DNA of 63,687 nt, the filler included, from Hausera hauseri (taxonomy: Eukaryota), in NCBI GenBank assembly GCA_046269625.1. It is 12 parts of 12 records of this genome, joined end to end, with 100 filler letters (N's around TTAATTAATTAA, not from the genome) between each part and the next. Parts side by side here need not be neighbours in the genome. Positions count along the whole stretch, not along the records: positions 57,794 to 63,687 come from JBJURY010172306.1; 11 more parts are not named here. The stretch is one strand, 5' to 3'. A program made the position numbers and the translations under genes. Below, in pieces: positions 1 to 63,687 of the stretch. Numbering within the stretch: the stretch's first letter is position 1; each line of letters opens with the position of its first letter. The notes under the pieces were generated by a model. The model was given only the letters and a program-made list of their open reading frames with translations, was not told where the DNA came from and ran no database searches.

Positions 1-557
1 GTCACATGATAGTGGCTCTAGTCAATACACCTCATTGGTTAGCTTCCACTAATTATAACTTGTTTAGCTGTTACCTTTAGCTTCCACAATTGTTTTTCTT
101 TTTAACATGTTTAGTGGTTTAGCGTTAACAAAGCAACATTTTTAGTTAGTGGATAATGAGTTAGCATAGCTTTTAGGTTAGCTGTGCCCACCACTGGTTG
201 TTATTTCTGAGTTTTACAGTCTGAAAGTTGCACCACTTTCCTGAGTCAGACCGTTTGGAGATTCTGCTACAAAACAACAACCTGCTCCGGGAGATTCCAC
301 AATACTTTTTCTTTTCTGCTGGTCAGAACAGAGGTATCAGAGCCATGGCGAGTGGTCCCATATGAGCATGTGGGCGCTCACGTGCGTCCGCAACCCAGTG
401 GTATTCCCGTAAAGAAAACAGCCGCGCAGTTCACAGATATTTATTCCCTGAGCGAATCTTTCCTCTTCTGGCTGCTCCGTTAAGCCGTCTGTCTCGCTCG
501 GATCGTGCACAGGAATGAAGCTCCAGAGAGAGGAGGAATAAGGAGTGTGAGGAGAGA

Positions 558-632
558 CGGGGAGAGAGAGAGAGAGCGAGAGAGAGGGAGACACACACAC
601 GCACGCACACACGCACGCACACACATACACAC
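558..632. repeat. (GA)n/(CA)n compound microsatellite
   Basis: Directly visible dinucleotide runs. Confidence 0.95.
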
Positions 633-1789
633 AAATGTCTGTTTTATCGGGATTATTTAGTGATACGCACGAACACGCACACAGACAGTGTGATCAATAC
701 CCGGGGTTATTTCTGCTAAACGTATTATTGTTGTTGTATATAGACACTTAAATGACGTACTGATTATAACTGTGAGAATCCTTTACGTCAACGCCCAACG
801 TGTATATACAATCAGTGGAAAATTTTGTTGAATGCTAAATATTAGCAGAAAGGGTGCTGGAAGCTAAACATTAGTAAAACTGTAGCTAAAATTTAAATGA
901 GCAAAACTACAACTCATTATTAAAAACAGCCAAACATTTATTGAAAACTAAAGTCAGATATGCAGCAGCTAAAAGTCAAATTTAGCTCAACAGAAGCTAA
1001 AACTTTAAAACAGTTTAATTCTAAAATTAGCAAACTTGTAGCTAAAAGCTAAAAACACAAACTTGATTAAATCAGTTTCTGTATTTTTTAGTGAAAACGT
1101 TTTGTTAAAAGTCAGTTAGCTGTGGCGGCCATCTTTAAGTGGACTTTTACATCAATAACTGTTTCATTAAACTCTATCCACGGGTTTTAGCTATTTATTG
1201 CAGTTTCCTTTGCTTTTGGCAGCAGGTGATGAATAAAGCTTAAAACTTCAGTTTGCTTCTTTTATTCATTCATTCAACCTTTATTTAGACAGTTTAAAAA
1301 AGTTAAGTCTGGTCCTCTGGACATTCAAAAAACAAAACAAACAAAAGGTAGAAATGTTTCGTCTTTTGTCTGAAAGACTTCTTCAGTCTGAGTAGTTGTA
1401 TTCAGCTCAGTCTTACAAACAGCACCTTCTCATAGTGGATCAACCAGTTTGCTGCTGACAGCCAAAACCAGCTGTTCACATGATTATTCAGAGAGCTCAA
1501 CAGGACAAAAACAGTCCAAACACAAATCAGGCTCTAGTGAAAATTTTAAAGTTGTCTCATCTGACAGGGAACTGGAGTAGAAGAAGGAAGGATGGTTTGA
1601 CTTTTTTCTCTATAAACATCTGACACATGGAGCAAGCGAAAGCGAAAACTGGGAGAGAAGCAGAAGCTATAAGCTAATGCTAGCAAGAGCTAGCAGATCC
1701 CAAAACACCAATAAAAACTGAGAAGTGTTGAAAGATGAAAGGTGTTTCAAGCACTGTCATGGAACTGGGAACTGTGGGAACATCGGATC

Positions 1790-2130
1790 AAGCACATTGA
1801 CAATGGGCAGCCCTGGCAGAGTCCAACTCCCACCCTGAATGAGTCCGACTTACTACCAGCAATGCAAACCAGACTCTCGCAACGCTTGTATAGGGACTGA
1901 ACTGAAGAGGGTGGTGAAGGCTGCGCAGAGGTCTTTTTGAGTCAGCCTCCCCACCATCACAGACATCTACACCTCCAGATGCAGGAAGAGGGACACCTGC
2001 ATCATGAAGGACCCCACTCACCCAGCACACACACACTTTTTGCCCCGCTCCACCCAGGAAGGAGGTTAAGGAGCATTAAGTGTAGAACCACTAGGCTGAG
2101 AACAGCTTCTACCCTGTTAGACTCATGAAT
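1790..2130 (+). mobile_element. 3' remnant of Rex1/Babar-like fish LINE
   Basis: Degenerate C-terminal motif (DPTHPAH..F.PL..GRR.RSI..RT.RL..SFY pattern) typical of fish Rex-type LINEs. Confidence 0.6.
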
Positions 2131-2459
2131 CCCTAGTCAAGATAATCAGTGTGAAAATTACTGTGAAAAAAAAACATCACTGTGAAAAAGTCACTGTAAT
2201 GCCACTTGGTTCTTGATATGTGCTGCTGACTATCCACAATGCTGATCTCATGCTGCTGATTTATTTCATGTTGCTGTGTTCATTTGTCCTCATCTGCTCA
2301 CACAGACTCATGTTCGTGCTGATGTGGTTTGGCACATTATTTTATAATATTAGTGCTTAGTGTACTCTTAACATATTTCTTAGTTCATGTATTGGACCTT
2401 ATTGATGTTTTTCTTTCCTCCACGACTGCTACTGCAGACCCCCAGGCCTCCACCAGTGG

Positions 2460-2840
2460 TAGGACCGCCTAACTCACAGATCCTGTTATGAGTTTCATGT
2501 CCGTCCTACATTTTCCCTATGAATTATGGATATTTGTATTTTGAGAAATTGGGGTTACCGTTTCCTACTAAACGCAGCGGTAGGACATCAATCTCACGGA
2601 TCCTGTCCTCATGACCTCCTGACTGCATTCTATGAGTTTCGTGTCCATCGTACATTTTCCCTATGAATTATGGGTATTTGTATTTTGAGAAATTGGGGTT
2701 ACCGTTTCCTACTAAACACAGCGTTAGGACCGCCAAACTCACAGATCCTGTTCTTCACGACCCCCTGACCATGTTCTGTGAGTTTCATGTTTGTCATGCA
2801 TTTTCTCTAGGATTTATGGGTAATTGGTTCTGAGAAAACA
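2460..2840 (+). repeat. Three tandem ~120-145 bp units (taggaccgcc..aactcacagatcctg..gagtttc..ttttccctatgaattatgg..gagaaattggggttaccg)
   Basis: Units start near 2460, 2581 and 2725. Confidence 0.85.
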
Positions 2841-3060
2841 GGGCGCTCGTTAACTACCTAAACGAGGTTCTTGGAGCACCAGACTCAGATCCTGTTCAGC
2901 ACCAGCCTCTGATTGAGATTTGTGTGAGAACAATGGTGAGATTTTCTTGCCTGAGTGGGAGTACTTTGAGGACAAACCTTCTGTGAAAGAACAACCAAAT
3001 GATGTTGGGGCAGAAATGAACAACCACCAAGTTGTAAGAGACACCATAATGTCCATCTTG

Positions 3061-3312
3061 TACAACCCGGATTCCAAAAAAGTTGGGACACTAAACAAAT
3101 TGTGAATAAAAACTGATGTGGAGGTGCCAACATCTAATATTTTATTCAGAATAGAACACAAATCACAGATCAAAAGTTTAAACTGAGAGAATGTATCATT
3201 TTAAGGGAAAAATATGTTGTTTCAAAATTTCATGGCGTCAACAAATCCCAAAAAAGTTGGGACAAGTCCATTTTTACCACTGTGTGGCATCCCCCCTTCT
3301 TCTTACAACACT
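3061..3312 (+). mobile_element. Tc1-like transposon terminal repeat (IR/DR type)
   Basis: TA-CAACCCGGATTCCAAAAAAGTTGGGAC, with the inner direct repeat CCAAAAAAGTTGGGAC again at ~3248. Confidence 0.75.
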
Positions 3313-3527
3313 CACTCCACTTTTGGACGTCTAACCATGACTGCATTTGTACGTCGATATGAACGTCAGACTTGGAGGTCATATAGACCGCGGTTCACAG
3401 TTATCTTTTATGACTATAAATTTGCAGTTAGACAATTTATTTATTAAGAATGTTGTTTTTTTAATAACATTTTAATGCATTTCCTCAATTCTTTTTTCTT
3501 TTTTTACAAATTTATGTAGTTACCTTA

Positions 3528-3622
3528 TTATTTATTGAAGACTATTATTATTATTATTGTTATTATTATTATTATTATCATTATTATATTATTATTATTA
3601 TTATCATTATTATTATCATTAT
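3528..3622. repeat. (ATT)n microsatellite
   Basis: Directly visible. Confidence 0.95.
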
Positions 3623-3859
3623 TCAATTTTATTCTGCGTTACTGCCGGCATGAGGTGAAACATTCACTTTCAGTAGGTGGCGGTCCTTGTGAAGTTGTTT
3701 GCTTTCTGCCATTAAGAAAATGCAAGAAGAAGAATTGTATTTCGTGGGCTTTGTAACGCAAGCGTTATGACTGGATTGGGAGAAGTAGCACGTGATCACG
3801 TCACAACCAATCAACGCCACTCTTGCTGAGCCGCGCTTCGTTCAAGTGTTGCTATTTCC

Positions 3860-6370
3860 TGTGTTCATATCGGACTAAGAGCTCAACTGGCAGCAATAAA
3901 TTTGTTTTTTATTAGACGTCGACTGGTCTGGACGACTGGACATTCAGAAGTTGAAGGTAATCGGCTCTGTTTTGTTTATTTTATTTAGATGTTGTAGCTT
4001 TGTTCACTTGAATTAACAAAACCTGCTGTGGCTAAAGCTAACGTTAAGCTAACGTGAGCTAAAACGTGTGTCTTACATCGCTGCAGCAGATGATTTGAGG
4101 CAAATAAAACATTGCAGGTTAGAATATAAGTTATTCTAGCATTTAAACAAGCCACATATGCTACGAGGTTGTTTTGTTTTTGTTTGGCTTGCTTCAAGTT
4201 GCTTGCTATGGATTGATGGATGGATATTTCAAGGACACAAGGCTCATTCCACGCGGATGTTTGCCTCGCATCTCCGTTAACACGCATGCGCTGACCAGCC
4301 AACAGCAAAAATGGTCTGGCTGCAGTTGTATTTCGGCAACATTACTTTTTTTGTGGATTTTACACAAACATCTTTTGTTGGAAAACTGCATTAACTACAA
4401 GTACTGAATTCCTCAGCATATTACAACGCCATTGCATTCCTGAAATTAAGTTATAACTAAAAGGAACATGTGCAATAGTCGTGAAATGCATTTTGTTGTG
4501 TGCTTGGAGTCTAGGAGTGCAGAAAAGTTTAATTTCATCTATCCTAGTGAGTAGATAACTTTATATTCTGTCATTTGTAAATGAATAGTTTGTGTTTAAT
4601 AGCCAACAATTTTCAGTCAGGTCACCTGGACAGTTTTTTTTTTTGTAAGTGGTATGTTTGTCAGTCTCAAGTGATTTATATGTAATCTGTTCACAGAAAT
4701 TGGGCCTAAAACTTTTTGACATCAATGTTTGTGAACCTTTTTTGCAGAATTAACTTCTTCGGATGAAGAAAGTATTGGAGGTAATGGTTTACTTTAGATT
4801 TTTAATTCCAGTTTCAAAAGTAATGACCTTTTAGTTAGCCCTTTTATTTAACATGGGCATGCTTATTTTTCTTTAAATCACCTCTGTATAGGTGTCAAGC
4901 TGCCAAACTACCTAACAGCACCACAGAAGAGCCCTTCCATTCAGGATACTAATCTACTGAACAAAGCTAGTGAGTACTTTGTCACTTTTTGTCTTTTTTT
5001 CCTTGCTCCACCCATCCAGTCCTCTTTGGTAATGATTTACACACAGACTCATGTGTTGTTGTTTTTTTTTTTTTAGACTTGTCTGGCTTTGTGGAGTGTT
5101 CTAGTGGTTCTTGAGGACCTGTCACAGTTAATGCTCACCTTTTTGCTTCATCTTAATTATTTTGCATCGCTGATGTTTTTAGGTCCTCGCAAGTGCAGCG
5201 CTTCAGCACAAGGATGCCCAGTGAGTATACATTACATTCATTACACTTTAAACCATTACTTGTTTATTTTATCAGGCCTTGATAAATAGAAAATGTTTTT
5301 TTTCCCCAGGTTCTTGCAGTACACAGTTCTTCCAGTGATGCAATTCAAAATAGATATCACAGCAGGTAAAAAAAAAAAAACAGCAAAAGGAACCAAATCA
5401 GTAACAGTTAGCTTCTTCTGGTTGTTTCTGAGTCCTTATTGTTGGCCATCCGTTAATGGTTAACTTGTGTTATGACATGGTCTTGTAATATGTCAGTGAT
5501 AAAATGTGGAAGTAATTAAGATAAATTGAAATGGTACTAGGTCCGGCAGCGGATCCAGCATCCAGTCCAGGTGCCTTGATGACTCATCTAGGTCCAGGTC
5601 CAAGTTCTGCGATGACATCTCCTTATCAGAAAATGGAAACTGGGCATTACCATTGCCTTGGGATGGTAAGTATTGATCACATAGCAGTGAGACACTTGGA
5701 AAAAATTGTCAACCAGCTGCCTTGCTATTGGAGAGATAGCCATTGTAATCAAGAAATGTGTTTTTATTTCAGTGTTCCTGCGAAAAGTCTTCAACTTCTT
5801 TATTGACCTCCACGATCGCTTAAAACAAGTACAACCCACCTCTTCAGCTGTGCACATTGAGAGGATGGAGACCATGGAGGATTTTGAGAGAGAGAGGAGG
5901 AGCGCCTCTGTTACAAACGTTTGCTACCCTGGTAGGTTTTACAAGTCTGGAGGAAAGCCTAGCATAACGCAGCACAACCAAACACTTAGGTTCTATTGGG
6001 AGTGTCAGTCAGTTGTGTCATGGATTTATTCCAACAGGTTCTGCAAATTTCCAGAATTGGTAGAAAAGACACCAAGGGCTTTGTCCACAAGTTCTTCATA
6101 GGTGTGTATCGACACACAAACACACAGCCCTCACAATTCCCTTTATACAAACAGAACAGCACCCACCCCTTTACAGATGGTTGTAAGCCACTCCACATGG
6201 AGTTCACGTGTATATTATCCTCCATATATTCATATGGCTTCATAATTGTAATTTATTGTTCTTCAGGCTCTTCTCCAATGCACTGATGGCCAAACTCAAT
6301 ATGAAGGGGAAAGGGAAACGAGGGAAAGTCTCTGGAAATAAGAAAAGTTTATAGAGCAATAAAAGGTAAG
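3860..6370 (+). pseudogene. Multi-exon, transposon-associated DUF4806-like gene remnant (fish contig)
   Basis: Short AG..GT bounded exons (e.g. 4749-4781, 4892-4970, 5310-5365, 6268-6365); last exon LFSNALMAKLNMKGKG..KVYRAIK resembles DUF4806 proteins. Confidence 0.35.
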
Positions 6371-6749
6371 CTCATATTTCCTGTTGACAAATGGAATGAC
6401 TGGCTAAATATTTTGTTAGCAAATTAGATATTTATTTTGGAAATTAAATGTTTAGTTTGGGAAAATAAATATTTAGTTTACACCTAAGTATTTAGTTCAA
6501 TAAGTAAATATTTAACTTGCAAGTTAAGTATTTAGTTTTGTAAACTAAAAATTTAGCTTGTAATTTAAACCTTTATAAATGTATGAATAACATGGTGAAA
6601 ATATGGGGGGGGGGGACTTTTTTCCTAAACCAAAATATGTTAATTTTTGTAACTTTACAAACGTCACCCCATAGATATGAAAAGTTTTGGTAGCTCTAAT
6701 GCATTTGACAGCAAATTTTTAACTAATGTGCTCAAATTTGGCAACACGA

Positions 6750-6895
6750 CGTCTCAGTGTTGCCTCACACCAATAAGGTCCGGGGTTCAATCCCCGTTGG
6801 ACCTTGGGTCTTTCTGTGTGGATTTTGCATGTTCTTCTCATGCTTGCATGGGTTTTCTCCAGGTACTTCAGTTTCCTCCCACAGACTAAAAAAAG
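6750..6895 (+). mobile_element. tRNA-derived V-SINE-like element
   Basis: B-box-like GGGGTTCAATCCC followed by the fish core TCTGTGTGGA.TTTGCATGTTCT..GGGTTTTCTCCAGGTACT.CAGTTTCCTCCCACAG. Confidence 0.75.
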
Positions 6896-7334
6896 GGCCA
6901 GGCCTCCCTTGAAAAAGAGATCTGTGGTCTCGATGGGATTTACCTGGTTAAATAAAGGTTAATAAATAATAAATGTGTGTTAGTAAAGTCAGTGAACATT
7001 GTATTGAGACAAGTGTGAAGTGATTCGCAAAAACAAAAATTCAAAGGCACCTATCAACATTTGCAGGGATGATTTTGTATTAATCCAGTAATAGGGGAGG
7101 CCCCAGCAAGAATTTTTTGTGCATTTTCCAGACTGCCTTTGCATATCACTAATCATTTGTTTTTTACAAATACAGACGGAATCATGAATGGTGATGTCGC
7201 AGCACCAGAAGATTTTATAAGGAGTCATGCTGCAGAGCATTTACAACACGCGCCACAAAGACGTGGAGGTGGAGAACACAGGCTCACTCAGGACTGAGTA
7301 ACAACTCTGTGTGTGTGTGTGGAGGGGGGGGCTG

Positions 7335-7625
7335 GTCAAAAATTATAATATGAAAAAGTTTATTTATTTCAGTAATTCCATTCAGAAAGTGAAATTTGTA
7401 TATTATATTCATTGATTACACACAGACTGATATATTTCAAATGTTTATTTATTTTAATGTTGATGATTATAACTGACAACTAATGAAAACCCCAAATTCA
7501 GTATCTCAGAAAATTAGAATATTACTTAAGACCAATAAATAAAATTATTTTTAGAAATGTTGGCCAAATGAAAATTATGAACATGAAAAGTATGAGCGTG
7601 TACAGCATCAATACAGGTAGTCACC
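7335..7625. mobile_element. Tc1-like terminal remnant
   Basis: GTGCTGGTCAAAAAATTAGAATAT-like start, repeated as CTCAGAAAATTAGAATAT at ~7505. Confidence 0.6.
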
Positions 7626-8584
7626 NNNNNNNNNNNNNNNNNNNNNNNNNNNNNNNNNNNNNNNNNNNNTTAATTAATTAANNNNNNNNNNNNNNNNNNN
7701 NNNNNNNNNNNNNNNNNNNNNNNNNATGTATTACCTATCATCATTGGTGACGAGATTGGAAAATATGCGGCATCGCGTCACATACAATGACATTATGTAT
7801 CAACATCCATTGATATTTCTGTGGGAATTATTGTGTGGACTGGCTTAGATTTCAATGTATATGAAATTTTTATAAACGTTGTTGTTGTGTTAATAAATGT
7901 TATGAAATAGTGGCTGTCTTCTTTATTGACTTGAAGTAATTTGTAGATAATAATTATGAATATATTATAAAGGAGCAGTGTATAATTCCAGTAGATAATA
8001 TGTTTAATCCACTACATTATGTATTTGCGTAAGTGAATTTTAGTATAGGACATGTAATATATTCTATTTTAGACCTACAATATATTGTTGCACAAACAAA
8101 GCACAAGCAACAAATGCCTATTTGACGCAACATCATCACAAACTGACGTGGGAAGAATATAATACCCAGTTTTGCAAAGATTGTCTCTTGAGAGACATTG
8201 ACACTATGTGTGATATACGTGAGGCTACGTTCTATGCCAAGAATCATGCTAATGGACGAAAGAAAAAGATATTTAACATTACTTTTCCAGAATTACGAAT
8301 ATGTGCGTATTGATGTTCAAATTGGTATCTATACCAAAGACCATTACACGTATTTATCTTGAACACGGTTTACACTGTACTTATAAAAAGTTTTTAGCGT
8401 TATGTCAAAGTTATGTTGTTGCGAAATAAATGTGTTATGAATAATAGTTGATTTATCCTATATAGTAGTTACTAAGTTTTACTTGGACTTATCCTATATC
8501 CCATATTACTTGATCAAGAAGACAACACGATATTTTTATAAGATTTATTAATACAAAAATACAACACGTCATAGCAAAGCTATT

Positions 8585-11500
8585 TACATTAATTCAGCAT
8601 GCCCGTGAGGTAATGTGTTTATTCCGTCACACAGGATCTGCTTTTGTCGTCCATCCAATCTAAGCTCTTCTTCTGTAATGTTAATGTCTCAATATTATGA
8701 GCCATAGTCTGGATCCTTCGCATCTCTGATATAATACGAGTCTTCTCATACAGAACTCTAACATAGTCATCGAAGTCAATCTTCTTGGCTAAGGTCGCCC
8801 TTTGAACCATTTTAGTCCGCTTCTTTACTTGTCCACATACATCAGTTTTATACATTTTGGACCTAAGAGCTACAAATCTCGAGATTATTGCCTCATTCAC
8901 CTCGTCTTTGAATTTTCCAAGGACGTTTTTGTTGGTAATTGAATAGCTGGGATGCTCCTTCGGATAATCAGGCGTATCCATATGTTGTGACAACTTAGTA
9001 AAGTCTTTATAAATGTCCTCAGTATGGATCTGATAGATGAAACTATCAATATCCATATACATCAGCTGTATGGACTTGAATGTAGGGACCATGATGTCAT
9101 AGTAGAATTTGTGCACCATGGTCTTTGACAGGTCCAGTATTGCCATACCCACATATATTGGTTTGTTGAATACCAATGCTGTTTTCAGCATATGGATGCC
9201 TACCAAGTTCTCAGTGTATATATTGCTGCTGTGGAAGTTAGGCTTGGCAATAAGCTTCTTTGCCGCTTCCAGTCACATACTAGTTCGATATTGATCCTGT
9301 TGCGGATATTTTCCATGGTCTTGCCAAAAACGCTGTTGTTGTATAGCTTCAATTGATCCTTCTCAAAGTCATTCTTGGCGTTGGTCCGCAGCTTGGTATT
9401 GAAATCAATGTATTGCTGCAGCCACATGGACTGGCTAAACTGCAGGGCCCGATGAATCTTAATAACGCAAAGTACATTTATGACCGCTTGCTGGAAATTT
9501 ATGTAGTGGACTACATATCTAACCCGATTTCCAAGATGGCATAGTAACTTTTCTAATCTCATATTCGGTGGTCTTTTTCTCTCAAGAAGGAACGGCAGCT
9601 GCCCATGCCTTGTGTACATAGAAGCCGGATATTCCATATCCACCTCCAGTATATAGCCCATATCTCCACTGGGATCGAGGTCCAGTATAGGGACGTTTTG
9701 AGGATGCTCGACCCAATTGAAGTTATCATATGGCAATGGGCCACTCATTGCCCATCCATACAAGTTGTTGGCATCAAATTATGATATATATGAGGATTCA
9801 TTGGATGGATCATACTGGCCATATACTTGTTGTTGGCCTCGCTATACCGGTGAATGGCCTGGCATATTCCGCATCTAATGCCTCTTTCAATAATAAGGAT
9901 CATGTCAAAATTCTTTATGATCTGCAGCTTAATACTTGTATAGAGCAGCATAGCTGCCCAACTCATCCCTGGAGCTGTAAAGAAATGAGCCGGATCCAAT
10001 GCATGGCTCTATATCGTAACATCTCTACACTCTCAAAGATATCCGTCAGCCGAATCACTTTTGTCTTGAGGTATATATCGCTGTATTCTCCTAATGTTCT
10101 GCATTGGAATGCCTCCCAGACGTTCTGGGCATGCTGGTAGTCCATATCATTGATATCGTAATCATAGAGGATATTATAAAGTCCTTCTTGGCCGGCAATG
10201 AGGTTTCATCCAGTGTTTCCCATAAGGTTATGCAGTCATAGGGAAACACGTCTTTCCTCCTGACGAGGTCAAATGTAGTGGGAAAGATCCGCTTCGTCTC
10301 TTTGGTTTCTTCTGCAGGGAGGTTTTTCACTAAACTGTCAAGTGAAGACAACATGAAACGGAAACTCTCTACGAAGCAAAGCCTGATTTTCCCAACATGC
10401 TTTGTAAAGGTGATGTACTTCTTTTCACTATTAGGGATCACATCAATGCTTTCTTTAATGCTGCCCAGTTCCCGAACAATGAAATGGGAATCATAGCCAC
10501 TGAGATTGTGGAACACTACAGGCACATATGTACATGTTTTGCACCGCAGATTACAGTTGTTGAATGCCGCGTCCCTATATGTGCCTGTAAAATGGCAATG
10601 ATCCCTGACTTTATGATTCTCCTTAGTGAATGATTTGGAGCACAAGTAACATGCTCTTGTCTTGCGACATTTTTCTTCTTGCTGTTTCGACATGTTCATT
10701 GTATCATTATGCTTCTGCTGCATATCTCCAAGCCTATGAGCCATATCTTCAAGTCGTTTTATGAAATGAGCTGCTGCGCTTGGATCTCTGAATACATATT
10801 ATTCACTGTCCAGTCCTTTGGCATACATGCAATATGATTAGAGTTCATGATATTGGTATGCCGTTGTGCTGCTGTTTTAGAGATTCGGACTGCAACTCTT
10901 AACTGGACGCAGAATAACCTCAAAGTCGCAATAAATAACTATTGGGACCTTGATCTTCTTCTCGAAATCCTTGAATTCAATGTTATCCTCCTTGGGAAAT
11001 TCTGGCCTGATACAATAATTGTTGTTGCAGTACATCTTGTACTCTTTCAGCTTCAATACAGCTACGTCGCCGCTAAAATGTGACAAGCATCGTTTACATA
11101 TTTCTATTTGTCCATGATGTTCGTAATTTGTGATCTGACTAGCCGCTCAGAGTCTTTGATCCAAACATAATGTTTTCTTTTCTCCATAGTCTAGTAGGAG
11201 CAGATCCCTATGATCTTCCAATTCAGTATCGCATATCTGCAGGGTATAGAAGATATCATCCTCGTCCAATCCCAAGATACTGATGAACAGTTCGTTGACT
11301 TTTCCAAATTTTTTAACTTCATCTATGGATGGAGAAAACTTGATACATTGGAAGTCATAGTTGTGCCGCACATCCTTATATAGTCAAACTCGTGAAGCAT
11401 GATTTTAATCCGTTGCAAGTTTTGATAGAATGTCATACATGAAACACATTTTGTCGTTATTATGGACATTGACACATTCTTTTTTATTAGCGATCCAATC

Positions 11501-12090
11501 AGGCAGCTGAATATATGAACTACACCGCATGGGAGGGTACTTGTGAACATACACAAGCAATCTCTTGATGTTTGCCAGAGTCCATCCGCTCTTTTTATCC
11601 TGGGTTTCCTCGGCTTCACGGATCAGCTTCTCCTGCGCCTCTGGCATCCATTCTGTTATATTGGTGTTTTCCAATCTGGGTCTATTTTTGGTCTTAAAGG
11701 CCGTATTGGATTCGTCGCCATCAACATTGATGTATATGGCCTCCAGTTTCATATTCACCTTAAGGGCTTTGAGCTCAGCCATGTTGTCCTAAAGAATTCC
11801 CTCTGCCTCGTCCTTTGTGTATAAGAGCCAGTCTTGGAGGGTTGTTTGATCAGTTGCCTCAATAACATCTGCGGCATTTCCCTTTTAATGCTGTCGCATC
11901 AACTGGACTCTGTCTTTGGCTTTTTGATAAAGCCTCTTCTTCTGCTGCTGCTGCTGCTATGCGTTTCAGTCCTGCATCGGGCCTTGCTGCGGCAATAGGC
12001 TGTACAACTGGCTATGCTGCCGAAGCAGTCTGTATAACTGGTTGTGCTGCCAAAGCAGTCTGTGCTGCCAAAGTAGGATGCTGCTCATTA
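8585..12090 (-). pseudogene. polB: Protein-primed family-B DNA polymerase with endonuclease-VII-like insert (Polinton/adintovirus-like), frameshifted
   Basis: VIYCDFE (ExoI), DHCHFTG.YR.AA..CNL (EndoVII), HNLSGYDSHF (ExoII), NNLYGWAM, KLYNNSVFGK, YMDIDSF and GKFKDE motifs spread over several broken ORFs. Confidence 0.9.
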
Positions 12091-12104
12091 ATTATGACCT
12101 TTTT

Positions 12105-12458
12105 TTACTTTGACTTGAAGTCTGTCAAATAAGCAATATGATCTTCGTAAAACTCTATGTATTCTGCGTTACACACAGCCTCACATCCTGGGCAAATATA
12201 ATAGAGGATCCTATTGAATTTGTATCCATAATAGCTCCTCATGGTATTATAACAGTTCTGAGGGTATAATGAACTGCATCTTTGATTTTGCTTAGGCATG
12301 GACGTCATCATTGGCATAGTGGTATTGAATATTTGTTTTTTCGACTTAGTGAATGGAATCAGGTGTTGTTTATGAGCATTATAAAAGTCTTCATATTTGG
12401 TCTGGCACACTACCTCACATGTAGGGCATATATAATACTCAGCCCTGTTGTATAGATG
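12105..12458 (-). CDS. Unknown ORF upstream of polB with repeated FNRI.YYICP.CE.VC motif (partial)
   Basis: Homologous to 44294-44704 and in the same position relative to polB. Confidence 0.6.
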   Translation of the reverse strand, partial: HLYNRAEYYICPTCEVVCQTKYEDFYNAHKQHLIPFTKSKKQIFNTTMPMMTSMPKQNQRCSSLYPQNCYNTMRSYYGYKFNRILYYICPGCEAVCNAEYIEFYEDHIAYLTDFKSK

Positions 12459-12558
12459 NNNNNNNNNNNNNNNNNNNNNNNNNNNNNNNNNNNNNNNNNN
12501 NNTTAATTAATTAANNNNNNNNNNNNNNNNNNNNNNNNNNNNNNNNNNNNNNNNNNNN

Positions 12559-15500
12559 AACAAAGAAAATTCTACTGCACCGAAACCCGTGGAACGTCAT
12601 GACCAAAGAAACAGTTACCAAAAAACTATAGCCACGGAAGAAGAAAGACACTTTCTCTCGAGCGATACACGATTCGAATCCAAAAGAAGCGATCAACAGA
12701 GTTATGAGCAAGGTGAAAATACTGTTACCTGATTTAGTGGACTTCATAACAAACAAGAAATCAGCCTATGTAAGTTCAATCGAAGCACCAGATAGTATTC
12801 GAATCGAATGCAAAACGCTCCTTGATGAACTTACAACAAAATTTGATTCTCCGCTGCCGAAGGTTCGTCCAAAATGGAACTTCTGCTTTCAAAGCATAAC
12901 AGAGATTATCAGCTTCATACATCTTACACATATTAAACTTGTTCAAGAAGACCCAGTTCCATTTAAACACCTATATCCACATATTGGAAAAAGGTTAAAC
13001 GAAATTAAAACCGTAACAGGCGATCAAAAGCGCAAATTACCACTGAAATGGCCAAATCTGGAGAAGATAGACGATTCAAGTGTAAAAACTCAATTCAAAA
13101 ATGAGGCACTTTAAAAGACGCTAGTTGAAACACTAGACAGTTTTCTGAAACACTGCCATCAAACAGCAAATTACCCGTTTACAGAAATGACCTTCAGAAC
13201 AGTACGCGACATTTTCAACACAACAAATCTCCTCTTACAAGCCGTGTTCAATTCAGATAGCATCAAGACATTGAATGTCAAAGTTCGGACACTCAACCAA
13301 TTAAACAACTCACAATTGGTGCACAAGAGGATCCAAACACCAAAGACAACATTGATGAAGAAGCTAAAAACTCACTTGTTGTTCATAGGACAAAGAAAAC
13401 CACTAATTCCAGCTGCTTAGCCAGCTGTGATACGACAGATTCCTTGAGCGAAGTTCCGACAACAAAATCACATTTATCAGGTACTGAAGAACAAGAGAAC
13501 CTTGAAAATAATGTTCAGACAAATCTAAAAGACGAATGGTTCTACGAAGATGGCATTTCCTATGTCGGGACTCAACATTCCATAAAACATCAAGCTTATC
13601 ACACCAACAGTATTCTCTAACAGCTACAACAAACTTATTCTACTGAAAGAGAACTAGGAAAAAATCGGCACTATTCTTGAACCAACGGTCTTCGATGACC
13701 ATTGGTATCTGCTAGCAGTAAACATGTATAGATACGTAATTCAAGTTCTTGATTCCCAGTACGACGACTATAATCTGAAAATAAAAGGTCACTGGCAAGA
13801 TGTGTGTTTGCGAATGCAAAAAGATCAACTCGACCACTCTAACTGGGGAAAAAGTTTCCTACGAAATTACCAAAATATACAAACTCAGTTGACTGCAATC
13901 CATACGCGTGTGGATTCATTGGTCACTTGTGATGGAGGACCATTAGAAAATATAAAACCTGATGAAGTTCGACGAGTGGTTGAAAAACAATCCCATGTAA
14001 CGTTGGTGACGACATGGACTTTTCCACGATGTCAACAGCATCGTCGGCAAATGTACAGTTAGACTCCTCCATACTACAAACAGAGGAAAGCGGATCCACC
14101 TTTAGGAGAATTTACGGCGGAGTCCAAGACAACGTTGGTAAATACTGGCTCAGCGATGAAGACATCGCATTATACTGCACCACAATACGCACTCCTGAAC
14201 AAACCTTCACTCTTGATCCGACATTGTTTGCTTCGGTAATTTCCAATCATGAAGCAGTAGATCATTCTGATGTTCAAGAGCTTTGAAATACGGAAACAAT
14301 ACTCTTTCCCGTTATAGACAGAGGGCACTGGATTCTACTGAAACTTGCAAAAACTACCGGCATTATTGAGATGTTTGATTCGTCCGCACATCCAGTTGAT
14401 AATGAAATATCCAAACTGTTCCATGAGATATTCAGAAAATTACCAAACTCCCTCCCGTGTCAGCCATCCAACTGGAAAACGGCATCGGCCGCGGTTCCGA
14501 AACAGGAAAACAACATTGATTGCGGGCCTTTTGTATCTCATTTTATGAAATTGATATACCAGAAATCCCCAATGGACAACGTAGATATAACCAGCATCCT
14601 CCAAGCAGATTCAGCTCTGAAAATCAATGAATCATTCAGTAAAGAAGACTCAACCAAGAAACTTCAGAAAACACCGTCAGTATTTCTGTTCCAGACAGGC
14701 TATAAATCCCTCTGCGTCACAGACAATTGCAACAAATAGATAAATTCTGTTGATAAGGAGGACTTGAAAGAGCATAATAAAATGGTTCACAAGTTTAGAA
14801 TCATATGACCACGAAAAATCATGTGACAAAATTGACGAGGAAACAAAAAAAAACACCCAAGGAAGAAATCTACAAACTAGATCTTAGAAATCTAGAAATC
14901 GACAAACTAGAAAGTCCTTAAATGTTCTCACTCAAATTGCGACAAAAGATATAATAATGAGCCATTGGGAAGATCACTCCAAAGAAATGAAAGCTGATTC
15001 TCTAGTAACATGCGTTAAATGCACAGAAAAAATAAGCTGCGAAAAAAATCTATCAACACGTAACTGAGATTAACAGAAACTCTAAATGACGGTCGCGGGA
15101 TGAAGCATTATCCAATGACAGCCTGGAACACAAGCAAAGTGCTGATCTTCGGGTGAATGTTACCAACCGCTGTTTTGTTTGATTCAACGACAACAAAGCG
15201 CTTAATTCTGAAAATGAGGACTTCATCCGACGTACAATATGTTTTTCAGACTTTGTGGACATCAACAATATATATACTGATTGATCTTCACAGATCATGG
15301 ACACCGCTTAACGTTTCTAGCCTGAATTGAAGAAGGAACTTGCGAAATTGTGGATTCAACCAAGTCACGAATATAGAAGCTGCTACAGGATACGGGAAAA
15401 TCTATAAAACTCTGTTCAGCAGCTCTATCCGACCATGGGAATTAAACAAGCAGAACCACACGAAAACTCATGCTGCGACTATGCAAGCATCATATGCACA

Positions 15501-16900
15501 ACTTCTAAAGAATCTGACAATCAACTCACCAGCAGTAATCAACTTGGATCTTATGAAAAACGAACTTCTAAACTTAGATAACCATTAGATATCACAACTG
15601 TCAATCCTAAAAAGATCAGTAACAAGGCACTCGTTAAACAATCGGAAACAGACAGCTGCTGATCTTGCTACTGCTATGACCGACTGGGACATGGGGAAAG
15701 CTATAACCAAACTACACTGTTACATCCTGAAAAAAAGTGATGAAAAGACTCCAAAGAAAAACATTCGACAGGACCACAAAATCTTCGACCGCCTAATACA
15801 TGAAATGAATATTAGAAAGCAATACTTCAGGGGAAAGAAAGTTTCCATGGACAGAATCCTGGACGACTCACTAGTCTTCGATCATACATCCGTGAAGACA
15901 TTGTTGATTACTACTCACTAAAAATCAAGTACCAGAACCCGCAGACTGGAATGGTGGATTCTGCTTGCGGCAAAGACGTAATTTCCAATTTTACGCACCT
16001 TTCGCTCAAGAAATCCGAAAGCACATAAGAAAACCTATGAATTCCACAGCTGTTGAAGACACTATCTTCTGCAAAGGCATAATATACGCCGACCCAGAGT
16101 GCAAAATGATACAATCTATCTTCACTAAAATAAAATCAACCGGCACTTCTCCATCATGTTGGAAGCAGTTCAAAACTCTATTTATCCCAAAGAAAGACAG
16201 ACGGCTAATACAATTGCATTATCTCTTGGAGACCAATTGCTCTTTCCTCCTCGTACAAAATGTTCACCGGACTACTAGCGTTACAATCTCCAAAATGGAT
16301 CCACAATGACAACTTGTTACATGCGTTCCAGAAAAATATGGGTCTACCCGAAGGATGTGTCGAGCACAATTTCGTCCTCACGTCAGTCCTTGAGCACGAA
16401 AAAAGAAATAACATTTTAAAATGCAACATTGCCGTTCTAGATATCAAAGATGCCTTTGGGACTTCCAGTAGAACTAATCCACGGGTTACTGACCCGTATG
16501 GTCTATCATATTGATTTAGCCAACATGATAAAGGCTCTGTACGAATATTGCAGCTCTTCCTACATATGTGCAACTGGACACATACCCATACTGCTGAGAG
16601 TTAGATAAGGATGCTCCTTTCAATGTTTTTAATCATCAATCCTGTGCTAGAGGAGTTACAAAAATCCAGAAGCAGGTTACGTGTTCCACGATCAAAGTAT
16701 ATCAATGCTGGGTTACGCAGACGACCTTGCGCTCGTTGCTATGACTAGAAGGTGATGACAGCCTGCGCAGAATCTTTTTCAAACAGAGTTGTATTAGCTT
16801 CCAATCCCTCAAAATGTGGTTACTTAAGCCAAAAATATAATCCATTACAAATTTACGATCAAGAAATCAGTGAGATAAAAGACGACTCAACTTATAGATG
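12559..16900 (+). mobile_element. Decayed NeSL/R2-group non-LTR retrotransposon: two Ulp1 (C48) domains, C2H2 fingers, RT
   Basis: WLSDEDI..HW..FDS..PKQEN.IDCG (14140-14550) and a second HWY..LDS..NSVDC domain (13540-13930); RT motifs LFIPKK, WRPIAL, QK..EGCVEH, LDIKDAFG, GYADDLAL, NPSKC. Confidence 0.85.
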
Positions 16901-17319
16901 CCTTCACCTATAGATGATTTTAGTTTCAGTTGCGACCGAAATATTATAGCAAGATGCACAGGGCAGTCATGAAAATGAATTCGTACCGAGATGCATAAAT
17001 TGCATGCTTGGTAAAATAAAATTGTGCGAGGTGATATCGAAATGAGACCACGAAAGAGTTATGCATAATTCTGCTTACATCGTGGAACATCGGTTGTGAA
17101 ATAACTTGCTAACGGCGTCAAATCGAAACGAAGCGTCGTTAAATTGCTCAGTAAGTTTCAATACGTCATTTTTCTAATCATGTGGATTTATCAAATGTTG
17201 AATCCGTAAATGGCACGATTTAACTTTATAACAGAAATGCTACGATATAAAAAATGAAAATCCCGAAGAAAACTCGACATCGATGATCACATGTGAAAAT
17301 GAACAAACTACGAGGAGAG

Positions 17320-17420
17320 TAATGCCTACCAGTTGCGGTATAGTAAATGGACGCAAAGTAAATGTCTTGAGAGACACCTGATAAACAGTGATCATTGTTA
17401 GGCAAAAGTATGTTGGCGAG
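17320..17420 (+). pseudogene. Remnant of a different Gypsy aspartic protease (LRDTG type)
   Basis: MPTSCGIVNGRKVNVLRDT**TVIIVRQKYV. Confidence 0.55.
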
Positions 17421-17612
17421 AGCCAATATAGGAGGCATAACAGAAATTCAGTGTGTACTACTCCAACTGCTACGATCGACGTTGACACACGTTACTACAT
17501 CTGAGTTGTAGANNNNNNNNNNNNNNNNNNNNNNNNNNNNNNNNNNNNNNNNNNNNTTAATTAATTAANNNNNNNNNNNNNNNNNNNNNNNNNNNNNNNN
17601 NNNNNNNNNNNN

Positions 17613-20445
17613 AAGTGCAAGGTTCCGAGAAAAGAACGCATCTCTGTTGATGTACATGGTAGCTGTATGTTTTTGAGCTGTGTGATGCGCTCTGGCTGAG
17701 GTGAATATCCGGAGGAGTTAATAACATGTCCTAGGAAATTGACCTTATGTTAAAAAAGGAGCATTTAGAAAAATTGATTTGCAAGTTGTTTTGGTGCAAG
17801 CGTTGGAAGAACAGACGTAAGTGTTCGGCGTGTTGTTTCGAGGATGATGATGTAGGGATAAGCGAAGTATAAGCCTTATAGGACTGTATCAATATGTCTT
17901 TGAAAGGTCTGGGAAGCGCTACTGAGTCCAAAAGGCATAAAGAGGTATTCGAAAGGGCCGAAAGGTGTAATTACCCCCGTTTTGGGATGTCTGCTCGTGC
18001 CACCGGAATTTGGTGGTATGCTTTGTGTAAATCAATGCAGGAAAAGATGGTCGAACCATGGAGCCAGTGTAGAATATCGTTGACTAATGGTAGAGGGTAG
18101 GCATCCATTGTTGTTATCATGTTGAGTTGGCGGTAATCACCGCATGAGTGAAAGGTACCATCTTTTTTGAACCACATGCAGTGGTGAAGACCAAGGGGAT
18201 TTTGATCTTATGATTATTTCTGACTTTTTCAGTTCGAGAAACTCTGCCTCTACTGCCTGTCTGCGACGAGGCGATAGCGGACGGACCTTTTGACTTATTG
18301 GTCTTTGATGTGCTGTTACTATGTGATGAAAGGTGGATTGAGGTGGTGCAAATGATTTGTCCTTCTGCAACAGACGCGTGCAGGAGGACGAAATGTATTG
18401 CTGTAGATCAGAAGACAGCGATGACACATTATCTGATGGTGTCGATGTATCGTGACTGGAAGCAGTTGAGGTGTGAGTTATAGACGATGTGTTGCAACTG
18501 GGTGGTATTTGGTGTAGGATGTTCGTGTTGAAGATGGTGTTGGTAGCTGTGCTATTAGTAATGGGTGCCACGCAGTTGGCAATATCGCATTTGTCACCGT
18601 AATAAAAATTTCTATATAATAAATGATTATGAAAATAATTCAAATCAGTAGTCGTTTTCTGTAGTATTGACTTACTGGACGTGATCGCTGGGGTGGTCAT
18701 CGAAATGCTGTTGATTTGGTTAATATTATTTCCGCTCTTTAAGGAACATTGTTTGCAATCTACAAGTAAATTGTAGTGGGACAGAAAGACTGAACCAAAT
18801 ATAGGTGTGCGTACATTGGCTACTGTAAATTTTCATGTGAATGTGTTTGTGAAGTGTGGAAGAGTGAGTGTTAAATTGGTAACTCCAAAAATTTGTAAAG
18901 GTTCACCGGACGCATTGAATAATTGCTTTTGTGAAGTGTAATGGTGTTAAATGTGTTGTGTTGATGGCAGTAGAGAGATTGCTGCGCCGGTGTCTATAAG
19001 AAAGTTTATTTTTTGTTTTGTTGGAGTGACGGCTGCTGCTTCCAACGTGAAGACAGCAAAGGAAATGTGTCGGCTATGTTTCTGCTGGTTGTTGTCTTTG
19101 CTACGACTTGCCGTGTGTCCTAGCGGCGAAATTAGTTTTTTGGAGCTTGTGAGTTTGGCTTACTGTTTTGTGTGAGCTTATTAGTGTTGGTCTTATTGTT
19201 TGTGCTGTAGATACCGCCAGGTAGGCATTTTTGTGCTTTTGTGCCAAATTTTGAGTGGTAGATGCAAACGATGTTGCTTGTATTAAAAACAGACGAATGA
19301 AATTTACAACCGATGCAGCATTTCTGAGCATTGTTGCCAAATTTCCTATGACAATAGCAAATTGATGACTGCGCGGGCGAAGACGACCGTCCTTGGCGTT
19401 CATTAAATATATTAGGGTAAGCAGCTCTAGAAAAACCCCGTCGAGGCAGCCTTAATTCGTTTTGTTTGTCGTTGTTGTTGTTCATTGTTTTTTGCAATAT
19501 TTCATTTTCTGCGTGCACTTGCGCAATTTGTTGCTGCCGCATTGTATTTTGTTGTTGTTGGTCTGTTGATAATGCTGCAGAGATAGTTGGTGCTGCGTGT
19601 GAATGTAGTACTTCGTGTGCTTTGTCTACCAGTTCGGCTAGCTTGTCAAGAGCCGTGGAGTCTTCAACCACAGTTAGCAAAGCTTTTATTTGAAGGGGCA
19701 ATGCATTTAAGAAATAGCGACGAAGAAGCACGGGACTGTGTTCAGAGGTTACGCCAAGGGTCTTGAGGTAAGACAAAGATGTGCGTAGGAATTCGGAAGT
19801 CTTTTGAGGGCCCATGGCGTTGTCGTTAAAGAACCTTTGAATGATTGAATCGATTGAAGGCTCAGTAACCTTGAGAACGGCATTATAGAGTTGGGTATAT
19901 GGGTCAGTGTGGTGAAGGATATCGATTATATTGGTGATTTTAGTTTTAATGTACGCTTGTAAGTGGAAAAGATGCTGTTGTCTTTGGCTAAAGAGTTGAC
20001 GACGTTTTGTGATTGCAGCCAAAATTGGTGCAGTTTTAGCCAAGTTTGAGTAGAGTTTTAGCTATCGATAATGTATTCGGTGCAGGATGAATGAGTGAGG
20101 AAGGTATGTTGTGTAGGGGTGTTGGAAGCGTTGTGTTTACGTAAATGAATGATGGGATCTGTTCTTTAATGAGTTTGTCCGTGGTGTCAATTGTGGGTGA
20201 CAAGTCCATGCCACCACGGATGCGGAAATGAATTTGAAAGCAGACGAAAGTTGTGGAAAGTTGTAGGGGTTCAGCAAAAGGTACTACAGATCCATTGTAT
20301 GTGAGGGAGAAATCAGAGGAGTAAAGTAAGGAAGAGATGAGGGTGTCAATGGTTGCAGTGTGTAAATGCAATGCTGTGTATATGTGTATGTTTGTTATTT
20401 AGAAAAAGAAAGATGGATTAGGGAGAGGTTGTATGTCCGGGGGCG
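17613..20445 (-). mobile_element. CsRn1-clade Gypsy element A, internal region (Ubl-gag, protease, partial RT), degenerate
   Basis: Gag with CxxHx9CxxxC knuckles, FLIDTG protease, CGDYRQLN/DAYPLP/DLHKAYHQIP RT motifs. Confidence 0.92.
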
Positions 20446-20730
20446 TGTTGTGGGGCGGAAGCGCAAAGCGCCGTCTGACCCACTGGCGCAGGGTTGGCGG
20501 CCGGGACATCAACCCCGCCACGGCGGGTCCCAAATTGCGGGCTAACCGAATTTCCCCTCGAAGGCTTTAATTATTCTCGCGGAGGACCCAATGAATTTCT
20601 TTTCGGATTTTATCGAACACGGCGTTTTGAATCCCCGTCTGTCGCCACCAACAACGCCATCTGAAATATCGCGCAACCGGGGACTTCGTGGAATTTGTAC
20701 ACATGGCAATTTAAACGAATAATCAGCTAC
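20446..20730 (-). repeat. Conserved LTR-tail segment of element A, ending CACAACA
   Basis: Alignable end to end with 59544-59830; terminus is the reverse complement of the TGTTGTG head. Confidence 0.7.
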
Positions 20731-21033
20731 TTGTTTGGACGAATCTGAACCATATTGAACTGATAGAATGAAATGTCTTTTGTGGATAAGGATTTCCGGT
20801 TCTTTCTTGATTTCGTTTTCGATTAAATTTTCACTCATTTGCCGTAGAGTCTTTTCATAAACCGAAACATTCGACTGCACAGTCTGTAATTCATCTTCGA
20901 TCGTAAAGATCGAACCATGTTTGGACAACACATGTCTGTCGTTTATCGTATCAAATGAAGATTGTTCTCTCATCGACTGACCACTGCCCATTTCGTACAA
21001 ATTCGGATTCGGTAAATTGGAATATTCCAAACG

Positions 21034-21684
21034 TTACATCTCACGCATTCTCACTTGCATATTGAGTCGACGCCAAAACTTTTCCCGTCGTTGTTTCTGT
21101 CGCATTTTGTCTTCCTGCACTTTCCAATTCCGTTGGTTACCGGTTTTCACGTCGACGATCAGACTCGGGTCAAGTTTCGTTTTGTGCTGGAGTCGATGTC
21201 GTCGGCCTTTCAGATGAATTTCTTTTGCGTGAGGATAGTTGAATTTGCAACTACAAAGTTTAAAGAAAAATTGAATGGTTTTCCCATTTTCGTTCTTTGT
21301 CGTTTCGAAATATTCAGCGCCAACCGGCAACACACTTTTACCCTGTAAACTGTTCGGATCAACATGCTCTTCTGTCACTTTAGACGATGTAGACGTGTCG
21401 ACAGCTGATTCGGCTGTTGTCGATTGTGCCGCAATGAACATAATTTTAGGTGCTTCAGTGAAAACTACATTGCTCATATTGCCAGTTGAATCGATGCCGG
21501 TTGTCGTAGGTTTAGGAACAATTGGATCAGCGCATGGAAGTGATTTTCCTAATTTCTGGTGCAGTTTAAATGTTTTGTGGCGTTTCGTGCCACGAATGTG
21601 CGCTTGAAACGCATCAACCTCCGTACAAATAGCATCACACAGTACACACTGGAGTTGGCTGTGGTTACTTGTAACCGTATTCAT
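21034..21684 (-). pseudogene. ZFR: Zinc finger RNA-binding protein fragment
   Basis: C.LCD..CT..DA..AHIRG.K..K..KLH.KLGK and PVG.EY..CKL C.CKFN...AKE.HLKGRRHRLQ motifs. Confidence 0.85.
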
Positions 21685-22006
21685 ATGAATTTTAGATCCT
21701 GATGTTTTTTTCTTGTGCTTTTTTGAAGTGACTGTATAGTTAGCAGAAACATAGCAGAGTAGCGCATGATTTAACGATGATTTGGTAATTTACTTATGAA
21801 ATCTATAAGGCTGTTAAAATCTGAAGATAACAACTTATCAGCCTCGTCAGTTGCAAGGATTTTATGAAAATTCGTGAAGATAATGTCACTTTTAATTAAA
21901 GTAAATATTACCTTGGCCACCAATCTGAGCATTTCACTGTTTCTCTGATCAGTTTCTCTTTCGGTTAAGAGGTGTACAACTCCATGGGTATTTCTTAATA
22001 CAGATG

Positions 22007-23428
22007 CTACAGACTGCTGAGAAGCACAAGTAAACTCTGGCCATTTACGTCCACAATTTGATCATAAATTTTGATTCGACCGGATCGTGTGATTTTCGTG
22101 AAACGAACATCATCAACATTCACCCTTTTAGTGTCGCTTTGTGACGATCGCGTACCATAGGCATTTGAATTGAGGCTACATGATCGTGTAATTCTTATTG
22201 TAGGAATATGAAATATTTTGCTTTTAGTGGTTTTATGTTGACAAGAGTTACTCTCTTTTGAACTTTCTGAAAATTTTGAGTCAGCGTTAACACGGAATTC
22301 ATTATTGGATATGTTGTCCATAAGAGACGAATAATTGCTACTATTCATAGTATTTTCATCGAAATCTGCACAATTGAATTTAGCTTCATCTTCGGAATCA
22401 GCTTTCATTCGGTCGATTTTAGAATCATTCGATTTTTCATTTTCCAATAGACCATTTTTCGCGGATTTTTTAATAGTTAATTCAGGACTTTTGCACAATT
22501 GCTTTATTGTTTTCACCAGTTTATCAAAATATTGTTTTTTGGCCTTGGAGTTCAAATCAGGATTATTAGAAAGAATATTACATAATACAACACTGTAGTC
22601 TTTGATTGATTCCGACTTGCCATTTTCAAACTCAAATCTGATACAATCGTCTGAATTTTTACCAGCAGAAATAATATCGTTGCTACCACTTCGACATTCG
22701 CTTATACTCATTTTCAGGCGAGTACTGCAACATTCACTGTTGCCAGTTTTCATTGTGTCGTTTGTCCTGAATGCAGTTTTAATATTTACTAAATCAATTT
22801 CTTTATCTTTGTCTGCAATTTTTACGGGTGCGCTTTTCAAATTATTAACTTCGTCAGAATTTGACCATGTAACAAGTGACTCCAATGACTGATTGAACTT
22901 TGACAAAACATTGAACTTATGTTCCTTTTGTTTTTGACTTAACGATTTCTGATTCGAACCAACGCCGCCGCAAGTGCTGCTATTATTAGTCACCGATGTA
23001 TCAATACCAACGTTTTGAGCTGTATGAATCTGTTGCAATTCAGGCATTTTTCTCTTCCGTTTGTAATAAGCTTCATTAGTGCTTTTGTATGTTTTGATTA
23101 AATAAACGGATAATTTCCTTAACGGACTAAATTCCGGATCTCTCAAACGATAAATATAATTGAAATTCGAATTCATGTTAAACAAACCATGGCCAGTGAT
23201 GGACAACGAATTAACAATATTCGGATGATGAGATGAGAAACAATCCGGTGTTAAAATTGATCCACTATTAAGCGATGGATGATGGTAAACTGACGAGATT
23301 GGCATATCTCCAGATTTTTTCATTCTTGGCGTGAAACGAAATATTTTTGGACATTTTCTGACAACAATTTCTAATGTTTTTAAATCTTTCTTCGACACTA
23401 TGAAATAATGTGTAATTGCTTTGTTCAC
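22007..23428 (-). CDS. Long low-complexity ORF of unknown, probably chimeric host origin
   Basis: 473-aa open frame rich in Ser/Asn/Lys; no recognisable domain. Confidence 0.35.
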   Translation of the reverse strand: MNKAITHYFIVSKKDLKTLEIVVRKCPKIFRFTPRMKKSGDMPISSVYHHPSLNSGSILTPDCFSSHHPNIVNSLSITGHGLFNMNSNFNYIYRLRDPEFSPLRKLSVYLIKTYKSTNEAYYKRKRKMPELQQIHTAQNVGIDTSVTNNSSTCGGVGSNQKSLSQKQKEHKFNVLSKFNQSLESLVTWSNSDEVNNLKSAPVKIADKDKEIDLVNIKTAFRTNDTMKTGNSECCSTRLKMSISECRSGSNDIISAGKNSDDCIRFEFENGKSESIKDYSVVLCNILSNNPDLNSKAKKQYFDKLVKTIKQLCKSPELTIKKSAKNGLLENEKSNDSKIDRMKADSEDEAKFNCADFDENTMNSSNYSSLMDNISNNEFRVNADSKFSESSKESNSCQHKTTKSKIFHIPTIRITRSCSLNSNAYGTRSSQSDTKRVNVDDVRFTKITRSGRIKIYDQIVDVNGQSLLVLLSSL

Positions 23429-23538
23429 TTAGCTTAATTCCTGAATACTCCAAATCAAATGCAATTGAATCATATTCCTTTATTTTTGCGGCCATTTGTG
23501 GAAACAGTGCAGGAAAATTTTTTTCTATTTACATCCAT
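23370..23538 (-). pseudogene. PARN: N-terminal fragment of PARN/PNLDC1-type CAF1 deadenylase
   Basis: MDVNRKNF..KIKEYDSIAFDLEYSGI..FHSVEERFKNIR matches the PARN-family N-terminus. Confidence 0.7.
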
Positions 23539-26049
23539 CATGCGATAATAAAATAATTTTGTAAAGATAGTCTTATGTACAATGTAAAGATAGGTTACCT
23601 GACAGCAATAGAATTGTTAGACTTATCGGATAAATAATCATCATATTGTGAAACATATTGACAAGAATCATTGGCATCGCCACCACCTGCCGTTAATGAA
23701 TTCGAATAATCGGAATTCGACTGATTAAATAGCGAATTGTCTGTGCAATGTGTCACTGACGTATTGCCACAGGATAAGACAATGTAATTTCGTCCAGAAA
23801 GATTTGGCTGATTTACAAATTGCATATTTCTAACAGATGGAAACGAATTTGAAGATAAATCATTTGAATTAAACTTTGTCGTCAAGCTGTTATTAAGAAC
23901 ATTATGATTAATGGAATTTGACTGAATCTGACTATTTTGTACGGGTTGCGAATCCATGTATCAGAAATTTACATATGGAATTTTTTTAAAGCCTTGATGT
24001 GACACCAATTGTGAGTTTCTATAATAAATATCCGGGTATGTGAAAGCCAATACGTTTCAAAAAAAAGCAATCGCGAAGGATATAGTCAAGATGGCCAATA
24101 GCGAAATTAAAATTCCTAAATCGAAGAATTTATAATTTATTAAAACAACTTTTTTTATAAGAAACATTTTTTATATTCAACATGGCACAAATGCATTATG
24201 CAATAAATTTTTTTGTTCCTTTTTTCCAATACAAAACAGTACTTTTGAAAAAACTGANNNNNNNNNNCTTTTTTTAAGATCAACCATCCATGGTCTTTAT
24301 TAACCGATTCATACGAATTTTTCACTGAATACTGAACGCATTACGTTGTGGTAATGCTCGACTGAATTTAATTTGCCGATACATATACAAAGCTCGACTA
24401 TTCACATTCATAGCCGTAAGAAGTTTATCTTGAACATGATCATCAACAAATGCTATCATTGAATTGACTATAAAAAATTTTTATCATTTCTTGCCATGAT
24501 TCAAAAATAATTTTTGAAACCAGAACATNNNNNNNNNNNNNNNNNNNNNNNNNNNNNNNNNNNNNNNNNNNNTTAATTAATTAANNNNNNNNNNNNNNNN
24601 NNNNNNNNNNNNNNNNNNNNNNNNNNNNAAATTGTCGACTTTAAGGTCTTAATTCTGATTTTATATTATCCGACTGCTTAACTCGTTTACTCAACTTTAA
24701 CTGCTGTAACTTTTTTTGAAAATTTGAACATTTTCCCCTGAGTGTTCTCTCCTCTTGACTTAGAGAGATAGAATCGGATTGTTTGTGAGAACAGTTCTGT
24801 TTATTCTCCGTTTGAGAAATTGGAGTTTTTGATAACCGGCTCAGATGAATTGATGGATATTTTCGATTACCCAGTCCGAGTTGAGGAAGAAGTCGTACCC
24901 ACGTTGGCAACCAGTCATCAAAGTTGCTTGAAAAACCTTGATATCGTTCCCTTGCTTGGAAACCTTTAAGCGACATTGAATGAGAACAATCAGTTGTCGG
25001 GGTTCGGTGTTATAAAGAAAATCCTCGACCTTGTTCAACATTTCCTTGCCGTGACCAAAGCAGACGAAACACGCATCATCTGCTATCTAGTGAGACAAAT
25101 CTGCTCCTTTTAAAATTGTTATTAAAACTTCGGCGGCCTTCAGTGTTGAAGTTGTATTCAACGAAAAGATAGACAATAATTCAAAAGTTCGATCAACCAG
25201 CTCATCAAGTGAATTAACGCCAAAATGATCAAAGAAAAACCAATCTATATTCTGGATTTTCAATGTTAAAATTCGAAAACTTACATCGACTTTTAAAACT
25301 CCGATATTAGTTAAAAATTGCACAATATCCATCTACCCTGAGAAAAAGATATCACCAACAAGAATTATAAAATTAAGCAAAACCAAAAATCAACTGAATG
25401 AAAATTTCCAAAATGGAGACAACAATTTGCAAATTCAAAAAGGCAAAAAAAACTGTATTATTAAAACAAAATTTTTATCAATCAATACATGGCACACGAT
25501 AATTGTTAACTGAAAATCGTCTTTATCCCTAAAATTACTGAACACAAGACGCATTATTTTTTCTGCAACTTTACACTTTTCAATAACGATGGAAAAATTG
25601 TAAAACGAAACTGCAAATTGACATCGACGATTGTAGCAAACGAGACTGTTATATAAGGCTAAAAATATCGAAAATAATTCACGACTGTTGACGTGACAAA
25701 AACATTTGTAATAGAATACATTAAATTTATCATAAATTATCGGAAGTAATGACGAATATTTAGGTTCAATGAGAATCAAGTCAAGAAAATTCTGAACATT
25801 CCTAAATACAAATGATCTGTATGATTTTAGATGTGGATTGTTCTTTTTTTAAAATCCGCATATACTCCTCATTTAGTCGATAACTTTTATCCATTAACGT
25901 ATTTGTCGAGCCATATTTGTATTTCTTATTCACTCCGTCTACTGTTTTAAACTGAAATTTGCCAGTTGATCTGGAAAAATCAAAGCGTATTTGAAAGTCA
26001 AAATTTCCGCCATTAATTACGTTTTGAATTGTTTTAAGTGCTCGGCATG

Positions 26050-26270
26050 AATCAATCTTGGAGAAAAGTATGTCTGCTTTATCATCTGTAGACTCATCTT
26101 GGATATATTCAACTTGATTTTAAATATTTCAAATACATTTGGATACTTTGATAAAAAGTCTTTAGTAATCTGTTTAGCAGATGAACCCATTCGAATCATC
26201 AAGGGCGACGAAAAGTCCGAGTCGGAACCTTTCGCGCCTAATCAAATTTTGGTTCATCTTTCTGTTCGTC
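26050..26270 (-). pseudogene. Possible THADA-like fragment
   Basis: PLMIRMG.SAKQITKDFLSKYPNVFEIF resembles the THADA R.FG..FF..YP motif; weak. Confidence 0.25.
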
Positions 26271-26594
26271 TTTCATTATTCACAGATCTGACTGGTGTGG
26301 ATGCAGTTGAGTTATTAACAACGCCGGATTTGTTCATATTCGATGTCGTTGGATCTTGTCCTGCAACATCACTTTTCGTTTCAGCTGATTTCTTGAAAGC
26401 TTTGTTTGTGGTAGGTACATCTGCAAAGTCTGATGTTTCTTACTGTAGAACGTTTAAGCTAAGATTGAGTGACGGTAATAAATGAGATGGAGGAATGGGC
26501 AACTTTAAGTGTCTTGACATGTACACGTTCTGTATTTCGGATGGAATGATAGCGTATTGAGGCACATATGAATTGGTCAGAGTGATGAAGTGAT

Positions 26595-26704
26595 TTCTTT
26601 TGAGGCAGGAGATCGGGGCCCGCCTATGGGCCCGAGGCGGCAACGGACGCCCGGCCGTGTCCAACCAAATGGGCTTGAGGGCACCGGCCGCTGTGGGCAC
26701 CACA
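26595..26704 (-). repeat. LTR head, family 1 (TGTGGTGCCC..GATCTCCTGCCTC), no PPT before it
   Basis: GC-rich island homologous to 28041-28146 and 32475-32588. Confidence 0.8.
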
Positions 26705-27371
26705 CCTGAGTTCTCCAGTCTAATTCATCGTATAGTGACAAATTTGGATTATTAATGGTCTCTTCATTTTCCTTGTCAGATTTTGTTTTACCGTCTTCAG
26801 TATATTTTTTGGATACTTTAAAATTTCGGAAGGAAGTTGGCGGTACTTCAGAATTGTTATTGACTTGTTGAATAAATAATGGTTCCATCTGCTCAACCTG
26901 TTTATACGGAACGACGATTATCGAATCATCCGTTAGCTTATATTTCAAAAGATCTTTCACAGGATATGATCTAATACATTCTGCTTGAATGTCAGCCAAG
27001 GGTTTCAGGCGTTTGTTCTTTGTAGGAATTATAAAATCTCGGTTTAAACCAATTAGACGTGAAGCTTGATCGGCAATATTATTGAATGTTAGACTGTCGC
27101 GATACATCATTTGTAACTGACCGTCAAGACTATTGAACATCAAACAAGGTTTCTTCTGCAATATTTTATAGGATTCTTCAAAAAGTTTGTCACATGTATT
27201 AGATTCACTAAGGTATTCCATGAACTTTCCCATTAGCAAAGATGTCATTTCTTTAAGCATTGGTAATAGTTTACAATCGGGTAATTGTGTACTCCATTTT
27301 ATATCACTTTTACTATCAGACATTTGTCGACCACAATGCATGAATTCCGACATTGCGTTATCTGAATATTG

Positions 27372-27835
27372 TTAACTAGATTCATTACTATCTGAGGTAT
27401 TCTGAGTATCGATTGGTAGTTTCTTATTCTTCAGGATTATTTTATTTTTCAATTGATTTGGAGATGGAAGGCAGTTTTCTTTATTACACTTTATAGTAGT
27501 CTTTAATAAGTCATCTTTGAATGTTTCTTGTACCACCTGAGAAATTATAATCTGTTGTTGAATATTGCAATGATCTTCAAGGGAGAGAATTAATGAGTAG
27601 TCTGATAGATACCACGAAAAATTATTGATAACCTTCAATGCATCAATTAGTTGAATTTTTGACGTCAGTGTATATTCTTGGTAGATAATAGGTTCTCGTT
27701 CACCATTCCAACAGTCTAATTCAACGCAACGGCAACCCATTTGAATGCATCTAAAGTAGGCTTCACAAGACGATTTACTTGCTAGTTGATCACCGGTAAG
27801 TTATGAATTATGTGAAGTAGAAATATAATATGATG
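27372..27835 (-). pseudogene. Phosphoinositide phospholipase C X-domain fragment (PLC-gamma-like)
   Basis: [57 protein letters not shown]. Confidence 0.9.
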
Positions 27836-28040
27836 ACAAGCTTTGATCCACATCTTGATAAACTGTCTTTTCTTGCTACAACTTCAAACATTTTGAAGTT
27901 CATTCGTAATCTCTCTCTCTTAGTTCTGGGATCATCATTGTCAAATTCTGTTTCCGGTACAATATCGGTGTCGTGATCATCGTCATATACTTCCATTTTT
28001 ACTATTATAAAGTGGTAGAAGTATTTTGTAATTACATTCA

Positions 28041-28146
28041 TGAAGCGGGAGATCGGGCCCGACTATTGGCCCGACGCGGCGGCAACGGATGCCCGGCCGC
28101 GTCTGATTAAATAGGCCAAAGGGCATAGGCCGCTGTGGGCACCATA
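28041..28146 (-). repeat. 3' LTR head, family 1, directly after a PPT
   Basis: Minus strand reads TTTGCCACGGGGGGG-TGA-TATGGTGCCC. Confidence 0.85.
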
Positions 28147-29082
28147 TCACCCCCCCGTGGCAAAGTGAAAACTATGAAGACCAAAATAGACGGAAAGAAA
28201 AAATCGCTAAACGAAAAAGTGTATGTGTCAGTTGATCTTAGTGTGGACAAGACGTTGGGTGCCTTCTAGTAATTTTTCCCTGCTCTATTTGCTGAATGTG
28301 ACTCTGCGTGTTTTGTCTTTATACTGTGTGTTTGATTGCAGTTTGAAGTTGGAAAAAAATTGTCGGATTTTTTGTGAGTGTTATATCGTGCGAAGACGAA
28401 TCAGAATGAAGAGAAGAAGACAGTGAAGGAGGAAGAAAGATTGTTGAAGACGGAGGAATGATTGAAGGTGTAGTGGCGGATAAAGGAAGATGGAAGGAAG
28501 TTGAAGTAGAAATCGGAAGACAATTTTGTGAAAGATTGGAAGTGGAAGATAAAACAGAGGTAGTGGTAGAGAGAGGAAGAGAAATAGGGATAGAAGCAAA
28601 GAGAGGAGGAAGTTGTGAACGGGAAGTGAAAGGAGTAAAAGATGATATGTGAGAAGAAAAGGGGAAGAAAGCGTCGAAGATGAGGAAGGTGTGGAATGAA
28701 AAGAAAAGAGAAAGAAAACGGTGAAGAGGTACAAGGCGAAAGAGAGCGAGGAAATGGAGAAGGCAAAGGAAAAGAGTTGGAGGGTGATGTGAAAGAGGTT
28801 GGAATGATGAAAGATGTAGATGGAGAGATTGGTGAAGTCGAAATGGTGTTTGATGGAGGGAGTGCTGTAAAAGTAGAAAGCATGTTGTTGTAAGGAGATG
28901 AAGGATGTGGTTGAAGGCTTAAAGATGCAAAATCGGGTGGGAAGAAAGAGGCTGAATTGTGAGAAGAAATTGAAGTGGAAGTTTTGGGAGAAAACTTAAG
29001 CAAAAGTGGATTAAGAAATTGAGCAGAGATGGAAGGTGGATTGTTAGATTGCTGCGCATCGTGTAAAGATGTTGGTAGAGAA
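28147..29082 (-). mobile_element. 3' end of a Gypsy element (Ser/Pro-rich pol tail, 3' UTR, PPT at 28150-28162)
   Basis: Pro/Ser-rich tail like the integrase tail at 35719-36078; PPT context CTTTGCCA..GGGGG shared with 35444-35457. Confidence 0.65.
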
Positions 29083-29182
29083 NNNNNNNNNNNNNNNNNN
29101 NNNNNNNNNNNNNNNNNNNNNNNNNNTTAATTAATTAANNNNNNNNNNNNNNNNNNNNNNNNNNNNNNNNNNNNNNNNNNNN

Positions 29183-30407
29183 CGTTTACGTACTTCAGTC
29201 CCCTTGTATTTCTCTAGACCAGTGATTATTTCCTCAAAGCGACTGTCACAAACGTTCATGATGGAGGCTGGCACATGAAGTGTTGTTTTAAGGTTGGGAC
29301 TGATATCAACAGTTTGACCTAATACATACAGATGTCCTTGAAGTTTTCTACAAGCTGCAAAACCATCGGTTGGATTTTCAAAATCAATAAATCCTACCTG
29401 AAATATACTATTATCTTTGGCTGACAATAGTTTTATGGTAAACTTATCTTGGGATACATATTTTGAAAACTGGTCTGACAAATGGTTCTTTATGCCATTC
29501 ATGTCTTTCTGTGATACAGCCTGTGCCCGTTCTCGGACAACAGTTACATGTATATCATTCTTCAGATTATCATCATATTCCAAAATATCCATCACATGCC
29601 TCTTAATTTCCATTTCTTGTGCCTGGCCAGTGTTAAAACAAACTAGATCATTTCCTTTACCAGAAACTTTAATTTCACGCAATCCATTTGGAAGATCAAG
29701 GCACTTACCAATCAAATCAGCCTTCTCAATTGGGGGACACTTAATAAAAGCAGTACCATTTCCTTTTATAGGTCTTCGGCACCAGGTCAGTTTTGCTTCA
29801 AATCTGCTTACCATTTTCTTAGACTGTCTGTCTATTTTCAAAAAAGCAACGTTTTCTTCATCATTACGAGTGTTAGCTACAGCAGTCTGTGCTTCAGCAA
29901 AGGAGCTATACTTGATGAATCCCCAGGGATCTGATCGTTTAAATCTCACGCATTCTTTGATGTCCCCAAAATCTTTAAACTTGGCCCTGATCATTTCCTC
30001 TGTAGTGTCAAAATTAGATTTTTTAATAAGAATTTTATTGCTCTGATTTGGCATAAAAAGAGACTGTACACACCCTCCTTGACCAAGGACAACTCGGACG
30101 CCACTCGGATCTGTTCCCGTTTTATTTGAAATTGAAATTTCAGCTTCATCTGATTTAAGAATCTTGGTAACTTCATTCTTTTTCATGGCAATTTGTTCAG
30201 CAATATTCACATTCATGGCTGAAGTTGAGAAGATATCAACTGTCCCAAGCTCTCTATCTGCTTCCACAACCACCGCTTTCATGCCAGCATTTGTCATGTC
30301 ATCTTCCCAGACTCGCAGCTGTGAGTATCTTGCACCTACCAACTTTCCAAATGTTAATGATCCAACTTTTTCCGTGTGAACCAGTTTGGTTTGTAAACAT
30401 TTGGCCA
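29183..30407 (-). CDS. Internal part of a large RRM-containing protein, DEAH11/12-like helicase-RBR family
   Basis: Stop-free ~400 aa; RRM (ILIKK..TTEEMIRAKFKDFGDI..WGFIKYSS..EAQTAV), LGQGGCVQ and LTWCRR motifs. Confidence 0.55.
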
Positions 30408-30734
30408 NNNNNNNNNNNNNNNNNNNNNNNNNNNNNNNNNNNNNNNNNNNNNNNNNNNNNNNNNNNNNNNNNNNNNNNNNNNNNNNNNNNNNNNNNNNNN
30501 NNNNNNNNNNNNNNNNNNNNNNNNNNNNNNNNNNNNNNNNNNNNNNNNNNNNNNNTGTCGACATTGGAAGCATAAAATTGTCATGCCTCATTCTGTGGCA
30601 GAATCCACCAGTGTTCCTTCTAAGGGAAGACGTTCAGTGAACTGCAATAGTTGCTGGGCAGCATAGTGAAAAGATGAATCTTACAATTTTGTGACACGCA
30701 TTAAACTGGCTTTTATAGCAATGTATCATTACAG

Positions 30735-31205
30735 TTGTATACGACAGATCTGTCATTACAGTTGAGAAAGAGAGTCCTGCATTGTTATATCGAACCCATA
30801 CTAATGTCTGGCTGCAAATCTTGGACATTGAGTAAGAAGCTGGAAAATTCTTTGAAATCAACGGAGATGTGGTTTCTCAGAAGAATGTTGAAAATCCCGT
30901 GGACACCAAAAAGAATAAATGAAGATGTTTTACATGAAGCAAACACAGAAAGAACGCTTATCAGTAAGATCAGAAAGAGACAAACATCTTTGATTGGCCA
31001 TATTTTAAGAAAAAAAAGGTCTGGAGAACTTGGTCACCACAGGCAAAATACCAGGAAACAGGAGTAGTGGATGACAGAGAATGAAGTGTCTGGTTGGTTT
31101 GCGTGAATGGCTCAGAAGTAACTCAGCAGAGATGATTAGAGATAACAGGAATCACGTGAGGTGGAGATCCGTGACCACCCATGCTTCACATGTCACCTGA
31201 TGATT
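30735..31205 (+). mobile_element. 5'-truncated RTE-clade LINE
   Basis: C-terminal motif CYI.PIL..GC.SWTL..EMWFLRRMLKIPWT..NEDVL..IRKRQ..GHILR and a TGA-repeat tail. Confidence 0.85.
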
Positions 31206-31789
31206 ACAGCAACTAAAAATGTAATGTAGAAATCTGTTGGTACAAAAAAATGTGTAATAAATGAAATGTCAAGGTACACGGTTGTTTCACTGCTGAATAC
31301 TCACTTTCCTGGCGGTTGAATGCAAGAACTTCTATCAAAAATACGCTTTACTTTTGGGGGTATACAGACCCACCCAAAGAAGTCCCGGGTCAAAACATCC
31401 CGGATTTTGAACCATCTCGGAATCACTCCGAGGATTTATGACCAAAATTTATCATTAATCTACTGATCGCCCAAAAATTAGACAAAGAAAATTCCTCCAA
31501 ATTGAAATCACAATCAAGCGGTACAAAATTTAATCGAATATATACAAGAATTGGTAGAACTGAACAAGTGCAGGAAATAGAATTTACAGGGTCTAAATTA
31601 TGAAAATGAAATTAAGGTTGCATTGAGCACAACCGTGATGCATTTTGTAAGTTGCTGCACCCTGGCCTTTTCGGTCGGACACAATTGGGAGCTTTAATTT
31701 TACCTTTGTTGCACCGCTTTCCGGCGCTCGCTTCCTCTCCTCGGAATATCCCTGCTGCAATCAGAACTGTTTATTCATTCATCTAAAAC

Positions 31790-32100
31790 TTGATTTATTT
31801 GGATCTATCTCAAAATGAGATCAAAATAATGCCGGAGATACTTTCAAACTTTTCAAAGCTAATGACATTCAACTTACAAAACAATCACATTGAAGAGATT
31901 AAATCTTTAAACGGATTTCAGATGGTTTTACATGACCCTTTCTTGGATCCCAACAAATTAAAAATCGTTCCCGATTTGTTCGAATTAGAACAATTGCTGA
32001 TGCTCAGTTTATCAAACAAATTTTAAATCAATCCCAGAAAATATTTCGCGTTTGAAATTATCGAAATCGCTGAATTCAGAAAACAATGAAATTTGTAAAG
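31790..32100 (+). pseudogene. Leucine-rich-repeat gene fragment
   Basis: LIYLDLSQNEI..LMTFNLQNNHI..LLMLSLSN. Confidence 0.75.
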
Positions 32101-32474
32101 GATCATTCTCAATTGCTCAATTGCTGCGTATGAAACAGCGCTAATTCGTAATCGTTTGGACTTGTTTCGAAATAAAGTTGTTTATTTCACTTCTCAAAAC
32201 GTCCATTTCAAATTGAATAAATTAAATAAACTTCGCAAAATTTGAAGAAAAAGTACAAACTTCAGTGTGACTTAGGAAAAAAAGCGACAATCGGCGTCCA
32301 TCAATTTGGTACACTCAATTTTCTGTTGCACTATGTATTGAAACAATCAAATTCGTCCAAAACTCAAACGATGAATAGAGCGAAATTTGAAACTGGCCAA
32401 GTTCTTCATGAACATTTTGTGAATGACTAAAATTATCAAGCCATCAAAGTTAACAGAATTGCATGGAGTTTGTT

Positions 32475-32588
32475 TGTGGTGCCGGCGTCGACTGTTGCCC
32501 TCCGGCCCATTCGGTTGGGCACGTCCGGGTTTTCCGCCGCCGGCGTGTCGGGCGCATAGACGGGTCCCGATCTTCCGCCTCGAAAGAA
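32475..32588 (+). repeat. LTR head, family 1 (third copy)
   Basis: TGTGGTGCC..GATCTTCCGCCTCGAAAGAA. Confidence 0.8.
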
Positions 32589-32649
32589 GATAAATTCAAG
32601 AAAAAAAGAACACAAGAACATAATATCAATATTGTTTGCTCCATTTATC

Positions 32650-32860
32650 AGCCTGAAAAACCAAATCAACATTTGGATATATTTAGAAGTCTCACGTTAA
32701 AATGACACAAAAGTCTGTTAAAAACACTCCGAGAGAACTCAGCATTAATTGCGATATACAAGAAGAGAAATTGTCGGTCCATTGTCTAACACGTTCCAAA
32801 GCTAGTTGTTATCAGTGTGCTCAATTCGATGGAGAACATAGCCATTCAGACGTGGTAATT
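32650..32860 (+). pseudogene. TRIM37: B-box fragment, TRIM37-like
   Basis: QHLD..CDIQEEKLSVHCLT.SK..CYQCAQFDGEH compared with TRIM37 QQLD..[30 protein letters not shown]. Confidence 0.6.
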
Positions 32861-33505
32861 TAGGTTTCTTGATTTCAAATTAGCACTTCAAATCTACTAC
32901 TGATAAAATGTTCAAATATGTAAAGATTGCCAAACTTTACAACGCTCACATCGTTGTATGTCAACTGCGGTGTTTTAATTCTAAAAGTAGACTTGTGTTT
33001 TTAAGCACGATTCAGCTGCTGCTTATTTGTCGTTCATTTTTCAATTAATAGTCATTATTCGGCAACCTTTTGTTCCAGAAACAGATATTTCTTTTGATCC
33101 CAGAATTTTAACGTAATCAAGTGCAGTACCCGAATTTTGTACAATTCAGTAACATTTTTGTACATTTCCTGATTTTCGTTGCAGTTTTTTCTTTATCAAT
33201 TTGGACGTTTTCTCAATCCTGTAAATCTGCCGAATTAATCAATTATGTAACTTGGCATTACTTCATTTCGATTACCTGCATATTTGTTATATAAATATGA
33301 TGTGCTGAATAATCCAAAAAATTAAGACAGAAATTTGTTGTTTTAATAATAAAAAATAATTCTGCGATTTCAATTTGAATCTTTTAACTTTTGGCCATGT
33401 TGGAATTTTATCTTATTTCGAAAGCCCCTTTTTGGATTTTAATTCTGGGATGATTTTCTTTATGTATTAACAAGGATTGTTCACAATTAATAGAAACCCA
33501 ACAAA

Positions 33506-34060
33506 ATGGTGTCAGATCAATCGGTCAATTTTCAATTTCGGAACGCTTTGCAAAATATTAATTTTTTACGTGCCAAAGAGATTTCCGAAAATTCAATGGT
33601 AGAAAAACTTCTATTTCTAAAATCTCACATAGACAAAATTCGACCGTTGTCGTTGAGATTAGAACCGCTAGAAAATGTCTACAGTCTTTCATTTGCAACT
33701 GACTATGATCTGTTCAATAACTTATTTTCGACAAACAATCCATCGAGTCGCACAGTGTGGCGTTTACCAGAAATTGTAGTAGATAAATTTTGTCATACGT
33801 GCTTCGTTGCAGAATCATTGAACAGTGCAAATATAATGGACAAGAACAAATTCGTCCCTTCGTATTTCTTATATAAGGACCTATTGGTTATTATTGATCA
33901 TCATATGAACACTCTGATTCAACAGACGACAGTTTCCTCATCAACGCTATCTTCATTGCAAAGATCCGATAACATGTGTGCTGATTATGCCAATTTTCCT
34001 CGTTTTGATTCCATATATGTTCGAATAATTCGTCCTTCTAAGTGCCTATCAGATTTGTTT
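33506..34060 (+). CDS. Unknown host-like ORF fragment
   Basis: 185-aa open frame; no recognised domain. Confidence 0.3.
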
Positions 34061-34635
34061 NNNNNNNNNNNNNNNNNNNNNNNNNNNNNNNNNNNNNNNN
34101 NNNNTTAATTAATTAANNNNNNNNNNNNNNNNNNNNNNNNNNNNNNNNNNNNNNNNNNNNCGTACGCCTCAGCAGACGGTGATTGTAATAACAATAAACG
34201 TTGCGACTGTTATCCAGTTTTACTCCTTTGTTTTTTCTCTTCCATTTCATTTTATTGTTTTGTCGCCACGGTGCTATGGGACAAAGTGACGGCCTTCATT
34301 AAGGCAAACACCCCTAAATTAATATAATTCCATAATTTCCAATATTCTTGGATTTCTGCGTTTCTGCTAACACCAGAAAATACATATAATGACAATTCGT
34401 CGTTAAATGTTTTATTTCTTGAAAGTCTTTAATTTCTGTTAAACTAGACTGATAACTGACTTTTAGTTCTTGAACTGAAAAATTTGGCTATAAAAATATA
34501 AGTTCAACTTCCTGAGTAATATCGAAGTCCACGTAAGTTGAAGTTAAATGAATTAACGCTTTAATTGTCTGTTTTATGGAATTAAGCATCTCATCATTTT
34601 GATTATCAATAGCTGCTTCTGGCATTTTCAGAAAC

Positions 34636-34716
34636 TTGAGGATGACCGAGTGGTATAAGACACTGCGTTCAGGTCGCAGTCTACTTCGTGGGCGTGGGTT
34701 CGAATCCAATTCTGGA
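34636..34716 (+). tRNA. tRNA-Leu(CAG) pseudogene
   Basis: D arm TGACCGAGTGGTATAAG, anticodon arm CTGCG-TTCAGGT-CGCAG, long variable arm, GGGTTCGAATCC; acceptor stem damaged. Confidence 0.85.
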
Positions 34717-34999
34717 TTAAATCCATAAATAAACGGATTACAATAATTATGTTTGCAACAAGAGTAACTACCGTGATAGTCTGTATATTTTTTAAACTAA
34801 CAAATTCAATATTTACAAAATCCATATATTCTATTCTCAATATATTTTATTTACAATTACGAACCTCAAATAATATTTATAAATCACGATAAAAAATTAA
34901 GAACTGACACTTCAACAATTAGTTCGTCTAACTAATCAAATAGCAAACTCATATAGTTCAAATAACTAGAGCAGATGTACAGCTAGCGTATCAATACGA

Positions 35000-35090
35000 T
35001 TGCACGAAAAATAAAAGAAAACATCACATTTGCTTGTGAGATAATCAAAATAATAATCTGACAACAGTTTCCTAGCAACCAAACATACCA
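35000..35090 (-). pseudogene. Kunitz-domain-like fragment
   Basis: YYFDYLTSKCDVFFYFSC matches YYxDxxTxxCxxFxYxGC. Confidence 0.4.
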
Positions 35091-35300
35091 TGTGGGAATC
35101 AATCATAGGAATGTGGTGAACTTCGTTTATTGACTGGGTCTGTCCGTGCAATTGTCGGCGGTCGATCGAATACGTTATTACTGGATCCGTTGCCGATGAG
35201 ATAACTCTATTATTGGGATCCATGGAGTTGAATGACATTGATTTGGGAAAGGAAGATTTATTTTAGGAACACATCGTTGAGGGTGCAGGAGCTCATCGGT

Positions 35301-35438
35301 ACATACAACTAAAATCCGTCACGACAGGATGAAAATGACAAAAGTGCATCAACTCGTCGGTGATTACAAAAACAAATAACAACAAAAAAATAAAATAAAT
35401 AATAACAGTGTATTTACAGGTCCCTCTTGGTCACAACA
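35301..35438 (-). repeat. 3' LTR head, family 2 (TGTTGTGACC..CTGTAAATACACT..CCGACGAGTTG.TGCACTTTTGTC)
   Basis: Follows the PPT TTTGCCAGGGGG-AATTA; homologous to 52456-52586. Confidence 0.85.
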
Positions 35439-38183
35439 TAATTCCCCCTGGCAAAGTAAAGACTAGAGGGTATGAAAGTAGAAAGTGTGTTGAAAAGAAG
35501 CAGGCTGTCTAGGTTGTCTTCGTGTAAATAAGCCGTGTAACGTCTGCAGTGTTAATCTCCTTACTATAGGTAATATATATCACGAATTTGCGATTTTTCA
35601 ATGTCATTGAATCTGATTGATGAGTTGATGTAGGTAATAAAATGTGGGATGTCCTGGTGTAAGATGGTGTGTCTTTCAAGGGCGAAGGAGGAGCTGGAGA
35701 AGGAGATACAGGAGAAAATTAAGGACAAGTTTTAAGTTTAGGAGAAGGGGGTTTAAGACTCTGTTTCGGTAAAGGAGTAGGAATAGTGGTCGGAACGGAA
35801 GGCGGTGCAGGAGTTGTAGGAACTGCAAGGGGAAAAGTCGGAGGAGACAGAAAGGGGAAAGGTTTGACGTTGGCGATATGCACCGAAAGTTCCTTATCCT
35901 CTTTAGAAATAACGGCGTTGTGGAAGAGTAATTGGTCGAGTTTGTAAGGCCCCGAATACCGTGGTTGAAAACCGCACGGTGTTTGATTTTTTAGGCAAAC
36001 GAATTTTGCCGGATACAAGTCTTCAGGTAAATATGTTTTGTCCTTGTGAAGTAACTTGCGCCGCCCGTATTGTTTCATCTGTAGGAGTGTCGTCTATGGC
36101 AGTGAGTTCGAATAATGGTCGTACAGGAGCTCCGAATAAGGCTTCAGTAGGTGAGTCTCCTGTAGAAGTAAACGGAGTGTTCCCGCAGCCAAGCAGAACA
36201 AACGGAAGAAGATTCGTCCAACTAGTGTTGGACTCTGCAAGGATTCTTAGTGACGTTTTCAATGTTCGGTGGAAGCGTTGTAGGAGGCCGTTCGATTGGA
36301 GATGGTAAGGCGTGGTATGTATGTGATGGATCGCCAATCGGTTAACAGGGAATTTGAACAGGTTGGATTCAAACTGTGGATCCTGGTCGGTGTTGATGAA
36401 GCGAGGTGATCCAAACCTGCTAATCCATGTACGAATGAAAACGTCAGCTATGGTATCAGTGTTCGTGCTCCTCAGGGGGATGGCTTATGGCCATCGCGAG
36501 GAACGGTCCATCATGGTGAGAATGAATTGATAACCGTTATATGGAAGAAGAGGGCCAACAATGTCGATATGCACCGATTCGAAACGCGATGTGCAGGGGA
36601 AGTGGAAGAGTGGTGGCTTTAAATTCTTAGTTGTTTTGTATTTTTGGCAAGCCACACACTCCTTAACCCACGCCTGCACATCAGAACGCATTGACGGCCA
36701 AATTACTTGTCGATGGAGTAAACAAAAAGTGGCTTTAGCACAAGGGTGGTGTAGCGAATGTATGCTATTAAATGCTTGCCTTTGCAATGATGGTGCGAGA
36801 ATTATTAAGGAATGACTGGTTTGGAAGTGTCTAAAGCCACGCCGTCAACAATTGTGCAAGACTTGAAAGAATTAAGGATGTTCTGAGGTGGCTGGTTCTG
36901 TTGAAGTTGAGCTTGCGTAAAAATCGATGAAAAATTAATCGAACTAACCGGCCTAGATAAAAAGTCGGCAACCAAATTATTAACCCCATTAATATGTTGT
37001 ATGTCGAAGTTAAATGTCGATAAGTATGATATCTGTCGTTCTTGACGTGTGGAAGAATGTTTCATAGCCATGATGTTAAGTAAGGGCTTGTGATCGGTCT
37101 GTATAGTAAAATGGCGAGCGACAAGTAGGTGGGAGAAATACTTTAAAGCGAGGAAGATGGCCAATAATTCTCGATCAAACGTTGAATATCTGGTTTTAGA
37201 GGATGTTACCTTGCGAGAGAAAAATTCTAGCGGCTGATTTTCACCCTTGTAGATCTGGTGGGGTACAGCACCTACTGCAGTGGTTGAAGCGTGTCTAGTG
37301 AGGATGAGTTCTGCATCAGGCTTTGGGAAAGCGAGAATGTCGACGGTCTTAATTTCTTCGCATAGCTTATCAAACTTGTCGACAAACTCACGTGTCCACT
37401 GGATTGGCTGATGTTTTTTGCACTGCTTAAGTGTGCAAATGGTGCTATCAATTCGGCGCAATATGGTACACATTTATGTACAAAGTGTAGTGTACCAAGG
37501 TGGCTGCGCATTTCGGTGGTCGTACGTGGTAACTGGATATTTTAAGGGCTTTAATTCGGTCTGGTTGAGGAGAATGGCTGTCTGGTGAAATAACATGGCC
37601 CAAAAAGTTGATGCGCTTTTTGAAGAAATGGCACTTGTCAAAATTGACCTGGAAATTATGGTGGTTAAGGCGTTGGAATATTGCGTGAAGGTGTTCCTCG
37701 TGTTGTTTGGCCGAAAACAAAAAGATCAAAATATCATCAATATAAGGGTGCATAAACGGGAAATCTGAAAGAATCGATTCAATGTGTCACTGAAAGGTCT
37801 GTGCAGTATTTCGCAAACCGACTGGCATAAATAGGTACTCGTAGAGGCCAAAAGGAGTAGTGACAGCAGTTTTTTCTATGTCTTCGAGTGCGACCGGTAT
37901 TTGGTGGTATGCTTTGGCCAAATCGATGGTCGAATAAATAGTAGTTGAATTAAGGCGATGCAGGATGTTCTTGATGAGTGGTAAGGGGTACGCATCCATG
38001 ATTGGCAAGTTGTTCATCTGGTGGTAGTCACCGCATTGTCTAAAAGTACCGTCCTTTTTTGTATAACATGTAAAGGTGACGACCAAGGAAATTTGGAACG
38101 GCGTACAATGCCAGAGTGTTACAATTCGAGAAATTCGGCTTCTACAGCCTGTCTACGACGAGGTGACAGTGATCGTTCCTTTT
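35439..38183 (-). mobile_element. pol: CsRn1-clade Gypsy element E (RT, RNase H, integrase, PPT), degenerate
   Basis: PYIDD, YSTFDRELLA, TDHKPL, HHP..CVACQ, VHIDIVGP, RFHRTLK and GPY motifs; near-identical in stretches to 62000-63687. Confidence 0.93.
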
Positions 38184-38283
38184 NNNNNNNNNNNNNNNNN
38201 NNNNNNNNNNNNNNNNNNNNNNNNNNNTTAATTAATTAANNNNNNNNNNNNNNNNNNNNNNNNNNNNNNNNNNNNNNNNNNNN

Positions 38284-40467
38284 CTGAACATCTTTTCGCA
38301 TACAAGGCCAGATTACCTGATTGTGTAGGAGATTATAGGTGTTTTTGGCTCCTGGGTGATGCAGTCGGTGTACGTGATCGAATGCCCTTTTTCGGAACGA
38401 ATCGTGCAGTATTGGTCTTTTCCTACCGTGGATTGAGGTATCGAAATGTATGCCGTCCAGTAGGCTGACGTGCTTGAAATGGATTAAATCCTCTTGTGGG
38501 GGTTGCTTTTTTCGGAGTTCGTCTGCCGTAATAATCGAAGAAAAAGTCAACGAGGCCACGGGGCGTGATAAGAAATCTGCGAGAACGTTTTGCACTCCCG
38601 GGATGTGTACTATGTCGAAGTGAAAGGTCGATAAGTAGGAGATTTGGCGTTCTTGCCTGGGCGAAGGTTGCTTCATGTTGAGCATGTACAGAAGGGGCTT
38701 ATGATCAGTCTGTAAAGTGAATGTTCGAGCTTGCAGGATGTGTTTAAAATGTTTAATCGCCATGACGACTGCTAATAATTCACGGTCAAACGTGGAGTAC
38801 CTACGTTCCACCTCGGAAAATTTTTTTGAAAAGAACTCCAGAGGTTCAGTTCGGCCATTAACTTCCTGGTGTAGTACGGCGCCTGCTGCGACTGCGGACG
38901 CATCCGTAGTAAGAAATAGTTTTGCGCCTGGGACTGGAAACGCTAACAGTTCCACCGCCTGAAGTTTCTCCTTTAGTTCCCGGAATTCTGTCTTTAGTGC
39001 TTCGGTCCATTTTAGTGTTGCTCGTTTCTTTCCTGCGCTTAAGATCGACATATTTGCGGTTAATGCTGAACAATTCGGGATATATCTGTGAACGAAGTGC
39101 AGTGCTCCTAGGAATCTTCGGAGTTCGGTCGTCGTAGTAGGTAACGGGACATTTTTGATTTGCGTTAAACGGTCTGGTAGGGGTGAATGGCCCTTTGCGG
39201 AAATTAAGTGGCCTAAGAATTTCACTGAGGGCGCGAAGAATGTGCATTTCTCCCAATTGACTTGCAGATTATAAGCATTGAGGCGTTTCAGTACGAGTTG
39301 TAAATGTTGTTCGTGGTCATTTTCGTTAGGGGACGCGACCAGTATATCGTCAATGTATGGATATGCAAAGTGAAGGCCAGATAAAACGACATCGATCTGG
39401 CGTTGAAATGTTTGCGCTGCGTTTCGCAGACCGAAGGGCATGTAAAGGTATTCGAATAATCCAAAAGGTGTGATCACTGCTGTTTTAGGGATATCGTTGC
39501 TGGCGACTGGGATTTGATGATAAGCTTTTTTGAGGTCTATTGTCGAGAAAGTTTTCGATCCCGATAACCTTTGGAAAATATCTGACACTAGTGGTAACGG
39601 ATACGCGTCTGGGACAGTTGTTGTGTTCAACATTCGGTAATCGCCACACGGGCGGATTGTTCCATCTTTTTTTCTGACTATGTGCAACGGTGACGCCCAT
39701 GGGGATTTCGACCTTCTAATTATGCCTGCTTTTTCAAGTTCGTTAAATTCCATTTCCGCTGCGCGTCGTCTCGTTGGCGATAATGGTCTCGCTCGCTGGC
39801 GAACAGGTCTGTTGTGGGATGTTACGATGTTATGTTCAGTGCAGTTTGGTGTGAGTAGGGACTTGTTTTTTTCTATCGTGTTTGGGCAATGAATTTTTAC
39901 GTACTCTGTAAGCCTAGCAGGGATGGAGCTCAAAAATTCTGCTTTATGTGTTGCGGTTTTCTCCGTTTTGTTGCGTGTTTCGTTATTCATCGTGTTTATA
40001 TTTTTGGGTAAAAGAAATTTTTTTTCTCTGTTACCGCGGCTATGGTCTTTCTAGGGCAATTTTTTATATTACTTGGGGAGATGCGTTTATTTTTACAATC
40101 GACAAGGAGGTTAAAGTTTGCAAGGAAATCTGAACCTATGATTGGAAAAGTTACGTCAGCGACAGAAAAACACCAAGTAAATAATTCTGGGAATCCGTCA
40201 AAAGTTAGGGTGAGGTTTCTGTGACCTGCCGTTTTCAGTGGTGTGCCATTAGCAGCGTACAGAGGTTGGAGTTTACTACATGATTGGAGACAGAATATTT
40301 CAAAGGAAGTAGTGATAATGTGGAACCAGTGTTTATGAGGAATTTCAGTGTTGACTGAGAGTTATTTTGTAAGATTGCTGATAACAGAAATACTGAATAA
40401 TTTGATGAAGCGGTGTAAGGGACGGTTAAGCCTTTGCCAGAGTCAACCGCTGCCTCTGGCGACCTGC
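38284..40467 (-). CDS. pol: pol of Gypsy element C (protease damaged; RT, RNase H and start of integrase open)
   Basis: 584-aa ORF with RPCGDYR.LN, YIDD, TDAS, RELLA, DHKPL; protease reads INTG and is frameshifted. Confidence 0.93.
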
Positions 40468-41733
40468 TTAGTTTAAAGGTGAATTTGGTCGTGAAGGGGT
40501 CCATGTACATCCTGGGATACAGCGTTCAGCTTCGTGTTTGTATTTTGCATGGTAGATACACGGTGTTGCCTCTTTGTGTATGGCCGGATTGTGAAATCTA
40601 CACCCAATGTTACATTTTTGAGCCGCTTGTCTAAAACGCCTATGATAAAAACATACGAGGGAACTTTCGATTGACTGGGAACGTCTCCTTACGCGTGAAA
40701 GGTTCTTATTATTTCGTCTAGTGGGAGGATTATTTAATAGAAGCGCGTCTATCTTTTTGGTTACTGCTAGTACACTCTCTTGTAATAGTTTATTCGATTG
40801 ACGTAGTTCGTCTATTTCTGGACCATTATTTGTTGTAGTGGCAGAGAGTACCGGATTTTGTGTGCCTATTAGGTCGTACGCCTTATCAGCGATTTCTGCT
40901 AGTTTTTCAAGAGGATATGATTCGTCGACGGCTAGTAAAAATATTTGAAATTGTGGTGGTAGGCTGCTTATGAAATATTGTCTGAAAAGTGTCGCGTTAG
41001 TTTTTCTAGATACTCCTAATTGTTCGAGCTGGGTGGCTGCGGTTTGCAAGAACTGTGAAGGGCGTTGGCTGCCTATGGCCGTTTGATTCATATATTTTTT
41101 TATCAGTTCATCCACTGACGGTTCGGTCAGGGAACGAATGGCTTTGACTAGGGTGTCGTAAGGGTCTGCCTGTTTGAAAATGTCGACTAGATTGGGAATT
41201 CGTTGTAAATATTTTGGGGGTAGAAGTGTGAAGAGTGAGTTTGCCCGCATTGTCTTATCGTTTATGAGATTTGCAGTAAGCCAATTGCTATGGAATGCGA
41301 GCCAGGTTGTTGCGGAGTTTTGGCTATCTAAAAAGAATGGAGCACACGTAATTGTAGGGAAAGTTGTTGCTGCTGGGGGAATATTTATGTGCTCCCCTTG
41401 TGTTAACTTTGGGGACGTCGAAGTTGCGGGTTGGTCTGCAGGGTTTGTGCCGCCCCGTCCTCGAAAAGACACTGATAATATTCCTGTTGTTGTGAGAATT
41501 GTGCAGTCGGAGAGGGGCTTACTATCAGAAGGAACTACCACGCCGTTTAAGTGAAGGTAGAATAGGTGCCTGTGAACGTTTAATCTTTGAGCTATAGCCT
41601 TGTGCAAGTCACGAGTTCGTTTGTTTTTAAGGATTTGTAGGGAAAATACTTGTTCGCCAGATCTGCAGAGAATGGTAATCGCGTTTCTTTCTAGTTTAGG
41701 GGTTTCAATATTTTTACTCGGTTTTCGACTCAT
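40468..41733 (-). CDS. gag: Gag of element C with N-terminal ubiquitin-like domain and two CHCC zinc knuckles
   Basis: ATG at 41733 just after the PBS; Ubl ends SFRGRGG; IGSQRPSQFL and LAEIADK CsRn1 gag motifs; CFYHRRF..KCNIGC and CIYHAKY..RCIPGC. Confidence 0.88.
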   Translation of the reverse strand: MSRKPSKNIETPKLERNAITILCRSGEQVFSLQILKNKRTRDLHKAIAQRLNVHRHLFYLHLNGVVVPSDSKPLSDCTILTTTGILSVSFRGRGGTNPADQPATSTSPKLTQGEHINIPPAATTFPTITCAPFFLDSQNSATTWLAFHSNWLTANLINDKTMRANSLFTLLPPKYLQRIPNLVDIFKQADPYDTLVKAIRSLTEPSVDELIKKYMNQTAIGSQRPSQFLQTAATQLEQLGVSRKTNATLFRQYFISSLPPQFQIFLLAVDESYPLEKLAEIADKAYDLIGTQNPVLSATTTNNGPEIDELRQSNKLLQESVLAVTKKIDALLLNNPPTRRNNKNLSRVRRRSQSIESSLVCFYHRRFRQAAQKCNIGCRFHNPAIHKEATPCIYHAKYKHEAERCIPGCTWTPSRPNSPLN

Positions 41734-41753
41734 TAATGAAATTCCAGAGACGA

Positions 41754-41767
41754 CATCCTCGCCGACA
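41754..41767 (-). promoter_or_regulatory. Primer-binding site for tRNA-Ser(GCT), element C; LTR ends TTCACA at 41769
   Basis: TGtCGgCGAGGATG matches the expected TGGCGACGAGGATG at 12/14; AATAAA lies ~25 nt upstream in the LTR. Confidence 0.7.
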
Positions 41768-42465
41768 TTGTGAATAAAAATTGTTGAAGTCTTTATTTGT
41801 TTTAGACCTACCGGTGAGTACATACATGTTGCGAAAAGTATATCTATTGCCAATAAAAATATGTGTGTTATAAAGAAAATATTTACTGATGTACTTTGAG
41901 CATAAAGGTAAAAATAAATAAATGTTTTGGCTATTAAATTTATGATTAATGTATAGCACAGACAGTTTAAAATGCTAAAATATATTACAGAGATTAATGG
42001 CAAACAGGAAATATTAGGGAAACACAGTAATACCTTGATCGTCTGTAGAACGTTCAGAATCGTTGTCTTTCGGATCGTGTTCCTGTCGCCATTGTTGTTT
42101 TCGTTCTCATTGATGTTGACCTCGAAGTGCATCGCATTCCTGACACCATTGTTGTTTTGGGTATTAATGTATTGGTCATTGTCATGATTATTGTCATTTG
42201 TATCATCAAAAACGTCATGTTCGAAATCAACACCAGCATTATATTTGTCATCAGGATGGTCATATTCAGTGTAATTGTTTTGTCGATAGGAATCTGTATT
42301 TTCGAAGTTGCTGCTGTATCGGATAGTGTGGTCATTGAGGTGGCTGGGGTCGTCATAAAAGTAGTNNNNNNNNNNNNNNNNNNNNNNNNNNNNNNNNNNN
42401 NNNNNNNNNTTAATTAATTAANNNNNNNNNNNNNNNNNNNNNNNNNNNNNNNNNNNNNNNNNNNN

Positions 42466-44230
42466 CATGTCGTCGTTATGTTGTTGCAGCATGTTTTCAA
42501 GCTTATGAGCCATGTCTTCAAGTCTAATCATGAAATGTGCTGCTGCACCTGGACCCTGAATATATATGGCTCACTGTCCAATCCTTTAGCATACATGCAA
42601 TACGATGATAGTTCGTGGTATTGGTATGCCGTTGTTCTATTATGCTGAGGATTGGGACTGCATGTGTGAACTTGTCTGAGAATGGCGGCAAAGTCGCAAT
42701 AGATTACAATTGGGACCTTGATTATCTTCTCAAATTCCTTAAATTCGATATAGTCCTCTTTGGGAAATTCTGGCCATACACAATAATTGTTCTTGCAGTA
42801 CATCTTGTGCTCCTTCAACTTCTCCGCAGCTAACTTACCGATGAAATGCGATAAGCATCTTTTGTATATTTCAATTCCATGTTCATGACTTGTTATGACT
42901 CCATTCACTGTCCAATCCTTTGGCATACGTACAATACGATGATAATTCGTGATATTTGTATGCCGTTGTACTCTATGTTGAGGACTGGGACTGCATGTAT
43001 GAACTGGCCTGAGAATGGCCTCAGAGTCGCAATNNNNNNNNNNTCGCAATAGATGACAATTGGGACCCTGATCTTCTTCTAGAATTCCTTAAATTCGATA
43101 TAGTCCTCTTCGGGGAATTCTGACCTTACAAAATAATTGTTCTTGCAGTACATCTTGTGCTCCTTCAGCTTCTCTACAGCCAACCTACCGCTGAAATGCG
43201 ATAAACATCTTTTACATATTTTTCTATTCCGTGTTCATGATTTGTTATTTGGGATCTGACTAGACACTCAAAATTCTTTATCCACACATAATGTTTCTTA
43301 TCGTCATCGTCTAGTAGGAGCAGATCCCTATGATCTTCCAATTTATCATCACATATTTGCAAGGGGTAGAATTTGTCCTCTTCATCCAATCCAATGATAT
43401 TGATGGACATGTTTTGATGCGGCTGAACTTTTTGGTTTCATCTATGGATGGAAGGAATGTAATACACTGAAAGTCATAGTTGTGTTGGAAATTATTATAT
43501 AGCCAAATCCGATCTGCTGCATGCCTTTGATACAAGTGTTGATAGAATGGCATACATGAAGCACATGTTGTCATTATTCTGAACAGTGACACATGCTTTT
43601 TATTAGCGGTCCATTCCGGAAGCTGTATAGATGAAATGCCTCACATGGGGGAATATCTGTGTACATATATAAGCAGTCTCTTGATGGTTGACAGAGCCCA
43701 TCCACTCTTCTATCCTGGCTCTCATCGACTTCACGGATTAGCTTCGTATGCTCTTCATGCAGTCAATCAGCTATCAATGTGTTTTCCAATATGGGCCTAT
43801 GTTTGGTCTTGAAAGCCCTATTTGATTCTTCAGCATGGACATTGACGTATGTGGCCTAAAGTTTCATATTAACCGTAAGGGCCTTGAGCTCAGTCATATT
43901 GTCCTGGAGGATTCCCATTGTTTCTTCCTTTGCATATTCCAGAAACTCCTTGATGGTTCTTTGCCCAGCTGCATCAATGACATATTTGCGGATTTTATTC
44001 TTTAATGCAGCAGCATCAACTGGCCGCTGTCTTTGGCTTTTATGCAGAGCTGCTACGCCTGTTGAACCTGAGGCATCTGATAGATCTGATGGGCGTTTTA
44101 TTCCTGCGGACTGTACTGCGGACTGTACTGCGGACTGTACTCTGGATTGTACTGCGGACTGTACTGCGGACTGCACTGCGGACTGTACTGTGGACTGTAC
44201 TGCGTACTGTGCAATTGGTCTATGCTCATT
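42466..44230 (-). pseudogene. polB: Second pPolB (N-terminal half), frameshifted, with an internal duplication near 42590-43170
   Basis: Clearly homologous to 10700-12090 (KALTVNMKL, DHRDLLLLD, KHYVWIK, VIYCDF). Confidence 0.88.
44105..44213 (-). repeat. 12-bp tandem repeat (ctgtactgcgga), about 9 copies, encoding QSAV
   Basis: Directly visible; in frame with the polB N-terminus. Confidence 0.9.
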
Positions 44231-44293
44231 AAATATGATCTTCTTGGACTTTGATGCAAAGTCAGTCAGATGATGCTTATGATCTTCATAGAA

Positions 44294-44704
44294 CTATATG
44301 TATTCACCATCACATACTGTCTCACATCCTGGGCATATATAATAAAGGATCCAATTGAATTTGTGGCAATAATAGATCCTCATGGTATTGTGACAATTCT
44401 CGGGGCTATGTATGGTACATGTGCAATACATATATAAACTGCACCTTTTGTTTTCTTTTGACACGATAGACGTTTTTGGCATATTGTTATAGAATATTTC
44501 TTTTTTCGATTTAACGAAGGGTATCAAGTGTCGTTTATGTACATTGTAGAATTTCTCGTACCCTGTCCTGCACACTACCTCACATGTAGGACATATATAG
44601 TATTGAATTCTGTTGAATATATGGTCATAGTATTTCATCATGGTACTATGGCAGGTTTCTAGCTCATGGATTGGAGCCAGATATTCTTGGTACAGTTTGC
44701 ACAT
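44294..44704 (-). CDS. Unknown two-repeat CxxC ORF upstream of polB
   Basis: Two copies of CH.TM..YY...FN.I.YYICP.CE.VC. Confidence 0.65.
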   Translation of the reverse strand: MCKLYQEYLAPIHELETCHSTMMKYYDHIFNRIQYYICPTCEVVCRTGYEKFYNVHKRHLIPFVKSKKEIFYNNMPKTSIVSKENKRCSLYMYCTCTIHSPENCHNTMRIYYCHKFNWILYYICPGCETVCDGEYI

Positions 44705-45579
44705 CTAAAACAAAAGCAATTATTTGATGAAGACAAAATAAGAAAAAACTTACCATTCTCGGAAGTGATTTTGGAAGTGAATTTGGAATTAATGAAAAAT
44801 ATAGCTATGTCAACGTGCATTGTCTGATTTTGATAATTGATGCGGTAAAACAAAACACATGTACGGAAATAATTTTAATGGTGGGACAAATTTGGCACCG
44901 CATATTGTTTGCCAATATGTTGTATTATCAACATAATGTACATTTGTTTTAATGCATCAAATGCATGAACTTGTCACGTACTTATCGCTTGTCATGCGTT
45001 TGTTTTAATGCATCAAATGATTTAAATATCTGACAGCGCCATATTCGAATAGGTTTTCGACCATGGGGAATCGGTTCAAGCCATCTGATTCTTCGAATAA
45101 TGCACTCTTGACCAAATATTCGAGTTCGAATCGATAATTCTTCGAGTTCAAATAATGTTTTCGATCATCTATTATCATATTCACATTCCGCACATATACT
45201 TTCCTATTACGCCAGGCTGTTAGATTTATCGATTTCCGTTTCACTGCGCTTAAAATCCACATTTGCTTATTTCGAAATATTGATTTTATGCCTATATAGT
45301 ACATTTTCATGGAATAATTTTTATGTATCTAGAGGTACTCATATAAGGGTAATCGATTCCCGCTGTTAGATTTTTCGAATAGTTCGATATTCGATATTCG
45401 AGCTCGAAAATTTTCGATTATCAAATTTTCGACTCGAAATTAGAGTTTCCCGTAGCCCATTTCGTATGTGGCCCCACTCAATGTTATATCGAATTTTGCT
45501 TCCTTAACACTTAAAAAACATCGTAAATATGGCCCATTTGTGCTTTCGATCGATATTGTTCGTTAACTGATCGATAAAT

Positions 45580-46392
45580 TTAAATTCTAACTGCACATTC
45601 GTATACTACACCATGTTTTCTTTCGATTGCACTCGGTCAAATGCACCAATCATCCATATTGGAAATATCGGAAATTCAATATTATTGATTTTTGCACACT
45701 TCCACACATGTTTTTGCACTGCAAACCACATACCAAGGTGCATCTCGATGTGCTCTATCCACCTGCACTCGATTGCATTCAATTTCATCATTCCTACGCT
45801 GCACAACTGCACATTGGTGTAAAGTGAAAAAGTGCTCTGGCAACCGTATCCAAGTATACACCGCATTCAAGTTTTGAACTGATCAAAAGTACATCATCTA
45901 CTGCACACGCCAGTATATGCGCCATATTGATTTTATTGAATTAAAATTTATAGGCGAAAGGCCTGTAGCGGTTCTGCACCACTTGGAATTATTTGAAAAC
46001 CAATCAATATATTTGAATTCTAACTGCACATACACACAGTCCATCATGCGTGCTTCCGATTGCACCCGGTCCTAGGTGCTAATCATCAATATTAGATTTA
46101 TCGGAAATCCAATATTGTTGATTTTTGCACACTTGCACATGTGCTGTACACCTACACTCTGCACTAATCGATGCATCTCGATGTGTTCTATCGATTAGGA
46201 CTTTGTCCCGATTGATTCGATCAATACTGCACTGTGCAGCGATCGATTTGTCAAATGTGCAAAAGTGACCCTAACAACGGTGCCTAACGACACCGTTGCT
46301 AGGCACTTGATCGATCGATTGAGCACTGTGAGCACTATCGATTGGCACATGTGCAATATTGATTCTGTACACCCGTCCCCTCCTCCGGGTGA
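45580..46392. repeat. Two tandem ~433-bp TGCA/ATCGAT-rich units
   Basis: AATTCTAACTGCACA at ~45583 and ~46016; third copy at 51605-51970. Confidence 0.85.
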
Positions 46393-46399
46393 TGCAGCC

Positions 46400-46931
46400 T
46401 GCCATTTTAACACTACTAGCCATTATGAGCGAATGTTATGATTTCTTTATACTCATGCTTATTCAATCACAAGCACCCTTACACATACCCAATATAGATG
46501 GAGATATTCTCTTATTACTTGCTATACGCCATGGTCGACATAACCTTGCAATTCTGATATTCGATTATGCCTATGACAACAAAGTATTTCAAGCTATTTT
46601 TCAACCACAATTACGTAGTACACAATTACATCATACAACAGTATTCAAACAATTCCTCTTATTGGAAACCTTTCTAATAAGAAATTCGATAACGGAACTT
46701 ACTTATTTGACGTAAATTACGCTCATGGTTCATATGAGGAGACTCCCCTTATAATTGCACTTTTAACTCGAACCTATGGGCAATCTTCGTCCTGATGCGA
46801 CGACCAAATATTCCTCCAGAAACTCACAATTATCGAAGCCCAACAATCAATGATATACTGATAAGTGATCCGATGATTAGCTCCTTCGAACATGAACGCT
46901 TATTAGCTATTATGCGCCGCAAAATAGTGGT
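46400..46931 (+). pseudogene. Ankyrin-repeat gene fragment
   Basis: LHIPNIDGDILLLLAIRHGR.NLA and DVNY..ETPLIIAL. Confidence 0.55.
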
Positions 46932-47031
46932 NNNNNNNNNNNNNNNNNNNNNNNNNNNNNNNNNNNNNNNNNNNNTTAATTAATTAANNNNNNNNNNNNN
47001 NNNNNNNNNNNNNNNNNNNNNNNNNNNNNNN

Positions 47032-47735
47032 CTACGCATCCTATGCCACGAAAACAAGAATTGGCTGGATGCTTTACCCATCGTGCTATTAGGATGGAGA
47101 AACACTCCAAACACTAGCACTGATGCCTCTCCGGCACAACTATTATTTGGTGCCCACATCACATTCCAACAAGATTTGGTGAGCAACGAGGAAGTAACTT
47201 CAATTCCTGCTTTCAACCAAGCCCGGAAGCATTTCCTGTCAATAGACATAAACCCTGCATTCCACAACAATCACAAAAGACCAATCATGCCAAAAAACTT
47301 ACGAGATGCATCCTTTGTCTGGCTCAAAAGCCAGCAAAGACACGGTTTTGAACCATACTACACGGGCACTACAAGGTCATAGAAATCACTGAGCACAACG
47401 CCAAAATACTGTGCGACAATGAAGAACATATAGTCCACTTGTCGAATGTAAAACCCGAATTCAGTTATCACGATTCCGATACCGAAGATGTTATAAAACA
47501 AAACATACCCAGCACGTCAGAGGTAGACAAACCTCGACAAAACTGCGATAGAATTGATCCATTCAATATGGACACTCCAGTGGCCTATGACCCAACCCCG
47601 GTCCAAGCTGAAACAAATATTACTCCAACGCCCATACTTCCGGAAACGGAACGTACAACAATACTCAACCAAACCCCTGCTGCACCGGTGTCGAGTCGCA
47701 CCAGGAGTGCATCAAAGGTACTTAAACTTCATTAA
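47032..47735 (+). mobile_element. pol: Integrase C-terminus of Gypsy element F
   Basis: WLDALPIVLLGWRNTP..SPAQLLFG, FEPYYTG.YKV (GPY/F module), VHLSNVKP. Confidence 0.85.
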
Positions 47736-47760
47736 AACCCTACAAGCTTGACAGAAAAAA

Positions 47761-47883
47761 TGCCTGATTGCATGCAGCATGCACGTCGCATTAAAGCAGG
47801 TGGGAATCAAACCCACAGTGTCACATTGACACTCACTCATTCCGCTTTTAATAAGCGACGAACACGCCACACACAACCAGGCG
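47761..47883 (-). ncRNA. tRNA-headed long-hairpin RNA, copy 1 (followed by T6)
   Basis: ~38-bp stem with many G-U pairs on the minus strand, AGTGTC/GACACT arm, T-arm GTGGG-TTTGATT-CCCAC. Confidence 0.65.
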
Positions 47884-47967
47884 TGCACAGTTTTGAAATT
47901 AAACGTAGTAAAACTATGAACACATAAAACCTATCGATACGGCCCACCTCGATATCATTGATTTAAA

Positions 47968-48090
47968 TACCTGGTTGCACGTAGCGCAACGCTGCACCAA
48001 AACAGGTGGGAATCGAACCCACAGTGCCAATACCGGCACTCACTCATGCCGTTTTTCATGGGCTGCGATTGCGCTACATGCAACCATGCA
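47968..48090 (-). ncRNA. tRNA-headed long-hairpin RNA, copy 2
   Basis: Same fold with different stem sequence; T-arm GTGGG-TTCGATT-CCCAC carries a perfect B box. Confidence 0.65.
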
Positions 48091-51000
48091 ACGTGCAGAT
48101 TAACTTGACTCAAGTGCCAAATCGAAAAACACTATGGCACTACCAAAAAAACGTGTCCCTTATAATTAAGTCGAGAGCACAAAATGCCGTCTACCATGGC
48201 GCAATAAAAACTCGCCGAGCAACCTAACATTTTATACTATATCCTACGATTGAAGCACAAGTAGTATGTTTCACTTCGTGCCACAGATAAATCAAATTTG
48301 CTGAAATTAATACGAATAAATAGTCTCCAGACTGTTCAACTTCTTCACTTTGTTAATGTGCACCAAATATGGCCTAATTATTCTCAATAAAATTCTAAAT
48401 ATCAGTAGAAATCTGCGCCAAAAACTTACTGTGTTCGACTGTGTCATATAACAACGGAACTCTAATTTTGGACACTAATCATTCTATTAAAATTGGTCTA
48501 ATTTTTAATACTAAAAATACAGATTAGATCACGTCCGCTAACTCATTTTAACTGCCTTGCTATGAAGCAGAGGCGTGCACAGAAAATATTTTATGTGCAT
48601 AGTGCTATTTTGCAAAATAAAATAATACCAATAACTTATGTTATGCATTGTATAAAATATACCCGAAATTGCTATATATTTTTATACATAAACTTTTCAC
48701 TGTCTACATATTCACAGATACAATAGAATATAGTTAGAAGGATGAATTGGGTAAATAGATAACATTGTAAACGAAACAAATTAACCTTCAAAACATCTTA
48801 ATATCCAAATTTCCGTTCCATTCAATGAACTGCTTTCGACACTTCGACATTTTTTCCTGAGAAATTATGCAGTATTTTCGTTAAAAATCTCAATGCATTT
48901 CTTTGCATACAAGGATGATTCCTTAAAATATTTTGCTGTATCATACAAGTACAAAATTTAGTTCTAATTAAGAATATAAAAGAATATTTAGAAAAGTACC
49001 TTGAGACAAAACATCTATTTTCACCCAACTGCTATTGTCATATTCTCATAAGAAAATTCATGTTTTAGCTATGAGTACTGAAATTAAAATGTACTATCAA
49101 AGTGGCAATTATTCTTAGAAAATTGAATTTTTGAAATGACAAATAAAAACGTAAAACACAATACCTAGTAACGATAAGTCGGCGTACTTTAACACGTGGT
49201 ATTAAAATTCGTACAGCCTTGTCTCAACGACCAAACGATTTGTCTGAATTTGACGGTCTGCTCACGATATGTGCTCAACAAGTCAAACAGCTATTGCTAG
49301 TGTGTGGTAGTCATTTGGTGATAAAATAAGTAGCATTTACGCTTTTCGATTGGGGATAAGTACCATCTGTTTTGCCAATATCGTTTCGTTTGACATAAAA
49401 GTATATGGAAATTCTATAAATATCATTCGTAAAAAATTTCAACGTCATTCTACCATTCTGTTCAAAACTCGTTTTCACTTGCGAAACGGGAATATTCAAC
49501 AGAAAATTATATTTCCAATAGCAACGATATTGATCAAGAAATCATGAATTCTGATAGTAAAATTCACATCCAATTGTCTTATTGATTTTCTCCAATTCAA
49601 AATTTTATTCAAACTAATTTGTATTATTTTTTAAGCTAAAATAATTCAACTTAATTTCGTTTTAAATGTCCCCATAAGATAGAGTAAGTTTTGTGAACAA
49701 ACTTTTACAATATGAAAATTGTTAATTAAAATCAGTGGTGCTTAATAACATACCATATAAATGTTATTCAACGGAATAAGATTGCATATAATTAAAACTG
49801 AATTGATAATTTCTGTCATGTGTTTATGTCACGGTTTTCTGTTTCTTATTAATGTCAGCAAATTGAGATATTTCAAACAGCTGCACCCACTAAAATTTAA
49901 TGTTTACGACTAATTATTAACTTGATTCTAATAAAATATCTGAGTAAAATAATCCAATGGTGATGACGTGTTTTCTCTGGGTCACAAAACAATTTGCCGA
50001 TGTAAAATAATTAACCTTGAAAATTTCTGAAAGAGGAAAATTCATTGACAAACAAATTTAGTTTAAGAATCGATATAGTTATAATTTATATATGAAATAA
50101 CTAATATTGATTATTAGAATATCTAATCTTCCAACTGTATAATTTCATTTTGCAATCAACGTCCGTTATCAAAATGTTTACAAGTCGCAATCATTATTAT
50201 TAGAAAAACAGAGTTGAATAAATTTAATTACTGAAATACAGAAGTACAATGTATTAACACCTTCAACGGTAGCAAAGTAAGTTGACAAATAGAAAAATAT
50301 TCATTTGCTAAATATATAAAAATATATCAAAAGTCCACTTGTTGAAACTGACAAAGAAAACAAGAGAAATATCGACTGGAATTCCAGCATACTTTTCCCG
50401 AATTTAAAGGTAAAATGGAAATTAAAGAAAATTCGAAAATAGCTTAACATACTTCTTTGAGGCAGTTTTTTAGTAAGAACTTTGGTATCATTTGGTGATT
50501 CGTAGTTCACTTCACCGACTAGATCTCTATCAGCAGTCGTGATCACTTTTTGTGTCGGATGCAAATCCTACATGATTACCTTTTTACAAAATAATTCCAA
50601 CATCTTACGAAATCTGTTAAAATGGAAACGCATCCAAAGAAAAACTTGAATTTAAAAATTCGAAATATACAACCTGAAAATGACAGTGACAAAATTCATT
50701 ATTACCGTAATAAATAAAACGATTGAATGTAATGATCGACAAATTTAGTTTTTGGAAAATTTCTAAATTTCAAATCTGTGAATAAATAAAGTAATATTCA
50801 AACAAAATTACCCGATTAATTTTTTGTAACAAAGATTTTATTCTAAATTTTTTCAACAATATTTTAATAACTACTCCAAAGAGTCATCACCTTCTTAACT
50901 TACGTTATGAAAATTGTCAATTAAAATTTTAATAATAAATGGTGTGTAATTCTATTTAATCTATTATTGCATTTAGTCAATTCTGTGATGCATTTCTAAC

Positions 51001-51153
51001 ATTTGAAAATTATAATTAAAATATAAAAGTTCGAAAATCAAGGTCGTTAAAATTAAAGTAGTATAGTTTTCTTTTGAATTAAAGGATAAAAATTAAAATC
51101 ATTGCATAAATCTAATTTAAAAAAATTAAAAATTACTTTTAATTTTATTTTTC

Positions 51154-51504
51154 AGGCGGGGGAGCCTTGTAAAGTTCCACTTTACAAAATACTTAAAATA
51201 AAATCACGAATTAAAACAAATTTTTTATTCCCCGTAAAATTTTATCAAATAACAATTTAAAAATCTCAAATAACAATTCAAAATTTAAAATCACAATATA
51301 AAATCACGGGTTCACCCAACATAAAACCAAAAAAACATACAAATATATCAAAATAAAATATGTCACCAAACGAAAATTTCTCCCAAATTCTTATACTAAA
51401 ATTAAAATCACAAAATTACAAGTGCCAAAATAAGCAGCACTTACTAAATAAAAAACAATCAAGATCTGTGGATTTAATACATTTGTTTGAATCCACAGAT
51501 CAAG
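51154..51504 (+). repeat. Candidate PPT (AGGCGGGGGAG) and start of a TGT-initiated LTR
   Basis: Only G-run in ~3 kb of AT-rich DNA, followed by TGTAAAG; same orientation as element F. Confidence 0.45.
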
Positions 51505-51604
51505 NNNNNNNNNNNNNNNNNNNNNNNNNNNNNNNNNNNNNNNNNNNNTTAATTAATTAANNNNNNNNNNNNNNNNNNNNNNNNNNNNNNNNNNNNNNNN
51601 NNNN

Positions 51605-51972
51605 CACTTTGGCACAGTCCATCATGTGTTCTTTCAATTGCACCCGGTGCCGCATGCCAATCTTCAATATTGGGATTATCGTGAATTCGATATTATTGAT
51701 TCTTGCAAACTTGCACATATTCTGCACAGCTCCACCGTGCATTAATCAATGCACACTGACGTTCACTATCTATTAGCACTTTGTTCCGTTCGATTCGATC
51801 AATACTGCACTGTTCGGCGATCGATTTGTGAAATATGAAAAAATGTGTTTGGAAACGGTGCCTACCGGTACCGTCCCCTAGCACTCTACGGATCGATAGT
51901 GCACAGTGTGCAATATCGATTGGCACATGTGCAAAATTCATTTATTCATTACCCACCCCCCGTGGGTGGGCA
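51605..51972. repeat. Third TGCA-rich unit, ending in a GC-rich hairpin
   Basis: Colinear with 46030-46390. Confidence 0.85.
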
Positions 51973-52455
51973 AGAATTCCCATTTTTATCCTATTTAGAC
52001 AAGTGTGCTTTGAACCGTCATAGTAATATTTAATCTTTGATGCACCGCATTTTGTTTCTTTTGACAAGGTTCCACTTTCTTAGTTGTTAAATTTTTACCA
52101 TGCTTTTGTCGCAGCCTTCCTCTTCATTCAATCTAGCAAACATTCGAATTCGCCTAAGATGATCATATTTCTCATATGTTGCATTGAATGGACTCCACTC
52201 AGAACAACTGAACAGGCTGCATGGAGCTGAAAAATCACAGGAACGTTTTCTTCCCTCACAGTTTTTTATTATGTTTCCTATTTTCTCTTTCTCTTGGATT
52301 TATGCACGTATCTTGCACATGAAAAGTACAAAGGAATCTGTAATGACGACAAAGTGACTGTTGAAACTCTATGATATTAACTATCGACAGTATTTAATAC
52401 ACCAGTATTTCAGAAGTAAGAGTGTCCTTTTTAAATACCGAATTGAACAGATTAG

Positions 52456-52586
52456 ACATATACAAATCCGGGCACGATGAGATAAAACGACAAAAGTGCA
52501 CCAACTCGTCGGCAATTTTGAAAAAGAAAACAAAAACAAAAGAGGAAAACAATAAGTGTATTTACAGGTCCTTGTTGGGCACAACA
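52456..52586 (-). repeat. LTR head, family 2 (second copy, no PPT)
   Basis: TGTTGTGCCC..GGACCTGTAAATACACT..CCGACGAGTTGGTGCACTTTTGTC. Confidence 0.85.
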
Positions 52587-53289
52587 TCGTGGTCGCCGAA
52601 CTATACCGGTAATTCAGGACTTCAAAAACGATCGCGTGTTTCGGACAGAAACCTTACCAGAATACCTACCTCTCTACAAAAAGTTTCGAATGCCAAAAGA
52701 ACTGCTGTAGTAAAATCTCCGGTCTTACAAAATTCTATTGTTAGTTGAAGTTCCGGTACGTTCTCATCCAATCTATCATCAGAAACAATAAAAGTATATT
52801 CGATAAAAAAACGAAAAAGAAACAAAACCAATACATGCACCATTTTATAGAGATAGAAGTTGCATTGAAGAGGACGAAATCAAAGATGAATCACCGAATT
52901 TCGCATAATCTTTTGTACCAGACAATTATGTTATTGAACGGGAAAATGAAGAAAGAAAAACGGTATGAACTGGCAAGACAGTTTCGTTAACTCTGAATAG
53001 ACGATACAATAAATCAGAACATTTTAAAACTTTTCACACATCTATTGATGGAAGTTCATATAGCATTTTGAACAAAAGTCATTATTCTGATCGGAGCTTA
53101 GAATCGTTACCCGAAATGAATAAATAATCAATGAACCAGTCCTTATTCATGACTGTCCCGTTATTTCATTCCAAAATCAGTTATATTCAACGGTTGGTAA
53201 ATACTATCAGTTCACAGAAAAAGGTTGTTAATGCTAAAAACGGCGTCAGAAGTCAGTCAGCGCAACCTGCCATTTTCAGTTCGTATAAC

Positions 53290-53572
53290 GGTGATGATGC
53301 TTTGACTATCAAAATGCGATGTGACCGATATGATCAGTATGGTTTTACTATACGTAGCTCATCAAAACGTGGTTCTGTGATAACTGTAAATAATATCGCA
53401 AAAAATTGTCCTTCGGATACTTGTTTTCCGAGTCTTAATACTGGTGATCGGATTTTATCAATGAATAATCACACTATTTCGAAGCCCGCTTAGGATGAGG
53501 TTGTTGCGTTAATTAAGCGGTACGCTGAATCAAGTTCTAGAGAACTGGTAATGACCGTTAAAGCAAACAATT
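53290..53572 (+). pseudogene. PDZ domain fragment, PTPN3/PTPN4-like
   Basis: IKMRCD...YGFTI..PSDTCFPSLNTGDRIL..DEVVALIK..RELVMTV; internal stop. Confidence 0.75.
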
Positions 53573-53639
53573 ATATTTATGAATTGATTTTTTGACGTTC
53601 TAGAATAATAATAAATCTATACATGTTGTTTTGTGCTCA

Positions 53640-54070
53640 TTCTGATTCTTCAATGTGTCTATTATATGAATTTAATCTATAACTGAAATTACAATTGTTA
53701 AAAGTTAAGCCAGGTTTTGCTGGACTTTTCGTGATCAATAAAGTATTCTGTGCACTGAGAAGAAGTGTGTTTGGATGACGGAATGGCAGATGTATAAGTG
53801 GTGAAAGTAGATGGCGTAATTACGGTTGTTGATTTTTGGTGAAAAGTAAAAGGTGATGGTTTAGAGGTAGTTTTGTCAGTAGTGTCAACGATGGGCGAAG
53901 ATTCTATGCCACCACGAATGCGAATGTGTACGTGAATAATGACATAACTGGATGAAGGAGCAAAAATGTTGCGAAAATTGACATTAATTACAGGTAAGTT
54001 TTTATAAGTAAGGTAAAAATCAGGAAAATTAGCAAAGTGTAGAACATAATTGTGTAAGTAATGTGTCTAT
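53640..54070 (-). mobile_element. gag: Truncated Ubl-gag N-terminus, element D
   Basis: FYLTY..IHVHIRIRGG.ESSP.VDTTDK..CTEYFID..SSKTWL aligns with the gags of A, B and C. Confidence 0.8.
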
Positions 54071-54627
54071 AAAATACGTTGTATCGAGTGTGAGAAAATG
54101 AAGGACCGAAGCGTATCGCCCACTGACATTGGACAACCCGTTGGGCAGTCGGTCACGCTGTGATGTACTCGGAACTCAACAGCTTCGTTATGTGTACTGT
54201 GGAGGATCTTTGACGACGAACCGGTATAACCTTTATCACGTTTAGGGGTCGGAACGATGTCAAATTTAGTTAGACATATATTTATTCTCGTAAGGTGAGG
54301 AATAGCCATAAGGCGTGCTGCCTTTATGTCATATTCTTTTAAATCAAGTATGATGAACTGTAATGTAGCGGCGAAGTATTCAGCAATTGCTACCCCGCCT
54401 TTGCATGTTAATTTGCAACATGGCAGACACGGCCTCGGTAATGAACGATAAGTCAGCAAACCTGCACGAAGTGCATGGACAGTATCTTCAGAAATCATAT
54501 GGTTGTCAATATTGGGGAACCGTAAACGTTTTAAAGTACCTGAAGTATCGGAGAAAATGGGCATGAAATGACAACCGCAACTGAGAGCAATGATTAAAAG
54601 GGGTGATGTTGTGTCAACAGCAGACAT
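54067..54627 (-). CDS. Unknown 186-aa ORF just upstream of element D gag
   Basis: Open frame; no recognised domain. Confidence 0.3.
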   Translation of the reverse strand: MSAVDTTSPLLIIALSCGCHFMPIFSDTSGTLKRLRFPNIDNHMISEDTVHALRAGLLTYRSLPRPCLPCCKLTCKGGVAIAEYFAATLQFIILDLKEYDIKAARLMAIPHLTRINICLTKFDIVPTPKRDKGYTGSSSKILHSTHNEAVEFRVHHSVTDCPTGCPMSVGDTLRSFIFSHSIQRIL

Positions 54628-54801
54628 GTTATGAATAAAATATATGGGAAAAATAAGAAATAGGAATCGTTAATAAAAGGCAAATTAAAAAAATGTTTGT
54701 CAGACGAATGGTACACAATGATAAATCGCACCCAATCGTGTATCAGTTTCACCGACGAGTAGAGTGGAATTGTCCATATATCCAACCAGATTGAATTCCG
54801 T

Positions 54802-56400
54802 CTATTTCATTGTTGGTGTTCTTCCAGGAACAGCAATAGGGTAGTTCATACTGACGTCACTTATTTGTTGAGGAATCACCACAGTCCAAATGATATAAGA
54901 GTTATTATCGATCTTGCATTCTGATTTTTGTACAACAGCTGGAATTTCAAGCAGCATAAAATCAAATGTCTCAGTATACATGTTATCTGAGTCATTATCA
55001 TTCTCAAATTTGTTATCGTAGTCACCCGATTCGTCTTCATTCAAATTATGCGTCGGTCCTGTACTCTCGTATGATCGAATATCAAACTGATTTACTGTTC
55101 CATTCGGATAAAATTTGTTAACAAGGTTCTTCTTAGTTTGAGTCATATCAACCGGCTGATTTAGCAGCGAATTGCTCAAAAATGCCTGCATTAAATATTT
55201 GGGATGTCTCCTCAATTTCCGATTTCTGTTTTAATTGCCGTCGTCCGCCTTGTTTTGTTGTAAAATTTTTGATCGTATATTTGTTATTCTGATCATTGTT
55301 GACGGATGCAGCTGCTGTGGAATTTTTAGCTTGAGATACACGAGTAGAACGAGTCCGGAAGCCGCCTATTCCCAAATTCGAAAACCGTCTATTTCGCGGA
55401 ATTGTACCTTTGCCGGAGCCGCATTTGACAGCAGGAGCAGTTGTCGCGACATTTGTGACTAAGCTTTGGGCTTCCGATTCTTCGTTAGAAGGTAAACTAG
55501 GACTTTTCATCTCGATGTTTTTGATGTCTCCCTTAATACTGTGCATGGAATCATCATCCATATGACTGGCCGGTGTGGATGATTGCGGAACGTCTGCAAT
55601 GGACTGATTTTTCCCCGGTTCCAATGTAATCTGCTTCGTATCGTCCGCTTCTGCGAGAACTTCAAGTGAAGCGGATTTCTAAGCACATTTCAATGCACCA
55701 TGGTTTCGTCGGGGTTGTGTCTTGAGCATTGCATTTCGTATTGTATTAAGTCCATGTTCGCTGAGGACGACATCATCCATCAAAAATTTTTTTGATTGAT
55801 CTGGTGAATTGGGTTCTTCAACCGTAAAACCCAGTGGAGAGCAAACTATTTTTTGTGTTATCGGCGTTAGGTCCCAGCAGATTAGAAAACGTTGTTTTGC
55901 TAGCAACGAGCAATTGCGTCATCAATTAGTTGTAACAATTGTTTGTGACCTGTACCGATTTCAACACCTTTCTCTCGAAATACCACATAATGATATACTC
56001 CGCTTTCAAAAATAAATTCCAATTGTGCCTCTGTGTTCAGTTGATCACATGATGCATGAGATGATCGTTCACAAACATCACAAAACAGCATTAGATCACC
56101 TTCGTTGTACGCTACCTGACAAACGGGACACTGGACCTTTGACGCACACGGAGCACCTTTCGTATACTGATTCGCAAGATACCATGTGGTCCTGGATAAT
56201 AACAGCCGAAAAACAAGCAAATCACACAATTTTGACATTTCCAACTTCCCTTTGGTACTTCTTTTAGGGGTGGTTCCAAGCAAAATGTATGATAACTAAT
56301 GTCACAATCATCACACAACAGCAGGAGATTTTCCTCGGTACTCTGATCACATCTTTCACAGACTCTACAGTCCAGACAACACCAGCCTTTTTCAATGATA
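54802..56400 (-). pseudogene. KMT2C: KMT2C/MLL3 (Lpt-like) PHD-finger region fragment, frameshifted
   Basis: CDDCDISYHTFCLEPPLKEVPKGSWKC, CASKVQCPVC..Y.EGDL, DDVVLSEHGL and LGIGGF motifs. Confidence 0.85.
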
Positions 56401-56799
56401 ATTTTCGACAGAATGAAAATATAATGTCGAACAAGACTGATAAAATCTTAAATATCATCGGCAATTAACTGCGGTAGAACCGATTTGAATTTAGACCAAA
56501 TAACAGATTTATCAGAACCTTGAAATTCAAGTAATGTGTCTTTCAAACTCAGAATGACAATAAATGTCAAATAGAACATCAAAAACGGATCGGAAACAAA
56601 AAATACACATCGTAAAAAATATAGAGCACGTCATGCGACATTATAGCAACTGTAAATTGAGGAAAACCAATCGTATGTATAGAGCTGTAGGAATACTTTA
56701 CGGGTATCAAGAAACGAACACAACTTGGGGTCATGATATTGTAAAAGTAATCGAAAGTGGAAAATATTTCACTATGAATAACAGATTTGCAGGATAGAA

Positions 56800-57130
56800 A
56801 TGTATGACAGATTGACGAAAAAAATGTGTAAAGTTCATTTCGATTAGTAATTTTTAATTCACAACATAAAACTCGAAGAATATTTAACCAACCGTTATTT
56901 TCAATGTCATTAATAAATCCAATAAGATTGGAACAGAGTTCTTGTGGTAATAATGTGACAAATTCGCAACAACAATCATGAAGAAATTCATGATTATTTA
57001 AATTAAAAACGTCATTAAAATTTTCGAGTGAATCAAATTGAATTTCAACGCTTAGACATATTTCCCATACCTTGCTTCTTAAATGATTTGGTACCGGGCG
57101 ATCTCGACGGTTACTATGTAATTTGAAAAA
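56800..57130 (-). pseudogene. TBC1D23: TBC1D23 N-terminal fragment
   Basis: RPVPNHLRSKVWEICLSV...DSL..F..VFNL....LHDCC compared with RPLPAELRAKVW..ALNV..GDSL..W. Confidence 0.65.
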
Positions 57131-57441
57131 ATGCATAATTGAAAAATGCATTCTTGCGTAAATTTCTCATATTTCCGACAATTGTAGGTTTTTTGTTAAC
57201 AGTTGAAAAGGTTTATTGTTTTAATGTGATTTGTACCCGGTGTCTTTGGTGGTTTCAATCTTTTTCCGACACGGATCTCCACCACCAATATCATGTTTCG
57301 ATTAGATTCGTATAATTCCAACATTGAATAGCCAAAATGAATGAACAGTACAACAAATACAGATTTATTATTTTTAAACGTAACAAAAAATCAATTTATT
57401 AATTAATACTATTCTTAACAGTTCATATCATTGCACTTTAT

Positions 57442-57640
57442 TTACTCATAAAGATTTGGACAAGGTTTTCCTCCATTCATTGCTGGTTTCTGTAGAAGTC
57501 TCCAACGATTTCTTTTTTTTTCTTCACCACATTTGGCAGAACAAGGTTCCCAATGAGACCATTGAGGAACCACACAATCCCGTGTCCACGGAGTTAAAGT
57601 CTCTATTTCTGGTATATATGTTTTCTCACAATCCATTTTG
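57442..57640 (-). pseudogene. Thrombospondin type-1 (spondin-like) fragment
   Basis: DCVV.QWSHWEPCSAKCG..R..PAMNGGKPCP. Confidence 0.8.
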
Positions 57641-59139
57641 GTTTTAAAATTACTTAACGTTCCTTTGCATCATATATTTGGATGGTAGACAAGNNNNNNN
57701 NNNNNNNNNNNNNNNNNNNNNNNNNNNNNNNNNNNNNTTAATTAATTAANNNNNNNNNNNNNNNNNNNNNNNNNNNNNNNNNNNNNNNNNNNNACCAAAG
57801 CATTTTCGTAAATTGTTCCAATAAGTTTTATGAACAACATTCCGTTGACCTTTTAATGAAATCATTCAGTTTATGGATTTCAAAATTTTTTAACAAATTA
57901 AAGATTGAAAGTAAAAGGAACATTACGTTTATATTTTCCAAGGAATTTATTTCATGGCTTGAAAATATCAATTTTAAATCTCTCAAACGGCCGAATGGAA
58001 TAGTATTCGAAGAATTTTTCCGAGCTTTTTCTCATTTTCCTATAGTTAACTTCAATGGTGATCGATTTAAAGTATTTTGTTGGAAAATGCCGTGTCTTTG
58101 TACGACACTTTGGCTGATGATGATGATAAAAAACATTTGGTCAAGTCTCTGCTTTTCGAATTTAGACAAAAACGCAATTTTAACATTCGATTTGACGAAA
58201 AATTGCTTTTTAAACCGCTGTTTGATTTGCTACAAACTAAAAAGGACTGCTTGCAAATTTTGGGATTACAACTGATGCTTTGTTGGATCACAGTTTCGAA
58301 TATTGACTACATTAATCCACCCCTTATTGAATTGCTAAGGCAAATTAATGAAAAGGCATTAGGGAACATCGACGTCAATGGTTATCACATTAAAAAAATT
58401 AACCATGAATTATTGTCCAATGTTACAAACGTGTTTTTGTGTTTCATGAAAATGGAAGTTTCAACAAAACTTTCAACAGTTAATTGTCGATAATTTTGGT
58501 TACTTCTTGAAGGCATATCGGAAATGTGGGTTTGCAAAAGTTACTGTCGATCTTACGCTGAAAGTTATAATTCGGATGTTGAAGGCACTGACTAATAGTA
58601 TAAATCTAATACAATACAATTACAGTGCTCGTAATATATTTTTCTTTTCATTTTATCTTGAAATTGAACATTCCACAGATATGGATGCAAATATGTTATG
58701 TATATTACCAATATACGAGCGTCAGACTTACGATATATTCAAACGTCAGAGTTATCCGGATTTAAATTGGAAGAGAATATTTTATAATTTTCTGTCGATA
58801 ACAGATTTTCTCTTTGGATGCACAGTTTCACCGGGAACGTTTTAACAAAGAAATACTTGCAACGTATTTTTGAGAAAACGAATAACGACTTTATGTCGTA
58901 TGATTGTCCAGCAACCATTTTAGAAAATTCTTGTTTTGTTATAAAACACATTCATTTACATTCATAATTGCTGTGATAGATCTGGCTGCGTTGATGATCA
59001 AATGGACAAACTTAGGAATTTCATCAAATCTAACGAAAAATGTCAAGAAATTGTTGAGGAATTAAAACTAAATGAAACAAATAGTTTACAAAGTATTTTG
59101 CAGACAGGTACTTTCAGTAAAAAGCACTCCTACGACGAT

Positions 59140-59382
59140 TGGTGTTTGAATTTCAATCAGTTACCCGAAAAATTGCGTTTTTATCAGGTCCACATTTTTG
59201 TTGCATCTTTCGCTGGATTTCTGGCACAGGAAGTTGTCGACAATTCTCAAATACGATCCGATCGAATTCTATCGTTCGTTCTATGTAATTCATATTCGGG
59301 TACGTCCATTTTCCAATTGCAATTTAAATTGATATTATTTTGGATGATGCCTCAATATATTTTGCGTTTGATTATTTTATAA
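59140..59382 (+). pseudogene. SPG21: Maspardin fragment
   Basis: VHIFVASFAGFLAQ..RILSFVLCNSYSGTSIF..FWMMPQYIL compared with VHLFGASLGGFLAQ..SLILCNSFSDTSIF..FWLMPAFML. Confidence 0.85.
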
Positions 59383-59543
59383 GCATTTTCCATTTTGTCT
59401 AAGCATATTGATGGTACACTTTCCGGTCAAGAAGGGGAATTCAAACACATCCATAAATCATTCTCCTTTATTTACAATCGGAATTCTGCTGCACATTCCT
59501 GTTACCTTGCCGCTAAAATTTGATTGCTATCAAAAAATTGGAT

Positions 59544-59830
59544 GTAGCTGATGATTCGTTTAACATGCCAAGTATACACACTCCACAAAGTCCCCGGTCG
59601 CGCGATGTTTCAGGTGGCGTTGCTAGTGCCGACAGACGGAGATTCAAAATGCCGTATTCGATAACATCCGCAAACAAATTAATTGGGTCAACCGCGAGAA
59701 TAATTAAAGGACCTTCAAGGGGGAATTAGGTTACCCCGGAATTTGAGACCCGCCGCGGCGAGGCTGAGGTCCCGGCCGCCCACCCTGTGTCGGTCGGTCA
59801 AACGGCGCCTTTCGCGTCAGCCCCGCAACA
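59544..59830 (+). repeat. Conserved LTR-tail segment of element B, ending CAACA
   Basis: Homologous to 20446-20730. Confidence 0.7.
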
Positions 59831-62800
59831 CGCCCCCTGGCATACAACCTATCCCCTATTCTTCTTTTTCTCAATAATGAACACATACACACGTACACTT
59901 CATTGCATTTACATATTGTTACCCTTCGTACCTTCATTTCTTTCTTACTCCACTCTTCCGCTTTTATCTTACTCACAGCGGTTCCATAGTACCCCTCACC
60001 GGAACCCTAAAATCTTTCTGAACCCATACTTGTCTCCACATACATTTCCATACCCGTGGTGGCAAGAACTCATCGCCAAACCATAGACACCACGGATAAA
60101 ACCACCACGAAACCAAAATTTGTCATATTGCTTCAAAAACCACTCCTATACCTGCTAGCAACCTCTCACCTATGACCTCTTCCGCTCCTTTTCCTCACTG
60201 CACCGAATTCTTTATTGACAGCCAAGGCTCCTGCAAAACTTGGTTGAAATTCCATCAGCTATAGCTACAAGCAAATATTACTGATTCATTAACCAAGGCA
60301 CACAATCTTTTCTTCTTATCCCCAAATAATATCAAAATGCGAATTCACAACATCATTGAAATCTTTGAACTTCGTGACCCATATTCTCACCTTTCCAGCG
60401 CCATTCTTAAGATCACAGAACCCTCCATGGACACGATCATACAACGTTTCTTCCACGATAATGCTATAGGCACGCAACGACTGTCAGAATTCTTACGCAC
60501 CTCTCTGGCACATCTACATACTCTCGGCGTCACTAAAGAACATAAACCAGATCTACTGCGCCACTATTTTTGCAATCTTTAACCTATCCAAATCCGGGCT
60601 TTACTTACCGTGGTGGAGGACTCTACGACTCTTGAGAAATTGGTCGAATTAGCCGATAGGACATACGTCGTTCTCCACTTAAATTCCCCACCAGTTGTTT
60701 TGGCAGCAGTTTGCCACTAAAGTTATTCAAACCAATAACACATCAATAGAACAACAGCTTAATCAGCTACGTGCCGAAAATATTGCAGTACACGCTAAAA
60801 TCAACAATTTTAGTAATAAATTAAACGAACTTTCTCTGTTCTGCCGGGAGGAAATTGTCGCTGACCGCATTCGTTCTGCGTCTAGAAACCGCTCAGCATC
60901 GCCTGCGCGTTCGTCCATCGGCTATTACCACAGCAGATTTAACACTAGCACTCAAAAGTGCTGCATAGGGTGCAAATTTTATAACAAAAATTTTTCCTCG
61001 GACACCGTTGTTTGCATCTACCATGCAAGGTTTAAAAATCAAGCTCGTAAATGTATTCCAGGCTGTACTTTCAAATCAAACAAGAACGACGGACGTACTG
61101 CCTTTTCTTCTAATAGTCGTCCTAATTCACACATTCAAAAAAACTAAGTTCGCCGCCAGAAGTCACGGCAAACTCTGGCAAAGACATTACTTCACTTTCT
61201 GAACGCCGACACATCTTTTTTGCTGTCTTTACCCTAAAGGCTGCAATCACTGCTCCTACAACGTAATCTGTTGACTTCCTCATCAGTACAGGTGCAGCGA
61301 TTTCTTTATTACCACAAACCTTTCCTGTACAAAATTCTCCATTCAAAATTAAGCCCTTATACACTGCTTCAGGCCAACCGCTGCACATTTTTGGCATGGC
61401 TAAATTATCTTTCACTTTAACAAATTTTTCTTTACCTTTCCATTGGATGTTCACAGTCGCTAACGTCCAGACGGCAATTTTAGGATCCGACTTTCTCTCA
61501 CACTATAATTTACTGGTTGACTGCAGTCAGCGATATTTGAGGGACGGCACCACTGGCGACATTTCTGAGCATGTCAATAGCGTTTCAACTAACGCGCAGT
61601 CGACCGGAACGCGAAAATCAATCTTAAAAGAACCAACGAATAATTCGAATTTTTATAACAATAACTCAATTTGTAAATTTTTAAATAATAATACTCATAT
61701 ACGATCGAGGTTCGATGTCGATAAGTGTAGTACTGCCACCCACGTTAAATCATTCTGCGAAAATACTCATCTAACACCATTTTCAATTCGACCATTTTAC
61801 ACCAAATACCACTTGACTGCACATCACCTAGCAACAAACAAATTGCATCCGCTACTACTCAAGCCATTTCACCACTTCCACTAAATCTCTCACAGTTACC
61901 TACAACTTCACAGCAATTCGTCAATACATCATATCCACGCGTACTTAAAAATGATCGTACGTTTACTCCTGCCAACAGTACTTTACACCATATAGTTACA
62001 CAGCATCAACGACCTATACGCCAAAAGGTACGGCCCCTGTCACCCCGTTGTAGACAGGCCGTAGAAGCCGAATTTCTTGAACTAGAACGTTTCGGCATAG
62101 TACGCTGTTCCAAATCTCCTTTGTCATCACCTTTACACGCTGTACAAAAAAGGACAGTACTTTTAGACCGTGCGGTGACTACCGACAGCTGAACAACTTG
62201 ACTATCATAAATGCGTACCCTTTATCACTCATCAAGGATATTTTGCATCGTTTTAATTCAACCACCATCTATTCGGCAATTGATTTAACTAAAACATATC
62301 ATCAAGTACCGGTGGCACCGGAAGACATAAAAAAAACTGCTGTCACTACTCCTTTCGGCCTCTATGAATGCCTGTTTATGCCATTCGGTTTGCAGAGTGC
62401 CGCACAAACTTTTCAGCGACACATTGATTGAATTCTTTCAGACTTCCCGTTTGCACACCCTTATATCGATGATATTCTAGTCGTTTCATCTACGGCCAAA
62501 CAACACGAGGAACACCTTCGCGCAATATCTCAACATCTTGACCACCATAATCTCCAATTCAATTTTGACAAATGCCATTTCTTCAAAAAGCGCATTAACT
62601 ATTTAGGCCACATTATTTTACCAGACGGTCATTCTCCCCAACCTGACCGAGTCAAAGCTATTAAAAATATCCAGTTGCCACACACAACCACTGAAATGCG
62701 CAGCTTCCTTGGTACACTACACTTTGTACATAAATATGTACCATATTGCTTCAACTTTGCAGCACCGTTCGCACACCTAAGCGGCGGCAAAAACATCAGT

Positions 62801-63687
62801 TAATCCAGTGGACACCTGAATTGGTTGACAAATTTGACAAGCTACGCGAAGGAATCAAAACCGTCGATATTCTAGCTTTTCCCAAGCCTGATGCAGAACT
62901 CATCCTTACTACAGACGAGTCAAACACTGCTGTACGCGCTGTACACCACCAGATCTACAAAGGCGAAATTCAACCGCTAGAATTTTTCTCTCGCAAGCTA
63001 ACAGCCCTTGAAACCAGATATTCAACGTTCGATCGAGAACTATTGGCCATCGTTCTTGCTTTAAAGCATTTCTCCCACCTACTTGTCGCTCGTCATCTTA
63101 CTATACAAACCGATCACAAGCCCTTACTTAACATCATGGCTATGAAACACCCTTCCACACGGCAAGAACGACAGATATCATACTTATCGACATTTAAATT
63201 CGATATTAAACACATTAACGGAGTTAACAATTTGGTTGCTGATATTTTGTCTAGGTCGGTTAGTTCAATTAATTTTTCTCAGATCTTTACGCAAGACCAA
63301 TTTCAACAGAACCAGCTACCTCAAGACATGCTTAATTCTTTTAAGTCTTGCACAATCGTTGACGGCGTGGCTTTAGACACTTCCAAACCAGGCCATTCGG
63401 TAATAAATCTAGCACCATCGTTGCAAAGGCAAGCTTTTCACAAAGTGCATTCACTACACCATCCTGGTGCTAAAGTTACTTTTCGTCTACTCTATCAACA
63501 AGCAATATGGCTCTCAATGCGTTTTGATGTGCAGGCATGGGTTAAGGAGTGTGTGGCTTGCCAAAAATACAAAACAGCTAAGCATTTAAAGTCACTACTG
63601 TTTCACTTTTCCTGCACATCGCGTTTCGAGTCCGTGCATATTGACATCGTTGGCCCTCTTCCTCCAGACAACGGTCATCAATTCATC
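59831..63687 (+). mobile_element. CsRn1-clade Gypsy element B (Ubl-gag, protease, RT, RNase H, start of integrase), degenerate
   Basis: HTRGG at ~60049-60063; double knuckle; slippery site at 61138; PYIDD, RELLA, VHIDIVGP. Confidence 0.93.
61138..61179 (+). promoter_or_regulatory. -1 ribosomal frameshift signal (AAAAAAC plus H-type pseudoknot); equivalents at 19100-19141 (-) and 40436-40477 (-)
   Basis: Slippery heptamer directly before the gag TAA; stems GCCG/CGGC and CCAGA/TCTGG. Confidence 0.8.

Follow-up and report, generated by a model that had tools for sequence, protein, structure and literature searches.

Tandem tRNA-like hairpins antisense to the 3' end of a Ty3/Gypsy element suggest a structured RNA module

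Why would a retrotransposon carry two long hairpins, each with a reduced tRNA-like head, on the strand opposite its integrase reading frame? The question is raised by a locus of Hausera hauseri (assembly GCA_046269625.1), found in a window of 63,687 nucleotides in which 12 parts of 12 genome records are joined end to end by filler. A preliminary description of this DNA had noted two units of about 120 nt on the minus strand, right after an integrase stop codon. It read them as Pol III RNAs borne by a Gypsy retrotransposon, which might be cut by RNase P/Z, act as decoys against RNAi or serve as primers. The usable piece is 47032-51504 (JBJURY010563783.1; positions count along the window), which is cut at 47032 and begins inside the integrase.

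Architecture of the two hairpins

The features of the element within the piece are as follows.

47032-47370, plus strand: integrase C-terminal region in a first frame, from the translation and its phmmer relatives; truncated by the piece edge at 47032
47373-47735, plus strand: integrase C-terminal tail in the other frame, from the alignment with relatives; stop codon TAA at 47733-47735
47755-47760, not stranded: A6 on the plus strand (read as T6 on the minus strand), immediately past the 3' end of hairpin 1 and within AGAAAAAA
47762-47882, minus strand: hairpin copy 1, an imperfect stem of about 37 bp with a three-way junction head; 49 pairs, 8 of them G-U; covariance-model score 140.5 bits
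47793-47848, minus strand: head of copy 1; Rfam tRNA 19.0 bits (cutoff 29); B box with 1 mismatch
47793-47799, minus strand: acceptor-like 3' strand of the copy 1 head
47800-47816, minus strand: T-arm of copy 1, loop TTTGATT
47817-47833, minus strand: 7-bp arm of copy 1 with a 3-nt loop
47834-47841, minus strand: 8-nt linker of copy 1
47842-47848, minus strand: acceptor-like 5' strand of the copy 1 head
47883-47967, minus strand: spacer between the hairpins, poorly aligned between the repeat units and swapped for a different sequence from 47883 in many family copies
47968-48090, minus strand: hairpin copy 2, of the same architecture; 47 pairs, 4 of them G-U; covariance-model score 150.1 bits
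47999-48055, minus strand: head of copy 2; Rfam tRNA-Sec 21.7 bits (cutoff 47) and mascRNA 20.9 bits (cutoff 42.5); B box with 0 mismatches
47999-48005, minus strand: acceptor-like 3' strand of the copy 2 head, with T4 inside it on the minus strand
48006-48022, minus strand: T-arm of copy 2, loop TTCGATT
48023-48040, minus strand: 7-bp arm of copy 2 with a 4-nt loop
48041-48048, minus strand: linker of copy 2
48049-48055, minus strand: acceptor-like 5' strand of the copy 2 head
48091-48285, plus strand: element tail, with a TATA-like TTATAATTAAG at about 48160-48170, AATAAA at 48203-48208, and a drop in GC and depth at about 48231-48299

The two units start 206-207 nt apart. They lie where the preliminary description had placed them and share one fold with differing stem sequences, and all the parts that it had named were found: the acceptor-like 7 bp (AAAGCGG/CTGCTTT in one copy, AAAACGG/CTGTTTT in the other), the linker (A/C)ATGAGTG and the T-arm GTGGG-TTYGATT-CCCAC. 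Two parts had to be redrawn. The covarying arm is present, but its real size is 7 bp with a loop of 3-4 nt, and hence it is not anticodon-like. The acceptor-like 7 bp pair as had been stated, but do not form a separate helix; they are continuous with the basal stem and broken only by unpaired bases on the 5' strand. The T6 said to end copy 1 does follow it directly (plus-strand A6 at 47755-47760), but copy 2 is then followed by only TTT.

The head of each copy is a three-way junction of an 8-nt linker (AAUGAGUG / CAUGAGUG), the 7-bp arm, and a 5-bp T-stem with a 7-nt loop (UUUGAUU / UUCGAUU). No base separates the T-stem from the arm at its one end or from the main stem's 3' strand at its other end, and the 7 pairs under the junction form with the 5 pairs of the T-stem a 12-bp stack as in tRNA. 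The 7+5 bp acceptor/T stack that had been claimed was thus recovered, with a 7-nt T-loop (compared with UUCRANN) and with the T-stem running directly into the acceptor 3' strand; the loop of copy 2 is UUCGAUU, and in that of copy 1, UUUGAUU, C56 is replaced. The linker is purine-rich and occupies the position of the tRNA D-arm. Just under the seventh pair the 5' strand is unpaired, by one A in copy 1 and by three or four bases in copy 2, and the 3' strand stays paired. Between the copies the head is near-identical, the stems are about 74% identical, and the spacers hardly align. A candidate third, degenerate copy at 48112-48141 was unsupported by the covariance model with filters off.

Both units fold strongly. 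The minimum free energy (MFE) of the minus-strand RNA is -68.3 kcal/mol for copy 1 (z -7.62) and -65.3 for copy 2 (z -6.51), and 0 of 200 dinucleotide shuffles folded as well as either copy. A sliding scan over the whole piece, 130 nt at a time, gave no other minimum as deep as those of the two hairpins; elsewhere on the minus strand of the element the mean is -33.2 +/- 3.7 kcal/mol, and the hairpins lie about 9 sd below it.

Could the heads simply be tRNAs, or belong to an RNA family that is already known? ARAGORN called 0 tRNA genes, and 0 at lowered thresholds; its permissive mitochondrial mode gave calls in another register only, and a true tRNA was rejected. A cloverleaf is lacking in that there is no D arm, and the arm present has 7 bp and a 3-4-nt loop, compared to a 5-bp stem and 7-nt loop. 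Nothing at or above the Rfam threshold was found anywhere in the piece, so a known family was rejected as well. The Rfam hits, all sub-threshold, were tRNA-Sec (RF01852, 21.7 bits vs 47), tRNA (RF00005, 19.0 vs 29) and, in copy 2 only, mascRNA-menRNA (RF01684, 20.9 bits vs 42.5, E 0.85); in these alignments the D and anticodon arms are deleted. No miRNA family of Rfam appeared at E <=10, and conservation runs opposite to that of a microRNA precursor, the head being conserved and the arms variable.

The carrier element and the place of the hairpins in it

The integrase end is interrupted by a frame shift at about 47368-47373, which divides the ...Y.GP..V... motif, as seen in the alignment with relatives, between two frames; this copy is therefore defective, and its two frames were queried separately. 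Pfam did not recognise the integrase piece itself. A phmmer/HMMER scan of 1.8 billion representatives returned 228 relatives, the best of them with 45% identity to residues 816-926 of a 1079-aa Pol. Long relatives bear RVT_1, RT_RNaseH, Integrase_H2C2 and rve, in that order, and, judged by this domain order, the carrier is a Ty3/Gypsy element, as previously attributed, of which only the integrase C-terminus lies within the piece.

The limits of the element were visible from composition and from contig depth. GC is about 0.45 until about 48230 and 0.2-0.3 from there on. Among the Logan contigs of one sequencing run (X1), a 1701-nt contig is identical to 49061-50761, which identifies the same organism as that of the piece. 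The summed contig depth in this run goes from 60,000 to 2,000 across 47032-48231 and is 15-40 in the unique flank; the step is from 2122 at 48082-48231 to 39 at 48232-48381, and a unique contig begins at 48269. This contrast places the integrase end, together with the hairpins, in a repeat of very high copy number, which ends at about 48231-48299.

Do the hairpins travel with the element in its other copies? The summed depth over hairpin 1, about 20,000, is that of the integrase 3' end, and a contig of 83% identity covers 47587-47834, from the integrase into the head. The linkage to the Gypsy element, which had been left as a point to check, is thereby supported in other copies, and a second run (X2), coded as a different organism, gave the same picture of depth and linkage. 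Contig joints also revealed family members with one copy-2-type hairpin at the position of hairpin 1 (joint 47744->47988), and a loose end at 47883 in 21 X1 contigs and 6 X2 contigs marks a point where many copies diverge. The number of units and the spacer therefore vary among copies.

A covariance model built from the two copies was tested on 20 metagenome loci encoding integrase relatives, 16 of which, with 38-48% integrase identity, had sufficient sequence for inspection. In the loci of these 16 relatives there were no covariance-model matches, no tRNA or Rfam family was found, and no comparable hairpin follows the integrase, the best z values being -1.1 to -4.1. Judged from the 16 relatives examined, the module is lineage-specific. 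Patterns derived from the head had 0 matches in viral and prokaryotic genome contigs (two patterns) and in metagenome contigs (longer pattern only), and a protein-alignment search of viral contigs found nothing.

Where in the element do the hairpins stand? The stop codon is followed by 25 nt ending in AGAAAAAA, then by TG and hairpin 1, and the repeat ends near a CA at 48284-48285. By these marks there may be a 525-bp 3' LTR that starts at TG 47761, with both hairpins in its U3 and 48091-48285 as the R/U5 side. With the hairpins in U3, the T6 would be no more than a purine tract read from the other strand; this run could be either a Pol III terminator or the complement of a polypurine tract (PPT). 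The A6 followed by TG at 47755-47762 fits a PPT, and the TATA-like and AATAAA motifs lie downstream at 48160-48208; the absence of the A-run in a family variant speaks against the PPT reading. The G-rich PPT of the relatives also counts against it: they carry A(n)GGGGGC ahead of the LTR, with TATGTGG or TATTGTAG coming next, 20-100 nt past the integrase stop, and no motif of the A(n)GGGGGC type was found in 47736-48300. The piece holds no 5' LTR, and the site of the hairpins is either a 3' UTR or the U3 of a 3' LTR.

Pair-preserving changes and the probable strand of selection

The shared fold and its covariation, claimed earlier, could be examined by comparing the two complete copies; further genomic copies were seen as Logan contig summary tables. 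The two copies have 45 consensus pairs, of which 7 are changed on both sides, 9 are changed on one side by way of G-U, and 0 are broken; a tenth pair is G-U in both copies. The 90 paired positions hold 23 substitutions, all 23 of them transitions, and no indels. The 42 unpaired positions, in comparison, hold 7 transitions, 5 transversions and 4 gaps (Fisher p 0.0024 vs paired). With a transition share of 0.66 among family copies, 23 transitions out of 23 have p about 7e-5. By this pattern of substitution, pair-breaking transversions are purged from the stems, and the absence of selection is disfavoured because transversions would then not be excluded. The arm also has a third variant among the family copies (joint 48026->47828, with 7 inserted letters), in which the seventh pair is G-C; in copy 1 it is A-U and in copy 2 G-U.

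On which strand does the pairing matter? A lower MFE on the minus strand was rejected as proof, since A and C predominate on the coding strand (A 0.35, C 0.27, G 0.17, T 0.21), which gives the same result across the element and all relatives: minus-strand folds are about 11 kcal/mol better everywhere in the element, and the best folds are on the minus strand in 16/16 related loci too. The hairpins fold well on the plus strand too (z -4.7 and -5.5). Copy 1, with RNA parameters, has -68.3 on the minus vs -44.6 on the plus strand, and the gap of copy 2, 9 kcal/mol, is not above the background gap of the element. Because the energy gap reflects the A/C-rich coding strand, counts of pair types were used for the strand instead.

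On the minus strand, 11 of the consensus pairs are G-U (7 in copy 1 and 4 in copy 2) and there is no mismatch; read on the plus strand, the same positions are 11 A-C mismatches. The earlier claim that many G-U pairs work on the minus strand only thus held. With 11 G-U pairs and 0 mismatches, selection appears to have acted on minus-strand pairing, most likely in RNA. Had the plus strand or duplex DNA been under selection, 11 A-C mismatches would not be expected to persist where mismatches of every other kind are kept out. Folded with DNA parameters, the two strands differ little (-32.9 minus vs -29.0 plus, and -38.9 vs -35.1), so the preference for G-U points to RNA and not to a minus-strand cDNA.

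A one-way deamination of the APOBEC or RIP type was considered as a source of the G-U pairs and rejected. The one-sided differences comprise 4 C/U and 5 A/G, and the family-wide changes in the contig tables are balanced between the strands (A>G 48, T>C 41, C>T 32, G>A 31); with changes of both kinds and no strand bias, one-way deamination is insufficient. Among the positions listed, hairpin 1 has well-supported differences from the family majority at 47758, 47805, 47824 and 47835, none of which is a stem pair. The G-U pairs seem to be features of the family and not private decay.

Possible roles and relation to known tRNA-like modules

Taken with its surroundings, the pattern of changes suggests that a structured RNA module is present here in two tandem copies, on the antisense strand in the 3' non-coding part of a very high-copy Ty3/Gypsy element. 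To the reading that the two units form a selected minus-strand RNA structure which is part of the Gypsy element, we give about an even chance. What else could account for them?

One explanation makes each unit an independent Pol III gene ending at the T-run, whose RNA would be a substrate of RNase P/Z and Dicer, a VA-RNA-like decoy or a primer; we consider this decidedly unlikely. It draws on the B box that had been recognised in the T-arm, GGTTCGATTCC, where copy 2 agrees fully with the consensus GGTTCGANNCC and copy 1 departs from it by 1 mismatch (0/100 shuffles reach 3 matches), on the T6 directly after copy 1, on the weak tRNA-type Rfam hits, and on the existence of LTR elements with Pol III-type tRNA or 5S modules, such as Helenus, Cassandra and Ajax (PMC10886601). 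Beyond the B box, however, the Pol III reading is weak. No A box (TRGCNNAGTGG) lies at about 30-60 nt upstream of the B box; the A-box matches with <=2 mismatches near the heads, at 47813-47823 and 48019-48029, both abut the B box, and A-box matches numbered 16 against 8.9 expected. Type-2 promoters start transcription about 10-20 nt before the position of the A box. With this tRNA-gene geometry the start would fall inside the 37-nt 5' arm, and the selected basal stem would not be made whole. The mismatch of copy 1, kept in most family copies of its type, puts a T in place of the invariant C56 of the B box and T-loop, the T6 is swapped for other letters in the one-hairpin family variant, and copy 2 has UUU after its hairpin and UUUU inside its 3' acceptor strand. 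A self-standing Pol III gene, as originally proposed, is not supported, in view of the missing A box, the lost C56, the unconserved T6 and the T4 inside copy 2. We also regard it as unlikely that the units are a captured tRNA fragment or a SINE- or MITE-like insertion, duplicated as a passenger with no function of its own. Such an origin would suit the lineage-specific distribution and the varying number of hairpins per element, and it has precedents, in that Repbase LTRs quite often include tRNA parts and that insertion of a SINE into an LTR is the proposed origin of Helenus (PMC10886601). A passenger would decay, though, and the stems keep the pair at all 23 of 23 differences, each a transition, with transversions and indels taken up by the loops and spacer. 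No direct repeat or target-site duplication flanks either hairpin, and the terminal repeats of a MITE would not favour G-T over A-C on one strand by 11 to 0. A MITE was rejected on these grounds, the mismatches of the inverted repeat being G-T only and on one strand, and the alternative raised earlier, that the copies are an unlinked ordinary SINE or MITE, likewise lost ground, as the copies are linked to the integrase end and have no flanking duplication.

If the sense strand were the working one, the plus-strand complement of the T-arm could be a cis element, a 3' docking site for the primer tRNA that bridges the genome ends for strand transfer. The 17-24 nt complementary to a canonical T-arm near the 3' end of the genomic RNA, which are the best-conserved part, would fit this, and there are parallels in the 11-nt 3' PBS of gypsy, complementary to the anticodon and TpsiC stems of the primer, and in the bipartite 5'-3' PBS of Ty3 (PMC1635307). 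What this account leaves unexplained are the 37-bp stems, their compensatory changes and the 11 plus-strand A-C mismatches, and folding of the plus-strand RNA would bury the docking site. The acceptor-like strands AAAGCGG and AAAACGG also count against it, as we take them to be unlike the end of a nuclear tRNA. It is, in our estimate, very unlikely. Finally, the units might work as DNA, with the B boxes binding TFIIIC as a boundary or insulator for the LTR promoter, or with the palindromes forming cruciforms or hairpins in the minus-strand cDNA. The B-box match, the folding with DNA parameters (z -5.5 and -6.8) and the adjoining possible LTR promoter agree with this, but recognition of double-stranded DNA gives no reason for compensatory changes in the stems, G-T is little better than A-C with DNA energies so that the asymmetry of 11 to 0 is unexplained, and the key C of the B box is lost in copy 1. 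We hold a role of this kind to be highly improbable.

How might a selected antisense RNA structure act? Its working form would be an antisense RNA, most likely contained in a longer Pol II transcript that runs antisense or divergently from the LTR region, and not a self-standing Pol III gene; a divergent promoter or read-through could supply the transcript. The head is conserved and the stem covaries freely, which argues that the head is recognised and the stem merely has to be double-stranded. The head would thus be the functional part, a mimic of the tRNA elbow for RNase P/Z or other tRNA-binding factors, and the stem would be required only to pair. RNase P, RNase Z and readers of the tRNA elbow need a 12-bp acceptor/T stack and a T-loop, as in the processing of mascRNA and of the TMERs. 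The 12-bp stack, the T-loop, the purine-rich strand in place of the D loop and the unpaired bases on the -1 side favour, among possible mechanisms, an antisense transcript that is cut at the heads, and by analogy we entertain this specific processing mechanism as a tentative possibility of low probability. Cutting at the head would sever antisense transcripts before they reach pol, and could leave a duplex of about 30 bp. In its full form, in which antisense tRNA-elbow-capped hairpins would recruit RNase P/Z, and possibly the CCA-adding enzyme and exportins, to cleave the antisense transcripts of the element and free duplexes of about 30 bp, the proposal is a doubtful one. If it is true, the device would blunt RNAi against the element or yield small RNAs by which the element regulates how many copies of it there are; a released mini-tRNA might then also prime the element's own reverse transcription.

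The closest known arrangements are those of the TRIMp3 elements, in which Helenus carries a tRNA-like and Cassandra and Ajax a 5S-like sequence in the LTRs (PMC10886601). Animal Helenus elements depend on Gypsy elements, and their tRNA-like part, which has A and B boxes and is in sense orientation, is thought to drive Pol III transcription of a non-autonomous element of 311-1263 bp (PMC10886601). As in Helenus, Cassandra and Ajax, we have here an LTR-retrotransposon lineage with a module resembling a small-RNA gene, with a B box, in its terminal non-coding region and no working tRNA. Unlike that of Helenus, the module is antisense, has no A box, D arm or anticodon arm, and sits in a 37-bp hairpin, in tandem, adjoining the integrase ORF; against the TRIMp3/Helenus plan of a sense module inside the LTR of a short element without gag-pol, it departs in orientation and in its contiguity with the integrase.

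A reduced tRNA-like fold that is read by RNase P/Z, cutting free a neighbouring piece, is familiar from mascRNA/menRNA and from the TMERs of MHV68. The present units share with them the reduced fold with an acceptor/T stack joined to a hairpin, and copy 2 has the weak mascRNA match. They differ in that the flanks, single-stranded in mascRNA and TMERs, here pair together for about 30 bp, and the score is 20.9 vs 42.5. The Ty3 3' PBS is comparably short to that of gypsy. With the 3' PBS of Ty3 and Drosophila gypsy the locus has in common a sequence near the 3' end of the genomic RNA that is complementary to the T-arm region of a tRNA; it is unlike the gypsy site, which is 11 nt long and pairs with a real primer tRNA (PMC1635307), in presenting the complement of a whole mini-tRNA within a long hairpin whose signs of selection are on the other strand. 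The tRNA-derived SINEs and MITEs are similarly short and repeated, with a B box in the SINEs and a long inverted repeat in the MITEs. Unlike them, these units lack an A box, a LINE-type or poly(A) tail and a target-site duplication, and are linked to the integrase end in diverged copies.

A literature search found no description of an antisense, hairpin-embedded tRNA-like module without D and anticodon arms in such an element. To our knowledge, tRNA- and 5S-like modules in LTR elements have so far been sense-strand Pol III promoters of tiny non-autonomous elements, and we know of tRNA-like cleavage signals from a few host lncRNAs and one herpesvirus. A structure that selection maintains on the antisense strand of a very abundant, integrase-bearing Gypsy family would mean that a mobile element puts tRNA mimicry to another use, and would offer a concrete way to study how retrotransposons cope with RNA silencing and with antisense transcription of their own sequence. 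Should the units turn out to be a passenger, they would be an issue for annotation, since thousands of their copies in this genome would be reported as tRNA-like or hairpin small-RNA loci.

Head positions and strand bias of folding

At three positions in the tRNA-like head, the copy of the Gypsy element in the window is unlike nearly all other contigs of its family, and it is therefore not typical family sequence.

Head positions at which the window copy differs from the family contigs
47805, minus-strand hairpin, T-loop
47824, minus-strand hairpin, loop of the 7-bp arm
47835, minus-strand hairpin, 8-nt linker

Folding energy was always lower on the minus strand, both at 47032-48285 of the window and in the metagenome loci that encode relatives of the integrase piece (L001-L016), all of them A/C-rich Gypsy elements. 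The advantage at 47032-48285 was about 11 kcal/mol per 130 nt. This bias is due purely to G/U richness, and therefore better antisense folding alone is no evidence in such elements.

A small minus-strand hairpin at 48112-48141 (AGTGCCA...TGGCACT, with TTCGATT in the loop) shares its stem letters with the copy 2 arm (within 47968-48090). It could be the remnant of a third head; the covariance model built from the two tandem copies did not match it, even with filters off.

LTR-start junctions in the relatives and a probable one in the second repeat

Ten relatives (L003, L006-L008, L010, L011, L013-L016) share a conserved junction located 20-100 nt 3' of the integrase stop, in which A(n)GGGGGC leads into either TATGTGGTG or TATTGTAGTG. 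This junction is the polypurine tract (PPT) plus the LTR start, and extremely AT-rich LTR sequence comes after it. The window holds a second high-copy repeat at 51082-51504, with a summed depth of 1,900-13,700 in contigs of X1, a sequencing run of the same organism. Within it, especially at 51150-51175, CAGGCGGGGGAGCC and then TTGTAAAG closely resemble the relatives' PPT/LTR-start junction GGCGGGGGC TATTGTAGTG. A further Gypsy copy of the canonical type probably has its 3' end and LTR start in this repeat.

AT-rich flank and end of the piece

Several short direct repeats (72-89% identity) with a common spacing of about 1.2 kb were found in the AT-rich flank, 48600-51050.

Direct-repeat pairs in the flank
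48774 and 50004
49599 and 50832
49705 and 50900

They hint at a tandem duplication that is old and decayed, or else at a repeat that has degraded. At the extreme end of the piece, 51463-51501, lies a 15-nt inverted repeat, GATCTGTGGATTTAA / TTGAATCCACAGATC (93%), with a 9-nt loop; its sub-threshold Rfam match to LhrC is meaningless.

Follow-up and report, generated by a model that had tools for sequence, protein, structure and literature searches.

A missing tRNA primer site and a possible self-priming helix in a degenerate CsRn1-type Ty3/gypsy copy from Hausera hauseri

Retroelement lineages are defined in part by the primer that starts their reverse transcription, and the only kinds of primer known to us are tRNA 3′ ends, half-tRNAs, and self-priming. 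Here, we asked what could have primed minus-strand DNA in an LTR retrotransposon of Hausera hauseri located on JBJURY010172306.1, which supplies positions 57,794 to 63,687 of the window (the whole stretch of 63,687 nucleotides of joined records that was analysed; coordinates below refer to it, and all features lie on the plus strand). At this locus an earlier note had read the sequence just past the LTR as the exact complement of the polypurine tract (PPT) of a near-identical element, standing where a primer-binding site (PBS) is expected, and had proposed tRNA-independent priming by a PPT-derived RNA or 5′-3′ circularisation of the genomic RNA.

The piece examined holds the 5′ repeat block with its upstream flank and runs into the integrase, ahead of the integrase C-terminus, with an open frame that reaches the end of the piece at 63687; a 3′ LTR and a PPT lie outside it. 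Pfam searches recovered RVT_1, RT_RNaseH, and Integrase_H2C2 in that order on the plus strand, which is the pol order of Ty3/gypsy elements, and the frame map revealed a degenerate, dead copy with many stops and frame changes. Specifically, gag (60337 to 61147) is broken by a stop at about 60580 and a frame change at about 60690-60717, and the reverse transcriptase (62081 to 62800) is split by a stop at 62429-62431 into two pieces that matched RVT_1 with E-values of 1.8e-11 and 6.6e-13. The RNase H domain (62887 to 63195; RT_RNaseH, E 5.4e-26) and the zinc-binding H2C2 domain of the integrase (63415 to 63576; Integrase_H2C2, E 1.8e-13) follow, while the open frame between gag and the reverse transcriptase (61267 to 61881), which had no match to a Pfam family, is by its position a putative protease region. 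The closest relative of the RNase H-integrase portion was only 54% identical.

Among 42 relatives found with gag (E up to 4.6e-19), all but one carried two CHCC zinc-knuckle motifs of the form CX2HX9CX3C, visible as invariant alignment columns, and none carried CCHC. In the copy studied here the motifs are at 60920-60973, where Gly takes the first Cys position, and at 61013-61066, where the motif is intact. CX2HX9CX3C in gag is the signature of the CsRn1 clade (PMC2582038), and this predicted signature places the element in that clade of Ty3/gypsy.

Direct reading of the junction gave CAACA at 59826-59830, CG at 59831-59832, and the 10-mer CCCCCTGGCA at 59833-59842, bearing out the letters reported previously. 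The 10-mer (59833 to 59842) would close U5 as its final 10 bases or, joined to the CG, form a primer-binding slot, depending on which of two sets of LTR limits is adopted. Our preferred, putative borders, TGCCA...TGGCA, enclose 277 bp (59566 to 59842) and draw on depth, G+C, and an inverted repeat. Contig depth rises from ~100 to ~980 at the bin border 59566/59567, in a profile of 197-base bins that makes the repeat border coarse. G+C shifts from ~0.33 to 0.55 at the LTR start, and the element's C-rich strand bias also sets in there. Additionally, TGCCA (59566-59570) and TGGCA (59838-59842) make up a perfect inverted repeat of 5 bases, and the latter provides a 'CA' LTR end as canonical as CGCAACA. 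The terminal inverted repeat within the piece was not significant, with 46% of shuffles equalling its score, and extended terminal inverted repeats were rejected on the same count.

The alternative limits, TGTTTCA...CGCAACA (225 bp, 59606 to 59830), are those assumed in the earlier note, and they fit published consensus sequences. CGCAACA (59824-59830) matches the 3′ LTR end consensus YNYAACA at 7/7 positions and is the sole match within 59720-59950; TGTTTCA (59606-59612) matches TGTTRNR at 6/7 and is the sole motif of its kind in the block. LTR termini in the CsRn1 clade, whose insertions carry 4-bp target-site duplications, have been described as TGT...ACA (or ...AAA/...ATA), a pattern fitted by TGTTTCA at 59606 with CGCAACA at 59830, the rival pair being TGCCA at 59566 with TGGCA at 59842. 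These motifs make 59830 a plausible place for the LTR to end. The corresponding start at 59606 is doubtful because the 15 bases directly upstream of it (59591-59605) form a patch of 80-87% G+C, versus ~33% in the flank. AATAAA-type and TATA-type motifs are conserved internal LTR motifs, and an ATTAAA at 59703-59708 may signal polyadenylation or belong to an A+T-rich core promoter.

A third border had been named in the earlier note as the case that would undo its claim, namely an LTR end at about 59612 (TTTCA), with TGGCGTTG as the real tRNA PBS. This border was rejected because DNA 5′ of ~59567 is repeated roughly ten times less, because a KOW4_SPT5-like coding fragment in the upstream flank extends to 59520, and because TGTTTCA (59606-59612) resembles an LTR start rather than an end.

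Does an ordinary tRNA site follow either of the two remaining ends? Between 59600 and the gag ATG, TGG is present only at 59615, 59684, 59838, 60057, 60060, and 60241. There was no TGG-type PBS, which is expected within 0-5 bases of the LTR, after either candidate end (59830 or 59842), and within 200 bases after either end the only TGG was that at 59838, which lies 8 bases past CAACA and inside the 10-mer and would call for a tRNA whose atypical, A/U-rich acceptor stem begins with A. The CsRn1 clade has been described with a tRNA-Trp primer site. A pattern search for this site retrieved only matches with at least two mismatches (five found versus 6.5 expected), none of them after the LTR; the tRNA-Trp-like AGGTTACCCCGG at 59728 was at chance level and was discarded. 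TGGCATACAACC was likewise rejected as a tRNA site, as it would imply an A/U-rich acceptor stem beginning with A. Neither a tRNA gene nor a tRNA-like RNA was detected in the piece, and an Rfam search of it returned no relevant match. The TGG list and the tRNA-Trp scan, applied to both LTR ends, thus uphold the claim that a normal tRNA PBS is missing here. Because no tRNA site is present under either LTR end, it is fair to infer priming without a tRNA 3′ end. Decay alone is an unlikely cause of the lost PBS because a tRNA-Trp site or a TGG start would be more than one to two changes away from the present bases.

A fragment of a host tRNA could also be considered as primer. Here, CGCCCCC(T)GG past CAACA would be a short PBS for the acceptor 3′ strand of tRNA-Asn without CCA, the CCA having been removed or not yet added, and the match to the G-run of the PPT would be incidental. 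This presupposes ...CCAGGGGGCG or ...CCCGGGGGCG at positions 64-73 of the host tRNA-Asn. Positions 59831-59840 are complementary at 9 of 10 bases (7 contiguous) to ...CCCGGGGGCG, the pre-CCA end of the Drosophila 18-mer GTCCACCCGGGGGCGCCA, which is reportedly 1-2 mismatches from the 3′ end of tRNA:N5 (Asn). Moreover, according to the literature, human tRNA-Asn 3′ fragments end ...CCCACCCAGGGACG and half-tRNA primers exist. However, the complementarity ends after 10 bases, and the place of a TGG for the CCA is occupied by the ACA of the LTR end, such that the 3′ end of a mature tRNA would stay unpaired and no priming would result. The match was judged on Drosophila and human tRNA ends, which may differ from those of the host, and by a rough estimate the chance of such a match is ~0.01-0.05 over ~360 tRNA-end/offset combinations. 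We regard a tRNA-Asn fragment as a very unlikely primer.

We then consider what the junction could pair with. Within the piece, the exact complement of the 10-mer (TGCCAGGGGG) was absent, and its nearest matches were TTCAAGGGGG at 59714 (two mismatches) and TTTCAGGTGG at 59608 (three mismatches). All partners found for the 10-mer and its neighbours were inside or at the edge of its own LTR, at 59608-59619 and 59714-59723. For the 12-mer at 59831-59842 (TTTCAGGTGGCG), which ranks 11th of 495 leader 12-mers for LTR pairing, the best LTR partner is 59608 to 59619, with 10 of 12 positions paired, nine of them Watson-Crick. This pairing was matched by 9% of LTR shuffles (p ~0.09), and its duplex energy was not significant. 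The partner is a diverged copy of the complement of the 12-mer (9/12 identical) and overlaps an initiator-like TCAGGT at 59610-59615 (initiator consensus, TCAKTY).

A better supported helix connects the LTR to bases slightly further downstream. Its candidate self-primer arm is a G-run motif in the LTR, GGGGGA[AT]TAGGTT (59719 to 59732), and its candidate self-priming PBS is AACCTATCCCCT (59846 to 59857), the fifth-ranked of the 495 leader 12-mers and the second independent site for LTR pairing. The two arms form 12 base pairs (11 Watson-Crick and one G-U) with a 2-base bulge, at -16.3 to -17.1 kcal/mol versus -10.4 to -11.3 kcal/mol (sd 2.2-2.4) for shuffled LTRs (p 0.01-0.02). Both the centroid fold and the minimum-energy fold contain the helix, and across four transcript contexts its pair probabilities were 0.6-1.0. 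After allowing for the slots tried, p was ~0.03-0.05 for this helix and ~0.1 for that between 59608-59619 and 59831-59842, so that both are predicted pairings that differ modestly from shuffles. The LTR-leader region as a whole folded no better than shuffles (z +1.77). The idea that the leader holds an inverted duplicate of the LTR purine tract was rejected, with 71% of shuffles as good, and a scan for bacterial-type promoters and terminators, which is not applicable to this element, returned nothing.

These pairings lead us to favour, tentatively, a minus-strand start by Tf1-type self-priming from an LTR-internal complementary motif. An LTR-encoded stretch close to the transcript's 5′ end would fold onto a complementary site directly past U5; RNase H would cleave the RNA duplex, and the freed 3′ end would prime DNA. 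Under the better supported pair (59719-59732 with 59846-59857), the LTR would end at TGGCA (59842), and the 10-mer would be the last 10 bases of U5 and hence the end recognised by integrase. Under the weaker pair (59608-59619 with 59831-59842), the CG and the 10-mer would together be the self-priming PBS. In support of the former, the PBS arm starts 3 bases past a TG...CA end, TGGCA, whose TGCCA partner is at the depth and composition border. A complementary motif inside the LTR would also be present in every 3′ LTR, close to the region searched for PPTs, and LTR-internal partner sequences could there pass for a PPT. What we infer is where transcription starts, that RNase H cuts, that priming follows, and how all this connects with the other element of the earlier note.

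Tf1 and Tj1 are established self-primers, and self-priming has been deduced from sequence for fungal to vertebrate retrotransposons and for ~12% of plant elements. Several observations speak against it in the present element. The TATA-like motifs are awkwardly placed: they stand at about -39 if transcription begins at 59612 and at about -20 if it begins at 59719. In the former case, U3 would be only ~46 bases long. The perfect LTR-end consensus CGCAACA (59824-59830) speaks for an end at 59830 and, in so doing, against the pair 59719-59732 with 59846-59857. Furthermore, we know of no self-priming in the CsRn1 clade, and the case is built on one degenerate copy.

The same borders invite a more ordinary explanation, in which the LTR is simply ~12 bases longer on both sides (roughly 59608-59842 or 59566-59842) and the 10-mer and its complement are the terminal inverted repeat bound by integrase. 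A variant of this explanation is a misreading of strand: the earlier note would have looked, on the opposite strand, at the junction of LTR and leader in a near-identical copy, where inverted-repeat LTR ends produce a G-run, CG, and TGTTG that mimic 'PPT plus LTR start'. The copy would be dead and its primer site unrecognisable, as befits its numerous stops and changes of frame. Canonical LTR termini are seen in the 10-mer, with its final CA, and in its complement, with its initial TG, and the perfect repeat of TGCCA at 59566 with TGGCA at 59842 falls at the depth and composition border. Likewise, the diverged copy of the complement (59608-59619, 9/12) is near the left LTR edge, where a true PPT is impossible. 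On the other hand, the inverted repeat is matched by 46% of shuffles, CGCAACA, 12 bases inward, fits its consensus at 7/7 in a clade whose LTRs are TGT...ACA, and no tRNA-type site follows 59842 either, such that a longer LTR accounts for the complementarity and not for the priming. We consider an ordinary LTR terminus rather unlikely.

The proposal that the bases past U5 are the complement of the PPT/U3 border, serving RNA circularisation or as a landing site for a PPT-RNA, appears to us quite unlikely. In the case of 5′-3′ cyclization, the LTR would span 59606-59830 and the post-U5 12-mer would pair, at the 3′ terminus of the genomic RNA, with the first U3 bases or with the PPT/U3 border. 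With an LTR start at 59606, the best partner of the 12-mer (59608-59619) is indeed U3 bases 3-14, and end-to-end pairing is required for efficient initiation in Ty1 and Ty3 (literature). Yet the pairing is 10/12 with p ~0.09 and an energy that is not significant, the start at 59606 is doubtful given the G+C-rich patch directly upstream, and cyclization supplies no primer and leaves the absent PBS unexplained. We judge it highly improbable.

Priming by the PPT itself we judge similarly improbable. A PPT-derived RNA oligonucleotide ending ...GGGGG would anneal to the post-U5 C-run and prime the minus strand, or, in a variant, a single mispriming event would have overwritten the PBS with the PPT complement as the plus strand copied the 3′ part of the primer. 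The geometry fits, in that the 3′ end would face U5 with the usual 2-base spacer CG, and no tRNA-type PBS is present. Regeneration of the PBS from the primer, on which the variant relies, is an established part of reverse transcription in retroviruses. Against this, PPTs commonly end in G-runs, and C-runs are common too, such that 5-6 matching bases mean little, and the partners of the 10-mer in this copy are inside the LTR. RNase H makes PPT primers by cutting an RNA:DNA hybrid, and such a hybrid presupposes minus-strand DNA, so that the first round cannot begin with a PPT primer. To our knowledge, PPT-RNA landing with overwriting of the PBS would be an initiation mode undescribed for any LTR element. 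Taken jointly, PPT priming and RNA cyclization are unlikely, and the 10-mer is better explained by self-priming or by a repeat border set in the wrong place than by PPT complementarity. Of the priming scheme advanced previously, independence from a tRNA 3′ end draws support from the lack of a tRNA site under either LTR end; the PPT as source of the primer has no support within the piece, where partners were found only in or at the LTR.

Other copies were sought in several ways. Protein-guided scans of viral and JGI metagenome contigs yielded no copies, no exact 20-mer match turned up in GTDB genomes or in metagenomes, and the spurious frame that spans LTR and leader found no translated copies when searched against the protein database. 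A word-based gag search was also without a match. The gag alignment of the relatives was highly variable. A degenerate DNA pattern for CHCC retrieved nothing from viral contigs; in GTDB it retrieved six short contigs from one mis-binned MAG, which belong to distant families without a recognisable LTR or PBS. As a string in the literature, the 10-mer gave unrelated matches only.

If self-priming is correct, a CsRn1-type family would lack the tRNA-Trp site of its clade, which would show that primer choice can switch inside a clade, and self-priming would no longer be confined to the Tf1/sushi, Tcn1, and TAR groups. Were the junction a true PPT complement, a new initiation or cyclization mechanism would be implied. 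If it is a border effect, the case is ordinary and a warning that inverted-repeat LTR ends on the wrong strand imitate 'PPT plus LTR start'.

Among known systems, the element resembles the CsRn1 clade (CsRn1, PwRn1, AgCR-1 to -14, Kabuki) in its order of reverse transcriptase, RNase H, and integrase, in having CHCC in place of CCHC, in that its nearest protein clusters come from arthropod taxa, and perhaps in LTR ends of TGT...ACA; it differs in being without the hallmark tRNA-Trp site TGGTGA(G/C)CCCG(T/A). A tRNA-Asn fragment would recall the half-tRNA priming of copia, Ty5, and the plant Osser and Bianca lineages, where a cut tRNA is the primer and the PBS has no TGG start, but the known cases are Ty1/copia elements that use tRNA-Met or tRNA-Ile, of which the 5′ half as far as the anticodon loop is the primer. 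We know of no half-tRNA case with a CCA-trimmed acceptor end. Cyclization would parallel Ty1 (CYC5:CYC3) and Ty3 (a tRNA-bridged bipartite PBS), in which the PBS side pairs with the 3′ end of the genomic RNA; there, tRNA-iMet is still used as primer, whereas none was seen for this element. The reading we favour, self-priming, aligns the element with the Tf1/sushi type (Tf1, Tj1, and sushi-ichi, and by prediction the plant Tcn1 and TAR groups), as it shares with these the lack of a tRNA site and a post-U5 site complementary to an upstream LTR stretch, for which statistical support is modest. Unlike that type, it has the gag signature of a different gypsy clade, and its predicted duplex contains a 2-base bulge. 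In Tf1 the self-primer is roughly the first 11 bases of the transcript, while here the start is guessed from TCAGGT and A+T-rich motifs; among sequencing runs, one, available as contigs, was listed for this sequence, and no RNA run contained it. As in Tf1, where the self-primer/PBS duplex forms around the U5-IR stem-loop, the predicted arms would close a structured U5 domain.

The letters at the site were as the earlier note gave them: on direct reading, CAACA (59826-59830) was followed by CG and then by CCCCCTGGCA (59833-59842, the 10-mer), and downstream lay a degenerate plus-strand retrotransposon. Specifically, a leader of ~500 bases between LTR and gag preceded gag (~60337-61147, with one stop and one frame change), an open frame for a putative protease without a Pfam match, a reverse transcriptase split in two (RVT_1, E 1.8e-11 and 6.6e-13), RNase H (E 5.4e-26), and an integrase zinc-binding domain (E 1.8e-13) whose frame continued past the end of the piece, all on the plus strand. 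This domain order is that of Ty3/gypsy and, with the integrase frame running off the end, it means that only the 5′ LTR lies in the piece (57794-63687), where no 3′ LTR, polypurine tract (PPT), second copy, or long direct repeat was present.

That no tRNA-type primer-binding site (PBS) follows the LTR, as proposed earlier, held under both LTR readings considered here, based on TGG positions and a tRNA-Trp pattern search. From 59600 to the gag ATG, TGG occurred only at 59615, 59684, 59838, 60057, 60060, and 60241; matches to the CsRn1 tRNA-Trp site were at chance level, none being after the LTR, and ARAGORN and Rfam found nothing. The TGG within the 10-mer would, as a tRNA site, imply an A/U-rich acceptor stem starting with A, which no nuclear tRNA can credibly be expected to have. 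The absence of a tRNA site is genuine, and it is what makes the earlier observation interesting.

Upstream of ~59567, G+C was 27-38% and the DNA was about ten times less repetitive, with a summed contig depth of ~100 vs ~980-1400 over 59567-59960 (the one public run containing the sequence, with 197-base bins over the whole piece, too coarse for placing LTR ends). Residues from 59383-59520 (+) matched the fourth KOW domain of Spt5 (KOW4_SPT5, 46 residues, E 1.5e-9, above the Pfam cut-off), and this low-repeat flank with its coding match makes an LTR upstream of ~59550 impossible. The A+T-rich flank also held unusually long plus-strand open frames of 131-159 codons (57796-58272, 58071-58490, 58450-58842, and 58945-59379), which had no match apart from the KOW4_SPT5 stretch. 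This flank is repeated too, at low copy number (summed contig depth 16-112; paralogous contigs ~90% alike, with indels); it could represent an Spt5-like gene that was duplicated and has decayed, or a piece of a gene on another mobile element. In a published LTR consensus the start is TGTTRNR, the end YNYAACA, and the initiator TCAKTY; TGTTTCA (59606-59612) fits the start at 6/7 positions and, by its letters, reads as a start-type motif, not an LTR end. Together with the flank depth and the KOW4_SPT5 coding match, this rejects the scenario of an LTR ending in TTTCA at ~59612.

Two LTR readings, differing at both ends, are self-consistent. The first (59566-59842, +) ends TGCCA...TGGCA, a perfect 5-base inverted repeat; its left end falls on the depth step and on the onset of the element's C-rich composition, and it includes a patch at 59591-59605 of 80-87% G+C, very odd for a flank of 33% G+C. 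The second (59606-59830, +) ends TGTTTCA...CGCAACA, the latter fitting YNYAACA at 7/7 positions as the sole such match in 230 bases. In this single copy, the terminal inverted repeats of both readings were not significant (46% of shuffles equal).

The earlier note took the 10-mer for a PBS replaced by the complement of the PPT of a near-identical element, a claim with which simpler readings compete. LTR ends are inverted repeats, so an opposite-strand junction resembles an LTR start preceded by a G-run; moreover, the 10-mer ends CA and its complement starts TG, so that the latter may be the other LTR end. An ordinary terminus of this kind, be it the other LTR end or this junction in a near-identical copy, read on the opposite strand, accounts for the complementarity but still leaves the element without a primer site, and we consider it possible, if rather unlikely. 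The PPT-derived primer originally suggested fits the geometry and, since the primer is the template for the PBS in reverse transcription, a single mispriming could leave a PPT-complement footprint; however, PPT primers form only once minus-strand DNA exists, and the piece 57794-63687 offered no support for one, making this origin very improbable. Cyclization from 5′ to 3′, by analogy with Ty1 and Ty3, would be quite improbable. Priming by a tRNA-Asn without CCA seems improbable too: 59831-59840 were complementary at 9/10 positions to what precedes CCA in a small RNA of Drosophila that lies within 1-2 mismatches of the tRNA:N5 (Asn) 3′ end, and human tRNA-Asn 3′ fragments were similar, but ACA stands in place of TGG, which would keep a mature tRNA from priming, and the rough chance estimate for the match was 0.01-0.05.

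Within the piece, the exact complement of the 10-mer, TGCCAGGGGG, was absent, the closest sequences being TTCAAGGGGG at 59714 and TTTCAGGTGG at 59608. For the 12-mer at 59831-59842, which ranked 11th among 495 leader 12-mers for LTR pairing, the best LTR partner was 59608-59619 (10/12 pairs, 9% of shuffles equal, duplex energy not significant), overlapping an initiator-like TCAGGT (consensus TCAKTY). In a stronger helix, the G-run motif 59719-59732 paired with 59846-59857, which begins three bases past TGGCA and is the second-best independent leader site for LTR pairing. Its 12 pairs and 2-base bulge gave -16.3 to -17.1 kcal/mol vs ~-10.4 to -11.3 in shuffled LTRs (p 0.01-0.02), and it appeared in minimum-energy and centroid folds with pair probabilities of 0.6-1.0 in four transcript contexts. 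Allowing for the slots tried, the significance of this predicted helix is ~0.03-0.05, which is suggestive; the LTR-leader region overall folded no better than shuffles (z +1.77). A G+C-rich imperfect palindrome inside the LTR (59736-59775; 23-base arms, 74% complementary) formed the core hairpins of the domain that the helix closes. Additionally, leader 60051-60066, TACCCGTGGTGGCA, had the strongest predicted LTR pairing of all leader 12-mers (with 59749-59764, -17.5 kcal/mol), perhaps a further long-range contact, or else chance pairing of G+C-rich sequence.

Our best explanation, held tentatively, is that this CsRn1-type family dispenses with a tRNA and uses self-priming of the Tf1 type. The LTR-encoded 5′ part of the transcript would fold back onto a site immediately downstream of U5, where RNase H would free the primer from the duplex; transcript start, RNase H cut, and priming are all three steps that we infer. 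With the stronger helix, the LTR would end at 59842 and the 10-mer would simply be the end of U5, while the weaker helix would make CG and the 10-mer together the PBS itself. Under both, the complementary motif lies inside the LTR and therefore also in 3′ LTRs, near the place where a G-rich 'PPT' is sought. Against self-priming, TATA-like motifs were badly spaced, and with transcription starting at 59612, U3 would be just ~46 bases long.

Assignment to the clade came from gag. HMMER, run in full against 1.84 billion representatives, returned 42 gag relatives (best E 4.6e-19), 41 of which had two CHCC (CX2HX9CX3C) zinc-knuckle motifs and none the usual CCHC; the closest ESM Atlas protein clusters were arthropod. 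The C-terminal part of the element's gag carried both motifs on the plus strand, at 60920-60973 and, intact, at 61013-61066. Gly occupied the first Cys position of motif 1 (60920-60922), where Cys stood in 13 of 14 aligned relatives, a further sign, beside stops and frame changes, of a dead copy. Two proteins, P0147 and P0149 (1272 and 1323 residues), had the CHCC domain at the extreme C-terminus behind ~1180 residues of unknown nature, which is an unusual architecture or else the product of fused gene calls.

Protein- and DNA-level scans of viral, metagenome, and GTDB sequences revealed no other copies of the element, and in the protein collections nothing exceeded 54% identity. A degenerate CHCC pattern matched six short contigs of the GTDB representative 'MAG: bacterium isolate GFS_12994' (L001-L006: JAYSWT010000082, 461, 366, 231, 049, 160), all encoding CsRn1-type (CHCC) gag and two also a gypsy reverse transcriptase, 65-78% alike to the window at the DNA level. 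These are distant, different CsRn1-type families; the DNA is eukaryotic, probably from an invertebrate, and ended up in a bacterial MAG through binning. None of the six held a usable LTR/PBS.

Tf1 and Tj1 are established cases of self-priming, and sequence-based inference extends it to retrotransposons ranging from fungi to vertebrates and to ~12% of plant elements. The CsRn1 clade, from trematodes and insects, has the CHCC motif as its published signature, alongside a tRNA-Trp primer site, TGGTGA(G/C)CCCG(T/A), target duplications of 4 bp, and LTRs that begin TGT and end ACA (PMC2582038). We rate the finding as a CsRn1-type gypsy element that, unlike the clade, is without the tRNA-Trp site and, like the clade, carries CHCC motifs in its gag.
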